DNA of 64,000 nucleotides. Origin: Kofleriaceae bacterium. Lineage in GTDB: Bacteria; Myxococcota_A; Polyangia; Haliangiales; Haliangiaceae. This document shows, piece after piece, positions 1-64,000 of this stretch (its first letter is position 1; each line of letters starts with the position of its first letter). A model generated the notes under the pieces. That model was not told the origin of the DNA and did not search any database. It worked only from the letters and a program-made list of their open reading frames with translations. A program made the position numbers and the translations under genes. The DNA is taken from positions 151,837 to 215,836 of the forward strand of contig JAWKQX010000006.1 of the NCBI GenBank assembly GCA_041389925.1, given 5' to 3'.

Positions 1-4
1 GGCG

Positions 5-364
5 TCAGTAGGCGCCGCCCTCGAGCTTGATCCGCTCGAGCAGCGCGCTCAGCGCGGCGCGGGACTCGGGGTCGGCCTCGAGGATGCGCACGCCGAAGCC
101 GGTCGGAAACTCCTCGGCCTCGGCGCTCCCGGCCTCCACCACGCGGACCACGAGCGCCTTGCAGCGTACGGTTTGGTCATAGCCAAAGAGCTCCAGCGCC
201 AACGTGGAGCCGACGCGAAACGGATAGGCACGCGTCACCTTCGTATACAGGAACACGCCATGCTCGGAGACATCGCGCGTGCGAAAGACCAGCTCGTGGC
301 CGTCGCCGTGCACCTTGACGAAGGCGTCGACAGGGACTCGCTCGGCACGCCGTGCATTTGCCAT
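5..364 (-). CDS. PilZ domain protein (c-di-GMP receptor), 119 aa; start is the internal ATG of a 460-aa artefact ORF
   Basis: C-terminal 119 aa of ORF 5..1387(-) carry the PilZ RxxxR (RRAER) and DxSxxG (DVSEHG) motifs. The upstream part of the ORF is Arg/Pro-rich junk antisense to the 621..3314 gene. The ATG at 364..362 was checked in the sequence. Confidence 0.6.
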   Translation of the reverse strand: MANARRAERVPVDAFVKVHGDGHELVFRTRDVSEHGVFLYTKVTRAYPFRVGSTLALELFGYDQTVRCKALVVRVVEAGSAEAEEFPTGFGVRILEADPESRAALSALLERIKLEGGAY

Positions 365-620
365 CGGTGCGCATCGTACTCGCGCGTCGCCAGGGCGTCG
401 ACCTCCGGGCGGCGCCGCGCCGCGCGGCTCCAACGGGCCGCCCAAGCAAGGAGGTTGGCCTTCCGGCAGGGCCTCGCACCCGGGCGGGGCCGGTGCGGGG
501 AGATGTACGTCCGGGGTTCGCCGATGGACCGTGGGTGCCCTCACGGATTCGATAGGAAACCTCTCGCGGCGCTGGCCACGGCATGCCAGAGAGGGCAAGA
601 TCACCACGGTCCCACCAAGT

Positions 621-3314
621 ATGGATGTTCGCTGCGAGAAGTGTTCAGCCGAGTATGAACTCGAGGAATCTCGCCTGAAGCCGGGCGGGGTGACCGTCAA
701 GTGCACCAACTGCAACCACACGTTCAAGGTCCGCAAGGCCTCGGCGCCTGGTCCGGTGGTCTCCACGATGGCCGGCTTGCCGCAGGGCAAGCCTCCGGCC
801 GCGCGGTCCAGCACCGAGGGCGCCAGCGGGGAGCGCCAGTGGTTGTTGCGGCTGGAGAACGGTGAGACGCGGAGCTGTCGAGAGCTCGCGACCCTGCAGC
901 AGTGGATCATCGCCGGCGAGGTCACGCGCGACGCGCTGATCTCGCGCTCGGGCAAGACCTGGAAGCTCCTCGGCGACATCGTCGAGCTGGGCACGTACTT
1001 CACGATCGCGGAGGAGGCGCGCACCGAGCGCGCCCGTCGCGAGTCGATCAAGCAGACGCCCAAGAAGGCCAAGCCGGAGGAGCCGCGCAGCACGCTCGTG
1101 GGCGTGGGCATCGTCACCTCGGGGGCCATGGCGCTCGGCGACCTCGATGACGAGGAGGTTGGTGACAACGACCCGACCACGGCGCGTCGGCTGGTCGTCG
1201 ACGGGCCGAGCACGGCGCCGATGCGCATCGCGGATCCGGAGCCGATCGGGCGCACGACCGCGCCCCACGCCGCCGGCGCGGAGCCGGTCTCCGCAGCCGG
1301 CAAGGCGAGCCCAACTGGCGCGCCGATGTCGCGGCCAGCCGCGACGCCGCCGGGCTCGTCGAGCTCATCGGGCGCGATGGCCCCCATGCCGCCGGGCTGG
1401 GGCCCGACGAGCCCATCCTTTCAGCCCGCGTCCCAGCCCGTGGTTCAGCCGGCGTCGCAGTCGGCCTCGCAGGCGGCCTCGCAGCCGGCGTCGCAGCCGG
1501 CCTCGCAGCCGGCCTCGCAGCCTCTGGCCCAGTCCACCACCACCGCCGCCACCGTCGCGCTCGGCCCGAGCGCAGGCGCGTCGTCGAGCAGGGCGGGCTC
1601 GGCGGCGAGCGCCGGGGGGCCTGCCGTCCCTGCGGGGCAAGCGTCGATCCCCTGGGTCGGGCCGCGCGGCGCCGCGGCGGCCACCGGACCGGGGCCCAGC
1701 GCCGGTCCCGTCCATGGCCGCTTCCAGCAGGCCGTGGTGGACGAGCCCGCCTTCGCGGGCGGCGTCGGCCCGCGCAGCCCTGGGGCGGTCAGCATGCCGT
1801 TCACCGGCGCCGCGCGTGACACCGGCGCGACGCTGCCAGACAGCCTGGCCGGCGCCGGCCGCTTCGCCCCCGACGAAGATCGCGGCCCCGACGTCGCGCC
1901 GCGCGGCTCGCGCGCGGGCCTGGTGATCGCCATCGCCTCGCTGGTGGTGATCGCCGCCGGCTTCGCGGTCGTCTACTTCCTCGTCATCCGCGCGCCGGCG
2001 AGCGCCGTCGTGCCGCGGCCGGCGACGGAGGACGCCGGCGTCGACGCAAGTACCATGGCGCTCGCGACCGACGCCGCCGCGCCGACGCCCATCGACGCCG
2101 CCGCGGCGACGCCCGCGCCGCTGGAGGCCGCGCTCACCGAGCTGGCGGGCAACGTCGAGAGCCGGATGCGCGTCGCGCTGACGTCGCTGAGCGAGTCGGA
2201 CCAAAAGGATGAGCCGTCGGTGCTGGCGATGCGCGCCCGGCTGTCGCTGGCGATCGCGCAGTCCCTCGAAGATCGCGCCGCGCTCCTGCCGTCCACGGAG
2301 CGCAGCGCCGCGAGCAAGCTTCGCCAGGAGAGCAAGGCCGCGGTGCTCGCCGCCATCCCCTGGGCGCAGCGCGCGCTCAAGGCGGCCGTCGGCGACGGCG
2401 CCGCGAACCTGGCGATGGCGGACCTGCTCCGTCTACAGGGCAAGTCGGCGCGCGATCAGCGGCGCTACCTGGACGCCGCGCGGGCCTCTTCGCCCGGCGC
2501 CGTCGAGCTGGCCCTCATCGAGGGCCTCTCGCTGGCGCGCGACGGCAAGCTCGGCGACGCACGCGCGCGGTGGGCCGCGGCGGACGCGGGCGAGGTGCGG
2601 CTGGAGCAGAGCGGCGATGTCCGCTTGCGCATGCGCGTCGCGCTGGGCGCCTTCGCGGACGGCAAGGCGGTGGAGTCGCGCGCCGCGGTGGACGCGGTGC
2701 TCGCGGCGCAGCCGGAGCACGAGGTCGCCAAGGCCCTCGTCGACCGCCTGGACCACGCCGTCACCGACACCGATCCGCTGCCGCCGGAGGAGGGCAACAC
2801 GGGCGCCGAGGACACCGGCAGCACCGCGGCCAGCTCGTCGGACTCGTACGACAAGCTCGTGCAGAAGGGCAACCGCATGGCGGAGAAGTCCTGCACCAAG
2901 GCCATCGCGCTCTACCAGGCCGCGCTGGACAAGCAGCCGACCGGCGTCGAGGCCCTGGTCGGCATGGGCTACTGCCACATCGACACCAAGCAGTTCTCCA
3001 GCGCCAACTCGCGCTTCCGCACCGTGCTCGCGCTGCATTCCAAGAACGAGCGCGCGCTGTGGGGCATCGCGCAGGCGTATCAGGAGCAAGGCCTCAAGGC
3101 GCAGGCGATCGAGGCGTACCAGCGGTACCTGGAGGTCTTCCCCGGCTCGGCGCCGGCCAAGCGCCAGCTCGATCGGCTCGGCGCCGGCGCCGAGGAGCCC
3201 TCCGCCCCGAGCGGCGCGGGCGAGCCGGAGGGGACCAGCCCGCCGCCTGCTCCAGCTCCGACGCCCGCGCCCGAGGAGCCCGCGCCCTCGTCCGAGCCCG
3301 TGACCGAGCCGTAG
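621..3314 (+). CDS. MJ0042-type zinc-ribbon / single-pass membrane / C-terminal TPR-repeat protein (about 897 aa)
   Basis: Starts MDVRCEKCSAEYELEE...VKCTNCNHTF (CxxC...CxxC zinc ribbon). Long Ala/Pro/Ser/Gln-rich linker, then a TM helix (LVIAIASLVVIAAGFAVVYFLVI), then TPR-like repeats (AIALYQAALD..., AQAYQEQGL..AIEAYQRYLE). ATG at 621 sits inside the longer 279..3314 ORF. Confidence 0.7.
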   Translation: MDVRCEKCSAEYELEESRLKPGGVTVKCTNCNHTFKVRKASAPGPVVSTMAGLPQGKPPAARSSTEGASGERQWLLRLENGETRSCRELATLQQWIIAGEVTRDALISRSGKTWKLLGDIVELGTYFTIAEEARTERARRESIKQTPKKAKPEEPRSTLVGVGIVTSGAMALGDLDDEEVGDNDPTTARRLVVDGPSTAPMRIADPEPIGRTTAPHAAGAEPVSAAGKASPTGAPMSRPAATPPGSSSSSGAMAPMPPGWGPTSPSFQPASQPVVQPASQSASQAASQPASQPASQPASQPLAQSTTTAATVALGPSAGASSSRAGSAASAGGPAVPAGQASIPWVGPRGAAAATGPGPSAGPVHGRFQQAVVDEPAFAGGVGPRSPGAVSMPFTGAARDTGATLPDSLAGAGRFAPDEDRGPDVAPRGSRAGLVIAIASLVVIAAGFAVVYFLVIRAPASAVVPRPATEDAGVDASTMALATDAAAPTPIDAAAATPAPLEAALTELAGNVESRMRVALTSLSESDQKDEPSVLAMRARLSLAIAQSLEDRAALLPSTERSAASKLRQESKAAVLAAIPWAQRALKAAVGDGAANLAMADLLRLQGKSARDQRRYLDAARASSPGAVELALIEGLSLARDGKLGDARARWAAADAGEVRLEQSGDVRLRMRVALGAFADGKAVESRAAVDAVLAAQPEHEVAKALVDRLDHAVTDTDPLPPEEGNTGAEDTGSTAASSSDSYDKLVQKGNRMAEKSCTKAIALYQAALDKQPTGVEALVGMGYCHIDTKQFSSANSRFRTVLALHSKNERALWGIAQAYQEQGLKAQAIEAYQRYLEVFPGSAPAKRQLDRLGAGAEEPSAPSGAGEPEGTSPPPAPAPTPAPEEPAPSSEPVTEP

Positions 3315-3350
3315 CGGCGGTCGACGCCGCTCGAGGCCGCGCCTGCTCGA

Positions 3351-3375
3351 GGGTCGCGCTCCACCTGCGCGACCC
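3351..3375. terminator. perfect 9-bp stem-loop (gggtcgcgc-tccacct-gcgcgaccc) between convergent genes, candidate bidirectional terminator
   Basis: Inverted repeat read directly. It lies in the 95-bp gap between the stop of the + gene (3314) and the stop of the - gene (3410). No clean U-tract, which is common in high-GC genomes. Confidence 0.35.
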
Positions 3376-3409
3376 GCGCGATCTTGTCAGGTCGCCGGCG
3401 TGGCGCGGG

Positions 3410-4192
3410 TCAGCGCTTGCCCGACTTGCGCGGCGCGCGTCGGGGCGCCGGCTCGGCGTCCTCGGCGTCCTCGGCGTCCTCGGCGCCCTTCGCCGGACAG
3501 CGCAGCGCCACGTGCGTGAGCCGCCCCTTGGCCGCGGCGCCGGCGACGATCTCATAGCGGAGGGACCCCTGCGACTTCGGGCAGAACTCCACCTGCGGAT
3601 CGCCGGTGGAAGGCGACTTGGCCACCTGCTTGCCGTCGAGATCGAACACCCGCAAGGTGAGCGACGAGTGCCCGGGGCCGCCCGCGGCGACGATCCGCAG
3701 GCAGCCTTCCCCTTCCAGGCGCACCAGCCTCGACACGGTCCCGCTGGTGTACTCCGACGTCGGCGCCCCGAGAGGCTGACATCCTCGCTCGCCGAGCTGG
3801 GTCGCCACGATCGCGACGCGATCCGCGCCCGCGCCGCCAAAGCCCAGCCGGGCCGGCAGATCGAACACGGTGATCGAGATGATCACCGGCGCGGCCAGCA
3901 TGCTGAGCAGGGTCATCACCCGCCCCCAGCGCACCTCGCTGCGGCGCGCCTTGCGGTCCTCGCGCTCGCGACGGCGTTCGTGCGCGTCACGTTCGCGCTG
4001 AAGGTGGGCCGCCACCTCGGCCACGCGCTGCTCGCGCTCCTCGCGCCTCTGCGCCAGCCACGCCTGCTGGCGCGCGGCGAAGTCCGGCACCTGCAGCACC
4101 GCGCCGCAGTAGGAGCACTTCATCGTGCTGGCCTCCAGCGCCTCGGGGACCAGGATGGTGGCGTGACACTCGTTGCAGCGGATCATCGACAC
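3410..4192 (-). CDS. zinc-ribbon membrane protein (N-terminal CxxC..CxxC, one TM, periplasmic domain), last gene of a three-gene operon
   Basis: MSMIRCNECHATILVPE...CSYCGAV zinc ribbon, Arg/Glu-rich coiled stretch, TM (LLSMLAAPVIISITVF), then a globular region. The C-terminus EDAEDAEDAE is encoded by a 9-bp tandem repeat (gtcctcggc x3) at 3461-3490. Confidence 0.65.
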   Translation of the reverse strand: MSMIRCNECHATILVPEALEASTMKCSYCGAVLQVPDFAARQQAWLAQRREEREQRVAEVAAHLQRERDAHERRREREDRKARRSEVRWGRVMTLLSMLAAPVIISITVFDLPARLGFGGAGADRVAIVATQLGERGCQPLGAPTSEYTSGTVSRLVRLEGEGCLRIVAAGGPGHSSLTLRVFDLDGKQVAKSPSTGDPQVEFCPKSQGSLRYEIVAGAAAKGRLTHVALRCPAKGAEDAEDAEDAEPAPRRAPRKSGKR

Positions 4193-4295
4193 GGTGGTCT
4201 ACTTTCGCAAGACAGGTTGACGGATCGCAAGCGCGGGGCGACGACCGCCCACGCGCGACGCGCGGTCGCCCACGCGAGACGCGAGCGATGCGTGC

Positions 4296-5102
4296 TCAGA
4301 TCGCGCGCGGGCGTCCGGCGGCCACCCACGCCTCTTCCTGATCCGCGGTGAACTGGTACCACTGCTCCATGCGCTTGCGGACCTCGAGCTCCGGATCGCG
4401 TGCGAGCTCGGGCTCGAACCACGCCCGCGACGCCAGGTAGCGGCGCCAGTACGCGATCTGCGCGGCCTCGCTCGCCTTGAGCAGCGCCAGCGGGCACGGC
4501 GAGCGCGCGCCGCGGCACGCGCGGTCGGCCGCGCGCATCGCCGCGGCCTCTTGCCCCGCCGCCTCGTGCGAGACCGGGTGCGTCCCGATCGCGCCCGCCG
4601 ACTTCATCAGGTCGCCGGGGTCGTAGCGCACCGCCGCGCCACAGGAAGGACACGCGAGGTCCACCAGGCGGAACGTGTGCGGTGCCTGATGATGCGCGCC
4701 GCACGCAGCGCACGCCAGCGGGGGCAGCGCCGCGGCCGCCACCTGGTAGCGCGCCCGCGCGAGCTCGGCGAGCAGGGTGATCTCCACCGCGTCACGCGCG
4801 TCCTCCAGCTCGTGCCCCAGGGCGATGCCCTTGTGGCACGCCGCGTCGCGCGCCTCCACCGGGTTGCCCTCGTCGAGGATCGCGTCATCCACCTGGGCGT
4901 GCCAGGTGTCCATGATCTTCGACTCCAGCTCCTGCAGGCGGTGCTTGATCGCGCCCAGCCGATGCGACATCGGCAGGTAGTCGCCGCCCGCCGCGATGGA
5001 CGCGATGAACGCGCGCTCCGCCGCCAGCGCCTCGGCGCGCACCTGCTCGTGGCGCCCCTTGATCTGGGCCAGGAACGCGTCCCAGCGGGCCAGCGCCGAC
5101 AT
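4296..5102 (-). CDS. hypothetical zinc-ribbon protein (268 aa)
   Basis: Real start is the internal ATG at 5102..5100 of ORF 4296..5615(-). It overlaps the upstream gene's stop as TGATG (read on the - strand). Contains LACAACGAHH...LACPSCGAAV (CxxC-x17-CxxC). The N-terminal 171 aa of the ORF are Arg-rich artefact. Confidence 0.6.
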   Translation of the reverse strand: MSALARWDAFLAQIKGRHEQVRAEALAAERAFIASIAAGGDYLPMSHRLGAIKHRLQELESKIMDTWHAQVDDAILDEGNPVEARDAACHKGIALGHELEDARDAVEITLLAELARARYQVAAAALPPLACAACGAHHQAPHTFRLVDLACPSCGAAVRYDPGDLMKSAGAIGTHPVSHEAAGQEAAAMRAADRACRGARSPCPLALLKASEAAQIAYWRRYLASRAWFEPELARDPELEVRKRMEQWYQFTADQEEAWVAAGRPRAI

Positions 5103-6157
5103 CAGAACTTGATGTCGACGTCGGTGGTGACGCCGGGGTACTTGGCCGCGAACTTCGCCTTGACCGCCTCGTGCATGGCGTTGAACTGCTGCCAGTTGCG
5201 CTGCACCGTGCGGTTCATGTAGTAGCCCATGAACGCCGACAGATCGGTCCAGTCCACGACGGTGAGGCCGCAGCCCTTGAGGACCTCGATCGGATCGCGG
5301 CCCTGCTTGGAGCCGTAGTCCTGCTCGTAGAGGATCTCCCAGTACTGCTCGATCGTCATCGGCGGCTCCATCGAGAGCTCGCGATTGGCGGCGCGCGCGG
5401 CATTGGCCTCGCGGGCGTAGTCGCCGTACTTGCCCTGCGACGCGGCCTGGAAGGCGTTGCCGTACACCGTGGTGATCGCGAAGGTGGTGTCGCGCGCCAT
5501 GCGCGCGTTCCACTCGCCGGAGACGCGCTCCCAGCGCGCGGGATCGATGCCGTTGCTGCGCAGCAGGTCCTCGTGGTTCATGCCGCTGGCGATCGCCGCG
5601 TTCATCGCGGCCCACTTCTCCAGCGAGATCCCCTCGACCGGGTTGAGCTCACCGGACGCGGCCGCGCGCTGCGTCTGCTGCTGCTGGTGGCGCTGCATCT
5701 GCCCCATGCTCCAGTTGACCTGCCGCTGCGAGACCTCCTCGATCGAGCCGTACTTGCGCGCGAGCACGGAGAAGACCGAGTCGCGCACCGTCTGCCAGTG
5801 CATGCGATCGCGGATGCCGAAGCGCTGCATGATCTCGGCGCGGCTCTCGTCGGTGCCGCCGAACATGCCCTCGGACTCCATGTGCCTCATCGCGTCGAAG
5901 AACGTCTCCTCGTCCTCGGGGTTGAAGCCGGCGAGATCGAACGCCTCCTCGCTCGAGTCCTCCTCCTCCTCGGCCTGGTGCTGCTCGGGGGCGCCGTATG
6001 CATGCGCGTGGCCCGGATGCCCGTGGCCCGGGTGGCCGGGGTGCTGGCCGGGATGCCCATGACCGGGGTGGCCGTGCTGGCCCACCTGGTTCATCGCTTG
6101 CTCGGCCCTTGCCTTCGCGCCACCAAACAAGTTCTTCAACGTATCGAGAAAGCCCAT
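5102..6157 (-). CDS. hypothetical protein with N-terminal His/Pro/Gly repeat (GHPGHGHPGQHPGHPGHGHPGHAHA) and acidic stretch, 351 aa
   Basis: Normal amino-acid composition. GGAGA Shine-Dalgarno 6 nt upstream of ATG 6157 (read on - strand). Translationally coupled to the downstream gene through an ATGA overlap. The His-rich repeat is a candidate metal-binding tail. Confidence 0.7.
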   Translation of the reverse strand: MGFLDTLKNLFGGAKARAEQAMNQVGQHGHPGHGHPGQHPGHPGHGHPGHAHAYGAPEQHQAEEEEDSSEEAFDLAGFNPEDEETFFDAMRHMESEGMFGGTDESRAEIMQRFGIRDRMHWQTVRDSVFSVLARKYGSIEEVSQRQVNWSMGQMQRHQQQQTQRAAASGELNPVEGISLEKWAAMNAAIASGMNHEDLLRSNGIDPARWERVSGEWNARMARDTTFAITTVYGNAFQAASQGKYGDYAREANAARAANRELSMEPPMTIEQYWEILYEQDYGSKQGRDPIEVLKGCGLTVVDWTDLSAFMGYYMNRTVQRNWQQFNAMHEAVKAKFAAKYPGVTTDVDIKF

Positions 6158-6292
6158 GCGTGTTCTCCAGCGGGGAAAAAGTGCACTCGGAGGGTGTCAC
6201 AAGCGGACGCCTCGACGCCTCGAGAAAGGCGTCAAATTGTATATTGCGGCACCGAATTTATGCAGCTACGAAAATCGACTAAGGGGTGACAT

Positions 6293-7072
6293 TCAGAAGG
6301 CTAGCGAGAGCGCCGACTGCAACGCGGTGTCGGTGCGGTTTGTTCCATCCGGTGGCCGCGAGTCGTGCCCCAGGGTGAAGGCGGTCTTGTACGAGATCGA
6401 GGAGGACAGCGCAACGGTGAGACCTGCCTCGATGAGCACACGCAGATCTCGCGGGGCATCCAGGCGCGGCTGCACATATGCGGTCGCGTGGACGCGCACC
6501 TTCGGGTCCCGGGCATAGGCACCGGTGACGTAGCTCGAGACCCGGTGCGCCGCGCTGCCGCGGCCGCTGTCGGCGCCGCCGTCATCGGGGCGCAGCTCGT
6601 ACTCGAACATGTACGCCACGCCGACGTGCGCGGTGAGCTCGTCGGCGGACGCCACCGTGAGCCGCGGCCCGGCGCCGGCCAGCGCGCGCAGCCGCAGGCG
6701 GCGAAACTCGTCGGCCTCGTTCTGCGCGAACACCTCCGCGGTCCAGCGCGGCGACGCCGACCAGCGGTAGCGCACGTGCTCGAACGTCTTGGAGAGGTAC
6801 TTCGTCAGCGGGGAGCCGCTCTGGCCGTAGTCCCCCCGCACGATCGCGAACCCGCGGTGCGGGCCGCAGGCGTACTGCAGCGCGGCCGCGGCGCCGACGC
6901 GGAGCAGCCGCGTGTTGCCGGTGCGCCAATCGCCGGACGCCTCCACCTTGCCGGACACGCCGGGCTCGGGCTCGTCCTCGAGCAACGCCTGGACATTCAC
7001 GATCTGCGCCGAAGCCACGCGTGCCAGTCCGAGCAACGCGACGACGCACCCCCCCATCAGTCGAGGCCTCAT
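6293..7072 (-). CDS. outer-membrane beta-barrel protein (signal peptide, C-terminal Phe), 259 aa
   Basis: Internal start MRPRLMGGCVVALLGLARVASAQ (signal peptide). Alternating amphipathic strands and terminal ...ALSLAF typical of OMP beta-barrels. ATG 7072..7070 verified. Confidence 0.6.
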   Translation of the reverse strand: MRPRLMGGCVVALLGLARVASAQIVNVQALLEDEPEPGVSGKVEASGDWRTGNTRLLRVGAAAALQYACGPHRGFAIVRGDYGQSGSPLTKYLSKTFEHVRYRWSASPRWTAEVFAQNEADEFRRLRLRALAGAGPRLTVASADELTAHVGVAYMFEYELRPDDGGADSGRGSAAHRVSSYVTGAYARDPKVRVHATAYVQPRLDAPRDLRVLIEAGLTVALSSSISYKTAFTLGHDSRPPDGTNRTDTALQSALSLAF

Positions 7073-7280
7073 CGCCCCGTCGTACCGTCGGAACGCGGCG
7101 GGGTCAACCGCGCGCCGGCGGCAACGCTCGAGGGAGCGCGGTCCGTGGCGCGCGGTCGGCGGCGCGCGGTGCGCGTCGGCTCGGACGACGCGCTCGCACG
7201 AGGCCGGCGCGAGGATCTCCCAGCGGTCCAGGGCCACGCGGTCCCATGGCCGCGGCGGGATCCGCTATGGTGCCGATCCG

Positions 7281-10004
7281 ATGGCCCACGGCGAAGGCGC
7301 TCCCAAGGCAGAGACCGCGGAGCCGCACACGCAGGCGGTCGCGTTCAAGCGGCGCTTCTTCTTGCCCGCGGTCATCTTGCTCGCGGCGGAGGTGCTGGGC
7401 GTCGGGCTCCCGCTGTGGTGGATGTTCGACTTCTCGTCGATCCCCAACGCCGTCCTGGTGCGCACCGCGCTCCCCGTGGCGATCTCGGCGATCCTCCTGT
7501 GGAGCGCGGCCGTGGTGGTGTGGCTCTGGCCGGTCCGGGCGGTGGTGCTGGCGCGCCGGCAGGGGCGCAAGCCCGAACCGGAGGTCGCGGCCCGCGCGGA
7601 GCGGTTCACCGAGCGCGCCGCGGTGCGCGCGCTGGTCCTGCGCACCGCGCTGTGGGCCGGCGCGGCGGCGACCACCGGCTTCTTCTTCCTCAAGTACGCG
7701 GGCTGGCGCGCGCCTCAGCTCGCCGAGATGACCGCCGTGGCGGCGCTGCACGCGTACGCGGTCTCGTGCCTGCGGGCCGTGTGGTGGCACAGCATCCTCT
7801 TGCGCGTGCGCGCGCGCCTGTTCCACGCCGCCTCCGCGCAGCGCTTCGGCGACGCACACTTCCGGCAGCTCCTGCTGGTGACCATGGTGGTGGCCGGCGG
7901 CGTGCTCGCCGCCCAGGCCGCGTTCACGTACTACTTCGTGCCCATCAGCTTCGAGCAGTACCTGCAGCTCCAGACCTACCTCCCGCTCGCGGCCGCCGTC
8001 GGGCTCGCGGCGTGGACGCTCCTGGCGCACGGCATGACGTCCTCGCTGCGGCGCTACTCGCGCTCGGCGCGCGGCGAGGTCAGCGCCCTGTCCAGCGAAC
8101 CCGCGGCGGTGATCTATCGGCGCGCCCAGGAGGTCCCGTACCGGCTCGCCCTCTTGACGATCGCCATCTGGATGGTGATCGCCGCGCTCGGGTTCCTGGT
8201 CGCCCGCCTGCACCTGGACCTGGAGCTCGACGACGCCGCGATCCTCGCGGTCGCCGTCGTCGTGCTGGCCCTGACCGGCGCGATCTACGAGGCCCTGTGG
8301 CACCGCGACACGCTGGCGCCCCTGCTCGCGCACGTCACCCAGCGCCACCGCGTCCCGATCCGCACGATCGAGCCGACGCTGTCGTTGCGCTCGAAGCTCC
8401 TCTTGTCCTTCGGCGGCATGGTCCTGCTCGCCTGCGGCATGGCCTTGCTCTGGGGCTTCGTCCAGTACAAGACCCTCGCGACCGACGCCGCCCTCCGCCA
8501 GACGGAGATCGGCCTGCAGTGGGTCCGGTCCGAGGTGCAGGCCGAGATCGCCGCGCAGCCGCAGCCGCCCACCGCCGCGCTGGTGCGAGAGGCGCTGCGC
8601 CACCTCGGCGCGCGCGCGCCCGAGGCCAGCACCGTGCTCTACTACCTCTCGCCCGGCGAGGATCCCATCCACTTCGCGGACCTGCTCGCGGTCGGCGGCG
8701 GGCCGATGGGCGCCCCCAAGCTGCCCTGGTACGTGCGCGCGCGCCTGCAGGTCCCCAAGCGCGGCGTGATCAACCTCGGCGCCGCCCAGCTCACCGGCCG
8801 CACCGCGCGCCTCAACCTGCCGTGGCACGGCAAGGTCTACGACCTCGGCGGCATCGCGGTGTTCTATCCGAGCTACCGCGGCCGCGGCGAGTCCATGGTG
8901 CGCCCGCTCAAGGAGCTGCTGGTGTTCTTCCTCGTGCTCTTCGCCGCGTGCGGGGGCATCGTCGTGGTGACGGTGGCGCAGTTCGTCTCGCCGATCCGCC
9001 AGCTCGAGAAGCGCGCCGACGGCATGGCCCGCGGCGAGCTCATCGACCCGGTCAGCGCCGGCAGCGAGGGCGACGAGATCGGGCGGCTGACCTTCGCGCT
9101 GGAGGAGATGCGCCGCGCGCTGCGCGACAAGCTGCGCTCCACCGAGGAGGTCAACCTGGACCTGGAGCGCGCGGTGCAGAACCGCACCGCCGACCTCGCC
9201 AAGAAGAACCGCGAGCTGGCCGAGGCGCTCGACAAGCTCACCCAGGCGCAGGCCCAGCTCGTGCGCTCCGAGAAGCTGGCGTCGATCGGCCAGCTCGTCG
9301 CCGGGATCGCGCACGAGATCAACAATCCGGTGAACGCGATCGTCAACACCGTCGGGCCGCTCGAGGAGGCGATCGCCGAGCTCGACGCCCCCGACGAGGC
9401 CGCGCGGCAGGAGGCCTCGCGCGACATCCGCGAGATGGTCCGGGTGGTGCAGCGCGGCGCGCAGCGCACCAAGGCGATCGTCCGGGCGCTGCACAACTAC
9501 TCCCGGACCGACGAAGAGAGCGTCGTGGAGTTCGACATCGACCGCACCATCGACGACTCGCTGGAGCTCTTGCGCCACCTGCTCAAGCAGCACGTCACCG
9601 TCGACAAGCGCTACGGCGACGCCGGCCGCGTGCGCGGCCACGCCGGGCAGATCGGCCAGGTGTTCATGAACCTCCTGACCAACGCCGCGCAGGCGGTCGC
9701 CGGCCGGGAGCACGCCGAGATCCAGATCGAGTCCCGCGGCGACGACGATCGCGTGATCATCAAGATCACCGACAACGGCGCCGGCATCCCCGCGCAGGTC
9801 CTGCCCCGCATCTGGGACCCGTTCTTCACCACCAAGGACGTCGGCGAGGGCACCGGCCTGGGCCTCTCCATCGTGCACGAGCTGGTGGAGCGCCACGGCG
9901 GCACCATCGAGGTCGACACCGAGCTCGGCCGCGGCACCTCGTTCACCGTCACCTTGCCGCGCGCCGCCGACAGCGCCCACCCGACCCGCGGCCGCGCCGG
10001 GTAG
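7281..10004 (+). CDS. multi-pass membrane sensor histidine kinase (about 8 TM, HAMP, HisKA, HATPase_c), 907 aa
   Basis: Start MAHGEGAPK (ATG 7281) inside ORF 6912..10004. Multiple hydrophobic helices. HAMP-like IRQLEKRADGMARGELIDPV. Phospho-acceptor H-box EKLASIGQLVAGIAHEINNP. N/G1/G2 boxes (NLLTNAAQA, DNGAGIP, GTGLGLSIV). Confidence 0.85.
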   Translation: MAHGEGAPKAETAEPHTQAVAFKRRFFLPAVILLAAEVLGVGLPLWWMFDFSSIPNAVLVRTALPVAISAILLWSAAVVVWLWPVRAVVLARRQGRKPEPEVAARAERFTERAAVRALVLRTALWAGAAATTGFFFLKYAGWRAPQLAEMTAVAALHAYAVSCLRAVWWHSILLRVRARLFHAASAQRFGDAHFRQLLLVTMVVAGGVLAAQAAFTYYFVPISFEQYLQLQTYLPLAAAVGLAAWTLLAHGMTSSLRRYSRSARGEVSALSSEPAAVIYRRAQEVPYRLALLTIAIWMVIAALGFLVARLHLDLELDDAAILAVAVVVLALTGAIYEALWHRDTLAPLLAHVTQRHRVPIRTIEPTLSLRSKLLLSFGGMVLLACGMALLWGFVQYKTLATDAALRQTEIGLQWVRSEVQAEIAAQPQPPTAALVREALRHLGARAPEASTVLYYLSPGEDPIHFADLLAVGGGPMGAPKLPWYVRARLQVPKRGVINLGAAQLTGRTARLNLPWHGKVYDLGGIAVFYPSYRGRGESMVRPLKELLVFFLVLFAACGGIVVVTVAQFVSPIRQLEKRADGMARGELIDPVSAGSEGDEIGRLTFALEEMRRALRDKLRSTEEVNLDLERAVQNRTADLAKKNRELAEALDKLTQAQAQLVRSEKLASIGQLVAGIAHEINNPVNAIVNTVGPLEEAIAELDAPDEAARQEASRDIREMVRVVQRGAQRTKAIVRALHNYSRTDEESVVEFDIDRTIDDSLELLRHLLKQHVTVDKRYGDAGRVRGHAGQIGQVFMNLLTNAAQAVAGREHAEIQIESRGDDDRVIIKITDNGAGIPAQVLPRIWDPFFTTKDVGEGTGLGLSIVHELVERHGGTIEVDTELGRGTSFTVTLPRAADSAHPTRGRAG

Positions 10005-10056
10005 GGCGAGCACGCCGGTCTCGGAGGCCGAGCGCGCCGCGTCGTTTTGCGGCGGC

Positions 10057-10611
10057 TCACCCGCCCAGCGCCAGCTGCTCGCGCACCCACAGCATGAGCG
10101 CGCGCACCGCGGCGGCCTCCTCCGAGGAGCCGGCCGCGCCGTACATCGCGTCGATCGCGTCCTCGTGGAGCCAGGCGTCCTGCTGGAGGGCCTCGAACTC
10201 GGGCTCCGTGAAGGCCTCGCGCAGCACCGCGAGGATCTTCGCCGTCGTCGGGTCTGCCGGCGTCCCACCGGACGTCGCCGCGGGGCCGGCGCTCGCTCGC
10301 CGATCGCGCTGCCGGGGCTCTCGCTCAAGCTCGCTCCGTGCCCGGATCACGCCGACCAGGTGCGCCTGCAGCGAGGTGGCGCGCGGGTTCCAGGGCCGCG
10401 CCCCGGTCACCGTCGCGTCCAGCGCTTCGCGCACCAGCTCACGCGCGCCCGCGCCGCTCGACCGGGCCTGGCTCGCGGCGTAGCGAAGCAGCCGCGCGAC
10501 CAGCTTGGCCGTCGCCTGAGCGTGGAACGCCTGGGACCAGCTCCGCGAGCCGCGCCAGCGCGCGCGCTCGCCCGTGACGCGCGCCACGTCCCGCGGCGGC
10601 TCGGTCACCAT
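10057..10611 (-). CDS. hypothetical protein (about 184 aa); start uncertain
   Basis: The C-terminal half of ORF 10057..11091(-) has ordinary composition (…ILAVLREAFTEPEFEALQQDAWLHEDAIDAMYG…). The N-terminal 160 aa are Arg/Pro-rich and probably not translated. Start taken at the internal ATG (MVTEPP). Confidence 0.35.
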   Translation of the reverse strand: MVTEPPRDVARVTGERARWRGSRSWSQAFHAQATAKLVARLLRYAASQARSSGAGARELVREALDATVTGARPWNPRATSLQAHLVGVIRARSELEREPRQRDRRASAGPAATSGGTPADPTTAKILAVLREAFTEPEFEALQQDAWLHEDAIDAMYGAAGSSEEAAAVRALMLWVREQLALGG

Positions 10612-11156
10612 CGCGCCGCCGTCCCCGCGCGTCTGGAGCTCGCCTCGCGCGGTGTCCGCGACGCCCGCGGTTTTCCCGCGCGAGGTCGGCGTTCGATCGT
10701 CGCCTCCGGCGCGCGCGCCGGGACTCGCTCGCGGTTCCTCGGTGCGTGAACGAGGCAGGACCAGGGGGAGCTGAGCGCGGCCATCACTCGCTACATCGGC
10801 GGGCCGGTCGAGGCGTAAAGTCGGAGCGTCGCCGCGCGGCTGGAGCCGACGCTCGAAGCGAGGTCGCGACGCGGTAGCCGCTCGGCGTCTGGGTCCGCCA
10901 GGACCCTCGTGAGGCGCTTGCGTCGGGTGCAGCGCGACGCAGCGCGGCGCTCGTGGCGACCCACAAGGTGAGCGCTCGCGCGGCGAGGTTGCGGGATCTT
11001 GTGGGACTCCCAACCAATTGACTGGACGACGATGACGAGGCGCGTGCTGCGGCTGCCATCTCTGCACCCCTTTGTCCACCACGTCGTCCATCGCGATCCG
11101 TCGTCATCGGCGCCCGGCGGTTGTCGTCGCGTATCCTCGAACGTTAGCTTGCGCGA

Positions 11157-12410
11157 ATGAAGGACATCAGCAAGGTAGTGATCGCCGGGGCGGGCCCCGG
11201 CGGATTGACCGCAGCGCTGGCGCTGCGCGATCGAGGCGTGGACGTCCGCATCTTCGAGCGCGTCGATCGCGAGCACATGCTCGCCGACGTCGGCGGCGCG
11301 TACGACCTCAGCCCGCATGTGTTCGAGGCGATGGACGACCTCGGGGTCGGGGAGGCCTTGCGCAAGGACGCCTCCCACATCTCCGCGCTCAAGACGTTCA
11401 GCTCTTCGGGAGAGGAGATCGGAACGCTCACGATCCCCGACTCGATCGACACGGTCAGCCTCCGGCGCTCGGTCTTGCAGCGGCGGCTGCTCCACACCTT
11501 CGGCGTGGAGCGAGTCACGGCGAGCGCCAAGGTGATCGGCTACCGGGAAGACGAGGCCGGCGTCACGGTGGAACTCGAGGGGGGGCAGACCCACCGGGCC
11601 GACGTCCTGATCGGCGCGGACGGAATCCACTCCATGGTGCGCGCAGGCGTGCTGGGCGAGCAGCCCGCGCATTTCTGCTCGTGCATGTGCTCGTGGGGGC
11701 GCGTGAGCGACACCGAGTTCGCGCAGCTGGCCGAGCTGCCGGCCGACGGCGTCACCTGGTTCGGGCGAGGCGCGTGCTTCATCCTGGGGCACCTGGACGG
11801 GCTCATCATCTGGTCGGCCTTCTGGCACGCCGACGAGTACGCGAGGTCCGCGAGCCGCGCCGCCACCAAGGCGCTGATCCTCGATCGCTTCGCCGAGTAC
11901 CCCGACTTCGTGCGCGCACTCATCGAGTCCACCCCCGACGACACGCTCGCCGAGACCGGGATCTGGGACCGCGATCCCAGCCCGGGCTGGACCAAGGGCC
12001 GCGTGGCCCTCCTCGGCGACGCGGCGCACCCGACGACGCCGTTCCTCGGGCAAGGCGCCAACAGCGCCATCACCGATGGCTACGTCCTCGGCAGCTACCT
12101 CTCGGGGATGCCGTACGCGGAGGCGTTCGAGCTGTACGAGCAGCGACGCATGAAGGTGGTGGCCAAGAACGTCAAGACCGCGCGCCGCATCGGCGAGATG
12201 ATGACCGGCGACCGCTGGTGGTCGAGCCTGGCGACGCGCGTCCTCTTTGGCTGGCTCCCCGATCAGTGGTTGGTGAAGGGCATCCTCACGGCCGATGAGG
12301 CCAACGACATGCGCGACCTCATCGAGGCGCATCGCGATGACGGCAGGTCCGCGGTCACCTCGGGGCGCTGGGCGCGGGCGCGCGACACCACGGGCGCGCC
12401 GCCGACCTGA
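11157..12410 (+). CDS. FAD-dependent monooxygenase (UbiH/salicylate-hydroxylase family)
   Basis: N-terminal dinucleotide-binding VVIAGAGPGGLTAALAL. Later GDAAHPTTPFLGQGAN (FAD/DG motif of class A flavoprotein monooxygenases). ATG 11157 verified. Confidence 0.85.
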   Translation: MKDISKVVIAGAGPGGLTAALALRDRGVDVRIFERVDREHMLADVGGAYDLSPHVFEAMDDLGVGEALRKDASHISALKTFSSSGEEIGTLTIPDSIDTVSLRRSVLQRRLLHTFGVERVTASAKVIGYREDEAGVTVELEGGQTHRADVLIGADGIHSMVRAGVLGEQPAHFCSCMCSWGRVSDTEFAQLAELPADGVTWFGRGACFILGHLDGLIIWSAFWHADEYARSASRAATKALILDRFAEYPDFVRALIESTPDDTLAETGIWDRDPSPGWTKGRVALLGDAAHPTTPFLGQGANSAITDGYVLGSYLSGMPYAEAFELYEQRRMKVVAKNVKTARRIGEMMTGDRWWSSLATRVLFGWLPDQWLVKGILTADEANDMRDLIEAHRDDGRSAVTSGRWARARDTTGAPPT

Positions 12411-12495
12411 GAGCTCGGCCGCGACGGCTGGCGGACCGCGGGATCGCTGCCATTTTGTCAACCCGCCGCCCGGGACCTGCCAGGCTGGCAGCAGC

Positions 12496-12510
12496 GGCTC
12501 GCGGCTTGCA
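12496..12510 (+). promoter_or_regulatory. candidate sigma-54 (-24/-12) promoter GCGG-N10-TTGCA upstream of the NtrC-type gene
   Basis: Sequence gcGGctcgcggcTTGCAa: GG at 12496-97 and GC at 12508-09 with the canonical 10-nt spacing. TTGCA matches the -12 consensus. The -24 element is GGCT rather than GGCA. About 70 nt upstream of ATG 12583. Confidence 0.3.
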
Positions 12511-12582
12511 AAGATGGGGCAAGCAATTCTCGATATTTGCGGGAATCAGGGTTGGCATCCCGTGTGTTAGTAGACCATCCCC

Positions 12583-14097
<1,515 letters not shown>

Positions 14098-14108
14098 CCG
14101 CGCCGCCC

Positions 14109-14327
14109 ATGAGCACCCCCATGCCGACCCTCGAACGTACCTTCTGGATCGTCGCCATCGTCGCCGTGCTGGTGTGCGCCTCGCTCACCATCCGGGCCGG
14201 AGCGGCGCTGCTCGAGACGGGCCTCCTCCGCGACTCGGCGAGCTCGCGGGCGCTCCCTTGGGGGAGCGCGCGGAGTGCGCCCGTCGACCTCCCCCAACCC
14301 TCGCCGCTGTCCACGCGCTGGTCGTAA
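14109..14327 (+). CDS. small membrane ORF paralogous to the GspC N-terminus (72 aa); possible duplication relic or pseudogene
   Basis: ERTFWIVAIVAVLVCAS...LLRDSASSRA aligns with GspC IKRYFWIVPVVAVMLCAF...VLGDSKTAPPARA. The DNA is also similar. ATG 14109 is 12 nt after the NtrC stop. Confidence 0.35.
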   Translation: MSTPMPTLERTFWIVAIVAVLVCASLTIRAGAALLETGLLRDSASSRALPWGSARSAPVDLPQPSPLSTRWS

Positions 14328-14343
14328 GACGCCGGAGCCCCGC

Positions 14344-15264
14344 ATGCAGGATCAAATCAAGCGCTACTTTTGGATCGTCCCCGTCGTCGCCGTGATGCTG
14401 TGCGCGTTCTACGCCGCCAAGGCGACCGCGCACATCGTGGAGGCGAAGGTCCTCGGCGACTCGAAGACGGCGCCGCCGGCGCGCGCGACCGTGCTCGCCG
14501 CGGCGGAGCCCCGCGTGGTGCGCCACAGCAAGGACGGCGTGCAGCTCACGCAGCGCAACATGTTCTGCTCCGGGTGCACGCCCGCCGTGGCGGTGGTCAC
14601 CGATCCCTCGCAGGTGCCGATGACGAGCCTGTCGCTGCTCCTGGTCGCGACCAACGTCAGCCAGGATCCGACGCTGTCGTTCGCCTCGGTGGTCAACGCC
14701 GACACCCAGGTCCAGGGCGGCTACCACGTCGGGGACAAGCTCCCCGGCGCCGGCCCGATCAAGGAGATCCACTACAAGTACATCGACTTCGAGAACAGCG
14801 GTCGCATCGAGCGCCTGGTGCTCGCCGGCCTGACCGAGCCGGTCATCGCGGCCGCGCCGGAGCCGCCGCCGGCGGTCGCCGCGATCGGCGACAGCAAGGA
14901 CGAGCTGCAGGCGGCGCTCGACAGCGGCATCCGCAAGCTGAGCGACACCAGCTTCGAGGTCGATCGCGCGCTGGTCGACAAGGCGCTCGCCAATCCCATG
15001 GCCATCGCCAAGGGCGCGCGCATCGTCCCCTCGGTGAAGGACGGCAAGCCGGATGGCTTCAAGCTGTACGCGATCCGGCAGAACTCCGTCTATTCCAAGC
15101 TGGGCTTGTCCAACGGCGACACGCTGCAGTCGATCAACGGGTACGGGCTCACCTCCGCGGAGGCGGCGCTCGAGGTCTACACCAAGCTGCGCGAGGCCAC
15201 CGCTCTGGAGGTCTCGGTGAGCCGCCGCGGCAAGCCCGTCACCCTCAAGTATTCGATCCGCTAG
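14344..15264 (+). CDS. gspC: type II secretion system protein GspC (TM anchor + C-terminal PDZ domain)
   Basis: Start MQDQIKRYFWIVPVVAVMLCAF (ATG 14344, GGAG 10 nt upstream). C-terminal PDZ-like IRQNSVYSKLGLSNGDTLQSINGYGLTSAE. First gene of the gsp cluster. Confidence 0.8.
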   Translation: MQDQIKRYFWIVPVVAVMLCAFYAAKATAHIVEAKVLGDSKTAPPARATVLAAAEPRVVRHSKDGVQLTQRNMFCSGCTPAVAVVTDPSQVPMTSLSLLLVATNVSQDPTLSFASVVNADTQVQGGYHVGDKLPGAGPIKEIHYKYIDFENSGRIERLVLAGLTEPVIAAAPEPPPAVAAIGDSKDELQAALDSGIRKLSDTSFEVDRALVDKALANPMAIAKGARIVPSVKDGKPDGFKLYAIRQNSVYSKLGLSNGDTLQSINGYGLTSAEAALEVYTKLREATALEVSVSRRGKPVTLKYSIR

Positions 15265-15290
15265 CTCGCTAGCCTGACCTACGAGAGCCC

Positions 15291-17732
15291 GTGAAAGTCA
15301 TGATGTCGAACCAACCCGCCCCGAATCCTCGCCTCGCTCGCTGCCGGCGCTTCTCCTCTGCGCTCGCGCTCGCGCTTGCGCTCGTGGCGTCGGCCGCGGT
15401 CGTCCGGCCCGCGCAGGCGCAGCCGGCGTCGACCGACGATCAGATGTACAACTGCAACACGAAGGCCAAGGGGCCGATGACGGTGACCCTCAAGGGCCCG
15501 GAGACCGAGCTGAAGGATCTCATCTCGTGGATGATGACCTTCAACTGCAAGAACTTCGTGTTCGAGCCGCGGATCATCTCGTCGGGCAAGAAGGTCACCA
15601 TCATGGCCCCGCTCAAGATGACGCCCCAGCAGGCCTACGACGTCTTCTTGGTGGCGCTCTCCACGATGGGCCTGACCGTCGTGCCCAAGGGCAACGTGAT
15701 GCGCATCATCGAGTCCGCCACCGCGCGCACCGAGACGCTGCCGCTGCGCCGCGGCTCGCCCGGCAACCGCGACGAGATGATCCGCTTCATCCTCCGGCCG
15801 TCCTACCTGAAGGTGGACGAGCTGCGCACGGCCTTGAGCACGATGCAGTCGCCCGCCGGGCAGGTCAACACGATCGGCTCGGTGCTGGTCATCACCGACT
15901 ACGCGAGCCAGGTGCGCGACATGGTCGCCCTCACCCGCGCGGTGGACGTCCCGGGCGGCAGCGACGGCATCTACACCATCGCGGTGCAGCACGCCGACGC
16001 CAAGGATCTGGCCTCCAAGATCAGCGAGATCCTCGGCATCACCCAGGGCGCGCCTCCCACCCCGCAGGCCGCGGGGCGCGCCGGCAACGCGGTGCAGACG
16101 AAGGACGTCGCCGCGGCGGTGCCCTCGAAGATCCTCGTCGATGAGCGCAGCAACTCGCTGCTGCTCGTGGCGAGCGAGGCGGCGTACCTGCGCGTGCGCG
16201 CGCTGGTGCAGCGGCTGGACGTCGAGCTCGACACCACCTCGGGGAGCTCGATCCACGTCTACCCGCTGGAGAACGCGATCGCGGAGGAGCTCGCCAACAC
16301 GATCAACGGCGCGCTGCAGGGGCAGTCGCAGCAGCCCAAGCCGGGCGGCGCGCCGCCGCGCGGGCCGGGCGGCCGCGTCGACATCGGCGCCACCATCGAG
16401 GGCCAGGCGCGCGTGTTCGGCGACAAGCCGACCAACTCGCTGGTGGTCATGTCGTCCGGGCGCGACTTCGTCGCCCTCAAGGAGGTGATCCGCAAGCTCG
16501 ACATCCCGCGCCGCCAGGTGTTCATCGAGGCGCTGATCCTGGAGGTCCAGCTCTCGGATCGCTTGAACCTCGGCACCAGCTCGCACGCCGGCGTCCCGGT
16601 GTTCGGCACGAGCCTCCTGCTCGGCGGCGTCCAGGTCGGGGCGGTGAGCTCGCTCAACCCGAGCTCGCTCGCCGCCGCCCAGGGCTTGATCGGCGGCCTG
16701 CTGGGCAAGCCGCTCACCAACCTCTCCAACTTCGGGCTCGGCGCCGCCGGCACCGTCGTGCCGTCGTACGGCCTGGTGGGGCAGGCGCTCCTGTCAAGCG
16801 CCAACACCGACCTGCTGTCCGCGCCGCACTTCATCGCCATCGACAACGAGAAGACCGAGTTCTCCGTCGGCCGCAACATCCCGTACAAGGCCGGCCTCAC
16901 GTTCGGCGGCCTGGGCCTGCCCACCGGGGGCGGCTCCGGCGGGATCGCCGGCTCGATCGGCCAGAACATCCAGCGCGAGAAGCTGAACCTCACCCTCAAC
17001 GTCACGCCGCACATCAGCGGTAACGACATGGTCCGCCTCGAGATCGACGGCGAGATCAAGGACCGCGGCGAGGACGAGCAGGATCTCGGGCCGACCTGGA
17101 CCGAGCGCAAGATCAAGACCCAGGTGGTGGTGCGCGATCAGCAGGCCGTCATCCTGGGCGGGCTCATCCAGGAGTCCTTGCTCTACAGCGAGGTCAAGGT
17201 CCCCATCCTCGGCGACATCCCGGTGCTGGGCTACCTCTTCAAGTCCACCCGGAAGGAGAAGCGCAAGAGCAACCTGCTCATCCTCCTCACCCCCTACGTC
17301 ATCAAGGACCAGCTCGAGCTCCAGCAGATCCGCGAGCGCAAGGAGCGCGAGCGCGCGGAGTACGTGCGCTCGTTCTCGAACCTCAGCGAGGCGCGGTTCC
17401 AGCCCAAGGTGAACTACGCGCGCAAGCGCGGCCTGCTCGAGGAGATCAACCGGACCCTGCAGAACGTCGATGACGACATCCTGGAGCTGCGCTCGCTGGG
17501 GCAGCAGGACCTGGTGCCCGACGGCCCCGTCAACTACACGGTGCCGAGCGACCTCGACGGCGGCGGCACCGGCGGCACCGCCGAGGCGGACGCGCCGAGC
17601 ACCGAGGGCGAGGCGGACGGCGCGGCGGCGACGGCCACCGTCGAGGTCAAGCCCGCCGCGGTGACCCTCAAGCCCGCCGCTAGCGTCAAGCCCGCCAAGG
17701 CCAAGTCCAGGGCGGCGAAGGTGAGCCCCTAG
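15291..17732 (+). CDS. gspD: type II secretion system secretin GspD
   Basis: Signal peptide. N0-N3 domains. Secretin core (VVVRDQQAVILGGLIQESLLYSEVKVPILGDIPVLGYLFKSTRKEKRKSNLLILLTPYVIKD). Low-complexity C-tail. Start GTG 15291 or ATG 15300. Confidence 0.9.
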   Translation: MKVMMSNQPAPNPRLARCRRFSSALALALALVASAAVVRPAQAQPASTDDQMYNCNTKAKGPMTVTLKGPETELKDLISWMMTFNCKNFVFEPRIISSGKKVTIMAPLKMTPQQAYDVFLVALSTMGLTVVPKGNVMRIIESATARTETLPLRRGSPGNRDEMIRFILRPSYLKVDELRTALSTMQSPAGQVNTIGSVLVITDYASQVRDMVALTRAVDVPGGSDGIYTIAVQHADAKDLASKISEILGITQGAPPTPQAAGRAGNAVQTKDVAAAVPSKILVDERSNSLLLVASEAAYLRVRALVQRLDVELDTTSGSSIHVYPLENAIAEELANTINGALQGQSQQPKPGGAPPRGPGGRVDIGATIEGQARVFGDKPTNSLVVMSSGRDFVALKEVIRKLDIPRRQVFIEALILEVQLSDRLNLGTSSHAGVPVFGTSLLLGGVQVGAVSSLNPSSLAAAQGLIGGLLGKPLTNLSNFGLGAAGTVVPSYGLVGQALLSSANTDLLSAPHFIAIDNEKTEFSVGRNIPYKAGLTFGGLGLPTGGGSGGIAGSIGQNIQREKLNLTLNVTPHISGNDMVRLEIDGEIKDRGEDEQDLGPTWTERKIKTQVVVRDQQAVILGGLIQESLLYSEVKVPILGDIPVLGYLFKSTRKEKRKSNLLILLTPYVIKDQLELQQIRERKERERAEYVRSFSNLSEARFQPKVNYARKRGLLEEINRTLQNVDDDILELRSLGQQDLVPDGPVNYTVPSDLDGGGTGGTAEADAPSTEGEADGAAATATVEVKPAAVTLKPAASVKPAKAKSRAAKVSP

Positions 17733-17734
17733 CG

Positions 17735-19566
<1,832 letters not shown>

Positions 19567-19567
<1 letters not shown>

Positions 19568-20820
19568 TGGCGCTCTACGAATGGAAAGGCGTCAACGCCA
19601 GCGGCAAGGCCGTCAGCGGCACGCGTGAGGCGGACTCGCCCAAGACGCTGCGCCAGGTGCTGCGCCGCGACGGCGTCGTGGTCACCGGCTTCGAGCTGTC
19701 CAAGGGCAACGCGAAGGCCAAGGAGGCCGCCGCCAAGTCGCGCGGCCTGTCCCGGCAGGTCGATCTCGGCGGCCTCTTCGGCGGGGTCAGCAAGGTCGAG
19801 ATCGCCAACTTCACCCGGCAGATGGCCACCCTGCTCAAGGCCGGCATCCCGCTCGCCGAGACGCTGTCGGCGCTGACCGAGCAGGTCACCAACCTGCGCT
19901 TCCGCACCTCGCTGAGCGAGGTGCGCGCCGCCGTCAACGAGGGCTCGAACCTCGCCGACGCGCTCGCCAAGCACCCCAAGCTCTTCGACGAGCTGTTCGT
20001 CTCCATGGTGCGCGCCGGCGAGGCCGCCGGCAACCTGGACGAGGTGCTCACCCGCCTCGCCGACTTCCTGGAGAGCGCGCAGAAGCTCAAGTCCAAGGTG
20101 CAGAGCGCGATGGTCTACCCGATCGTCATGCTCGTCGTCGGCATGATCATCATGGTCGTGCTGATGGCCAAGGTGGTGCCGCAGATCACCGAGATGTTCG
20201 TGACGCAGGGCAAGACCCTGCCGATCAACACGCGGATGCTCATCTGGAGCTCGAACTTCATCGGCGGCAACTTCCTCTGGCTCATCATCGGCACGGGGCT
20301 CGCGGTGTTCGGCTTCATGAAGTGGTCCGCGTCGAAGGACGGCAAGCCGATCTGGCATCGCGCCGTCCTCAACATGTGGGTCGTGGGGCCGCTGGCGCGC
20401 AGCCTCAACGTGGGCCGCTTCGCCCGCACCCTGGGCACCATGCTCAAGAGCGGCGTGCCGCTCCTGCGCGCGCTCGATATCGCCAAGCAGATCGTCGGCA
20501 ACGTCGTCATCCGCGAGGCCATCGAGAACTCCAAGAAGGCGGTCACCGAGGGCGAGTCGCTCGCCACCACGCTGCGCAAGAGCGGCCAGTTCCCGCCCAC
20601 CATGATCCACATGGTCGCGGTCGGCGAGCGCGCCGGCCAGCTCGAGGCTATGCTTGAGCGTGTCGCGGACACCTACGAGTCCGAGGTGGACATCAAGCTC
20701 GGCCGCATGGCGTCGCTGCTCGAGCCGCTGATGCTCGTGCTCATGGGCGGCGCGGTCGCCTTCATCGTCTTCTCCATCCTCCAACCCATCATGGACCTCG
20801 GCCAGCTCGGTGGCCGCTAG
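19567..20820 (+). CDS. gspF: type II secretion inner-membrane platform protein GspF
   Basis: Duplicated GspF/PilC domain architecture with 3 TM segments. ATG overlaps the gspE stop. Confidence 0.9.
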
Positions 20821-20836
20821 CTTGCAAGGAGCTCTC

Positions 20837-21274
20837 ATGCGCATGTCGAAGATCGCCCTATCCCCCCGACGCCTCAGGGCGTCCCGCAACGCCAAGCGTC
20901 GCCAGAAAGGCATGACGCTGCTGGAGATCATGATCGTGCTCGCCATCTTGGCGCTGATCATGGGCCTGGTGGTTGGGCCTCGCGTCATGAAGCTGTTCAG
21001 CAAGTCCAAGGAGGACATCGCCGCCGCGACCGTCCGCAAGTACGCCAGCGAGGCGTTCCCGCTGTGGGCGCAGGCCAACCCGGACAAGGCGTGCCCGCCC
21101 AACATCGAGGCGCTCAACGAGTACATGAACAACAAGGAGAACAAGGACACCTGGGGCCAGCCGTACCGCTTGCTCTGCGGTCCCACGTTGCCCGCCGGCG
21201 CCCAGGGCATCGGCATCGTGTCCAACGGCCCCGACCAAAAAGAGAACACCGCGGACGACATCAAGTCCTGGTAG
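20837..21274 (+). CDS. gspG: major pseudopilin GspG (prepilin with unusually long 25-aa leader)
   Basis: Prepilin signature RRQKG/MTLLEIMIVLAILALI. AAGGAG Shine-Dalgarno 5 nt upstream of ATG 20837. Leader MRMSKIALSPRRLRASRNAKRRQKG is longer than the typical 6-10 aa. Confidence 0.85.
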   Translation: MRMSKIALSPRRLRASRNAKRRQKGMTLLEIMIVLAILALIMGLVVGPRVMKLFSKSKEDIAAATVRKYASEAFPLWAQANPDKACPPNIEALNEYMNNKENKDTWGQPYRLLCGPTLPAGAQGIGIVSNGPDQKENTADDIKSW

Positions 21275-21277
21275 CCC

Positions 21278-22081
21278 ATGCCCCTTCGCCGCCTCCATCC
21301 TACGCGCCTGACCATCGCCGCCTCGCGGCGGCGGCAGCGCGGCATCACCCTGCTGGAGATCATGATCGTGCTCGCGATCATGGGCGCCTCGCTGGGGCTG
21401 GTGCGGAGCGGCTTTCGCATGGTCACCAAGGCGGATCTGGCGGAGAACGCGGTGGAGCTGGTCGCGATGCTGCGGCGCACCAACCAGCTCGCGATCGAGA
21501 CCGGCGAGATGCACCGGCTGGTCCTCGATCTCGACAAGCACGCCTACGCCATCGAGGTGTGCCAGGGCCAGGCCGCGATCAGCCGCAACGAGGCGGTCAA
21601 GGTCGAAGAGGACGTCAAGCAGCGCGCGATCCTGCGCATGCAGGGTCGGCTCGGCGGCGCCTCGCCGGAGGCGCTGTCGACCGATCCGGAGGACGCCACC
21701 AAGAAGGCGCTCGCGCTGGCCGGGCACCACGTGGCGGATCGCTCGTGTGAGCAGGCGGCCGCGGGCCTCACCGGCGACTCGCAGGGCCGCGGCTGGGCCC
21801 GCGAGCTGCGCAGCAACAAGGGCATCAAGTTCCGCGAGGTCTGGGTGCAGCACCAGGACAAGAGCAGCACCGACGGTCAGGTCGCCATCTACTTCTTCCC
21901 GATCGGCTCGGCGGAGAAGGCGGTGATCGAGCTGACCGACGGCACGGACGTGTTCTCGGTCCTGCTGTTCGGCCTGACCTCGCTGGTGCAGATCCACGAC
22001 GGCACGCTGCCGGACGTCGAGGACCACATGTTGCGCAACATCAAGGGTGACCGCGACAAGGTCCGGGAGTCCAACCGATGA
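21278..22081 (+). CDS. gspH: minor pseudopilin GspH-like
   Basis: Prepilin N-terminus RRQRG/ITLLEIMIVLAIMGA. Position in the cluster. The ATG overlaps the next gene as ATGA. Confidence 0.75.
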   Translation: MPLRRLHPTRLTIAASRRRQRGITLLEIMIVLAIMGASLGLVRSGFRMVTKADLAENAVELVAMLRRTNQLAIETGEMHRLVLDLDKHAYAIEVCQGQAAISRNEAVKVEEDVKQRAILRMQGRLGGASPEALSTDPEDATKKALALAGHHVADRSCEQAAAGLTGDSQGRGWARELRSNKGIKFREVWVQHQDKSSTDGQVAIYFFPIGSAEKAVIELTDGTDVFSVLLFGLTSLVQIHDGTLPDVEDHMLRNIKGDRDKVRESNR

Positions 22082-22857
22082 TCACCGTGTGCCGTCTTGC
22101 GCGACGATCCAGGCGCGGCCGCACCGCCGCCGGCTTCACGCTGGTGGAGGTGATGCTGGCGCTGGCCATCCTCGGGATGGCGCTGATGATGCTGATGCGC
22201 AGCGCCACCGGCAGCCTGTTTGCCACGTCGCAGGCGCAGATGCTCGGCGTGGTCACCGATCTCGCGCGCGGCAAGATGTACGATCTCGAGGAGAAGGTCA
22301 CCAAGGAGGGCTTCTCCGACAGCAAGCAGACCGAGCAGGGCACCTTCGAGGCGGAGGGCTGGGAGTCGGTGGAGTGGGAGGCGACGATCGAGCCGGTCGA
22401 GCTGCCCAACCTGTCGACGGTGCAAGAGGTGGGCAAGAGCGCGGCGGCGAACAACACCAAGCCGTCGCCCAACGGCTCGGGGAGCGGCTCGGACGTGCAG
22501 GCCGCGCAAGACGCCACGGGCGGCTTCATCGAGCAGTTCTACGGCGTGATCTCGCAGGTGCTCAAGGTCGCCATCCGCAAGACCACGCTGGTGGTGAAGT
22601 GGAAGGTGCTGGGGCGCGATCGCGATCTGAAGGTCATCACGTACTTCACCAAGCCGGCGGCGATGGTCAACGCGATCAACGAGATCACCGGCGCGCTCGG
22701 CGGTGGCGGTGGCGGTGGCGGCAGCGGCGGCAGCAGCGGCGGTGGTGGCGGCAGCAGCGGCGGCGGCGGCAGCAGCGGCGGTGGCGGTAGCAGCGGCGGT
22801 GGCGGCAGCAGCGGCGGTGGCGGTAGCAGCGGCGGCGGCCGAGGTGGCGGCTCGTGA
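22078..22857 (+). CDS. gspI: minor pseudopilin GspI-like with C-terminal (GGGGSS)n tail
   Basis: AAGFTLVEVMLALAILGMAL prepilin motif. The C-terminal about 55 aa are Gly/Ser repeats encoded by an 18-bp tandem DNA repeat. Confidence 0.75.
   Translation: MITVCRLARRSRRGRTAAGFTLVEVMLALAILGMALMMLMRSATGSLFATSQAQMLGVVTDLARGKMYDLEEKVTKEGFSDSKQTEQGTFEAEGWESVEWEATIEPVELPNLSTVQEVGKSAAANNTKPSPNGSGSGSDVQAAQDATGGFIEQFYGVISQVLKVAIRKTTLVVKWKVLGRDRDLKVITYFTKPAAMVNAINEITGALGGGGGGGGSGGSSGGGGGSSGGGGSSGGGGSSGGGGSSGGGGSSGGGRGGGS
22700..22854 (+). repeat. 18-bp tandem repeat (ggcggcagcagcggcggt-like) encoding the GGGGSS tail of GspI
   Basis: Read directly: repeated ggcggtggcggtagcagcggcggtggcggcagcagc units. Confidence 0.8.
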
Positions 22858-23558
22858 GCCCTCGACGTTCCTGCGCGCGCGCGCGCGGCATGACCCTCCT
22901 GGAGGTCATGATCGGCCTGGCCATCCTCGGCATGATGATGGCGCTCACCTGGTCGACCATCTCCAACAGCTCGCGCGCCAAGCGCAGCTCGGAGGCGATC
23001 GAGCAGCGCAACCACGAGATCCGCGTGGCGATGGGCCAGGTGGTCCACGACTTCGAGAGCGCCTACCTCTCGCTCAACGAGGACACCAACTCGCAGAACC
23101 GGCGCACGCTGTTCATCGGCAAGAGCGGCAACAAGGTGCCGGAGATGCGCTTCTCTACGCTCAACCACCGCGTCCTCACCGCGGACGCCAACGAGTCCGA
23201 GCAGACGCAGATCTCCTACGAGGCGATGCGGGATCGGCAGGACGGCGACAAGACCAACTGGATCCGCCGCGAGCAGCGCCGGCTGTCCAACGAGAACCCC
23301 GAGGACGAGCCCGCGGAGTACGACGTCCTGGTCCACGACATCGAAGAGGTGCAGTTCGAGTTCTGGGACTGGAACCGCGAAGAGTGGAAGGACCGCTGGG
23401 ACTCCACCGCCAGCGACGGCGAGCGCGGGCGCCTGCCGGAGCGGGTGCGCATCACGCTCAAGATCAAGACGCCCAAGGGCGAGATCTCCACCCGCACCAC
23501 GCAGGCGAGCTTGCTCATGCAGGACTCCTTGCAGTTCAACCCAGATCGGGGGCCCTGA
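22854..23558 (+). CDS. gspJ: minor pseudopilin GspJ-like
   Basis: ARARG/MTLLEVMIGLAILGMMMAL prepilin motif. GTG start overlaps the gspI stop (GTGA). Position in the cluster. Confidence 0.75.
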   Translation: MSPRRSCARARGMTLLEVMIGLAILGMMMALTWSTISNSSRAKRSSEAIEQRNHEIRVAMGQVVHDFESAYLSLNEDTNSQNRRTLFIGKSGNKVPEMRFSTLNHRVLTADANESEQTQISYEAMRDRQDGDKTNWIRREQRRLSNENPEDEPAEYDVLVHDIEEVQFEFWDWNREEWKDRWDSTASDGERGRLPERVRITLKIKTPKGEISTRTTQASLLMQDSLQFNPDRGP

Positions 23559-24859
23559 TGCGCCGCCTACGCGTCCAGCGACCTCGCCTGGTCCGCGGCA
23601 AGCTGTTCGCCAGCCGCGAGCGCGGCATCGCGCTGGTGATGGTGATGATCGCGATCTCGATCATCCTCGCCATCACCAACCAGTTCGGCACCAACGCCAA
23701 CATCGACATGATCGCCGCGGCCAACTACCGCGATCAGATGCGCGCGCACTTCCTGGCGCGCACCGCGCTCAACGTCTCCGAGCTCGTCATCCGCATGCAG
23801 GTCGAGCTGGAGAAGCAGTTCAAGGGCCTGGACCTCACCAGCTACGCGGACCAGTTCATGATGGCGTTCTGCGGCAACCGCGCCGAGATCAGCGAGGCGC
23901 TCGGCGTCCCGGTGGAGCGGCTCGACGGGCTCGGCGGCGACATCGGCAACTGCGGCCTCATCCCGGCGATCACCACGGACGACAGCAAGATCAACCTCAA
24001 CTGTGCGTACAGCTCGAACAACAAGACGTTCGAGAGCCTGCGCGATCGGCTGATGTCGCTCTTGTCGTTCTCCGCGTACGATCCGGTGTTCGACGAAGGC
24101 GACGCCGAGGCCTGGCGGCGCAACCGCGAGACCCAGGTGGCGGCCCTGCTCGACTACGTCGACAAGGACTCGCTGCGCATGCGCGACCGCGGCTCGACGG
24201 AGGACTACGGCTACGAGTCGCTCAAGGACAGCTACCGCGCCAAGCAGAACCTCCTGGACACGGTCGGCGAGTTGCGGCTGGTCCGCGGCGTCGACGACCG
24301 CTTCTGGACGCTGTTCGGCAAGGCGTTCACCGTCTACGGCGGGTGCAAGATCAACCTCCAGGCGGTCGACAACGTCGCGCTGCTCGCCTCGATCCTGCGC
24401 CAGGCCGCGGAGAACCCGACCGACCCCGTGCTGCAAGATCAGCAGAAGCTGTGGCTCCTGGCCACGGTGATCATCAAGGCGCAGGAGTTCGGCCAGACGT
24501 TCAAGGACTCCGACGAGTTCATCGACTTCGTCAAGGACCCGGCGGCCGCGTTCAGCCTGCCCGGCCAGAAGGGCGGGCCTCCGCCTCAGATCCCCGGCCT
24601 CCCGCCGGGAGTGAAGGTCGGCCTGGCGCTCAAGAAGAGCGAGCTCGATCCCATCGTCACCTTCGGCGCGCGCATCACCTATCGCGTCACCGCGTGGGGC
24701 GAGATCAACCGCGCCCAGGTCGATGACAAGGGCAACCCCATCTTCCCCCCGGTCCGCCGCACGATCACCGGCGTCTGGGACACGGGCAAGACCCCCCAGC
24801 ACGTGCGCAAGGAACGGGAGGCCGGCAAGGGCGCCTGGGTCTTCCTGAAGGAGGAGTAG
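23558..24859 (+). CDS. gspK: minor pseudopilin GspK
   Basis: Start MRRLRVQRPRLVRGKLFASRERG/IALVMVMIAISIILAI (ATG 23558, TGATG overlap with gspJ). Lies in the C-terminal frame of artefact ORF 22703..24859. Large periplasmic domain typical of GspK. Confidence 0.8.
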   Translation: MRRLRVQRPRLVRGKLFASRERGIALVMVMIAISIILAITNQFGTNANIDMIAAANYRDQMRAHFLARTALNVSELVIRMQVELEKQFKGLDLTSYADQFMMAFCGNRAEISEALGVPVERLDGLGGDIGNCGLIPAITTDDSKINLNCAYSSNNKTFESLRDRLMSLLSFSAYDPVFDEGDAEAWRRNRETQVAALLDYVDKDSLRMRDRGSTEDYGYESLKDSYRAKQNLLDTVGELRLVRGVDDRFWTLFGKAFTVYGGCKINLQAVDNVALLASILRQAAENPTDPVLQDQQKLWLLATVIIKAQEFGQTFKDSDEFIDFVKDPAAAFSLPGQKGGPPPQIPGLPPGVKVGLALKKSELDPIVTFGARITYRVTAWGEINRAQVDDKGNPIFPPVRRTITGVWDTGKTPQHVRKEREAGKGAWVFLKEE

Positions 24860-24861
24860 CC

Positions 24862-26508
24862 ATGAGTCGGAACTTCGTCGTCGATCTCGGAGCATGGAGC
24901 GTCAAAGTGGCGGTCGCGGTTCCGGGCTTGCGCGGCGGCACCATCACCCACGTCGTCGAGCGCCTCATCCCCCCGGGGGAGGACGCGGTGGGCCCGCGCG
25001 CGGTGGCCGTGCTCGACGACCTGGTCAAGGAGCTGAACCTCCACAACGACACGATGTACTTCGCCGTGCGCGGCGATCAGCTCTTCACGCAGATCCTGGA
25101 TCTGCCGTTCCGCAACCTGCGGCGCACCGAGCTGGAGAAGGCGGTCGGCGGCGAGCTCGAGGGCGTGATGCCCGTCGATCTCGAGGACATGGTCTTCGCG
25201 TTCGAGCCGATCGCGGACGTCGCCACCGCCGCGCCGGTCGGCGAGGCCGAGGGCGAGCCGGCGCGCGGCCGCGCCCCCGACGCCATCGAGGGCATGCGCG
25301 TCCTGACCTACGCGATGCGCACCGACCGCGCCGAGGAGCTCATCGCCGAGGGCCAGGAGGCGGGCCACGATCCGCGGGCGCTCTTCCCGGTCGCGGCTGG
25401 CGCGGCGCGCGTGCTGGAGCGGTCCGGCGTGAGCACGCAGCTCGCCGGCGCGCCGATCGCCGTCCTCGATCTGGGGCACGAGCGCACCGAGGTCGCGCTG
25501 GTGCGAGGCGCGCAGATGCTGTTCAGCCGTAACCTGGCGCGCGGCGGCAAGCAGCTCACCGAGGCGATCGCGCGCACCTGGAAGCTCTCCTTCTACGACG
25601 CCGAGCAGGTCAAGCACACCGACGGCTTCGTCGCGTCCGCGGCCGAGCCCGCCACCTCCGAGGTGTGGTCGCGGCTGCACGGCGTCACGTCGGTGGAGCT
25701 GATGCCGCTGGTCCGCGACCTGCGGCAGACCTTCGCGGGCGCGCGCGCCCGCACCGGCTGCACGCCGACGGCGCTGCTCCTGGTGGGCGGCGGCTCGCGG
25801 CTGCGCGGCCTGGCCTCGTTCCTCTCCGAGCAGCTCGGCCTGCCGGCGCGGACGCTCTCGGAGATGGAGCGCGCCGCGATGGTCGGGCCCAAGGTGCCGG
25901 ACCTGTCCTCCGTCGACAGCCTGGCGATGACGATCGGCCTGTTGCACGAGTCGCTCACCGGCCGGCCCGCGTTCAACCTCCGCCAGGGCGAGCTGGCGGT
26001 GAAGGTCGACCTGTCGTTCTTGCGCACCAAGCTGTGGGCGCTGGGCGCCGCCGCCGTCGCGGTGGCGACGTTCGCCGCCGGCAGCGCGTACGCCAACATG
26101 TATCGCCTGCGCAAGGCCGAGAAGGTCCTCCAGCAGCGGCTCGCCGATGAATCGACGCAGCACTTCGGCACCAAGAAGACGGCGGACGAGGTCCTGTCCG
26201 CGCCGGGCGCCACCGCGGGCCTGGCGATCTCTCCGATGCCCAAGATGTCGGCGTATGATCTCCTCCTGGACATCAGCGCGCAGGTCCCGGGCAAGGACAA
26301 GATCACGCTGGACATCCTCCGGCTCGACATCACGGACTCGAAGGTCGACCTGGAGGGGACGGCGAAGAAGGCCGAGGAGATCGACCTGTTCCAGGGGGAG
26401 CTGAAGAAGAAGATCACCTGCTTCGAAGAGGTCACCCGCGGGACGACGGAGAGCGCCGAGAACGACGTTCAGCACTTCAAGATCAACATCAAGTCGAAAT
26501 GCATGTGA
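24862..26508 (+). CDS. gspL: type II secretion protein GspL (cytoplasmic actin-like domain, one TM, periplasmic domain)
   Basis: AAGGAGGAG Shine-Dalgarno before ATG 24862. Cytoplasmic domain, then TM LWALGAAAVAVATFAAGSAYA, then a periplasmic region. Position between gspK and gspM. Confidence 0.8.
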   Translation: MSRNFVVDLGAWSVKVAVAVPGLRGGTITHVVERLIPPGEDAVGPRAVAVLDDLVKELNLHNDTMYFAVRGDQLFTQILDLPFRNLRRTELEKAVGGELEGVMPVDLEDMVFAFEPIADVATAAPVGEAEGEPARGRAPDAIEGMRVLTYAMRTDRAEELIAEGQEAGHDPRALFPVAAGAARVLERSGVSTQLAGAPIAVLDLGHERTEVALVRGAQMLFSRNLARGGKQLTEAIARTWKLSFYDAEQVKHTDGFVASAAEPATSEVWSRLHGVTSVELMPLVRDLRQTFAGARARTGCTPTALLLVGGGSRLRGLASFLSEQLGLPARTLSEMERAAMVGPKVPDLSSVDSLAMTIGLLHESLTGRPAFNLRQGELAVKVDLSFLRTKLWALGAAAVAVATFAAGSAYANMYRLRKAEKVLQQRLADESTQHFGTKKTADEVLSAPGATAGLAISPMPKMSAYDLLLDISAQVPGKDKITLDILRLDITDSKVDLEGTAKKAEEIDLFQGELKKKITCFEEVTRGTTESAENDVQHFKINIKSKCM

Positions 26509-26514
26509 GCCGCC

Positions 26515-27105
26515 ATGTCAACCTTCGCAGATAACGCCAGCGACTGGTGGGAACGCAAGAACCCGCGCGAGCGCATGCTCTTGATGTCCCTCGCCGTGGT
26601 CGTGCCGATCACGCTCGCGGTCTACCTGGGCTCGTACATCAGCGACGGGCTCGCGAAGATCGAGAAGAACAACGCCACTACCCGGCGGGCGCTGTCGACG
26701 CTCGCCGATCTGCGCGCGCGCGGGCCGGTGGATCAGCCCACCGATGATCTGCTCGCCGCGATGCCGACGGAGCCGATCGGCCTGGAGAGCTACCTATCCC
26801 GCGCCGCCGAGAAGGCGAAGATCAAGATCCCGCGGTTCAACCCGCGGACGCCGGTCACCAAGGGCGGCTTCGTCACCCAGTCGATGCAGATCGACCTCAA
26901 CGACGTCTCGCTCGAGCAGGCGCGCGCCTTCCTCGAGGCGGTGGAGAAGGACTCGAACTACGTGGCCGTCACCGCGCTCAACGCAAGCCGGAAGTTCGGC
27001 GTGCAGGAGCGGCTCAACTTCAAGCTCGAGATCTCGTCGTACGCCAAGGAGCCCCCCGCGGTGAAGGCCGAGGCCGAGGGCAGCGGCTCAGGCGGAGGGA
27101 GCTAG
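26515..27105 (+). CDS. gspM: type II secretion protein GspM
   Basis: Small bitopic protein (TM LLMSLAVVVPITLAVYLG) following gspL. Confidence 0.75.
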   Translation: MSTFADNASDWWERKNPRERMLLMSLAVVVPITLAVYLGSYISDGLAKIEKNNATTRRALSTLADLRARGPVDQPTDDLLAAMPTEPIGLESYLSRAAEKAKIKIPRFNPRTPVTKGGFVTQSMQIDLNDVSLEQARAFLEAVEKDSNYVAVTALNASRKFGVQERLNFKLEISSYAKEPPAVKAEAEGSGSGGGS

Positions 27106-27108
27106 TCC

Positions 27109-28371
27109 ATGAGGCTTCTCGGCATCACCATCGGCTCGCGTGGGATGGCGCTCCTGCGCGCGATCGGGTACGTCGCGCTCGCGCTGGGCTCGTTCGTCTT
27201 CGCGCTGCAGCTCACCTTCCCGTACGGGCGGGTCAAGGATCGCCTCGTCGAGGTCCTCTCCACGAAGTACGACGTGGTGATCGGCGGCGTGGAGCGCGGC
27301 CTCTTGCCCGGCAAGATGATCCTCAACAACGTCAGCTTGAAGACGCGGGTGACCGAGCCCAACCAGGTGCCGTCGCTCTTCTACGTGAAGCGGATCGCGA
27401 TCGACCTCGGCGTGCTCGCCCTGCTCAGCAAGAAGGCCGTCCTCGACATCGAGGCGACCATCGGCACCGGCACCCTCGAGGGGACCGCGAGCTTCTCCAA
27501 GGAGCGCGCGCAGCTCGCGTTTCACAGCGACTCGCTGCCCGGCATGAACCTGCCGTTCCGCGAGCTGGTCGGCCTGCCGGTGCTCGGCGAAGTGGCGTTC
27601 AACCTGGACTTCGACTTCCAGCTCGTCCGCAACACGGTGGACTGGACCAAGGCGCGCGGCGACCTGACGCTGGAGTGCCCGCGCGGCTGCACCGTCGGCG
27701 ACGGCAAGACCAAGATCCGCCCCGCGGTCACGCGGCCGAACCAGGCCGAGTTCGTCAAGGACGGCATCGAGTTCAACAAGCTCAAGCTCGACAAGTTCTT
27801 GATGAAGCTCGAGGTCAAGAAGGGCACCGCGAAGCTCACCAAGTGGGAGGTGCCGTCGAAGGACGGCGAGGTGCACGTGGACTTCGAGGCGGCCCTGGAC
27901 AAGGTGCTCAACAACTCGCAGGTCACCGGCTGCCTGCGCTTCAACGGCTCGAAGGACCTGGAGAAGCGCGACTACCGGACCTTCGCGCAGCTCCGCACGC
28001 TGGGCGCGCCGCTCGGCCCTGACAACCTGTTCCACATTCGCCTCACCGGCCCGCTGAGCAAGGTCCGGCGCCTGGCGCAGGTCTGTGGCCCGGCCGCGGC
28101 GGGCGCCAACAGCGGCTCCTCCGGCGGCGGGACCTTCACGCCATCGCCGGCCGCCCCCGAGCCGCTGGTGCCGCCTCCTTCGCCGCCGCCCGAGCCGACG
28201 CCGCCTCCGGCGATCCCTCCGCCGACGCCGCCGACGCCTGCCGCGACCCCCGCGGTGCCGGGGGCCCAGCCGGAGCCGCAGCCGGCCGACGCGACCGCAC
28301 AGCCGGCGAACGCGCCGGCGGATCCCGCCGCGGAGAACCCCGCGGCCGCCGCGCCGGCCGTCGCAGAGTAG
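27109..28371 (+). CDS. gspN: type II secretion protein GspN with Pro/Ala-rich C-terminal tail
   Basis: N-terminal TM, large periplasmic domain, last gene of the gsp cluster. About 90-aa PAPEPLVPPPSPPPEPTPPPAIPPPTPP tail. Confidence 0.7.
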   Translation: MRLLGITIGSRGMALLRAIGYVALALGSFVFALQLTFPYGRVKDRLVEVLSTKYDVVIGGVERGLLPGKMILNNVSLKTRVTEPNQVPSLFYVKRIAIDLGVLALLSKKAVLDIEATIGTGTLEGTASFSKERAQLAFHSDSLPGMNLPFRELVGLPVLGEVAFNLDFDFQLVRNTVDWTKARGDLTLECPRGCTVGDGKTKIRPAVTRPNQAEFVKDGIEFNKLKLDKFLMKLEVKKGTAKLTKWEVPSKDGEVHVDFEAALDKVLNNSQVTGCLRFNGSKDLEKRDYRTFAQLRTLGAPLGPDNLFHIRLTGPLSKVRRLAQVCGPAAAGANSGSSGGGTFTPSPAAPEPLVPPPSPPPEPTPPPAIPPPTPPTPAATPAVPGAQPEPQPADATAQPANAPADPAAENPAAAAPAVAE

Positions 28372-28476
28372 CGCCCCGGGTGGTCGGGCGTGGGAGCGTC
28401 AGCGGCCTCGGCGGTGTGATGGCGCCCGCTGCGCTGGCGGTGGTATCTTCGCCGCGGCGTTGCCGCACGGTCACTC

Positions 28477-29025
28477 ATGAAGGGCATCATCTTCAACCTG
28501 CTTGAGGAGTTCGTTCAGCGAGAGCTCGGCGCGGATGCCTGGGACGCGGTGCTCGCCAGCGCCGGCAGCGAGGGCGTATACACCTCGCTCGGCAACTATC
28601 CGGACGCGGAGCTGTCCGCGCTCGTGGGAGAGATCTCGGCGCGGCTCGGGCAGTCGGACGAGGATACCTTGCGCGCGTTCGGGGCCGCGGCGCTGCAGCG
28701 TCTGGCCGAGCGCTACCCGGTGTTCTTTCGGGGCCACCAGTCCATCCAGTCCTTCTTGCCCACGCTCAACGACGTCATCCACAAGGAGGTGCGGAAGATC
28801 TACGCGGGCGCGGAGGCGCCGGACTTCGGGTACGCGCACGCGTCCGAGGGGCACTTCGTCCTCACGTACAGCTCCGCGCGCGGCCTGTGCGCGCTGGCCG
28901 AGGGCTTCATCCATGGCGCCGCGGCCTTCTACGAGGAGGCGGCCGCGCTCCAGCAGCTCGAGTGCATGCACCGAGGGGACGCCCGCTGCGTCTTCGACAT
29001 CTCGTTTCGCAAGCGCGCGTCGTGA
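28477..29025 (+). CDS. hnoX: H-NOX (heme nitric oxide/oxygen-binding) sensor domain protein
   Basis: MKGIIFNLLEEFVQRELG N-terminus characteristic of stand-alone H-NOX. Candidate proximal His in DVIHKEV. YxSxR heme-propionate motif (YSSAR). 182 aa. Confidence 0.85.
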   Translation: MKGIIFNLLEEFVQRELGADAWDAVLASAGSEGVYTSLGNYPDAELSALVGEISARLGQSDEDTLRAFGAAALQRLAERYPVFFRGHQSIQSFLPTLNDVIHKEVRKIYAGAEAPDFGYAHASEGHFVLTYSSARGLCALAEGFIHGAAAFYEEAAALQQLECMHRGDARCVFDISFRKRAS

Positions 29026-29037
29026 AGTTGACCCCGC

Positions 29038-30342
29038 ATGACCCAGCCCGACGATCTCTCCGAACACCTGCTGCGCCGCCGCCTCGAGCGCGAGCGGCGA
29101 GGGCGCCTGGAGGCCGAGGCGATCGCCGAGCGCGCGCTGCGCGAGCTCTACGACAAGAACGAGGCGCTCATGCGCGAGATGTCGGAGCGCCAGGAGGTGG
29201 AGGCGCAGTTTCGCCAGTCGCAGAAGATGGAGGCGATGGGCGTGCTCGCCGGCGGCGTGGCGCACGACTTCAACAACCTGCTCACGGTCATCAACGGCTA
29301 CGCCGACGTGATCCTCACGCGCCTGCCGGCGGACAGCCCGCTCCAGGATCTGGTCCGCCACATCGCCGAGGCCGGGGAGCGCGCGGCGCTCCTGACGCAG
29401 CAGCTCCTCGTGTTCAGCCGCAAGCAGGTCCTCGAGCCCAAGGTGCTGAACCTCAACACGGTGGTCACGGGCGTGGCGAAGCTGCTCCGGCGCCTGATCG
29501 GTGAGCACATCCAGCTCGAGCTCGCGCTCGACGCGACGCTCCGGCCGATGCGCGGCGATCCCGGCCAGCTCGGGCAGGTGCTCCTCAACCTCGCGATCAA
29601 CGCGCGCGACGCGATGCCCGGCGGCGGCGTGCTGACCGTGAAGACGACCAACGTCGAGGTCGGGGATCTCCATCGCCACGGGCTCATCGAAGCGCGCCCC
29701 GCCAGGTACCTGCGGCTGGAGGTCTCCGACACGGGCCACGGGATGGACGAGGCGACGCGCGCGCGCGTCTTCGAGCCGTTCTTCACCACGAAGGATCCGG
29801 GCAAGGGTACGGGCCTGGGGCTCGCCACCGTCTACGGCGTCGTCAAGCAGAGCGAGGGGCACATCGCGGTCGCGAGCGCGCCGGGCTGGGGCGCGACGTT
29901 CCGGCTGTACTTCCCCAGCGTCGAGGCGGCGCCCGCGGAGGAGCCGATCAGCGAGACGCAGCGCGCGCTGACCGGCTCGGAGACGGTGCTGCTCGTCGAG
30001 GATGATCCGGCGGTGTGCGAGCTCGCCCGGTACACGTTGGAGGGCCAGGGCTACACCGTGCTGGAGGCGCGCGACGGCGACGAGGCGCTGCGCCTCGCCG
30101 AGCTGCACCCCGAGCGGATCGATCTGCTCGTGACCGACGTGGTGATGCCAGGCCTCGGCGGCCGCGCGGTGGCGGAGCGGCTGCGCGCGCGTCGCCGTGG
30201 CGTGAAGGTCCTTTATATGTCGGGCTACGCGGGCGACTTCGGCGCCGAGGCGCGCCGCGTGGAGGACGATCGCATGCTGCAAAAGCCGTTTGCGCCGCGG
30301 GACCTGTTACTGCGGGTCCGCGAAGCGCTTCGCTCTTCCTAG
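29038..30342 (+). CDS. hybrid histidine kinase (HisKA + HATPase_c + C-terminal receiver), H-NOX-associated kinase
   Basis: H-box [24 protein letters not shown] boxes. C-terminal receiver [15 protein letters not shown]...[13 protein letters not shown]. Starts 13 nt after the H-NOX stop. Confidence 0.88.
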
Positions 30343-30568
30343 GATGCAGAACCTCTCGGAGTCCGCGACCCGACCGGCGGGGGCGCCGTCGCGTGGTTCT
30401 GGAATATCTCATGGAATTCCATATCGTTGGATGCCTGCTCCGGGTGGAGCGCCGAGCCTCGGTGTCGCACCACTGGCGCCGCCGAGTGGGCTTCCCGGTA
30501 CGATCAAACGGCCGGAGAATCCTGCCAATCCGCCGCACGGCGACGTGGAAAAGAGGTAGGTTGCGGCC

Positions 30569-31408
30569 ATGGATTCGATGCTTGGCATGCTCGGGGGTTC
30601 CGCTGGCGCCGCGACGGCACTGATCCCGGCGTTTGCGTTGCTTGGCTACTTCTACATTCTGCTGGATCGTCGACGGGACGACAGCATCAGCAAGGGAGAC
30701 GGCCAGGTCGGCGCCAAGCTGGTGCTGTGCGGCTTCATCCTGTTCGGCCTGATGACGGCCGCGGGCGGGGCCATCCAGCTCCTCGCGTTCATCCTCGGCG
30801 GCTTCAAGAACACCGGGGAGCTCAAGGCCGCGTTCGCCGGCATCGTCGGCGGCGGCGTGATCGGCGGCGCGGCGTTCGCGCTCGGGCTGCGCCGGACCAA
30901 CAACGACAAGCACGCGCAGGTCGCGCGCTTCGCCGCCGGCGTCGTCAGCCTGGGAGCGGGCCTCGCGGCCTCCGCCTCGTTTGTCGCGCTGCTCAACGCG
31001 CTGTTCCTCGGCGGCGGCTGGGACGGCATCCGCGGCACGCTCTCGCCGCTGGTCGTCTACGGCGCCCTCGCGTTCGTGTCGCTATCGATGCACGGCAAGA
31101 TGTCGGGCATCGTCTCCGCGATGCCGGCGCCGCAGCCGGCGGCCGGGTACGGCCAGGCAGGCTACGGCCAGCAGGGCTACGGTCAGCAGGCGGGCTACGG
31201 CCAGCAGGGCTATGGCCAGCAGGGTCAGGCGCAGGCGGGCTACGGTCAGCAGTCGCAACCGCAGGCGGGCTACGGCCAGCAGCCGCAGGGCTACGGCCAG
31301 GCGCAGCCCCAGGCCGGGTACGGCCAGCAGGGCTACCCGCAGGGCGGCCAAGGTGGCGGCTACCCGGGCGGCGGTCAGGGCGGCCAGGGCGGCTACGGCC
31401 AGCGCTGA
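30569..31408 (+). CDS. polytopic membrane protein with C-terminal (GYGQQ)n low-complexity tail
   Basis: AAGAGGTAGG Shine-Dalgarno before ATG 30569. 5-6 hydrophobic helices. The C-terminal about 85 aa are [11 protein letters not shown] repeats (about 15-bp DNA repeat, 31141-31405). Confidence 0.7.
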
Positions 31409-31421
31409 GGTTGCTCGGTCG

Positions 31422-31447
31422 CGGCGCTCCGATCTCGTCGAGCGCCG
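31422..31447. terminator. 8-bp perfect stem-loop (cggcgctc-N10-gagcgccg) between convergent genes
   Basis: Inverted repeat read directly. Lies in the 50-bp gap between stop 31408 (+) and stop 31458 (-). Confidence 0.35.
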
Positions 31448-31457
31448 TGCGCAGATC

Positions 31458-32324
31458 TCACTGAAGGATCTGTACCTTGCTGAGGCCGCGCAGGTCACCT
31501 GCGACGCGCCAGCCTTCGCCTGACTTCTTGTAGGTCCGGTAGCGCAGCGCCCCTTGCCGGTTGAGCTTCACGAACGGCACCGAGGTCGCCTCGTCGAGAT
31601 CCTCCGCCTCGAGCGTGAGGTTCAGCTCCCCGCCGGTGAGCAGCAGGCGCTTGCCGGCCGGCGCCTTGGCGGCCGCGAGGATGGAGCTGAGCTTCCACCC
31701 CTTGTGCTCGCCGGTGTCATCGGTGGGCTCGTTGTCCTGCGGCAGCCCGAGGAGCTGCTCGCCGCGGAGCTCGACCTTGTTCCCGCCGTGCTCGATGGTG
31801 AGGGTGAGCGCGTTGGGATCCGTCGCCTCGCCGCCCATGTGATCGTTCTGGCCGCGCGCGCCGCTGGTGTCGAGCTCCACGCGCAGCGTCCGCAGCTCAT
31901 CGAAGCTGATCTTGGGCTCGCCCTTGCGCGCGAGCTCCACGGGATCGAACAGGCCCAGGCTCACCCCGGCGCCCGCGCGCGACGGAAAGAGCGCGGGGAC
32001 CAGCGAGCCGTACAGCGCGCCCGGCTTCTTGATCTCGAACGGTCCCTTCGCGCGCTCTCCGCGCAGCGCGAGCCACGTGCCGTAGCGGCGCGCGTTCGCG
32101 GGCATCAGCGAGTCCAGGCGAGGCCACGTCGCGGCCTTGTCGCGATCGATGACGTCGATCTTGGATTCTCCTACGTACAACTCGGTCGCGCCGAGCGCGG
32201 CCGGCGCCGGCTCCGTCGCGCTCGTGGGCGGCGGCGCGGGCGAAGCCTTCTCCTTGCACGCTGTTCCCCCAAGCGCGCCAAGCAGCGCGAAGGCGCACAT
32301 GTAGTGAGCTCGTTGCCGTTGCAT
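31458..32324 (-). CDS. putative secreted lipoprotein, hypothetical (288 aa)
   Basis: Internal start MQRQRAHYMCAFALLGALGGTAC (signal peptide with Cys). The rest of the 893-aa ORF upstream is antisense to the 32388..34349 gene. Confidence 0.6.
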   Translation of the reverse strand: MQRQRAHYMCAFALLGALGGTACKEKASPAPPPTSATEPAPAALGATELYVGESKIDVIDRDKAATWPRLDSLMPANARRYGTWLALRGERAKGPFEIKKPGALYGSLVPALFPSRAGAGVSLGLFDPVELARKGEPKISFDELRTLRVELDTSGARGQNDHMGGEATDPNALTLTIEHGGNKVELRGEQLLGLPQDNEPTDDTGEHKGWKLSSILAAAKAPAGKRLLLTGGELNLTLEAEDLDEATSVPFVKLNRQGALRYRTYKKSGEGWRVAGDLRGLSKVQILQ

Positions 32325-32387
32325 CCAGAAACAGTAGCGAGCGAAACGAGTTGGAGCCAGGGGAGCGCCTTGCGATAATGCGCGGAA

Positions 32388-34349
32388 ATGGTGCACGAGA
32401 AGCTTCGTGGTTGGCGGAGGTGCGCGGCGCTGCTCGTAGCAGCAACGGCGCTCACCGCTTGTGGCAGCGGTGACGGGCCGGACTACTCCACCGCGCATCC
32501 GCGCATCTACCTGGAGCGCAACCGCGATCGCCTGAGCGCTTCGCTCGCGGCCAACACGCCGGCGGCGACGCGCTTCAAGGATCTCGTCGATCGCTGGGTC
32601 GGCGGCTCGAACATCTACGGCTTCTCCGCGTGGTACGCCGCGCTCCTGGGCCAGCTCACCGGCGACGAGAAGTACTGCGCCAAGGCGGTCTCCGCCGTCG
32701 ACGACTGGGTCAAACAGGAGGAGGCGATGATCTCCGCGGGCCGCGCGCCGGCCGCGGCGCACGACAGCTACCTCGAGGTGGGCGACCTGGTCGGGGACGT
32801 CGTGCTGGTCTACGACTGGTGCTACGGCCAGGCCTCGTCGAGCCAGCGCTCGCGCTGGCTGGCGTACGCCGAGCAGGCGGTGTGGAACGTGTGGCACCCG
32901 GAGGAAGCGAAGTGGGGCGGGAAGGTCATCCCGTGGAACGGCTGGTCGATCGACAACCCGTCCAACAACTATTACTACTCGTTCTTGCGGGCGACGATGC
33001 TGCTCGGCCTCGGCGCGCACGGCGAGTCCGGCGACTCGGACTGGCTCACCTTCTTCCGCGAGGAGAAGATCCTCGGTCAGCTTGTGCCCACGTTCGACGC
33101 CGACCTCCAGGGCGGAGGCTCGCGCGAGGGCACCGGGTACGGCGTCTCCATGCAGCGCCTCTGGGAGCTCTACGATCTCTGGCAGGGCTCCACGGGGGAG
33201 GATCTCGCGAGCAAGAGCGGGCACGCCAGGACCTCGATGCTGACCTTCATGCACCAGATCGTCCCCACCCTCGATCGGGTGGCCCCGACGGGAGATCACT
33301 CGCGCGACGCGACCGCGGCGCTGTTCGACTATCACCGCAACTACCTGCTCGAGCTCGCGCACCTCTACCGTCAGGACCCGATCGCCAAGCACGCGGTCTA
33401 TCTCGCCGAGCACTCGTCGGTGCCGCGGATGGAGTCGCAGTTCATGATCCCGTACGACTTCCTCTACGAGAGCGCCCTCACGCCGGCGCCGCTCGACGCG
33501 CTCGGGCTCGCGCACTACGCGCCGGGCATCGGTGAGCTCTACGCGCGCTCGAGCTGGGCTCCCGACGCCACCTGGGTCAACTTGATCGGCGGACCGTTCA
33601 CGGAGTCGCACGCGCACCAGGATCAGGGCTCGTTGCTCTTCTACAAGGAAGAGTGGCTCGCGTACGACCCGAACATCGAGTCGAGCAGCGGGCTCGAGCA
33701 GGGCGTGGAGGTCCACAACCTCCTCCGGTTCGTCAAGTCCGGCGCGCCGGTGCCCCAGCGCAACGGCGTGTCCAGCGTCGTCGCCGTGCACCGCGGCGAC
33801 GGCTGGGTGCACGCCGCCGTCGACACCAAGCCGGTGTACGCGGATGCGTCGGTGCAGCGCGCCGAGCGAGAGCTCGTCTTCCTGGAGCCGGACTGCGTCG
33901 TGGTCTTCGATCGCGCCAGCTCCGCCGCGACCACCTCGCAGGTCTGGCAGCTCAGCTCGCCGGTGCGGCCCACGGTCGCCGGCGCCAAGGCGACCTTCAC
34001 CGGCGCCAAGCACACGCTCTCGGTGCAGCGGCTCGCTCCGGCCGACGCGGTCTCGTCGGTCGCCGCGTGGGGCGGCACCATCGGCGGCGGGTTCCGCCTG
34101 GAGGAGACCACGAGCGGCGCGAACCGCCAGCACCTGCACGTCCTGTGGGCGGACGGCGCGGTGACCGCCGTGACGCGCAGCGACGACAACTCGGGTCGAA
34201 TCGGGGTGGAGCTCCAGCTCGCCGGCGGCAGGACCGCGACCGTGCGCTTTAGCCCGACGGCCGTCGACGGCACGTTGGCGGTGACCGGCGGCAACCCGGT
34301 GAGCGTCACGCTGTCTCCGGGGGTCGATCGACTGCCCGAGCTGCGTTGA
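32388..34349 (+). CDS. large secreted lipoprotein, hypothetical (possibly polysaccharide-lyase/heparinase-like), 653 aa
   Basis: Lipoprotein signal LLVAATALTACGSG. Globular aromatic-rich sequence (WNGWSIDNPSNNYYYSFLRA). C-terminal beta-rich region. The functional assignment is only a guess. Confidence 0.65.
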   Translation: MVHEKLRGWRRCAALLVAATALTACGSGDGPDYSTAHPRIYLERNRDRLSASLAANTPAATRFKDLVDRWVGGSNIYGFSAWYAALLGQLTGDEKYCAKAVSAVDDWVKQEEAMISAGRAPAAAHDSYLEVGDLVGDVVLVYDWCYGQASSSQRSRWLAYAEQAVWNVWHPEEAKWGGKVIPWNGWSIDNPSNNYYYSFLRATMLLGLGAHGESGDSDWLTFFREEKILGQLVPTFDADLQGGGSREGTGYGVSMQRLWELYDLWQGSTGEDLASKSGHARTSMLTFMHQIVPTLDRVAPTGDHSRDATAALFDYHRNYLLELAHLYRQDPIAKHAVYLAEHSSVPRMESQFMIPYDFLYESALTPAPLDALGLAHYAPGIGELYARSSWAPDATWVNLIGGPFTESHAHQDQGSLLFYKEEWLAYDPNIESSSGLEQGVEVHNLLRFVKSGAPVPQRNGVSSVVAVHRGDGWVHAAVDTKPVYADASVQRAERELVFLEPDCVVVFDRASSAATTSQVWQLSSPVRPTVAGAKATFTGAKHTLSVQRLAPADAVSSVAAWGGTIGGGFRLEETTSGANRQHLHVLWADGAVTAVTRSDDNSGRIGVELQLAGGRTATVRFSPTAVDGTLAVTGGNPVSVTLSPGVDRLPELR

Positions 34350-34472
34350 ACGCTCATCGCATAAGCTCCTGTTACAAAAGAAGATGTCCGCTTGGACGTC
34401 AGGGAAAACGTAGCCTGATGGACGGGCTAACCTCGAAGAGATAGCGCTCGGGCACGGCGATCAGGTTGGAGA

Positions 34473-37034
34473 TTGGGCGCTTGCGTCGTTTCCCGGGCGT
34501 CACGCAACTTCGGGAAACAAGGGTATCGCTCGCTCATCCTCCACGGGTATCCTGGGGAGGTGACTTGGGTCGTACCGCTCGCGCTGGGCACCTTGGCCCT
34601 CAGCATCATCGTGGTGTTCACGATCCTGGCTGGGAGGAAGCGCCACCGGATGGCGCAGATGCCGGCCATGGTCGCCGGCCCACGCGTGCTCATCCACGAC
34701 ATCAACGATGACCGCTGCACCGGCTGCGACGCGTGCGTGGCCGTGTGCCCGACCAACGTGCTGGATCTGATCAGCAACAAGAGCCGCGTGGTGCAGTTCG
34801 GCGAGTGCATCCAGTGTGAGGAGTGCGCCCGCGCGTGTCCGACCGCGGCGCTGGTGATGTTCCCCGAGGGAGGGACGCCGCCGCCGCTGAAGGTGCCGGA
34901 GATCGATGAGAACTTCCAGACCGTGGTGCCCGGCCAGTACCTCATCGGCGAGGTCGCGGGCAAGCCGCTGGTCAAGAACGCGGCGAACCTCGGCCGCGCC
35001 GTCGTCGAGCACATGCTGATGACCGGCTTGCGGCCGGGCGCGCTCGGCCCGGGCGGGCCGGGCTCCCAGCACGTCGACGTGGCGATCGTCGGCTCGGGGC
35101 CGGGCGGGCTCTCGGCGGCGCTGACCTGCATCAACCGCGGGCTCTCGTACGTCATCCTGGAGAAGGAGCAGCTCATCGCCTCGACGATCGCGCGCTACCC
35201 CAAGGGCAAGCTCGTCATGGCGGAGCCGTACGACTCGTACAACCTCTCGCTCTTGCCCGTGTTCGACTCCTCGAAAGAGCAGATCATCCCCATCTGGAAA
35301 GAGCTCTTCGATCGCATCGGCTTGCGCATCAACCTCGGGGAGTCCGTGGAGTCCGTCACGCCGGGCGGCGGCGTCTTCGACGTGAAGTCGACCGTGGCGC
35401 ACTATCGCGCGCAGCGCGTGGTCCTCGCGATCGGCTCGCGCGGCAAGCCCAGGACGCTGCAGGTCCCGGGGGAGAACCTGCCGAAGATCTACAGCTTGCT
35501 GGAGGATCCAGACGAGTGGCGCGGCCGCGCCGTGCTCGTGGTCGGCGGCGGCGACAGCGCCGTCGAGGCGGCGCTCGCGCTCGCGGACGCGGGGGCGAAG
35601 GTGATCATCTCGTACCGCGGACGAGGCTTCAACCGCGCCCAGCCGAAGAACCGGCAGGCGATCGAGCAGTACACCGCGCAGGGGCGCATCAAGTCCAAGC
35701 TCGGCTCGCAGGTGGTGGTGTTCGACCCGGACGCCGTGACGCTCGCGCTCGCGGACGGCTCGCACAAGAAGTACCCCAATGAGGCGGCGTTCGTGCTGAT
35801 CGGCGCCGATCCGCCGGTCGCCTGGCTCGAGAAGCTCGGCGTGCGCTTCGTCGATCGACCGCACCAGCACCAGATGGGCAAGACCGACGACATCCTGCGC
35901 CGGTTCGTGGCCCACGCGATCGAGTGCCCGGAAGACGCCGCGCGGGCCGCCGCGCAGGTCCTGGGGCAGCCGCTCGACGCGGTGCCGCAGCCGCCGCAGA
36001 TCCCGGTCGACGCGCAGCTCCCCGCGGAGATGTATCCGGAGAACCTCAGCGGCCCGCGCAAGTGGCTGCGCTCCGCGACGAGCATCTTCTCCAACCGTCG
36101 CGGCGACTCCATGATCGGCCACCTCTCGGACTTCCCGGAGATCGAGCGGGCGGCGCAGCAGCGCCCGCCGACGACCGGCCAGCTCGCCCCGCCGCCGCCG
36201 CCGCGGCCAGCGGCGATGGACACCAAGCGCGACGCCAGGCGCCCCGACGGCGGGCGTCACCTCGACGGGCCCGTGCCGCTGTCGGAGTTCGCGCGGCGCC
36301 AGCATCGCACCGGCATCAATCACACCGGTCACGGGCGGCGCGATCAGCTCTCCGCGGGCGAGCGGACGCGCATCCTCCGCATGCTGCGCGACGAGGGCGG
36401 CCGCATGGCGGACGAGGACTCGCAGGTGTACATCGGCTCGGCCCCTGGCCGAGCGAACGATCCTGACTTCGATGATCTGCCCGCGGCGCCGCCGGCGGCG
36501 CGCGCGGACCTTCCCGCTCGACCGGTCGTCGTCGGTCTGGCGCAAGGCCAGCCTCCAGCGCCGCGGCGGCGCGGCGCGCCGACCAGCGTGCCGCCCCCGC
36601 TGCCCGTGGGCGGGCGTGTGCCGCCTCCGCCGCCGCGCGGGGCCCGGCCGGGGCCCGGCCAAGAGGTGCCGTCGTTCACCGAGCAGCGGACGCGCCAGGT
36701 CGATCAGCATCTCGTCGCCGCGGTTCGTCAGCAGCCCGCCGCCGAGGCGTTCGACGAAGAGGCGACGCGGATCAACGAGCCGATGTTCCCTGACGGCGAC
36801 GCGACGATGCTGGGGTCGGTGGATCCTCGGATGTGGGCCTTCGAGGAGTCCGAGCGCCAGTCGGCGCGTCAGCTCGCGGGGTTCGAGGACCAGCGCGACG
36901 AGGCGACGACGCTCGGCACGCTCGAGGGCTTCGATCACGCGGCGCCGCCGATGCGCGGCCCGCCAGCGCCGCGCGATCGACGCGGTGAGCCGCGGGATCC
37001 CAGGCTGCCCGACGTGGACTGGGACCTGGAGTAG
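34473..37034 (+). CDS. 2x[4Fe-4S] ferredoxin-domain / FAD-NAD(P)-binding oxidoreductase fusion with about 380-aa disordered Pro/Arg-rich C-terminal tail; start uncertain (TTG 34473 or ATG 34650)
   Basis: [12 protein letters not shown] and [12 protein letters not shown] ferredoxin motifs. Dinucleotide-binding [15 protein letters not shown] and [17 protein letters not shown] (pyridine nucleotide-disulfide oxidoreductase-like). A predicted TM helix precedes the ferredoxin domain if the upstream start is used. The C-terminal half is low complexity. Confidence 0.65.
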
Positions 37035-37091
37035 CGCGGTGCGGCCGCTCCGGAGCGGCGCGGGTCGCGCCGTCGCGGTAGCATCCAAGCA

Positions 37092-40000
37092 ATGACGCGC
37101 GACGGCGAGCCCATGGGCGCACAGTCCGAGGAGGCCCGCGCGGAGACGGGGACGGAGGCGGCGGCGGAGACGGTGACGGTGACGGTAGCGGAGACGGAGA
37201 CGGTCGCGGAGACGGAGACGGTCGCGGAGACGGAGACGGTGACCGTGACGGTAGCGGGGGCGGAGACGGAGGCGGGGACGGAGACGGTAGCGGAGACGGA
37301 GACGGTAGCGGAGACGGAGACGGTAGCGGAGACGGAGACGGAGGCGGGGACGGAGACGGTAGCGGAGACGGAGACGGTGACCGTGACGGTAGCGGGGACG
37401 GAAGCGGTAGCGGGGACGGATGCGGTCGCGGATGCGGGAGCGGAGACGGTCGCGGTCGCGGAGGCGGGGACGGAGGCGGTCGCGGAGACGGTCGCGGTCG
37501 CGGAGGCGGGGACGGTCGCGGAGACGGTCGCGGTCGCGGAGACGGTCACGGTCGCGGACACGGGGACGGTCGCGGAGGCGGTCGCGGTCGCGGAGACGGT
37601 CACGGTCGCGGACACGGAGACGGTCGCGGCCACGGTGGACCCACGGGTGCCCTCGGCGCACCGGGCGGTCACCGTCGCCGCGCGAGGTCTGGGCGATCGC
37701 GTCGGCTCCACGGCGCGCGGGCCGATCGCGCACCTCGACACCGTCAACGACAGCGCGCCACGCGCGAACGCCGCGGAGGCTCGCCCCGACTCCGCGCCGC
37801 CGGAGTCGCGCTACGCCGGACGTCGCGAGCTCGGCCGCGGCGGCATGGGGCGCGTGCTGGAGGCCGTGGATCGCCACCTCGGGCGTGTCGTCGCCGTCAA
37901 GGAGTCGTTCGCCACCGACGAAGATGGACGACAGCGCTTCGCCCGAGAGGTCGCGATCACGTCGCGGCTGGAGCACCCGGCCATCGTGCCGCTCTACGAC
38001 GCCGGCACCACCGCCCAGGGCCGGCCGTACTACGTCATGCGCAAGCTCACCGGGCGCGGCCTCGATCAAGTGATGACCGCGGCGACCACCCTCGACGAGC
38101 GCATCGCGCTCTTGCCCGCGCTCCTGACCGTCTGCGACGCGGTCGCCCACGCCCACGCGCGCCGCGTCGTGCACCGCGACATCAAGCCGGGCAACATCTT
38201 GATCGGCGATCACGGCGAGACCATGGTGATCGACTGGGGCCTCGCGAAGGTCATCGGCGAACCCGCCGACGGGCCGGCCGACGCCGCTTCCAAGCCCCAC
38301 GTCCTGCCGCCCGACGCGCCCACCGCGCCGCCGCGCGGCGAGCACCCCCCGCTGCCGGTCGACGAGCTCAAGACCGTCGTCGGCTCGGTGTTCGGCACCC
38401 CGGGCTTCATGTCCCCCGAGCAAGCGCGCGGGGAGCAGCTCGACCTGCGCGGCGACGTCTACGCCCTCGGCGCGACGCTGTATCACCTGCTGGCGGGGCG
38501 GCCGCCGCACGTGGGCAGCTCCGCGACCGAGGTGATCGATCGCGTCCGCGTCGAGCCGCCGCCGCCCTTGCCGGAGGTCTGCCCGGGCGCGCCGGCGGAG
38601 CTCGTCGCCATCGTCGACAAGGCCATGGCGTTCGAGATCTCGGACCGCTACGCCGACGCCTCCGCGCTCGCGGGGGATCTGCGCCGGTTCCTCGCCGGGC
38701 AGCTCGTCGCCGCGCACCGCTACACGCTGTGGCAGCGGCTCCGCCGCGCCGCGCGTCGGCACCGCGCCGCGTTCCTCGTCGCGGGCGGCTCGCTGCTGGT
38801 GGTCGCGACGCTGGCGACCCTCAGCGTCGTCCGCATCATCAGCGAGCGCGATCACGCCGACGCGGCGCGCCGGATCGCGCAGCTCGAGCAGCGGCGCGCG
38901 GAGGAGGCCCGTGACGAGGCGGCCCTCCGCGCGGAGGAGCTGATCGTCGCGCAGGCGCACGGCCTCATCGAGCCGAACCCGACCGCGGCGCTCGCGCTGC
39001 TCAAGCGCCTCGCGCCGGGCTCGTCGGCGTGGCCCAAGGCGCGGATGATCGCGATGGCGGCGCAGGCGGAGGGCATCACCCGCGCCGTGCCGGCGAGCCG
39101 CACGCGCGTGCCCTCGATCTTCGCCATGAACCCGCGCAGCGATACCCTGCTCATCGGCGAGGATCAAGGGCGCATCCGGCTGCTCGACCTGGAGTCGCTC
39201 CGCATCCGCGAGCTGCTCGATGTCGGCGGGCGCGCGTTCGGCTGCTGGGTCAACGGCGGCGCCGCCGTGCTGCTCGCGAACGAGGCGGTCGGCATGGTGC
39301 TCCACGACGTCGCGTCCAAGCAGACGCGCACGGTGCCCATCTCGGCGCCGGTGAGTGCGCTGGAGTGCCAGGGCGGCAAGGGCGCGGCCTACCTCGACAA
39401 GGCCGGCGGCCTCTGGGTGGTGGACTCGGTGCTCGCGCAGGTGCGTCGGGTCGAGGCCGGCCTCGCGGTCGAGCACCTCGCGGTGACCCCGGACGGCGAG
39501 TGGCTGATCGTCGGCGGGCGAGGCGAGGCCGCGATCCTCGATCGCGACGGGGGCGTGCACCGACGCTTCTCCGGGGAGACCCTCCGGGTCCTCACGTCCG
39601 CGGGCGGGCGCGTCGGCATCTTCTTCCGCGATCGCGCGCTGGAGCTCGATCCGAAGAGCGACGCCGCGCCCACGGAGATCCCCTTGCCGAAGTTCCCGCT
39701 GGCGATCTTCTTCGTCGGCGAGAAGCTGCGCGTGCTCAACGGGCAGAACCGCCTGTGGTTCTCCGACGGCACGCTGGATGTGGAGCTGCCCACCACCCCG
39801 CAGGGGAGCGCGCCGCTCGGCGATCGCACCGCCGCGTTCGGCCTCCACGACGGCTCCGTGTGGCTCACCGGCTGGTGGGGCGCGCGCATGCTGCGCACAC
39901 CGGCGACCAGCGCGCTGGTCCGGCTCGCGGGCCGCGCGGGCTCGCCGTGGCTCGCCGCATGGACGACCGAGGGCGTGCTGGTCTGGAACCTCAGCGGCGC

Positions 40001-41036
40001 GATCCCGCGAGCCATCGCGCTGCCCGCGTCCGTGACGCAGGTCCTGTTCGTCGGGGAGCATCGCCTGCTCGCCGCCGGCAACAACGACTGGATGTGCCTC
40101 GATCTCCAGAGCGGCGACCTCACGCAGCTCACCGCGGACCTGCCGTTCTTCGGGAGTCCGGTCGCCGATCTCGAGCGCGGGGATGTGCTGATGATCGACG
40201 TGCTGATCGGCCGGGTGATGTGGCTTCGTTGGGCCTCCAAGCAGCTCGTCAACGCGCCGGGCGAGCGGGTGGGCAGCGCCGCGCTCCTGGCCGATGGCAA
40301 GGTCGCGCTCGGTGCCACGGACGGGCGCCTGCTGATCGTCGATGATCAGCGCCGCAACCAGACCTTCACGCTTCGCCACCCGATCGTTGCGCTCAGCCGC
40401 CTCGGCGCGCACGGCGTGTTCGCCGCGGATCAGGAGGGCGAGGTCCTGGTCGTTGACGCCGCGACCGGAAAGGCGACGCGCGGTTCCCTCGGCGAGGCTC
40501 CGGACGGGCCCGCCACGGACGACGGCGAGGGCGGCGTGGTGCTCTCGGCTGGCGGCCGCCTGCTGCGCTGGCGCGCCGGCACGGTGGAGGAGCTGCTCCG
40601 CCTGGAGCATCCGGTCTCCGCCCTCACCCGCTACGAGCGGCACCTCGCGCTGCTCACCGCGACGGAGCTGTTCACGCTGGACCTCGATGCGCCGCCGCGG
40701 CTCCGGCGCATCTCGGTCGCCGCGAAGGATCAGCAGCTCAGCGACGGCGCGCGCTGGTCGATCGGCACCGGGCCGCGCGGCCTGGCCGACCTGGTGGACA
40801 TCGCCACCGGCGTGCGCTGGACCAAGTCGATGGTCGGCGGCCGCGCGACGTTCGCGGTCTCGCCGCGCGGCGACCACGTCGCGCAGGTGGTGGGACGACA
40901 GGTGGCGCTGTGGACGTACGAGGTGCCCGAGGATCCTGCGGAGCTGCGCGCGTGGCTCGATCGCGCGACCAACGCCGCGGTGGACGACAACCTCGACGTG
41001 GTGTGGACCGCGCCGAGCGTGCCGGCCGCGCCCTAG
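37092..41036 (+). CDS. Ser/Thr protein kinase with N-terminal (E/A/T-V) repeat region and large C-terminal beta-propeller-like domain; true start may be downstream (e.g. GTG about 37633)
   Basis: Hanks kinase motifs: [41 protein letters not shown] after the kinase ([22 protein letters not shown]). The C-terminal about 650 aa carry repeated G/W/D blades. The first about 180 codons are the GTSACS hexanucleotide repeat, in-frame with high GC3. Confidence 0.8.
37141..37636 (+). repeat. period-6 hexanucleotide tandem repeat (gagacg/gtcgcg/gtagcg/gtgacg units) inside the 5' end of the kinase ORF
   Basis: Read directly. About 80 units. The same repeat family occurs at 48105-48340, 49869-49920, 50452-50945 and 51608-51672. 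Confidence 0.85.
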
Positions 41037-41052
41037 GCCCGCGCGACGAGGG

Positions 41053-41907
<855 letters not shown>

Positions 41908-41939
41908 CGAGGGGAGTATGCACCAAGGCGGACGCGTCC

Positions 41940-42030
41940 CAGGTCTATTCTGGCGAGCATTGAAGCCATTAATCACTTGAAATCAATCAAGATCATCCTT
42001 GGAGACTTGATCAAGGATGGTAGCCCGCCG
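41940..42030. promoter_or_regulatory. AT-rich divergent intergenic region with imperfect inverted repeat (tcatccttgg-N10-ccaaggatgg) and direct tgatcaag repeats; candidate operator or promoter
   Basis: Local GC drops well below the window average. The IR was read directly between the aguB start (41907) and the + strand ATG 42116. Confidence 0.3.
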
Positions 42031-42115
42031 CGCCGTCTGTGCCTGTCGGTCCGAGATCCGGATCCGGCCGCCAAGAAACTTGCTTCCCGGGCCTCGCATC
42101 TGCACCATCGATCCG

Positions 42116-42388
42116 ATGAGCGAAGCCCACGCGATCCAGGTCGAGCCGCTCACCGAGCTGATGACGTGGGCGCAGATCTGCGCGCGGTATCCCGACCAAT
42201 GGGTCGCGGTTGTCGAGATGGACTGGGACGACGAGGCCGACGACTTCACCGTGGCGCGCGTCGCCGGGCACGGCATCACACGGCGAGCACCGTTCGATCA
42301 GATGCGCGCGGCCGGTCTCAACTACGAGCACGTCGGGCACTTCTTCACCGGCCGCGTGCGTCCGCACGCGATCGACTTCGCGCGCTGA
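42116..42388 (+). CDS. small hypothetical protein (91 aa)
   Basis: MSEAHAIQVEPLTELMTWAQICARYPDQWVAVVEMDWDDEADDF... Ordinary composition. ATG 42116 verified. Its stop lies 4 nt before the next gene. Confidence 0.5.
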   Translation: MSEAHAIQVEPLTELMTWAQICARYPDQWVAVVEMDWDDEADDFTVARVAGHGITRRAPFDQMRAAGLNYEHVGHFFTGRVRPHAIDFAR

Positions 42389-42391
42389 CCC

Positions 42392-42793
42392 GTGAAGGTC
42401 AGGCGCTTCGATCCCGATGACGATCTGATCATCATAAAGGCGAAGGTCTTCGGGAAGCACGGGAGCCGCGTCGTGAGCCTCGCGCTCGATACCGCAGCGT
42501 CGCACACGCATGTCTCGCCAGACATCGTCGACGAGCTCGGCTACAGCCCGGTTGAGGGCGAGGCGATCACGTCGGTGCGCTCGGCCGTCGGCAAGGAGCC
42601 TGGCTACATGCTGCGCGTGCGGCGCTTCGAGTCGCTCGGCTTCGCGTTCGACGACTTCCCGATCCACGTCCACGACCTTCCGGCCGGCTTCGGGATAGAC
42701 GGGTTGCTCGGGCTGAGCTTCCTCAAGCGCTTCAACTACGAGATCCGATCCCTCGAGGGCCGCATCCTTGTGAGTCCTGCCGACGGCAGATAG
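42392..42793 (+). CDS. retropepsin-like (clan AA) aspartic protease domain protein, 133 aa
   Basis: LALDTAASHTHV (hydrophobic-hydrophobic-D-T/S-G/A-A motif). ...IDGLLGLSFLKRF, matching bacterial gag-polyprotein-type aspartyl protease domains. GTG start. Confidence 0.65.
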   Translation: MKVRRFDPDDDLIIIKAKVFGKHGSRVVSLALDTAASHTHVSPDIVDELGYSPVEGEAITSVRSAVGKEPGYMLRVRRFESLGFAFDDFPIHVHDLPAGFGIDGLLGLSFLKRFNYEIRSLEGRILVSPADGR

Positions 42794-42952
42794 CAGGGGG
42801 ATGAACAACACCGCGAAGCGGCGTTGTTCTCGGCGAGATCGGGCACGGGCACGGGCACGGGGCAGGATGGCTGAAGAACGCGACTCCGCCGCGTTCTTCA
42901 GCATCCTGCTAGCTCTACCCCTGCGCATCCCGACCGGCTGGCTCGGGATCAA

Positions 42953-43996
42953 CTACGGGCGCGTCGGCTGCTGCTGCGTCGAGCAATGGAAGGCGCCGCC
43001 GCCGACCACCACCGGCTTGCCGGCCAGGCCCACGGCGCGGCGACCGGGAAACAGCTTGGCGATCGCGGCGACCGCGGCGTCATCGGCGGCGACCCCGTAG
43101 GTCGGCACCACCACGGCGGTGTTGGACAGATAGAAGTTCATGTAGCTCGCGGGCAGGAGCACGCCGCTGCGATCGCGCACCTCGCCGGGCGAGGGCACCG
43201 CGACCACCTCCAGCGCGTGGCCGCCGGGGCGCGCGGCGCGCAGATCGTCGAGGATGCCGCGCAGCGCGTCGCGGTTGGGATCCCCCGGCGCCGGCTCCAT
43301 CGCCGCGACCACGCCGGGCGCGACGAAGCGCGCCAGCGTGTCGATGTGGCCATCGGTGTGATCGTTCTCGAGGCCGCGGTCGAGCCAGATCACGTGCTCT
43401 ACGCCGAGCGCCCAGCGCAGCCGCGCCTCCAGCGCGGCCTCGTCGAGGCCGGGGTTGCGCGCGCCGCCGAGCAGGCACTGCTTGGTGGTGAGCAGCCGCC
43501 CCTCGCCGTCCACCTCGATCGCGCCGCCCTCGAGGACGAAGTCGTACGCCGCGCCGGACAGCCCGCACGCACGGGTGACGCGCGCCGAGACCTCGCGATC
43601 GCCGTCCATCAGGTACTTGCCGCCCCAGCCGTCGAAGCCGAAGCGCGCCGCGGTCACCTCGCCGGCGCGGGTGAGGAAGATCGGCCCGGTGTCGCGCAGC
43701 CAGACGTCGCCGTAGCGGCCGTGGTGGAAGCGCACGCCGGTCGCGGCGGCGCCGAGCAGCGCGCGGGCGGCGGCCTCGTCCACCGGGCCGCGCACCAGCA
43801 GCTCCACGCGCTCGCCGCGCGGTTGGCCGTGGTCGTCGAGATCGACGATCGCCGCGCACATCGCCATGAGCGCGCGCTGCGGCTCGTCGAGCCCCTCGGT
43901 CCACTGCTCGGGATCGTGCGGCCACGCGGTCCACACCGCGTCATGGGGCGCCCACTCGGCGGGCATGGTGAAGCGCTCGCGGTTCGACGTCCTCAT
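42953..43996 (-). CDS. aguA: agmatine deiminase (porphyranase-type PAD family)
   Basis: Internal start MRTSNRERFTMPAEWAPHDAVWTAWPH (ATG 43996). ...GGAFHCSTQQQP C-terminal catalytic Cys motif. 347 aa. GGAAGG Shine-Dalgarno inside the end of yebC. Confidence 0.88.
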   Translation of the reverse strand: MRTSNRERFTMPAEWAPHDAVWTAWPHDPEQWTEGLDEPQRALMAMCAAIVDLDDHGQPRGERVELLVRGPVDEAAARALLGAAATGVRFHHGRYGDVWLRDTGPIFLTRAGEVTAARFGFDGWGGKYLMDGDREVSARVTRACGLSGAAYDFVLEGGAIEVDGEGRLLTTKQCLLGGARNPGLDEAALEARLRWALGVEHVIWLDRGLENDHTDGHIDTLARFVAPGVVAAMEPAPGDPNRDALRGILDDLRAARPGGHALEVVAVPSPGEVRDRSGVLLPASYMNFYLSNTAVVVPTYGVAADDAAVAAIAKLFPGRRAVGLAGKPVVVGGGAFHCSTQQQPTRP

Positions 43997-44001
43997 GTGG
44001 G

Positions 44002-44709
44002 TTAGCCTTCCAGTCCGACGTAGAGGTGCTGCACGTCGTCGTCCTCGTCGAGGGCGGCGAGGAACGCCTCCACCTCCTCGCGCTGGGCCGCGTCGTCGAG
44101 CTTGACCGGGTTCTTGGCGCGCCAGCCCAGCCGCATCCCGCTGACCGACCAGCCCAGCCCGCCGAGCGCGCGGCTGACCGCGTCGAGGTCGCCGGGTTCG
44201 GTGTAGAAGCGCGTGGTGCCCTCCTCGGCGTCGACCTCGAAGTCCTGGGCGCCGGCCTCGATCGCCGCGGTCTCGGCGTCGGCGGTGCCGTCGCTGGCCG
44301 CGGCGTCGATGAACCCCAGGTGGGCGAAGTCCCACGACACCGCGCCGCTGGTGGCGAGCTGGCCCTTGCGGAAGAGCACGCGCAGGTTCGGCGTGGTGCG
44401 GTTCTTGTTGTCGGTCAGGCACTCGACGATCACCGGCACCCGGTGCGGCGCGAAGCCCTCGAAGGTCACCGTCTCGTACTGCGCCGCGCCGTCGAGCAGG
44501 CCGGCGCCCTTCTTGATGGCGCGCTCGAGCGTGTCGCGCGGCATGGAGGCCTTCTTCGCGGCCTCGACCATCACGCGCAGCGCCGCGTTGTGCGCGGGAT
44601 CGGCGCCGCCGCGCGCGGCCAGCGCGATCTCCTTGGCGAGCTTGCTGAAGATGCGGCCCCTGGCGTTGGCGGCGTCCTGACGACCTTTGTGCTTCCACTG
44701 AGCGCCCAT
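44002..44709 (-). CDS. YebC/PmpR-family DNA-binding regulatory protein
   Basis: MGAQWKHKGRQDAANARGRIFSKLAKEIALAAR matches the YebC N-terminus (MAGHSKWANIKHRK...). AGAGGA Shine-Dalgarno 6 nt upstream of ATG 44709. Its stop is 5 nt from the aguA start. Confidence 0.85.
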   Translation of the reverse strand: MGAQWKHKGRQDAANARGRIFSKLAKEIALAARGGADPAHNAALRVMVEAAKKASMPRDTLERAIKKGAGLLDGAAQYETVTFEGFAPHRVPVIVECLTDNKNRTTPNLRVLFRKGQLATSGAVSWDFAHLGFIDAAASDGTADAETAAIEAGAQDFEVDAEEGTTRFYTEPGDLDAVSRALGGLGWSVSGMRLGWRAKNPVKLDDAAQREEVEAFLAALDEDDDVQHLYVGLEG

Positions 44710-44802
44710 GGCGTCCTCTGTACCAGAGGTCGCCGGGGCGGCCAAGCTAACCCGGGGCGCACCTGGGTTGCCCCGCCCGCGCCCGAGCGGGCGGGCCGGC
44801 GC

Positions 44803-46401
44803 CTACGGCTCGTAGAGCACGTCCAGGTACGCGCGCATCAGGTCGCCCACCGCGCTGCGCACCGGCAGCGTGCCGGCGAGGCCATAGATCGGCGCCATGC
44901 CGCCGCGCTCCTCGGGGTGGGCGCGCACGTGTGCCACCGCCTCGCGCAGGTCGCGCAGGAAGCGCTCGGCGACGCCGGGCTGGGTGTGGCGCAGCGTGAC
45001 GCAGAGGTGCACCGCCGGCGGCAGGTGCAGGCCGTTGAGGTTCCAGCGTCGCTTCGTCATCACGTCGAGCACGCGGTAGATGTCCAGCGCCGGCGCGCCG
45101 CGCCGCGCCGGGGGCTCGGCCGCGAACGCGATCACCCAGAGCGGCTCGCCGAGCACGCGCAGCCCGTCGATCGCGGCGATGCCCTCGCGCAGCGCGCGGG
45201 CGGTCTCGAGGATCTGCGCGGTGGCGTCGAGGTAGCCCTGCTTGCCGAGCGAGACCATCGCCGCCCAGCACGCCGCGGACAGCGCGCCGGGGCGGCTGCC
45301 GGCGAAGGTCGGCGAGAGGTACATGCCGCCCGGCCAGTCGGTGGCGGTGAAGTATTGATGGCGGCGCAGCGCGGCGGAGCGGTAGAGGACGACGCTGGTG
45401 CCCTTGGCGGCGTAGCCGTACTTGTGCGTGTCGGCGGACATCGACGTGACGCCGGGCAGCGCGAAGTCGAACGCGGGCACCGAGTAGCCCAGCTCGCGCG
45501 CGAACGGCAGCACGAAGCCGCCGAGGCACGCGTCGGTGTGAAAGCCGACGCCCCGCGCGCGCGCCAGCTCGGACAGCTCGGCGATCGGATCGATGCCGCC
45601 GTGCGGGAACGCCGGCGCCGAGCCGACCAGGCAGATCGTCCGCGCGGTGAGGGCGCGGCGGGTGGCCTCGACGTCGGCGCGGGTGTCCGGGCCGACGGGC
45701 ACGCGCACCAGCTCCAGGCCAAAGCACTGCGCCGCCTTGTCGAAGGCGACGTGCGCGGTGCTCGGCGCGATGACCTGCGGCCGGGTGACGCCGCGCTCGG
45801 CGCGCGCCCAGTCGCGGTAGGTCTTCATCGCCAGCATGATGCTCTCGGTGCCGCCGGACGACACCACGCCGACGACCGGACCGGGCAGGGCGTCGCCGGG
45901 CGCGCCCGCCGGCACGTGGGCGGCGCCGAGCATCGCGGCGGTCATCGCGATGATCTCGGCCTCGTACTTGACCACCGAGGGCCACAGATCGGCGTGCAGC
46001 GGGTTGGTCTGCGAGAACGCGGCGTAGACCTCGGAGAGGAACGCGGTGTGCGCGTCGTCGCCGTGGTAGACGGCGCCGGAGACGAAGCCGTCGTGCCAGC
46101 GCTCGCGCTCGCGCGCGGCCAGCGCGCGCATGTCGGCGAGCACGTCGGCGCGGGCGCGGCCGTGCGGCGGCAGCTCGACGGTGCGCGGCGTGTCGTTGGC
46201 GTACGGCTTGGCGCCGCGCCGGATCTCCGCCAGCATCTTCTCGGACTCCGCGGCGATGCGCGCGCCGACGATCGGCAGCCGCTTGGCGCGCTGGAACGCC
46301 GCGTCGAGCGCGCGGCGGCCGAGGCGATCGAGCCGGCGCCGCAGCGGCGCCAGCGAGGCGAGCGAGGGGCCCGGGGGGCCCGCGGGGCGCGAAGGACGCA
46401 T
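44803..46401 (-). CDS. PLP-dependent group II decarboxylase (sphingosine-1-phosphate lyase / glutamate decarboxylase-like fold type I); start uncertain
   Basis: [19 protein letters not shown] (PLP-Lys motif of group II decarboxylases). GGTESI. About 530 aa. Confidence 0.75.
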
Positions 46402-46434
46402 GCCCGTGCGTAGCACGCCGCGGCGGCGTCGCGG

Positions 46435-48012
<1,578 letters not shown>

Positions 48013-48104
48013 GGCCGCGAGTGTACCCGCAACGGGCGCGGGTTCGTCCCAGGTGTCAGCGAGGGGCCTCCGTCCAACGTGTCAGCGATGTCTTGATCCG
48101 TTCC

Positions 48105-48340
48105 CCGCCGCCGCCACCGTCCCCGTCGCGGCCACGGCCACCGCCACCGTCACGGTCACCGTCCCCGTCACGGTCGCCGTCCCCGTCACGGCCACCGCCA
48201 CCGTCACGGCCACCGTCACGGTCACGGCCACCGCCACCGCCACCGTCACGGTCACCGTCCCCGTCACGGCCACCGCCCCCGTCACGGCCACCGCCACCGT
48301 CACGGCACGCCTCCGTCACCGTCACCGTCGCCGCCTCCGT
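48105..48340. repeat. GTSACS hexanucleotide repeat tract abutting the IS left end
   Basis: Read directly (ccgtcacggtcaccgtccccgtcacggccacc...). Continues on the other side of the IS (49869-49920). Confidence 0.8.
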
Positions 48341-49868
48341 CTATCGATCCCGCACAAGTTTCCGGATCAATTCAGTCCCTTAGCCTTCTCCGTCGAAAAA
48401 ACGTCAGATGGTCGTGATCCCCTCGGTCGATGAAAGAGCGGCTGGACGAGGATGCCATCGGTCGAATGCAGGACGACTTGAGCCGGTCCGACCTTGGGGA
48501 TCCCCGGCGGGTCTCTCGTGCACAACAGATCGTCGCTCGCCTAGCGGCGTCCCCGGGGTCTTCGCTTCCCGAAGCCCTGGTCACCGATGCGGAACTGGAG
48601 GGGGCCTATCGACTCTTCAACAACGACCGCGTGACCTTTGAGCAGCTCTTCGATGCTCATGCGGGGGGCACCGTCGAACGAGCGCGAGGTCGCAAGCTGG
48701 TCCTCGCGATCCACGACACCACGGCGTGCTCGTTCCGACATGCGGATCCTCGAGAGATCGGGTACCTCCACACGGGGAAGCCAGGGTTTCTGTTGCACAT
48801 GACGATGCTCGTCGATACGGAGCAGTGGCGGCGGCCTTTGGGGCTCACCCATGCAGAGGTCCTCACGCGCGACAAACCGAGCAGTCGCAAATCGCGCATG
48901 TCGGGGGGAGAGACGGCGAAGCTCGCCGACCGGGAATATCTTCGCTGGCAACGTGGCATTTCGGTCTCCGAGGCCCGGTTGCAGCAAGCGGGCGCGTCGA
49001 TCATCCACGTGGCAGACCGCGAGAGCGATTCGTACGAGTTGATGGCGACGTGCGTGTCCCTCGGGCAGCGGTTCATCCTTCGAGCCAAGACGCATCGCAC
49101 CGTGGACCTGGACGGCCAGCGTGTTGGAATTCGGGATTTCGTCGTCGAGCAAGGGCGTGTCCGATTGGAGCGCGAGGTCCCGTTGTCACGGCGCCTCGGT
49201 ACCTCCATGCCCAATCGACGGCGCGACCATCCGCCACGCGAGAGCCGCGTCGCTAAGCTTTGCTTCTCGACGACGCAGGTGACGTTGCGTCGCCCCAACA
49301 TCGTTCCCGCGCGCAACGCGCCCCCCACGCTTGAGGTCAACGCGCTGCACGTGTTTGAGCCCGAGCCGCCGCCTGGCCAAGAGGCCGTCGACTGGTTGCT
49401 GTACACGACGGAGCCCCTCGGTACACGGCAGGAGATCGAAGACGTCGTCGACTACTACCGATGCCGTTGGCAGATCGAAGAACTCAACAAGGCGCTCAAG
49501 ACGGGCTGCGTGGTGCAGGAACGCCAGCTCGAGTCATTCGACGCGCTCACCACGATGCTGGCGCTCTCGCTCCCCATTGCCGTCGAGTTGCTTGCGCTTC
49601 GTACCCTCGCTCGCTCCGACGAGACGGCCCCCGCCACGGAGGTGCTCTCAGAGGACGAGCTTGCCGCTCTTCGCCACATGAGCCATCGGCCCCTCCCGGA
49701 CCGCCCCACCGTGCAGGACGCTCTCTGGTGCATCGCCGGGATCGGTGGACACATCAAGAATAATGGCTCGCCGGGTTGGCAGGTCCTCCAACGCGGCATG
49801 GAAAAGTTCATGTCTTTCGCGGCCGGATGGTGCGCGGCAAAGGCCGCCGACTTGTGATCAATCGATAG
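48341..49868 (+). mobile_element. IS4-family insertion sequence (about 1.53 kb) with imperfect terminal inverted repeats and a 10-bp target-site duplication
   Basis: Left end ctatcgatcccgcacaag. Right end cttgtgatcaatcgatag (the inverted counterpart). Flanked by the direct repeat ccgcctccgt at 48331-48340 and 49869-49878. A single transposase ORF lies inside. Confidence 0.8.
48430..49857 (+). CDS. IS4-family DDE transposase (475 aa)
   Basis: YYRCRWQIEELNKALK = Y-2-R-3-E-6-K signature of IS4-family transposases. DDE-type catalytic-core composition. ATG 48430. Confidence 0.85.
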   Translation: MKERLDEDAIGRMQDDLSRSDLGDPRRVSRAQQIVARLAASPGSSLPEALVTDAELEGAYRLFNNDRVTFEQLFDAHAGGTVERARGRKLVLAIHDTTACSFRHADPREIGYLHTGKPGFLLHMTMLVDTEQWRRPLGLTHAEVLTRDKPSSRKSRMSGGETAKLADREYLRWQRGISVSEARLQQAGASIIHVADRESDSYELMATCVSLGQRFILRAKTHRTVDLDGQRVGIRDFVVEQGRVRLEREVPLSRRLGTSMPNRRRDHPPRESRVAKLCFSTTQVTLRRPNIVPARNAPPTLEVNALHVFEPEPPPGQEAVDWLLYTTEPLGTRQEIEDVVDYYRCRWQIEELNKALKTGCVVQERQLESFDALTTMLALSLPIAVELLALRTLARSDETAPATEVLSEDELAALRHMSHRPLPDRPTVQDALWCIAGIGGHIKNNGSPGWQVLQRGMEKFMSFAAGWCAAKAADL

Positions 49869-49920
49869 CCGCCTCCGTCACCGTCTCCGCCCGTCTCCGC
49901 CACCGTCTCCGTCTCCGTCA
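49869..49920. repeat. short GTSACS hexanucleotide tract between the IS right end and the four-helix-bundle gene A
   Basis: ccgcctccgtcaccgtctccgcccgtctccgccaccgtctccgtctccgtcac read directly. Confidence 0.7.
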
Positions 49921-49948
49921 CAAAATGGCGCCCTTGCCGCCTCGAACG

Positions 49949-50272
49949 TCACCGAGGGGCTGCGAGCCGGTAGAGCATGCCGCCGAGCCGGTCCGCGATG
50001 GCATGGGGCGACTCGGTGCCGTCGAGCCAGCCCTTGGCCGTCGCGAGCGCCAGCGCGCTGCGCACCTCGCGGAGGCTGCCGTACGCGATGCGGAACAGCT
50101 GCACGCGGTCACCGCCGAAGCGCCCGCCGGCCTCAGCGAGGTTCAGCGCGACGCTATCCGCGGCGCGATCGAGCTGACGAGCAAGGTCTCGGTCGCGCTG
50201 GCGAACCGCCGCGAGCGGGCCGCGAAGACTACGAACCAGGTCGAGCGAGAGGTCATAGGCGAGAAAGGGCAT
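49949..50272 (-). CDS. four-helix-bundle protein (TIGR02436 / 23S rRNA intervening-sequence protein / Avd-like), copy A, 107 aa
   Basis: MPFLAYDLSLDLVRSLRG...LARQLDRAADSVALNLAEAGGRF...QLFRIAYGSLREVRSALALA. Conserved xxAxSIxxNIAEG and LxEL motifs of the family. GGAGA Shine-Dalgarno 9 nt upstream. Confidence 0.8.
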   Translation of the reverse strand: MPFLAYDLSLDLVRSLRGPLAAVRQRDRDLARQLDRAADSVALNLAEAGGRFGGDRVQLFRIAYGSLREVRSALALATAKGWLDGTESPHAIADRLGGMLYRLAAPR

Positions 50273-50421
50273 CGGTCATCTCCAGGGGTGGTTTCTCCCC
50301 CCAAGCGGAACGAACCGTGACGCGCGCTGAAAAAACCAACGCTCGCGCTCTCGTCCACACTCTCTCGCGCGCGGCGCGGTTCTTTCCGCGTCCGGGAGAA
50401 CCACCCCTGGAGATGGCCGAT
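50270..50421. promoter_or_regulatory. about 150-bp imperfect palindrome duplicating the RBS/start context of copy A in inverted orientation (CATCGGTCATCTCCAGGGGTGGTTTCTCCCC ... GGGAGAACCACCCCTGGAGATGGCCGATG)
   Basis: Arms read directly. Left arm includes ATG+SD of 49949..50272(-). Right arm gives an identical SD+ATG (50419) for the + strand TV-repeat ORF. Inner arms also partly palindromic. Confidence 0.6.
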
Positions 50422-50949
50422 GCCCGGCTCGACCTGAGCTCGCTCCTGACCGCCGTGGCCGTGACCGTGACCGTGGCCGTGACCGTGACCGTGGCCGTCG
50501 CCGAGACCGCGACCGTGGCCGTCGCCGAGACCGTGGCCGTCGCCGAGACCGCGACCGTGGCCGTCGCCGGGACCGCGACCGAGACCGTCGCCGGGACCGC
50601 GACCGAGACCGTCGCCGAGACCGCGACCGTGGCCGTCGCCGAGACCGCGACCGTGGCCGTCTCCGAGACCGCTGCCGCCACCGTCTCCGTCTCCGTCACC
50701 GTCACCGTCACCGTCTCCGTCTCCGTCACCGTCACCGTCACCGTCTCCGCCACCGCCACCGCCACCGTCTCCGTCTCCGTCTCCGCCACCGTCCCCGTCT
50801 CCGCCACCGCCACCGCCACCGCCACCGCCACCGTCTCCGTCTCCGTCTCCGTCTCCGCCACCGCCGCCGCCGCCGTCACCGCCTCCGGCTCCGTCACCGA
50901 GGCCGTTTCCGCTGCCGAGGCCGTTTCCGCTGCCGAGGCCCGCGGCTGA
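50419..50949 (+). CDS. putative repeat protein ORF-X (MADARLDLSSLL + about 150 aa of TV/AV/ET dipeptide repeats); may be a non-functional by-product of the palindrome
   Basis: Same SD (ctGGAGAtggccgATG) as the four-helix-bundle gene. The first 15 aa resemble the four-helix-bundle N-terminus. The body is encoded entirely by the hexanucleotide repeat, in a high-GC3 frame. Confidence 0.3.
   Translation, partial: DARLDLSSLLTAVAVTVTVAVTVTVAVAETATVAVAETVAVAETATVAVAGTATETVAGTATETVAETATVAVAETATVAVSETAAATVSVSVTVTVTVSVSVTVTVTVSATATATVSVSVSATVPVSATATATATATVSVSVSVSATAAAAVTASGSVTEAVSAAEAVSAAEARG
50452..50945. repeat. largest GTSACS hexanucleotide tract (about 75 units) followed by two 18-bp repeats (gccgaggccgtttccgct)
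   Basis: Read directly. Every frame on both strands is open through the tract. Confidence 0.85.
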
Positions 50950-51001
50950 CACCGGGCTGCTTCGGTCCTCGTCGGCAGGGGCTCCTTGGGGCGGCGAAGT
51001 C

Positions 51002-51194
51002 AGGCCGTCGTCCGTCGTCGTCTCGCCCCGCGCCCCGACGCGCACCGGCCCGCGCCGAGCGCCGGGGGCGCGGTGCAGGAGCGGGTGGCCGCCGCATGAA
51101 CAGGGTTGGAGGAGGCGCGCGCGTCGAGGGGGCGCTCGTCACGGGCCGTGCGCGTTGGGGGCGCTGGGGGCGAGAGACGACGACGGACGACGGC
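51002..51194. mobile_element. MITE-like element: 28-bp inverted repeats (aggccgtcgtccgtcgtcgtctcgcccc / ggggcgagagacgacgacggacgacggcct) flanking about 135 bp, just upstream of four-helix-bundle gene B
   Basis: Arms read directly at 51002-51029 and 51166-51194. No convincing ORF between them. Confidence 0.4.
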
Positions 51195-51228
51195 CTGCTC
51201 TTAGGCCCCTCACCAAAGGAGTTCCCTA

Positions 51229-51552
51229 ATGCCTTTCGATGTTCTCGAAACCTCCCTCAGCGTCATGGAGCGGCTCACGCCAGTCGAAGCGAAGCTCCGC
51301 CAGCGCCGAAAGTCCCTTGCCGATCAGGTCGGCCGAGCCGCGGAGAGCGTGTCGCTCAACATCAGCGAAGCGCGCGAGCGCGCCGGCCTCGATCGCGCGG
51401 ATCTCTTCCGACGCGCGGCCGGCTCCGCGAGCGAGCTCACGACGGCGCTGCGAATCGCGCAGCTCCGTGGCTACATCACGGCAGCAGACTTCGCGGCAGT
51501 CGACGCCATGCTGGATCGTGTCCGCGCGATGCTCTGGCGGCTCACTCACTGA
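51229..51552 (+). CDS. four-helix-bundle protein (TIGR02436 / 23S-IVS / Avd-like), copy B, 107 aa
   Basis: MPFDVLETSLSVMERL...LADQVGRAAESVSLNISEARERA...DLFRRAAGSASELTTALRIAQ. AAGGAG Shine-Dalgarno 9 nt upstream. Paralog of copy A in opposite orientation. Confidence 0.8.
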   Translation: MPFDVLETSLSVMERLTPVEAKLRQRRKSLADQVGRAAESVSLNISEARERAGLDRADLFRRAAGSASELTTALRIAQLRGYITAADFAAVDAMLDRVRAMLWRLTH

Positions 51553-51587
51553 CGGCACGCCAAGGGCGCCTCGGCTGCCGCGGCGGT

Positions 51588-51607
51588 GACTTGCGACCAA
51601 TCGATAG
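51588..51607 (+). mobile_element. solo IS4-family right-end remnant (gacttgcgaccaatcgatag) followed by a hexanucleotide tract
   Basis: Matches the IS right end gacttgtgatcaatcgatag at 18 of 20 positions, in the same orientation relative to the adjoining repeat tract. Confidence 0.5.
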
Positions 51608-51672
51608 CCGTCACGGCCACCGTCACGGTCACGGTCACGGCCACCGTCCCCGTCCCCGTCACGTCCACCGTC
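51608..51672. repeat. GTSACS hexanucleotide tract read in-frame into the SDR gene's upstream ORF
   Basis: ccgtcacggccaccgtcacggtcacggtcacggccaccgtccccgtccccgtcacgtccaccgtc. Confidence 0.75.
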
Positions 51673-51690
51673 TCGAGTATGCTCCGCTCC

Positions 51691-52395
51691 ATGAGAACCC
51701 TCTCCAAGCGACATGTCGTGGTCACCGGCGCCACCGGCGCGCTGGGCAGCGCCGTGGTGGCCAGGCTGCTCGACCTCGGCGCGGAGTGCCACTTGCCGAT
51801 GCGCGAGCCGGCGGTGCCGGAGCACCTGCCCTGGCGCGGTCACGCCCAGGTCCACGCCACGCCGAGCGTCTCGCTCGAGGACGAGGCCGCGGTGACCGCG
51901 TACTACGCCGGCCTGCCCGAGCTGTGGGGCTCGGCGCAGCTCGTCGGCGGCTTCGCGATGAAGCCGCTGCTCGACACCTCGCTCGCGGAGCTGCACGCGC
52001 AGTGGAGCCTCAACGTCGCCACCTGCTTCCTCTGCTGCCGCGAGGCGGTGCGCGCCATGCGCCGCAGCGGCGGGGCCCAGGGCGGCCGCCTGATCAACGT
52101 CACGGCCCGCGCCGCGACGAGCGCCGCGCCCGGCATGCTCGCGTACACCGCGGCCAAGGCGGCGGTGGCGTCGCTCACCCAGACCCTGGCGGCGGAGCTC
52201 GCGCAGGAGCAGATCCTCATCAACGCGATCTCCCCGTCGCTGATCGACAGCGCCGCCAACCGCGCGGCCATGCCCGACGCCGACTTCGACAAGTGGCCCA
52301 AGCCCACCGAGCTCGCCGACGCCATCGCCTTCCTGCTCTCGCCCGACAACGCGCTGACCTCCGGCGCGATCGTTCCGGTGTACGGCCGCGCCTAG
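51691..52395 (+). CDS. SDR-family NAD(P)-dependent oxidoreductase; start uncertain (ATG 51679/51691; the ORF is open back to GTG 51586 through the repeat)
   Basis: VVVTGATGALGSAVVARL (TGxxxGxG). YTAAKAAV (YxxxK). ...LINAISPSLIDS. Confidence 0.8.
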   Translation: MRTLSKRHVVVTGATGALGSAVVARLLDLGAECHLPMREPAVPEHLPWRGHAQVHATPSVSLEDEAAVTAYYAGLPELWGSAQLVGGFAMKPLLDTSLAELHAQWSLNVATCFLCCREAVRAMRRSGGAQGGRLINVTARAATSAAPGMLAYTAAKAAVASLTQTLAAELAQEQILINAISPSLIDSAANRAAMPDADFDKWPKPTELADAIAFLLSPDNALTSGAIVPVYGRA

Positions 52396-52404
52396 CAGGG
52401 CTGG

Positions 52405-52851
52405 TCAGCGCACCAGCCGCGCCAGCGCCGAGCGCAGCGGCTCCTCGATCGCGCGCGGCCGCTGCGTCTGGCGATCGACGAACACGTGGGTGAAGTCGCC
52501 GTACGCGCGCGCGCTCGGGTCACCGGCGAGGAAGATCGCCACCTCGTAGCGCACGCTCGAGCTGCCCAGGTGCGCGACGCGCAGCCCGCCCTCCAGCGCA
52601 TCTGGATAGGCGACCGAGGCGGCGAACGTGCACGAGCTCTGCACCACGAAGCCCAGGCTCTCGCTGCGCTGTAGATCGAGCCCGCCCTCCTCGATCAGGT
52701 AGCGGTTGATCAGGCTGTCGAACAGCGCGTAGTAGACGACGTTGTTGAGGTGACCGTAGAGGTCGTTGTCCATCCAGCGCGTCTGCAAGGCGCAGACATG
52801 CGGGTACTCGGAGCGCTGCGGCGGTGCGGGGCGGGGCGGCATCGCGTCCAT
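52405..52851 (-). CDS. hotdog-fold acyl-CoA thioesterase (4HBT/YbgC-like)
   Basis: …RWMDNDLYGHLNNVVYYALFDSLINRYL… matches the 4HBT family motif (D-x-D-x-x-G-H-V-N-N). Confidence 0.75.
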   Translation of the reverse strand: MDAMPPRPAPPQRSEYPHVCALQTRWMDNDLYGHLNNVVYYALFDSLINRYLIEEGGLDLQRSESLGFVVQSSCTFAASVAYPDALEGGLRVAHLGSSSVRYEVAIFLAGDPSARAYGDFTHVFVDRQTQRPRAIEEPLRSALARLVR

Positions 52852-53001
52852 GGTGCGCGAGGACGCCACAAAAGCCAACGTCGCCCGAGCGCCGCCAGAA
52901 GCGCCGCCGCCTCGGCCGCGGACCGCGCGACGCCAGGAGCTGGCCGCGGCGCGCTGGGCACGGTCGGCACGGTCGGACTCGCGGCGCGGTCGACGCTCGC
53001 G

Positions 53002-54450
53002 CTACGGCCCGTACAGCGTGCCCTGCGGGGCGCCCCGTTGCACCAGCTTGGTCAGCGCCGCGAGGAGCTCGACCTCGGGCGCCAGATCCGCGTCGCCCAG
53101 CGCCGCGACGTCCGCGGTGAAGCGCTCCTGGGCCGCGAGCAGGATCCGCGCGGCCGCGAGTGGATCCTCCGCGTAGACCTTCGCCGCCTGGTGCATCGCC
53201 TCCGCGGCCACCCCGAGAGCCGTGGTGCGCGCCACCGCGCGCTGCGAGAAGCCCTGGCCGCGCTCGTCGAGCGGGCCGTCGTACGAGAACGGCAGCGACT
53301 CCTCCACCGGCTGCCCGGACGGCTCAACATAGCGCAGATCGAAGTGACCGCTCAACGCGAGCGCCGGGGTGGCGGTCGGCTCCAGGGCGACCAGCAGCGC
53401 GCCCTTGCGCCTCGACAGAAACACCGACGCCGCCTTGAGGCCGACCTGGGACTCGTCGTCGGCGGCCGGGAACCCGAGGCCGCGGTTGATCCCCCAGCCC
53501 GCCGCGAGGTCCGCGTTGACCTTCAGATCGTACGCGATCGGCGTGGTGAACCATGGATAGCTCTCCTCCATGAACTCGGCGATGTGCGAGACCCTGGTCA
53601 GGCTGTAGGCGTTGGCGCCGCGTAGGCTCGCCATCGCGCGCAGCACCTCGGGGCCGATGCCCACGCCGAGCGCGAGCACGCTGGTGTGGACGTCCTGCGC
53701 CGCCGCCTCGGCCACCATGGTCTGGAACTCCGAGGGGCCGGTCGCGCCGACGTTGGGCTGGACATCGGTGAAGACGATCACCCGGACCTGGTCGGTCTGG
53801 CCGCGCGCGCTTCGGCCGAGCTGGTACGCCAGGCGCATCCCCGCCTCCATGTCCGTGGAGCCGTTGGTCCGGAGCTCATCGACCCGGCGATGCCCGAGCT
53901 CGCGCTCTCCACCCGAGGTGAGCGGCAACACCTCGGACACGTTGTCGCCGTAGGTCACCAGCGCGAGCCGATCGTCCGGCATCAGCTTGTCGATGAGCTG
54001 GTGCAGGAGCGCGCGGGACAGCTCCCCGGCCGAGGCGGAGTCCTCGCGGGGTGCGCGGCCCCAGCCCATCGATCCGGAGACATCGACGGTGAAGATGAAC
54101 GTCGTGGACGGGCGCTGCCAGGTCGCCGGTTCGATCGTCGAGGAGAGGCCGACCTGCGCCCAGCCGCGCTTGTCGCCGCCGAGCTCAGGCGCGATGCCCG
54201 CGGCGGCGCGCAGGCACAGCGTCCTCGCGCACGTCGGCCCCTCCAGTCCCAGCTCGTGCTCCGCAAACATGGCCTCCACCAGCAAGGCGTCCGGCGGCGG
54301 GACCAGCCCGGCCTCGATCAGCTCGCGCGCCAGCTTCAGGTCCTTCACGCCGCCGGGCGTGGCGCCGAGGCCCGAGTCGAACTGGTCACCGACGCAGGCG
54401 CTCACGATCAACAGAGAACAGATCGCGCAGACGGGTTTGGAGAGATGCAT
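53002..54450 (-). CDS. von Willebrand factor type A (VWA) domain lipoprotein
   Basis: Start MHLSKPVCAICSLLIVSAC (lipobox). MIDAS motif TFIFTVDVSGSM...GSTDMEAG...VIVFTD. Confidence 0.75.
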   Translation of the reverse strand: MHLSKPVCAICSLLIVSACVGDQFDSGLGATPGGVKDLKLARELIEAGLVPPPDALLVEAMFAEHELGLEGPTCARTLCLRAAAGIAPELGGDKRGWAQVGLSSTIEPATWQRPSTTFIFTVDVSGSMGWGRAPREDSASAGELSRALLHQLIDKLMPDDRLALVTYGDNVSEVLPLTSGGERELGHRRVDELRTNGSTDMEAGMRLAYQLGRSARGQTDQVRVIVFTDVQPNVGATGPSEFQTMVAEAAAQDVHTSVLALGVGIGPEVLRAMASLRGANAYSLTRVSHIAEFMEESYPWFTTPIAYDLKVNADLAAGWGINRGLGFPAADDESQVGLKAASVFLSRRKGALLVALEPTATPALALSGHFDLRYVEPSGQPVEESLPFSYDGPLDERGQGFSQRAVARTTALGVAAEAMHQAAKVYAEDPLAAARILLAAQERFTADVAALGDADLAPEVELLAALTKLVQRGAPQGTLYGP

Positions 54451-54646
54451 GGGCCCTGCTAGAGCAAGCTCGCGACCAGGCGCGGCGATAGCGATCTTGC
54501 GAGCTTCCCTGGCCTCCGATGCCCCTTCATCCACGAGAACCGGACATCCTTGTCATGGTCGAGGGACGGCGGCGAGCGCCCTTTGGGGTTTGCGTCGAGG
54601 TGGGATCTGCGTAGCCTCGCGGAGTGCCATCGCACCCGAGGTGCCC

Positions 54647-56881
54647 ATGACTCTTCGCGGCAACGTCTCCCGCTACCTCTTCGCGCCGCTCCTCCTGGCG
54701 CTCGCCGTCACCGCCTGGGCGGACCTCCGCCCGGCCCCCGCGCCGACCAAGCCGCCCGAGACCACACCTCCCCCGCCGCCAGCGCCGCCGAGCGACGCGC
54801 CGATCGCGCTCGCCGATCCGCACGCGCGCGCGGTCCACGTGCCGAGCGCCGCCACCGCGTGGGGCGGCGCGCGCACCGGGCAGGAGCCGACGCTCTCCGA
54901 TCGCGTGGTCACCTACGACATCTCCGCCACGCTCGATCCGGTCAAGCACACCATCGAGGGGAAGGAGCGCCTGACCTGGAGGAACCGCAGCGATCGCCAG
55001 GTCGGCGCCGTCTACCTTCACCTCTACCTCAACGCCTTCGCCGGCTCCGGCAGCACCTTCTTCACCGAGAAGCGCACCCTCGGGTTCGACTTTCGCAGCG
55101 ACGTCGACGTGAAGGAAGGCGAGTGGGGCCACATCGAGCTTGGGCGCGTGCAACAAGGAGATGCCCCCGTGCCGTGGACGTTCGTCCAGCCCGACGGCGG
55201 CCCTGCGACCGATCAGACGGTGGTGCGCCTGGACCTGCCGGAGCCGGTCGCGCCCGGCGGCACGCTGACGCTCGATCTGACCTTTCAGGATCAGCTCCCG
55301 CGCGTGATCGCGCGCACGGGCTACTTCGGGACGTTCCACCTCGTCGGGCAGTGGTTCCCCAAGATCGGCGTGCTGGAGCTGCCCGGCGAGCGCGGCGCCA
55401 CCGAGCCGCGCTGGAACTGCCATGAGTTCCACCTCCACAGCGAGTTCTACGCCGACTATGGACTCTTCGACGTCAAGCTGACGGTCCCCAAGGGGTTCAC
55501 CGTCGGCGCCACCGGCGAGGAGCAGGGCGAACCTGTGGAGCGGAACGGCCTGGTGACCCACCGCTTCGTGCAGGGCGACGTGCACGACTTTGCGTGGACC
55601 GCGGACTCACGCACCGCGCCGCCCCTCGTCGACACCTGGACCGGGCCAGGCAGCCCCGAGGTGAAGGTCCGCGTGCTGTTCCCGCCGGAGTATCGCGCCA
55701 GCGCCGCGCCAGCGCTTCAGGCGACCAAGGACGCGCTGACGTACTTCTCCTCCACGCTCGGTCCCTACCCGTACAAGACCGTGACGGTGGTGATCCCGCC
55801 GATGAACGCCGACGAGGCCGGCGGCATGGAGTACCCCACGTTCTTCACCGCGATCGGCATGGCGGAGGTCCCGGCGAACACGCTCGCGTCGTACGCGCTG
55901 GAGTTCGTCACCATCCACGAGTTCGGCCACGGGTACTTCTATGGGTTACTCGGCTCCAACGAGTTCGAGGAGCCCATGCTCGATGAAGGCCTCAACGACT
56001 ACTGGGACCAGCGCATGATGCGCGCGCGGGGGCAGCCCGTGCACCTGACCACGCGGTGGCTGCGCCGCCTCGGCATCGCGCCGGCCCTGGCCGGGTTCGA
56101 GGTAGAGCGCCTCACCGCCATGGTGCGCGAGCCGGGCGACGCGCTGGGCGCCAACTCGTGGGACCGGCTGTCGAGCCGCAGCTACGGCGCGGTCTACGCG
56201 CGCACCGCGACCACGATGCACGATCTCGAGGCGCACCTGGGCACCGAGGTGATGGAACGCGCGTTCAAGACCTACTACGAGCGCTGGAAGTTTCGCCATC
56301 CCAGCGCCGCCGACCTGCGCGAGACCCTGGCCGAGGTCAGCGGGCAGCGCGAGCTCGTCGAGCGCACCTTCGCGCAGCAGGTGTACGCCACCCAGAAGGT
56401 GGATGACCGCATCGAGTCACTCACCAGCGAGGAGCAGCGCCCGCAGCCGGGCACCTCGCGGGTCGAGGGCAAGTGGGTCGAGCTCACCAAGGAGGACGCC
56501 GACAAGCGGGCCCGCGCCGCCCGTGACGCCTGGGACAAGGCGCACCCGGACGCCAAGGTCGGCGGTCCGTTCCCGTACGAGACCGTCGTCACCGTGCGGC
56601 GCCTCGGCGCGGCGGTGCCACAGACGCTCGTGGTGACGTTCGCCGACGGCAGCACCCAGACGGCGCGGTGGAACGAAGATCGCCCGTGGGCTCGCTTCCG
56701 CTGGACCACGTCCGCGCGCGCCGTGTCCGCCCAGCTCGATCCCGAGCGCCAGAACCTCCTCGACGCCAACAAGCTCGACGACAGCCGCAAGCTCGAGCCA
56801 TCCTCCCGCGCCGCCCGCCGCTGGACCAGCCACGCCGCCGCGGTGGTGCAGTCGGTGGTCTCTCTCCTGGTGACGCTATGA
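54647..56881 (+). CDS. secreted M1-family-like zinc metallopeptidase (HEXXH-x18-E gluzincin)
   Basis: Signal peptide MTLRGNVSRYLFAPLLLALAVTAWA. TIHEFGHGYFYGLLGSNEFEEPMLDEGLNDY (HExxH plus downstream Glu in LNEG-like motif). Start is internal to ORF 53987..56881. About 744 aa. Confidence 0.75.
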   Translation: MTLRGNVSRYLFAPLLLALAVTAWADLRPAPAPTKPPETTPPPPPAPPSDAPIALADPHARAVHVPSAATAWGGARTGQEPTLSDRVVTYDISATLDPVKHTIEGKERLTWRNRSDRQVGAVYLHLYLNAFAGSGSTFFTEKRTLGFDFRSDVDVKEGEWGHIELGRVQQGDAPVPWTFVQPDGGPATDQTVVRLDLPEPVAPGGTLTLDLTFQDQLPRVIARTGYFGTFHLVGQWFPKIGVLELPGERGATEPRWNCHEFHLHSEFYADYGLFDVKLTVPKGFTVGATGEEQGEPVERNGLVTHRFVQGDVHDFAWTADSRTAPPLVDTWTGPGSPEVKVRVLFPPEYRASAAPALQATKDALTYFSSTLGPYPYKTVTVVIPPMNADEAGGMEYPTFFTAIGMAEVPANTLASYALEFVTIHEFGHGYFYGLLGSNEFEEPMLDEGLNDYWDQRMMRARGQPVHLTTRWLRRLGIAPALAGFEVERLTAMVREPGDALGANSWDRLSSRSYGAVYARTATTMHDLEAHLGTEVMERAFKTYYERWKFRHPSAADLRETLAEVSGQRELVERTFAQQVYATQKVDDRIESLTSEEQRPQPGTSRVEGKWVELTKEDADKRARAARDAWDKAHPDAKVGGPFPYETVVTVRRLGAAVPQTLVVTFADGSTQTARWNEDRPWARFRWTTSARAVSAQLDPERQNLLDANKLDDSRKLEPSSRAARRWTSHAAAVVQSVVSLLVTL

Positions 56882-57765
56882 CCGCTCGCTCCTCGACGTC
56901 GTACTTCTCGGTCCTGCTCCGCGCGGCCGCCGCGGCGCTGCAAGGTCGCCTGCTCGTCTTGTGGCTCGTCGGGCTCTGGCTCCCGACGGCCATCGTCTCG
57001 CTGCCGCTCTTCGCCGCGCTGCGCGCCGCGCTCGATCACTCGCTGGCGTCGGACGTGCTCGCCGTCCGGTTCGACGGCGCGCTCCTCGGCGATGTCCTCG
57101 CCAGCGTCGGCGATCAGCAGGCGCTGCCGGGCGCCGCGCTGCTCGCCGCCGCGGTGACGCTGCTGCTCTCACCGCTCCTGTCGGGCCTGGTGATCACCGC
57201 GATCCGCGGCGAGCGCCGCCTCGGCTTCGCCCAGCTCCTCCAGGGCGCCGTCGTCGAGTACGGTCCGCTGTTGCGCCTCCTGATCTTGGGCCTCGTCTTG
57301 CTCGGCGCCGCGGCCGCCGTCGGCGGCTCGCTCCTCGACGCCGCGGACCAGGCCTCGAAGCGCGCCATCGTCGAGACCGAGGTGGCCGGCAAGGCGCGCT
57401 GGGCGCTGATCGCCACGCTCGCCCTGCTCGGCCTGGTGCACGCGACGCTCGAGGCCGCGCGCGCCCAGCTCGCCGCCGACGCGGCGCTGCGCTCCGCCCT
57501 GCGCGCCTGGTGGCGCGGGGTCAAGCAGGTCGTCCGCCGCCCGCTGGCCACGCTGGGGACGTACGCCGCCTTCGGCGTCGTCGGCTACCTGGTCGTCGCG
57601 GTCCTCGGCCTCTGGCGCCTGCGCCTGCCCGCGGCATCTACCTCGGGCTTCATCCTGGCGCTCGTCGTCACCCAGCTCCTCTCGCTCGCCACCGCGTGGA
57701 TGCGCACCGCCCGCCTGTTCGCGCTCGCCCACCTCGCCCGGCCCGCGAGCGCCGCCGACCGCTGA
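56878..57765 (+). CDS. polytopic membrane protein, hypothetical (295 aa), translationally coupled to the peptidase
   Basis: ATG 56878 overlaps the peptidase stop (ATGA). At least 6 hydrophobic helices (LLVLWLVGLWLPTAIVSLPLFAAL...). Confidence 0.6.
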   Translation: MTARSSTSYFSVLLRAAAAALQGRLLVLWLVGLWLPTAIVSLPLFAALRAALDHSLASDVLAVRFDGALLGDVLASVGDQQALPGAALLAAAVTLLLSPLLSGLVITAIRGERRLGFAQLLQGAVVEYGPLLRLLILGLVLLGAAAAVGGSLLDAADQASKRAIVETEVAGKARWALIATLALLGLVHATLEAARAQLAADAALRSALRAWWRGVKQVVRRPLATLGTYAAFGVVGYLVVAVLGLWRLRLPAASTSGFILALVVTQLLSLATAWMRTARLFALAHLARPASAADR

Positions 57766-57773
57766 CGCCCGCG

Positions 57774-59243
57774 CTACTTGCGCACGTACTCGATCGTGAG
57801 CGAGCCCTGCTCCAGTGTCACCGCGCTGGCGGGGCCGGTGGCGGGCAGCGCGAAGCGCAGCCGGAGCTGCGGGCCAACGGCGAAGAACGCGCCGTCCTGG
57901 GTCGGCAAGAGCTCCACGGCGCTCTGCCCGACCGGCTTCATCGCGATGCCGTGCTCCGTCGCGGAGACCGAGACCGAGAGGATGGCCGCGATCAGCCCCG
58001 GCGACAGCTTCTGCTCGAGGAGCGCCTCCTGGCTGGCCTTGGTGAGCTCGTACTCCCCGGTCACGCGCGCCACCACCGCGAGATCGAGCACGCCGGGGAT
58101 CCACTTCGTCAACGGCCGCGCCGGGCCTCCGAGCGCGGCCTCGACCGCCGCGCGCCCGATCGGATCCGCGCTGACGTCGAGCACGTTGCTCCACGCCACG
58201 ACCACCAGATCCGCGTCGGGGACCCGCCAGTAGATCGTGCTGAAGCCATCGATGCCGCCGTTGTGCCAGACCGCGGGGTGCCCCTGGATCGACTTCACGA
58301 CCCAGGCGTAGGCGTAGTCGTTGAGCGCGGGCGCGTACAGCTTCGCGCGGGACGCCGCGCTCAGGATCGCGTCTCCGCTCAGCGCGCGGTGCCAGCGCAC
58401 CAGGTCGCTCGCCGTCGAGCGCACCCCGCCGGCGGCGTAGGGCCCGGACATGTCCATCGGGCCGCTCTGCACGAGCTGCTCGCCCTCATGCTGATAGCCC
58501 TCGGCGCGATCGGCCGCGCCCTCGGCGTCGCCGACCTCGGTGCGGGTCAACCCGGCGGGCGCGAACAGCTCCTCGGCGAGGAACGCGGCGTAGCTCCGAC
58601 CGCTGACCCGCTCGATGATCGCCCCGAGCACGTCGTAGTTGCTGTTGGAGTACGCGAAGCGGCTACCGGCGGGGAACAGCAGTGGCTTGTCCCAGAACAG
58701 CGCGAGCAGCTCGGCGGGTGTGTAGCGCTGCGCCGGGCGCGCTTGCACCTCCGGATCCGCGAGCAGGTCGGGGATGCCGCTGGTGTGGGTGAGGAGCTGG
58801 TGGAGGGTGAGCTCGCGGCCCGGCGCCGGGTACTCGGGGAGGTGCTTGCCGATCGGATCGTGGACCGAGAGCTTCCCCTGTTCCTCGAGCTTGAGGATGG
58901 CTGCGGCGGTGAACTGCTTGGTCACCGAGCCGACGCGGAACGAGGTGTCGGCCGTGGCCGGTGTCGCGCGCGCGCGATCGGCGAAGCCGTAGGCGCGGCT
59001 GAAGATCGGCTGATCGTGCTGCGCGACGAGGACGTAGCCGCTGAAGGCCTGGTTCGGATCGCCCATCGAGACGCTGTCGATGAACGCCGGCAGCTTGGCG
59101 CTCAGGCCGGCGAGGTCGACGCCGAGATCCCCGGGCGCGGGCATCGTCGTCGCCGGCGCTGGGGCCTGGGGAGCCGGCGCGGCCCCACAGCCCTGCAGCG
59201 CGAGGGCGGTGAGCGAGAGCAGCAGCCAGTGGCGCGAGGTCAT
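57774..59243 (-). CDS. serine hydrolase of the beta-lactamase / penicillin-binding-protein (class C) family, lipoprotein
   Basis: Signal/lipobox MTSRHWLLLSLTALALQGC. S-x-x-K motif (GSVTKQFTAAAIL). Y-x-N (YSNSNY). Real start is internal to the 885-aa ORF. Confidence 0.8.
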   Translation of the reverse strand: MTSRHWLLLSLTALALQGCGAAPAPQAPAPATTMPAPGDLGVDLAGLSAKLPAFIDSVSMGDPNQAFSGYVLVAQHDQPIFSRAYGFADRARATPATADTSFRVGSVTKQFTAAAILKLEEQGKLSVHDPIGKHLPEYPAPGRELTLHQLLTHTSGIPDLLADPEVQARPAQRYTPAELLALFWDKPLLFPAGSRFAYSNSNYDVLGAIIERVSGRSYAAFLAEELFAPAGLTRTEVGDAEGAADRAEGYQHEGEQLVQSGPMDMSGPYAAGGVRSTASDLVRWHRALSGDAILSAASRAKLYAPALNDYAYAWVVKSIQGHPAVWHNGGIDGFSTIYWRVPDADLVVVAWSNVLDVSADPIGRAAVEAALGGPARPLTKWIPGVLDLAVVARVTGEYELTKASQEALLEQKLSPGLIAAILSVSVSATEHGIAMKPVGQSAVELLPTQDGAFFAVGPQLRLRFALPATGPASAVTLEQGSLTIEYVRK

Positions 59244-59323
59244 GCCCTGCTGTAGCACGGTGCGCCGGTCGTCACTGCGCTCCCGCTGTGCATCGGCGCA
59301 CAGAAGAGCTCGCAAGCGCGGCG

Positions 59324-60901
59324 TCAGCGCGTGAGCGGCGCCACGCCGCTGCGCTGCGCGTTGCCGCCCCAGGTCGGCCAGCCGTCGACGGTAGGGTCCT
59401 TGGTGTCGATCGCGACGAGCCGCCCGTCGTCGGTGCCGATGTAGATCCAGCCGCCGGCGAGCACCGGCTGCGAGCGCACGCGGCCGCCCACCTGGTAGCC
59501 CTTGAGCAGCTTGCCGTTCGCCGCGTCGCGCCGCTGCACGTCGCCGCCGAGGGTCACGTACAGGATCGAGTTGCCGGCGGGCACCGGCGCCGTGGCGAGC
59601 GCGCCGCCGGCGGCCAGATCGCCGCTGACCTTCTCGCGCCACAGCACCGAGCCGGTCTCGGCGTCGGTCGCGATGACCTCGTCGCCCATGGTGTTGACGT
59701 TGCGCGCGCCCAGCCGCAGGACGCGCGAGCCCTGGAAGCCCTGCATGGACGAGACGCTCTTGACACCGACGTTCTGCGCGGCCATGCCCGCGTTCGCCGA
59801 GGCCGGCGCGCCGCCGCCGAACCCGTTGCCGGAGTCCGCCGCCGAGGCCTCCACCGCGTAGTCCGAGTCGAACTGGACCTTCTTGTCGATGTACGCGGCC
59901 TTCTTGCGCGCGGCCTTGTAGCGCGTCTTGGGCTCGTTGTGATCGGCGCGGATGATCATCTCCTCGGCGCTGCCCTGCTCCGCGTCGCCGCGGCGCGTGT
60001 AGTACATGGACTCGACGCCGTCCTGAAACTGCACGACCGGCGCGGACGTCGCGCTCGCCTTCATCGCGTAGCGGACCTTGCCGGTCGCCTGCTCGAGCTT
60101 GATCACCGTGCCCGCGAACGTCGTCACGTACACGAACTCGCCGGCCGCGACCGGCGAGCTCATCACGTCGCTGTCGAGCCAGAGCTGCCACAGCGACGTC
60201 CCCTTCTGGAGATCGAACGCGGCGAGCACGTGCGATGCGCCCGCGGGCAGGGGCTTGCCGTCCGCGGTGCCGGCCGCCGGGAACGACGTGAACACGCGGC
60301 CCCCGGCGATCGTCGGCGCGCTGGTCAGCGGGTCGCCGAGCCACCACGACCACAGGTGCTTGCCGGTGTCCGCGGCGATCGCGAAGATCGTGCACGACTC
60401 CGTGTTGATGACACAGACGCCTTGATCGCACGCCGGGTTCGAGGGCCCGTCGTCGTCGAGAGCGAGGCCCCAGACCGGCTTGCCGGTGGTGGCCTCGAAC
60501 GCGAAGAGCTGCCTGGAGTTGAAGCCGCCGGACACCAGCACCTTGCGGTCGTACACGGTGGGCGTGGTGATCATCGCCGAGCCGAACTTCACCTCGTAGC
60601 CCTGGGCCGTCTTGACCGGCTTGGGCGCCGCGCGCGCGGTGACGTGACCGGTGCGGAACGTGCTGGGCGGACGCCCCAGGTGGCTCGCGTTCATCGCCAG
60701 CACTCGATCCGTGATGATCTCGGCGTCGGGCGGCGGCCCGTCGTCAGGCTGCGGCGTCGCGGGCGCCGCGCTCGCCGGGAGCGCGGCGCTCCCCGCGCTC
60801 CCGGACGATGCGCTCGGGACCTCGCGCGGCAGCTGCGCACGGCAGCTCATGGCCGCGAGCGCGGTGAGGACCCAGGTGCCGGACGAAGCGAGAGACCTCA
60901 T
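59324..60901 (-). CDS. PQQ-like / BamB-like beta-propeller repeat protein with signal peptide
   Basis: Start MRSLASSGTWVLTALAAMSCRAQ with GGAGG Shine-Dalgarno 4-5 nt upstream. Repeated blades with …GKxLW… and …G.VY.GT.DG.L.A.D…GK..W motifs. Confidence 0.7.
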   Translation of the reverse strand: MRSLASSGTWVLTALAAMSCRAQLPREVPSASSGSAGSAALPASAAPATPQPDDGPPPDAEIITDRVLAMNASHLGRPPSTFRTGHVTARAAPKPVKTAQGYEVKFGSAMITTPTVYDRKVLVSGGFNSRQLFAFEATTGKPVWGLALDDDGPSNPACDQGVCVINTESCTIFAIAADTGKHLWSWWLGDPLTSAPTIAGGRVFTSFPAAGTADGKPLPAGASHVLAAFDLQKGTSLWQLWLDSDVMSSPVAAGEFVYVTTFAGTVIKLEQATGKVRYAMKASATSAPVVQFQDGVESMYYTRRGDAEQGSAEEMIIRADHNEPKTRYKAARKKAAYIDKKVQFDSDYAVEASAADSGNGFGGGAPASANAGMAAQNVGVKSVSSMQGFQGSRVLRLGARNVNTMGDEVIATDAETGSVLWREKVSGDLAAGGALATAPVPAGNSILYVTLGGDVQRRDAANGKLLKGYQVGGRVRSQPVLAGGWIYIGTDDGRLVAIDTKDPTVDGWPTWGGNAQRSGVAPLTR

Positions 60902-61022
60902 GATTCCTCCTCGAAGGTTGCGGACATTGGTCCGCAAACGTCCGAGCGGCGCGTTCGATCTACCTACGCGCTCGCCGCGCGCACGCGCCATTTCGCTCCG
61001 GCGCTCCGCGCGCACACGCTGC

Positions 61023-61871
61023 TCATTTGCGCAGCGGCTTGGTCGCCGGCCGCACCTTCTCCTGCAGCTTGGCCAGCGAGAACACGTAGCTGTCGCTCGC
61101 CTTGGGCTTGTGACACGCCAGGCACATGGCCTGGTTCAGCTCCGCCCGCGGCGCCTTCTCTCCGGTGAACAGCCCGTAGTTCCACGTGCCGTTGCGCAGG
61201 AGCTCCGGGATGTCCTTGCCCCAACCCGCGCGCGCCTCCATCCCGGCGAACGACTGGGCCTCGCCGACGGCATACCCGTCGCCCTCGCGGATCGGCTGCT
61301 TCTGCGCGTCGAGCTTGGCGGCGTAGTTACCGACGATGATCACGCTGCCGTTCGGCAGTGGCTTGCCGGCGCGGATCGCCGCGACCGCCGCCGCGTTGGC
61401 GTACGACCGCGACACCGCGCCCTCTTCCGCGCTGAACTCGGTGTGATAGATGATGAAGCCTCTGGGGAACGCCTTGGGGAAGGTCATCTTCGTGTTGCGG
61501 CTGGGCAGGGTCGCCGCGGGCACCTCGGCGTCGCTGCCCGCCGGCTCCTGGATCCAGAACGCCGCCAGGTTCTCCACGTCGGCGTCGCTGAGCTGCGAGG
61601 CGATCGCGTTCATCAAGCCATTCTTGCGATCGCCCTTCTTGAACGCCTTGAGCTGCCTGGTGAGGTAGCTAGCCCGCTGTCCGACGAGGCGCGGCACCTC
61701 GGAGTCCGGGTTTGCCGAGATGTGGCAGGCCTGGCAGGCGAGCGCCTTGGCCTTGCCCGCCGCGGCGTCGCCGCCGGCGAGCGCGGCGCCCGCGGGCAAC
61801 CCCAGCGCGGCCGCGCACGTGAGGGCGAGACTTGAGATCAGGATCGACTTCGAGCGTGAGCTGCGAGACAT
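61023..61871 (-). CDS. dihaem c-type cytochrome (two CxxCH motifs), secreted
   Basis: Start MSRSSRSKSILISSLALTCAAALG with AGGAG Shine-Dalgarno 5 nt upstream. CQACH and CLACH haem-binding motifs. Confidence 0.8.
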   Translation of the reverse strand: MSRSSRSKSILISSLALTCAAALGLPAGAALAGGDAAAGKAKALACQACHISANPDSEVPRLVGQRASYLTRQLKAFKKGDRKNGLMNAIASQLSDADVENLAAFWIQEPAGSDAEVPAATLPSRNTKMTFPKAFPRGFIIYHTEFSAEEGAVSRSYANAAAVAAIRAGKPLPNGSVIIVGNYAAKLDAQKQPIREGDGYAVGEAQSFAGMEARAGWGKDIPELLRNGTWNYGLFTGEKAPRAELNQAMCLACHKPKASDSYVFSLAKLQEKVRPATKPLRK

Positions 61872-62024
61872 GGGGCTCCTGTGCGGATGATGCGAGGCCA
61901 AGGCCAGCGCGTCTGGACTCGCCGCAGCTTCGCACCGGCGCGCGGCCCACGTCCCGCGCATTTGCTGGCAATCGCGCGCGCGGCGTCTCGCCTGCTGTCG
62001 CAGGGGAGGACGCGGCGCACGCGA

Positions 62025-63470
62025 TCAGCCCATGGGATACATCTCCGCGTAGTCTTGCGCGGGCGTCGCGCGGAGCTCGACGACGCGCTCGTGGGACAGG
62101 AGCCCGGCCACCGAGTCCGCGTAGAACATCCCTTTCGGCGAGAGCCGAAGCTCGCGCTTGTCGCGGAGGATCAGCCCCGCCTCCTCCAGCACCTGCCAGT
62201 GCGGCGCGAACTCCTCCAGCGCATGGGCGCGAAAGGCGCGCTTGTACGCCGCGCGGTCTACCACGCCGCGCGACAGTCCTCGCGTCAGGTGCAGGAGGCG
62301 CAGATCTTGCGGCGTGTAGAGGAAGAAGCCGTCCACCGGCGAGTCGCCCTCCCGGACCTTCGCGGCGAACTCGGCGCTGGTGCCGACGTTCATCGTCTTC
62401 TGCGCCATCGGGCGGCGGAACGCGGTGAACGTCGAGATCGCCCCGGGGCCGAAGCCGATCGCGTCGTACGTCGCCGGATCGAAGCTCGCGCGCTCGTAGA
62501 CAAACCGCTTCGGGCTCTGCGCTACGTCCGCGCGCTCGAAGTTGGTGAGCGTGGTCTGCTCGAACCCGCGCGCGAGCAGGTGCTCGCGCAGCGCCAGCCA
62601 CGTCGCCAGCGCGGTGTCTTGATCGGGGCGCGCCTCCAAGAGCGAGCCGTCGCTTGCCCATTCCGTGCCGAGGTCCGGCGTCAGCACCAGGTTGTAGAGG
62701 CAGATCTGATCGAAGCCCAGCTCGATCGCCGTCTCCACATCGGCGAGCGAGAGCTCGCGCGGGGCGCCGGGCAGGTTGAACAGGAGGTCCGCCGACGCGG
62801 TGAAGCCTCGCGCGTGCGCCGCCGCGACGACGCCCCCGATCTCGTCGCGATCGCCGAACGCGTCGCGCCCCATGCGCCGCAGCCAGCCGTCGTCGAAGGT
62901 CTGCACGCCCATGCTGATGCGGCGGTGGCGGACGCCGGCCCGCGCGAGCACCTCGAGCAGCGCGTCGTCGTGCAGGCGGAAGTAGCGCGGCACGCCCTCC
63001 AGCGTCAGCTCGGCGCCGCCCAGCTCGAACACCTCCGAGAGCCGCGTGCACAGGGCCGCCAGCTCCTCGGGCGGCGTGAGGTTGGCGGTGCCGCCGCCGA
63101 AGTACACCGCGTCGACCCGCCGCTCGCGGAGCGTGGGGTCGCGCTTCGCGGCGCGCTCGATCTCCACGCACACTTGCTCGACGACCTCGCGCATCGGCTC
63201 CTTGCCGAACTTCTCGTGGGGGAACGTGCAGAACCCACAGCCGCGAACCTTGGGGTTGCAGAACGTGTGCGGCAAGACGCCGACGATCAGCGGCCGCGAC
63301 GGGTTGCGGATCACGTTCAGCCGCCTCCCCGTGCGCCGCAGCAGCGGCGCCATCGGATAGCCTTGCAACAGCCGATGCCGCTGCGGCCGCGCCATCCGCC
63401 GCGCCAGCTCCGCGCGCAGCTCGGTGAGGCGCGCCTCGCGCGCAGCTCGGTTCTTGCGAAAGCTCAACAT
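62025..63470 (-). CDS. radical SAM protein of the HemN/HemW (oxygen-independent coproporphyrinogen oxidase / haem chaperone) family
   Basis: Cys cluster FCNPKVRGCGFCTF. VYFGGGTANLTP (GGGTP motif of HemN-like enzymes). About 480 aa. Confidence 0.75.
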   Translation of the reverse strand: MLSFRKNRAAREARLTELRAELARRMARPQRHRLLQGYPMAPLLRRTGRRLNVIRNPSRPLIVGVLPHTFCNPKVRGCGFCTFPHEKFGKEPMREVVEQVCVEIERAAKRDPTLRERRVDAVYFGGGTANLTPPEELAALCTRLSEVFELGGAELTLEGVPRYFRLHDDALLEVLARAGVRHRRISMGVQTFDDGWLRRMGRDAFGDRDEIGGVVAAAHARGFTASADLLFNLPGAPRELSLADVETAIELGFDQICLYNLVLTPDLGTEWASDGSLLEARPDQDTALATWLALREHLLARGFEQTTLTNFERADVAQSPKRFVYERASFDPATYDAIGFGPGAISTFTAFRRPMAQKTMNVGTSAEFAAKVREGDSPVDGFFLYTPQDLRLLHLTRGLSRGVVDRAAYKRAFRAHALEEFAPHWQVLEEAGLILRDKRELRLSPKGMFYADSVAGLLSHERVVELRATPAQDYAEMYPMG

Positions 63471-63796
63471 GGAGTCTCCTCGGCGATCACGGCATGACGC
63501 TCCACGAGCTAGCAGTAGCAGATCTGGAGACGCGGCTGCAAAGTTCCGCGCCGGCGCTGGCCGTCGAGGAGCTGTAGTGTCCCCCTCAAGTCAAGACACT
63601 CGCGCGCTCGGGATTCGGATGGTTCGAGCGTGCGGGTGAGCGTGGCGCCGGCGAGGCTCCGCGCGGCAGGCGAACAGAGTCCCTCGCATCCAGCGCCAGT
63701 GCCGCGCGGTGCGGTCCTCGCGCGAGGCAGGCGCCTCGCGCTGCGGTCCGCCCGGGTTTGGCGAGCACGTGTGATGGGGGCGAGGTGGCGCATGGG

Positions 63797-64000
63797 TCAG
63801 GCTGCGACGGCTGTGGTCGCGGCAGGCGCCGCGAGCTTGGTGGCGCGCCACTCGGCGGGTGTCATCCACTCGAGCGACTGGTGAGGGCGAGCGGTGTTGT
63901 AGTGCCGCAGCCAGGTGGCGACGGCTTCGCGCACCTCGTCGAGGCTCTCCCAGTCGCGGAGCCAGATGACCTCTTCCTTGAGGGTGCGGATGAAGCGCTC
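63797..64000 (-). CDS. 3' end of an IS3/IS481-family rve-integrase-type transposase (gene continues beyond the window)
   Basis: Reverse-strand translation of 63797-64000 gives ...ERFIRTLKEEVIWLRDWESLDEVREAVATWLRHYNTARPHQSLEWMTPAEWRATKL*, the conserved C-terminal block of the rve integrase core (ERFNRTLK...YNxxRPHxxL). Confidence 0.6.
   Translation of the reverse strand, partial: ERFIRTLKEEVIWLRDWESLDEVREAVATWLRHYNTARPHQSLEWMTPAEWRATKLAAPAATTAVAA

Follow-up and report, generated by a model that had tools for sequence, protein, structure and literature searches.

IS50 duplicates 9 bp of target DNA on insertion, and the YREK signature, Y-(2)-R-(3)-E-(6)-K, follows the third catalytic residue of the transposase. 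To our knowledge, a preference for hexamer tracts is not a property of Tn5. Targeting of short repeated sequences is a feature of other insertion sequences (ISs): IS1397 and ISKpn1 target REP/BIME sequences, and IS1111-type elements target attC or REP sequences (IS3 and IS110 families). The surrogate ends of ISEcp1 are weak chance matches, not true relics. We are not aware of a bacterial IS that targets tandem repeats in a fixed register, and a literature search found no description of one; it also returned nothing relevant on the four-helix-bundle (4HB) family, or on hexanucleotide repeats and ISs in myxobacteria.

Here, we analyzed a 64-kb stretch of DNA from a Kofleriaceae bacterium (hereafter, the window) that carries an intact IS50/Tn5-like element, 4HB genes and tracts of tandem hexamers. 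The best protein matches bear source names that indicate a Kofleriaceae MAG (Myxococcota, Haliangiales). A solo copy of the right end of the IS lies ~1.7 kb downstream of the intact element, and its origin is the subject of this report.

An intact IS50-like element in a hexamer tract

The intact IS (48341–49868, + strand, 1528 bp) encodes a 475-aa transposase (48430–49857, + strand) that matches NF033590 (281.7 bits against a cut-off of 160, 9e-84), PF14706 (56 bits) and PF01609 (36.8 bits), and the stop codon of which lies inside the right terminal repeat. Residues 343–357 of the transposase form the YREK signature (YRCRWQIEELNKALK). The left terminal repeat (IRL, 48341–48359, CTATCGATCCCGCACAAGT) and the right one (IRR, 49850–49868, reverse complement CTATCGATTGATCACAAGT) are each 19 bp long and are identical at 15 of 19 positions. 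The element is bracketed by a perfect 10-bp target-site duplication (TSD), CCGCCTCCGT, at 48331–48340 and 49869–49878 (both + strand), and deletion of the IS with one TSD copy restores the hexamer phase. The transposase models, the YREK signature, the short imperfect terminal repeats and a TSD of the 9–13-bp class thus place the element in the IS4 family as an IS50/Tn5-like member, and its ends and transposase, together with the perfect TSD and the restored phase, indicate that it is intact and inserted in a hexamer tract (tract 1). The identical transposase gene was found on 14 short metagenome contigs.

Tract 1 is split by the IS into a left part (48100–48340) and a right part (49869–49919; both + strand). 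A gap of 29 nt separates the right part from the stop codon of 4HB gene A (49949–50272, − strand; 107 aa; PF05635, 3.5e-11; TIGR02436), the 3′ end of which faces tract 1 and the IS. A second 4HB gene, gene B (51229–51552, + strand; 107 aa; PF05635, 1.7e-14; TIGR02436, 8e-14), precedes the tract that adjoins the solo end, and further tracts occupy 50440–50940 (tract 2) and 37140–37638. Tract units fit C[CG]G[TCA][CA]N.

Several features of the tracts were observed in passing. Each hexamer tract is either intergenic or situated at the very 5′ end of an ORF. The longest ORF of a Ser/Thr kinase gene opens with the 500-bp tract at 37092–37640, which would translate as a repetitive peptide; translation of the tract is putative, and the real start may lie downstream. 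At the right edge of tract 2 (50897–50940), a perfect 18-bp tandem repeat, CCGAGGCCGTTTCCGCTG, is present in 2.4 copies; its sequence differs from that of the hexamer units. A stretch at the left boundary of tract 1 (48045–48095), GGTGTCAGCGAGG...CGTGTCAGCGATGTCTTG, is similar to the terminal repeats, TGTCAGCGATGTC, on either side of an IS481-family transposase gene in another contig (L019, 1888–3048). This boundary may represent a second type of solo IS end next to a tract.

A solo right end downstream of gene B

The 20-mer at 51588–51607 (+ strand), GACTTGCGACCAATCGATAG, and the right terminus of the intact IS (GACTTGTGATCAATCGATAG, 49849–49868) agree at 18 of 20 positions, precisely the figure given in an earlier, sequence-only reading of this DNA. 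The 20-mer consists of the 19-bp Tn5-like end plus one base, and both mismatches to the active end are T>C changes. No further site in the 64-kb window matched either IS end with up to three mismatches, and 0 of 100 shuffles yielded a match. From base composition, the chance expectation in the window at up to two mismatches is ~1e-5 for the right end and ~5e-5 for the left end. The 13-mer CAATCGATAGCCG, which the same reading had put forward for a search, occurs exactly twice in the window, in the intact right end and in the solo. When the complete IS was compared with the remainder of the window by sensitive blastn, the sole match was that of IS positions 1509–1529 at 51588–51608. Taken alone and under lenient scoring, this 21-bp hit has an E-value of ~0.8 for the whole IS against the window, as might be found for chance similarity in GC-rich, repeat-rich DNA. 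We nonetheless consider a chance origin close to negligible given the low expectation and the shuffles. The match is moreover anchored at the exact IS terminus, is AT-richer than the surrounding DNA, shares the junction register of intact copies and persists at the corresponding locus of another sample (L011).

The likeness to the IS ends at base 20 of the solo. In alignment, the 35 nt that separate it from the gene B stop codon (51553–51587, + strand) are unlike the IS interior, and they include a hairpin-like stretch rich in GC as well as a motif, CAAGGGCGCC, that recurs 3′ of gene A. We considered whether these 35 nt could be diverged IS interior and rejected this on account of the lack of similarity and the motif held in common with the gene A flank; the stretch is the native 3′ flank of gene B and is not IS-derived. 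On its outer side, the solo directly adjoins the hexamer tract at 51608–51672 (+ strand; CCGTCA/CGGCCA... units). Its placement 3′ of gene B and 5′ of a hexamer tract is therefore as originally described.

Neither a transposase gene nor a second end is attached to the solo in the window. Of the IS, the solo retains the 19-bp transposase-binding end, together with one base. Its left junction, GCGGCGGT/GAC, offers at most 3 nt of microhomology with the IS (GCCGCC/GAC). Consensus scans revealed no outward promoter or terminator at the solo, and an Rfam search over 47900–52000 returned nothing meaningful. A scan of 185,579 GTDB species genomes for GACTTGYGAYCAATCGATA gave five matches, all attributable to chance, in unrelated phyla and without IS or tract, and a scan of JGI metagenomes for the solo 20-mer gave none.

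The direction of descent can be read from the two halves of the end. The inner part of the right end, GACTTGTGATCAAT, is common to sibling ISs with transposases 70–76% identical to that of the window IS, and the outer part varies from sibling to sibling (GAAGAG in P0007, CGAGAG in P0099 and P0039, GGAGAG in P0019). The outer 10 bp of the solo, CAATCGATAG, are identical to the end of the window IS species only, their counterparts in the siblings being CAATGAAGAG, CAATCGAGAG or CAATGGAGAG. Descent therefore runs from the IS to the solo and not the reverse. The earlier identification of the 20-mer as a solo IS4-family right-end remnant is borne out by this species-specific outer segment, and its source can be specified as IS50/Tn5-like.

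Junction register and tract targeting

On the + strand, both right ends are followed by the C-rich strand of a tract (ATAG/CCGCCTCCGT at the intact IS and ATAG/CCGTCACGGC at the solo). The shared polarity that had been noted for the two sites thus holds here, but it is not a rule, as intact copies abut tracts in both orientations. The register is fixed. The solo junction, ATAG/CCGTCA, has the same hexamer register as the intact junctions in the window and in two metagenome contigs (L001 and L010), and solo junctions elsewhere (ATAG/CCGTCTCCGT in L011 and ATAA/CCGTCACGGT in L004) share it. The outward flanks of identical-IS copies start with CCGYCW... on one side and (A/G)CGGWG... on the other, a pattern expected from a 10-bp staggered cut at a fixed hexamer register. 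The junction register supports a real insertion event at the solo.

Tracts are also the predominant surroundings of this IS in other assemblies. By a strict lag-6 test, 9 of 13 distinct 36-bp flanks of identical-IS copies are tract, compared with 1.4% of window positions; by eye, the figure is ~11 of 13. The flanks in one contig (L002) consist of a different hexamer repeat, of the GTCAAC type. All four sibling ISs (P0007, P0099, P0019 and P0039) lie in tracts of the GTC-period-6 type and are often placed a short distance 3′ of a 4HB gene. P0007 always occupies the same site, CCACCTCCACGTCGCCGT^CGCCGTCAA, with the TSD ACGTCGCCGT and in either orientation (L019–L028), ~35 nt past the 3′ end of a 4HB gene or of a degenerate 4HB pseudogene. 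P0099 is found in a (CTCGAC)n tract, and P0019 and P0039 in GTCAAC/GTCGCC/GTCGAA tracts. The duplicated or flanking 10-mers fit MCGYCNNCGT. These data support a marked preference of an IS50-like clade in Kofleriaceae-type Myxococcota for hexanucleotide tracts flanking 4HB genes, and of the two explanations offered for the solo in the sequence-only reading, repeated targeting of the tracts, they uphold the first. In one of the contigs with P0007 (L019), the adjoining 4HB gene was seen to lack its N-terminal ~25 codons.

Short-read contigs assembled across a 1.5-kb repeat may be chimeric, so that the type of flank is reliable and individual TSDs outside the window are not; because of this possible chimerism, only the window copy gives a trustworthy TSD. 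Two pairs of contigs, L001/L005 and L003/L004, carry the same IS with reciprocally swapped flanks, which reflects either chimerism introduced when contigs were assembled over the repeat or genuine inversions that arose when oppositely oriented IS copies recombined. A TSD analysis from metagenome contigs was rejected on the grounds of these chimeric or recombinant pairs.

The relic in other samples and a second solo end

A 654-bp contig from another metagenome sample (L011) covers the same locus, with an identical gene B protein and with the relic at one mismatch. The relic therefore predates the divergence of the window and L011 strains. From 51613 onward, 22 of 63 positions differ between the two, compared with 11 of 530 upstream, one of them inside the relic; tract hypervariability thus sets in 5 nt beyond the relic's outer edge. 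The tracts are hypervariable between near-identical strains, with an ungapped difference of 35% (51608–51672 compared with 532–654 of L011) versus ~2% in the adjoining unique DNA. Because it marks the precise start of hypervariability, the relic is a handy anchor for the study of tract turnover. One of the changes in the window relic falls in the TGATCA core that is conserved in all sibling ends, and the relic itself appears, from these comparisons, to be without sign of special conservation.

A second, independent solo of ~22 bp is present in L004 (1686–1707), at a boundary between tract and unique sequence, inverted and 54 nt from the right end of an intact copy. It shares with the window solo a T>C change (GATC>GACC), whereas all intact copies and the sibling ISs keep GATC. 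At the orthologous locus in L003 (1754–1768), the solo has decayed to 14 of 20 matches, with the inner 13 nt kept and the outer 7 nt replaced by tract-like sequence, which is consistent with neutral drift.

The length of 20–22 bp, the boundary position and the GACC variant held in common by the two solos could point to an older IS sub-lineage with a GACC end, to a short non-autonomous derivative family or to systematic trimming of insertions to the protein-binding end; each is possible. A family of the second kind, MITE-like and ending in the GACC variant, would account for two loci (window/L011 and L004/L003) with end-only copies of ~20–22 bp that share a T>C change absent from intact copies and siblings, and by inspection L004 has a weak end-like stretch, GACGCTGACCAAGATCAGATGAG, ~75 bp inward of its solo. 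We regard such an origin as unlikely. What lies inward of the window solo is the native 3′ flank and the coding end of gene B, and searches of the window with three mismatches, with relaxed motifs and by best score against shuffles detected no partner end, the best match of 12/19 equaling that of shuffled sequence. The candidate partner in L004 would require several indels. Furthermore, the DNA on the inward side of one solo bears no relation to that of the other. A conserved sequence inward of the L004 solo (GGAACCCGGCTTTCC, GTTGAAGGTGTC...) is absent from the window.

Homologous 4HB loci

Gene B has more than 500 homologues, many of them 75–88% identical and in very different contexts, and homologues with 75–97% identity are widespread; the 97% homologue (P0122) is on a 3.4-Mb Kofleriaceae contig. 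The 20-mer was found downstream in none of ~26 independent gene-B-type loci (L018, L031–L053 and L054–L061), which indicates that it is lineage-specific and inserted rather than part of the 4HB module. At one of these loci (L043), a 290-bp hexamer tract starts ~30 nt past the stop codon of the gene B homologue, with no IS end between gene and tract.

This distribution bears on whether the 20-mer could belong natively to the tract or the 4HB module, as a boundary motif that the IS end mimics. A boundary motif would explain why the sequence stands exactly at the tract boundary in both independent cases and perhaps why L003 keeps the inner 13 nt and not the outer 7 nt. Yet it is absent from the window's other tract boundaries, from L043 and from ~25 other homologous 4HB loci, and its outermost 10 bp correspond to the species-specific, not the clade-conserved, part of the IS end. 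We therefore judge this origin highly improbable.

The second explanation in the sequence-only reading was IS-end-mediated mobilization of the 4HB gene with its tract. In the most explicit version, the solo would be a usable alternative right end, and IRL (48341) and the solo (51607) would together move a 3.27-kb composite of IS, tract, gene A, tract and gene B. The two ends are inverted relative to each other and correctly oriented, the full 19-bp end is kept with only two changes, and the 75–88% identity of gene-B-type 4HB genes across very different contexts suggests horizontal movement by some means. The outer flanks, however, do not fit: the 10 bp outside the putative composite differ on the two sides (CCGCCTCCGT versus CCGTCACGGC), and the IS alone has a perfect TSD. 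The relic is present at the gene B locus in L011 too and is mutating there and here (one change, then two), with one change in the conserved TGATCA core, and such ends border none of the ~26 homologous 4HB loci. No inverted partner end is found in the interval from the IS to the solo (49869–51587), where the best match (12/19) is again that of shuffled sequence; upstream of the solo, the one left end in the correct orientation is the IRL that belongs to the intact IS. Past mobilization of the unit thus finds no footing in partner ends, composite duplication or the homologous loci, and we consider the composite very unlikely. A future event with the solo as surrogate end would be possible on sequence alone.

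Upstream of gene B, the window contains a conserved non-coding leader of ~200 nt (50995–51228), and the same leader precedes gene-B-type 4HB genes in many unrelated contexts (L018, 1–110; L031–L053; L059/L060); a conserved leader is common to all of the ~26 loci examined. From 14 sequences, RNAalifold predicts a single long hairpin with 44 pairs, 10 of which have compensatory changes; columns 89/191, for example, pair as UA in 8 sequences, GC in 4, CG in 1 and AU in 1. In the window, the outer stem is a 28-nt inverted repeat (50998–51025 and 51170–51197). The leader has no match in Rfam and could be a structured element, of RNA or DNA, that is new to the literature. The hairpin recalls the stems of the rRNA intervening sequences after which the 4HB protein family is named.

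Origin of the solo end

We conclude it to be probable that the same IS species, or its direct ancestor, inserted earlier and independently into the tract downstream of gene B, and that the 20-mer is a decaying relic of that event. The IS50/Tn5-like clade inserts preferentially in GTC-period-6 tracts and duplicates a target of ~10 bp (MCGYCNNCGT). Tracts of this kind commonly lie just 3′ of 4HB genes, and IS ends thus come to stand repeatedly beside such genes. After insertion, a deletion would have removed the IS body, the left end and a short stretch of tract on the gene B side, most likely by illegitimate or microhomology (GAC) recombination in a tract that turns over fast. The transposase-binding terminus would have stayed, with its original transposition junction to the tract intact, and would then have drifted, presumably as a neutral sequence, with one T>C change in L011 and two in the window. 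The identity of the IS, the junction register, the preference for tracts, the presence of the relic in a second sample and its absence from homologous 4HB modules were all observed. The alleles compared were L011, with the same relic, and distant homologues (L043 and others) without it; they included neither a full IS nor a strict empty site at this position. Exact-protein look-ups gave no record for P0122 or gene A and, for the kinase neighbour, a single 2.6-kb contig that ends short of the tract. Read as a relic, the solo serves as a marker that the gene B tract was hit independently of the gene A tract.

A random deletion is not expected to stop exactly at the inner edge of a 19–20-bp end, which speaks against the relic reading, and the matching length, boundary position and GACC variant of the L004 solo hint at more than random decay. 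End-only stumps might accordingly be systematic products and not random debris: in this Kofleriaceae lineage, the clade would consist of microsatellite-seeking ISs that recognize a fixed register of GTC-period-6 tracts beside 4HB modules and leave 19–22-bp ends at tract boundaries. We consider this unlikely. If it were true, a bound transposase or the non-repetitive end might block tract turnover, or the GATC>GACC end might be uncleavable, and the stumps could act as surrogate ends or as boundary elements of hypervariable tracts.

Comparison with known systems

The source element resembles IS50/Tn5 in its transposase, which by family models combines an N-terminal Tnp_DNA_bind domain with DDE_Tnp_1 and the YREK motif, and in its 19-bp ends, which start with CT and finish with CACAAGT as does the Tn5 outside end (CTGACTCTTATACACAAGT); TGATCA in the right end is like the inside end. 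Compared with the Tn5 ends, the IS ends show 11–13 identities in 19 positions, and the transposase stop codon lies within the right end. The differences are the TSD, 10 bp here versus 9 bp in IS50, and the strong preference for GTC-period-6 tracts. Such an element could be used to study target capture by Tn5-type transposases.

As regards the solo itself, the nearest comparison is generic IS debris, the solo terminal repeats of the ISfinder type: an isolated repeat without transposase, at its original junction and with point mutations. The relic is ordinary solo IS-end debris, and its primary identification as a solo right end is right. It differs from generic debris in being unusually short and exact, confined to the transposase-binding end, and in having a second relic of nearly equal length with the same variant base. 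The arrangement also recalls ISEcp1/IS1380-type elements, in which IRL, tnp and IRR are followed downstream by an IRR-like sequence in the same orientation with cargo in between; here, however, there is no TSD around the larger unit and no second copy of the unit, and the transposase belongs to another family. Nearly precise excision of Tn10 is similar in that a host-mediated deletion leaves a short terminal remnant, but it needs the long inverted IS10 arms and defined short repeats, whereas at most a 3-nt GAC microhomology is available here.

With respect to target behavior, REP-targeting ISs are the closest functional analogues. They share a fixed insertion position in a short repeated intergenic sequence that provides many harmless landing sites. 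They differ in that the target here is a tandem hexamer tract, or a tract-like repeat by 4HB genes, rather than a palindromic REP sequence, and in that the transposase family is IS4/IS50-like.
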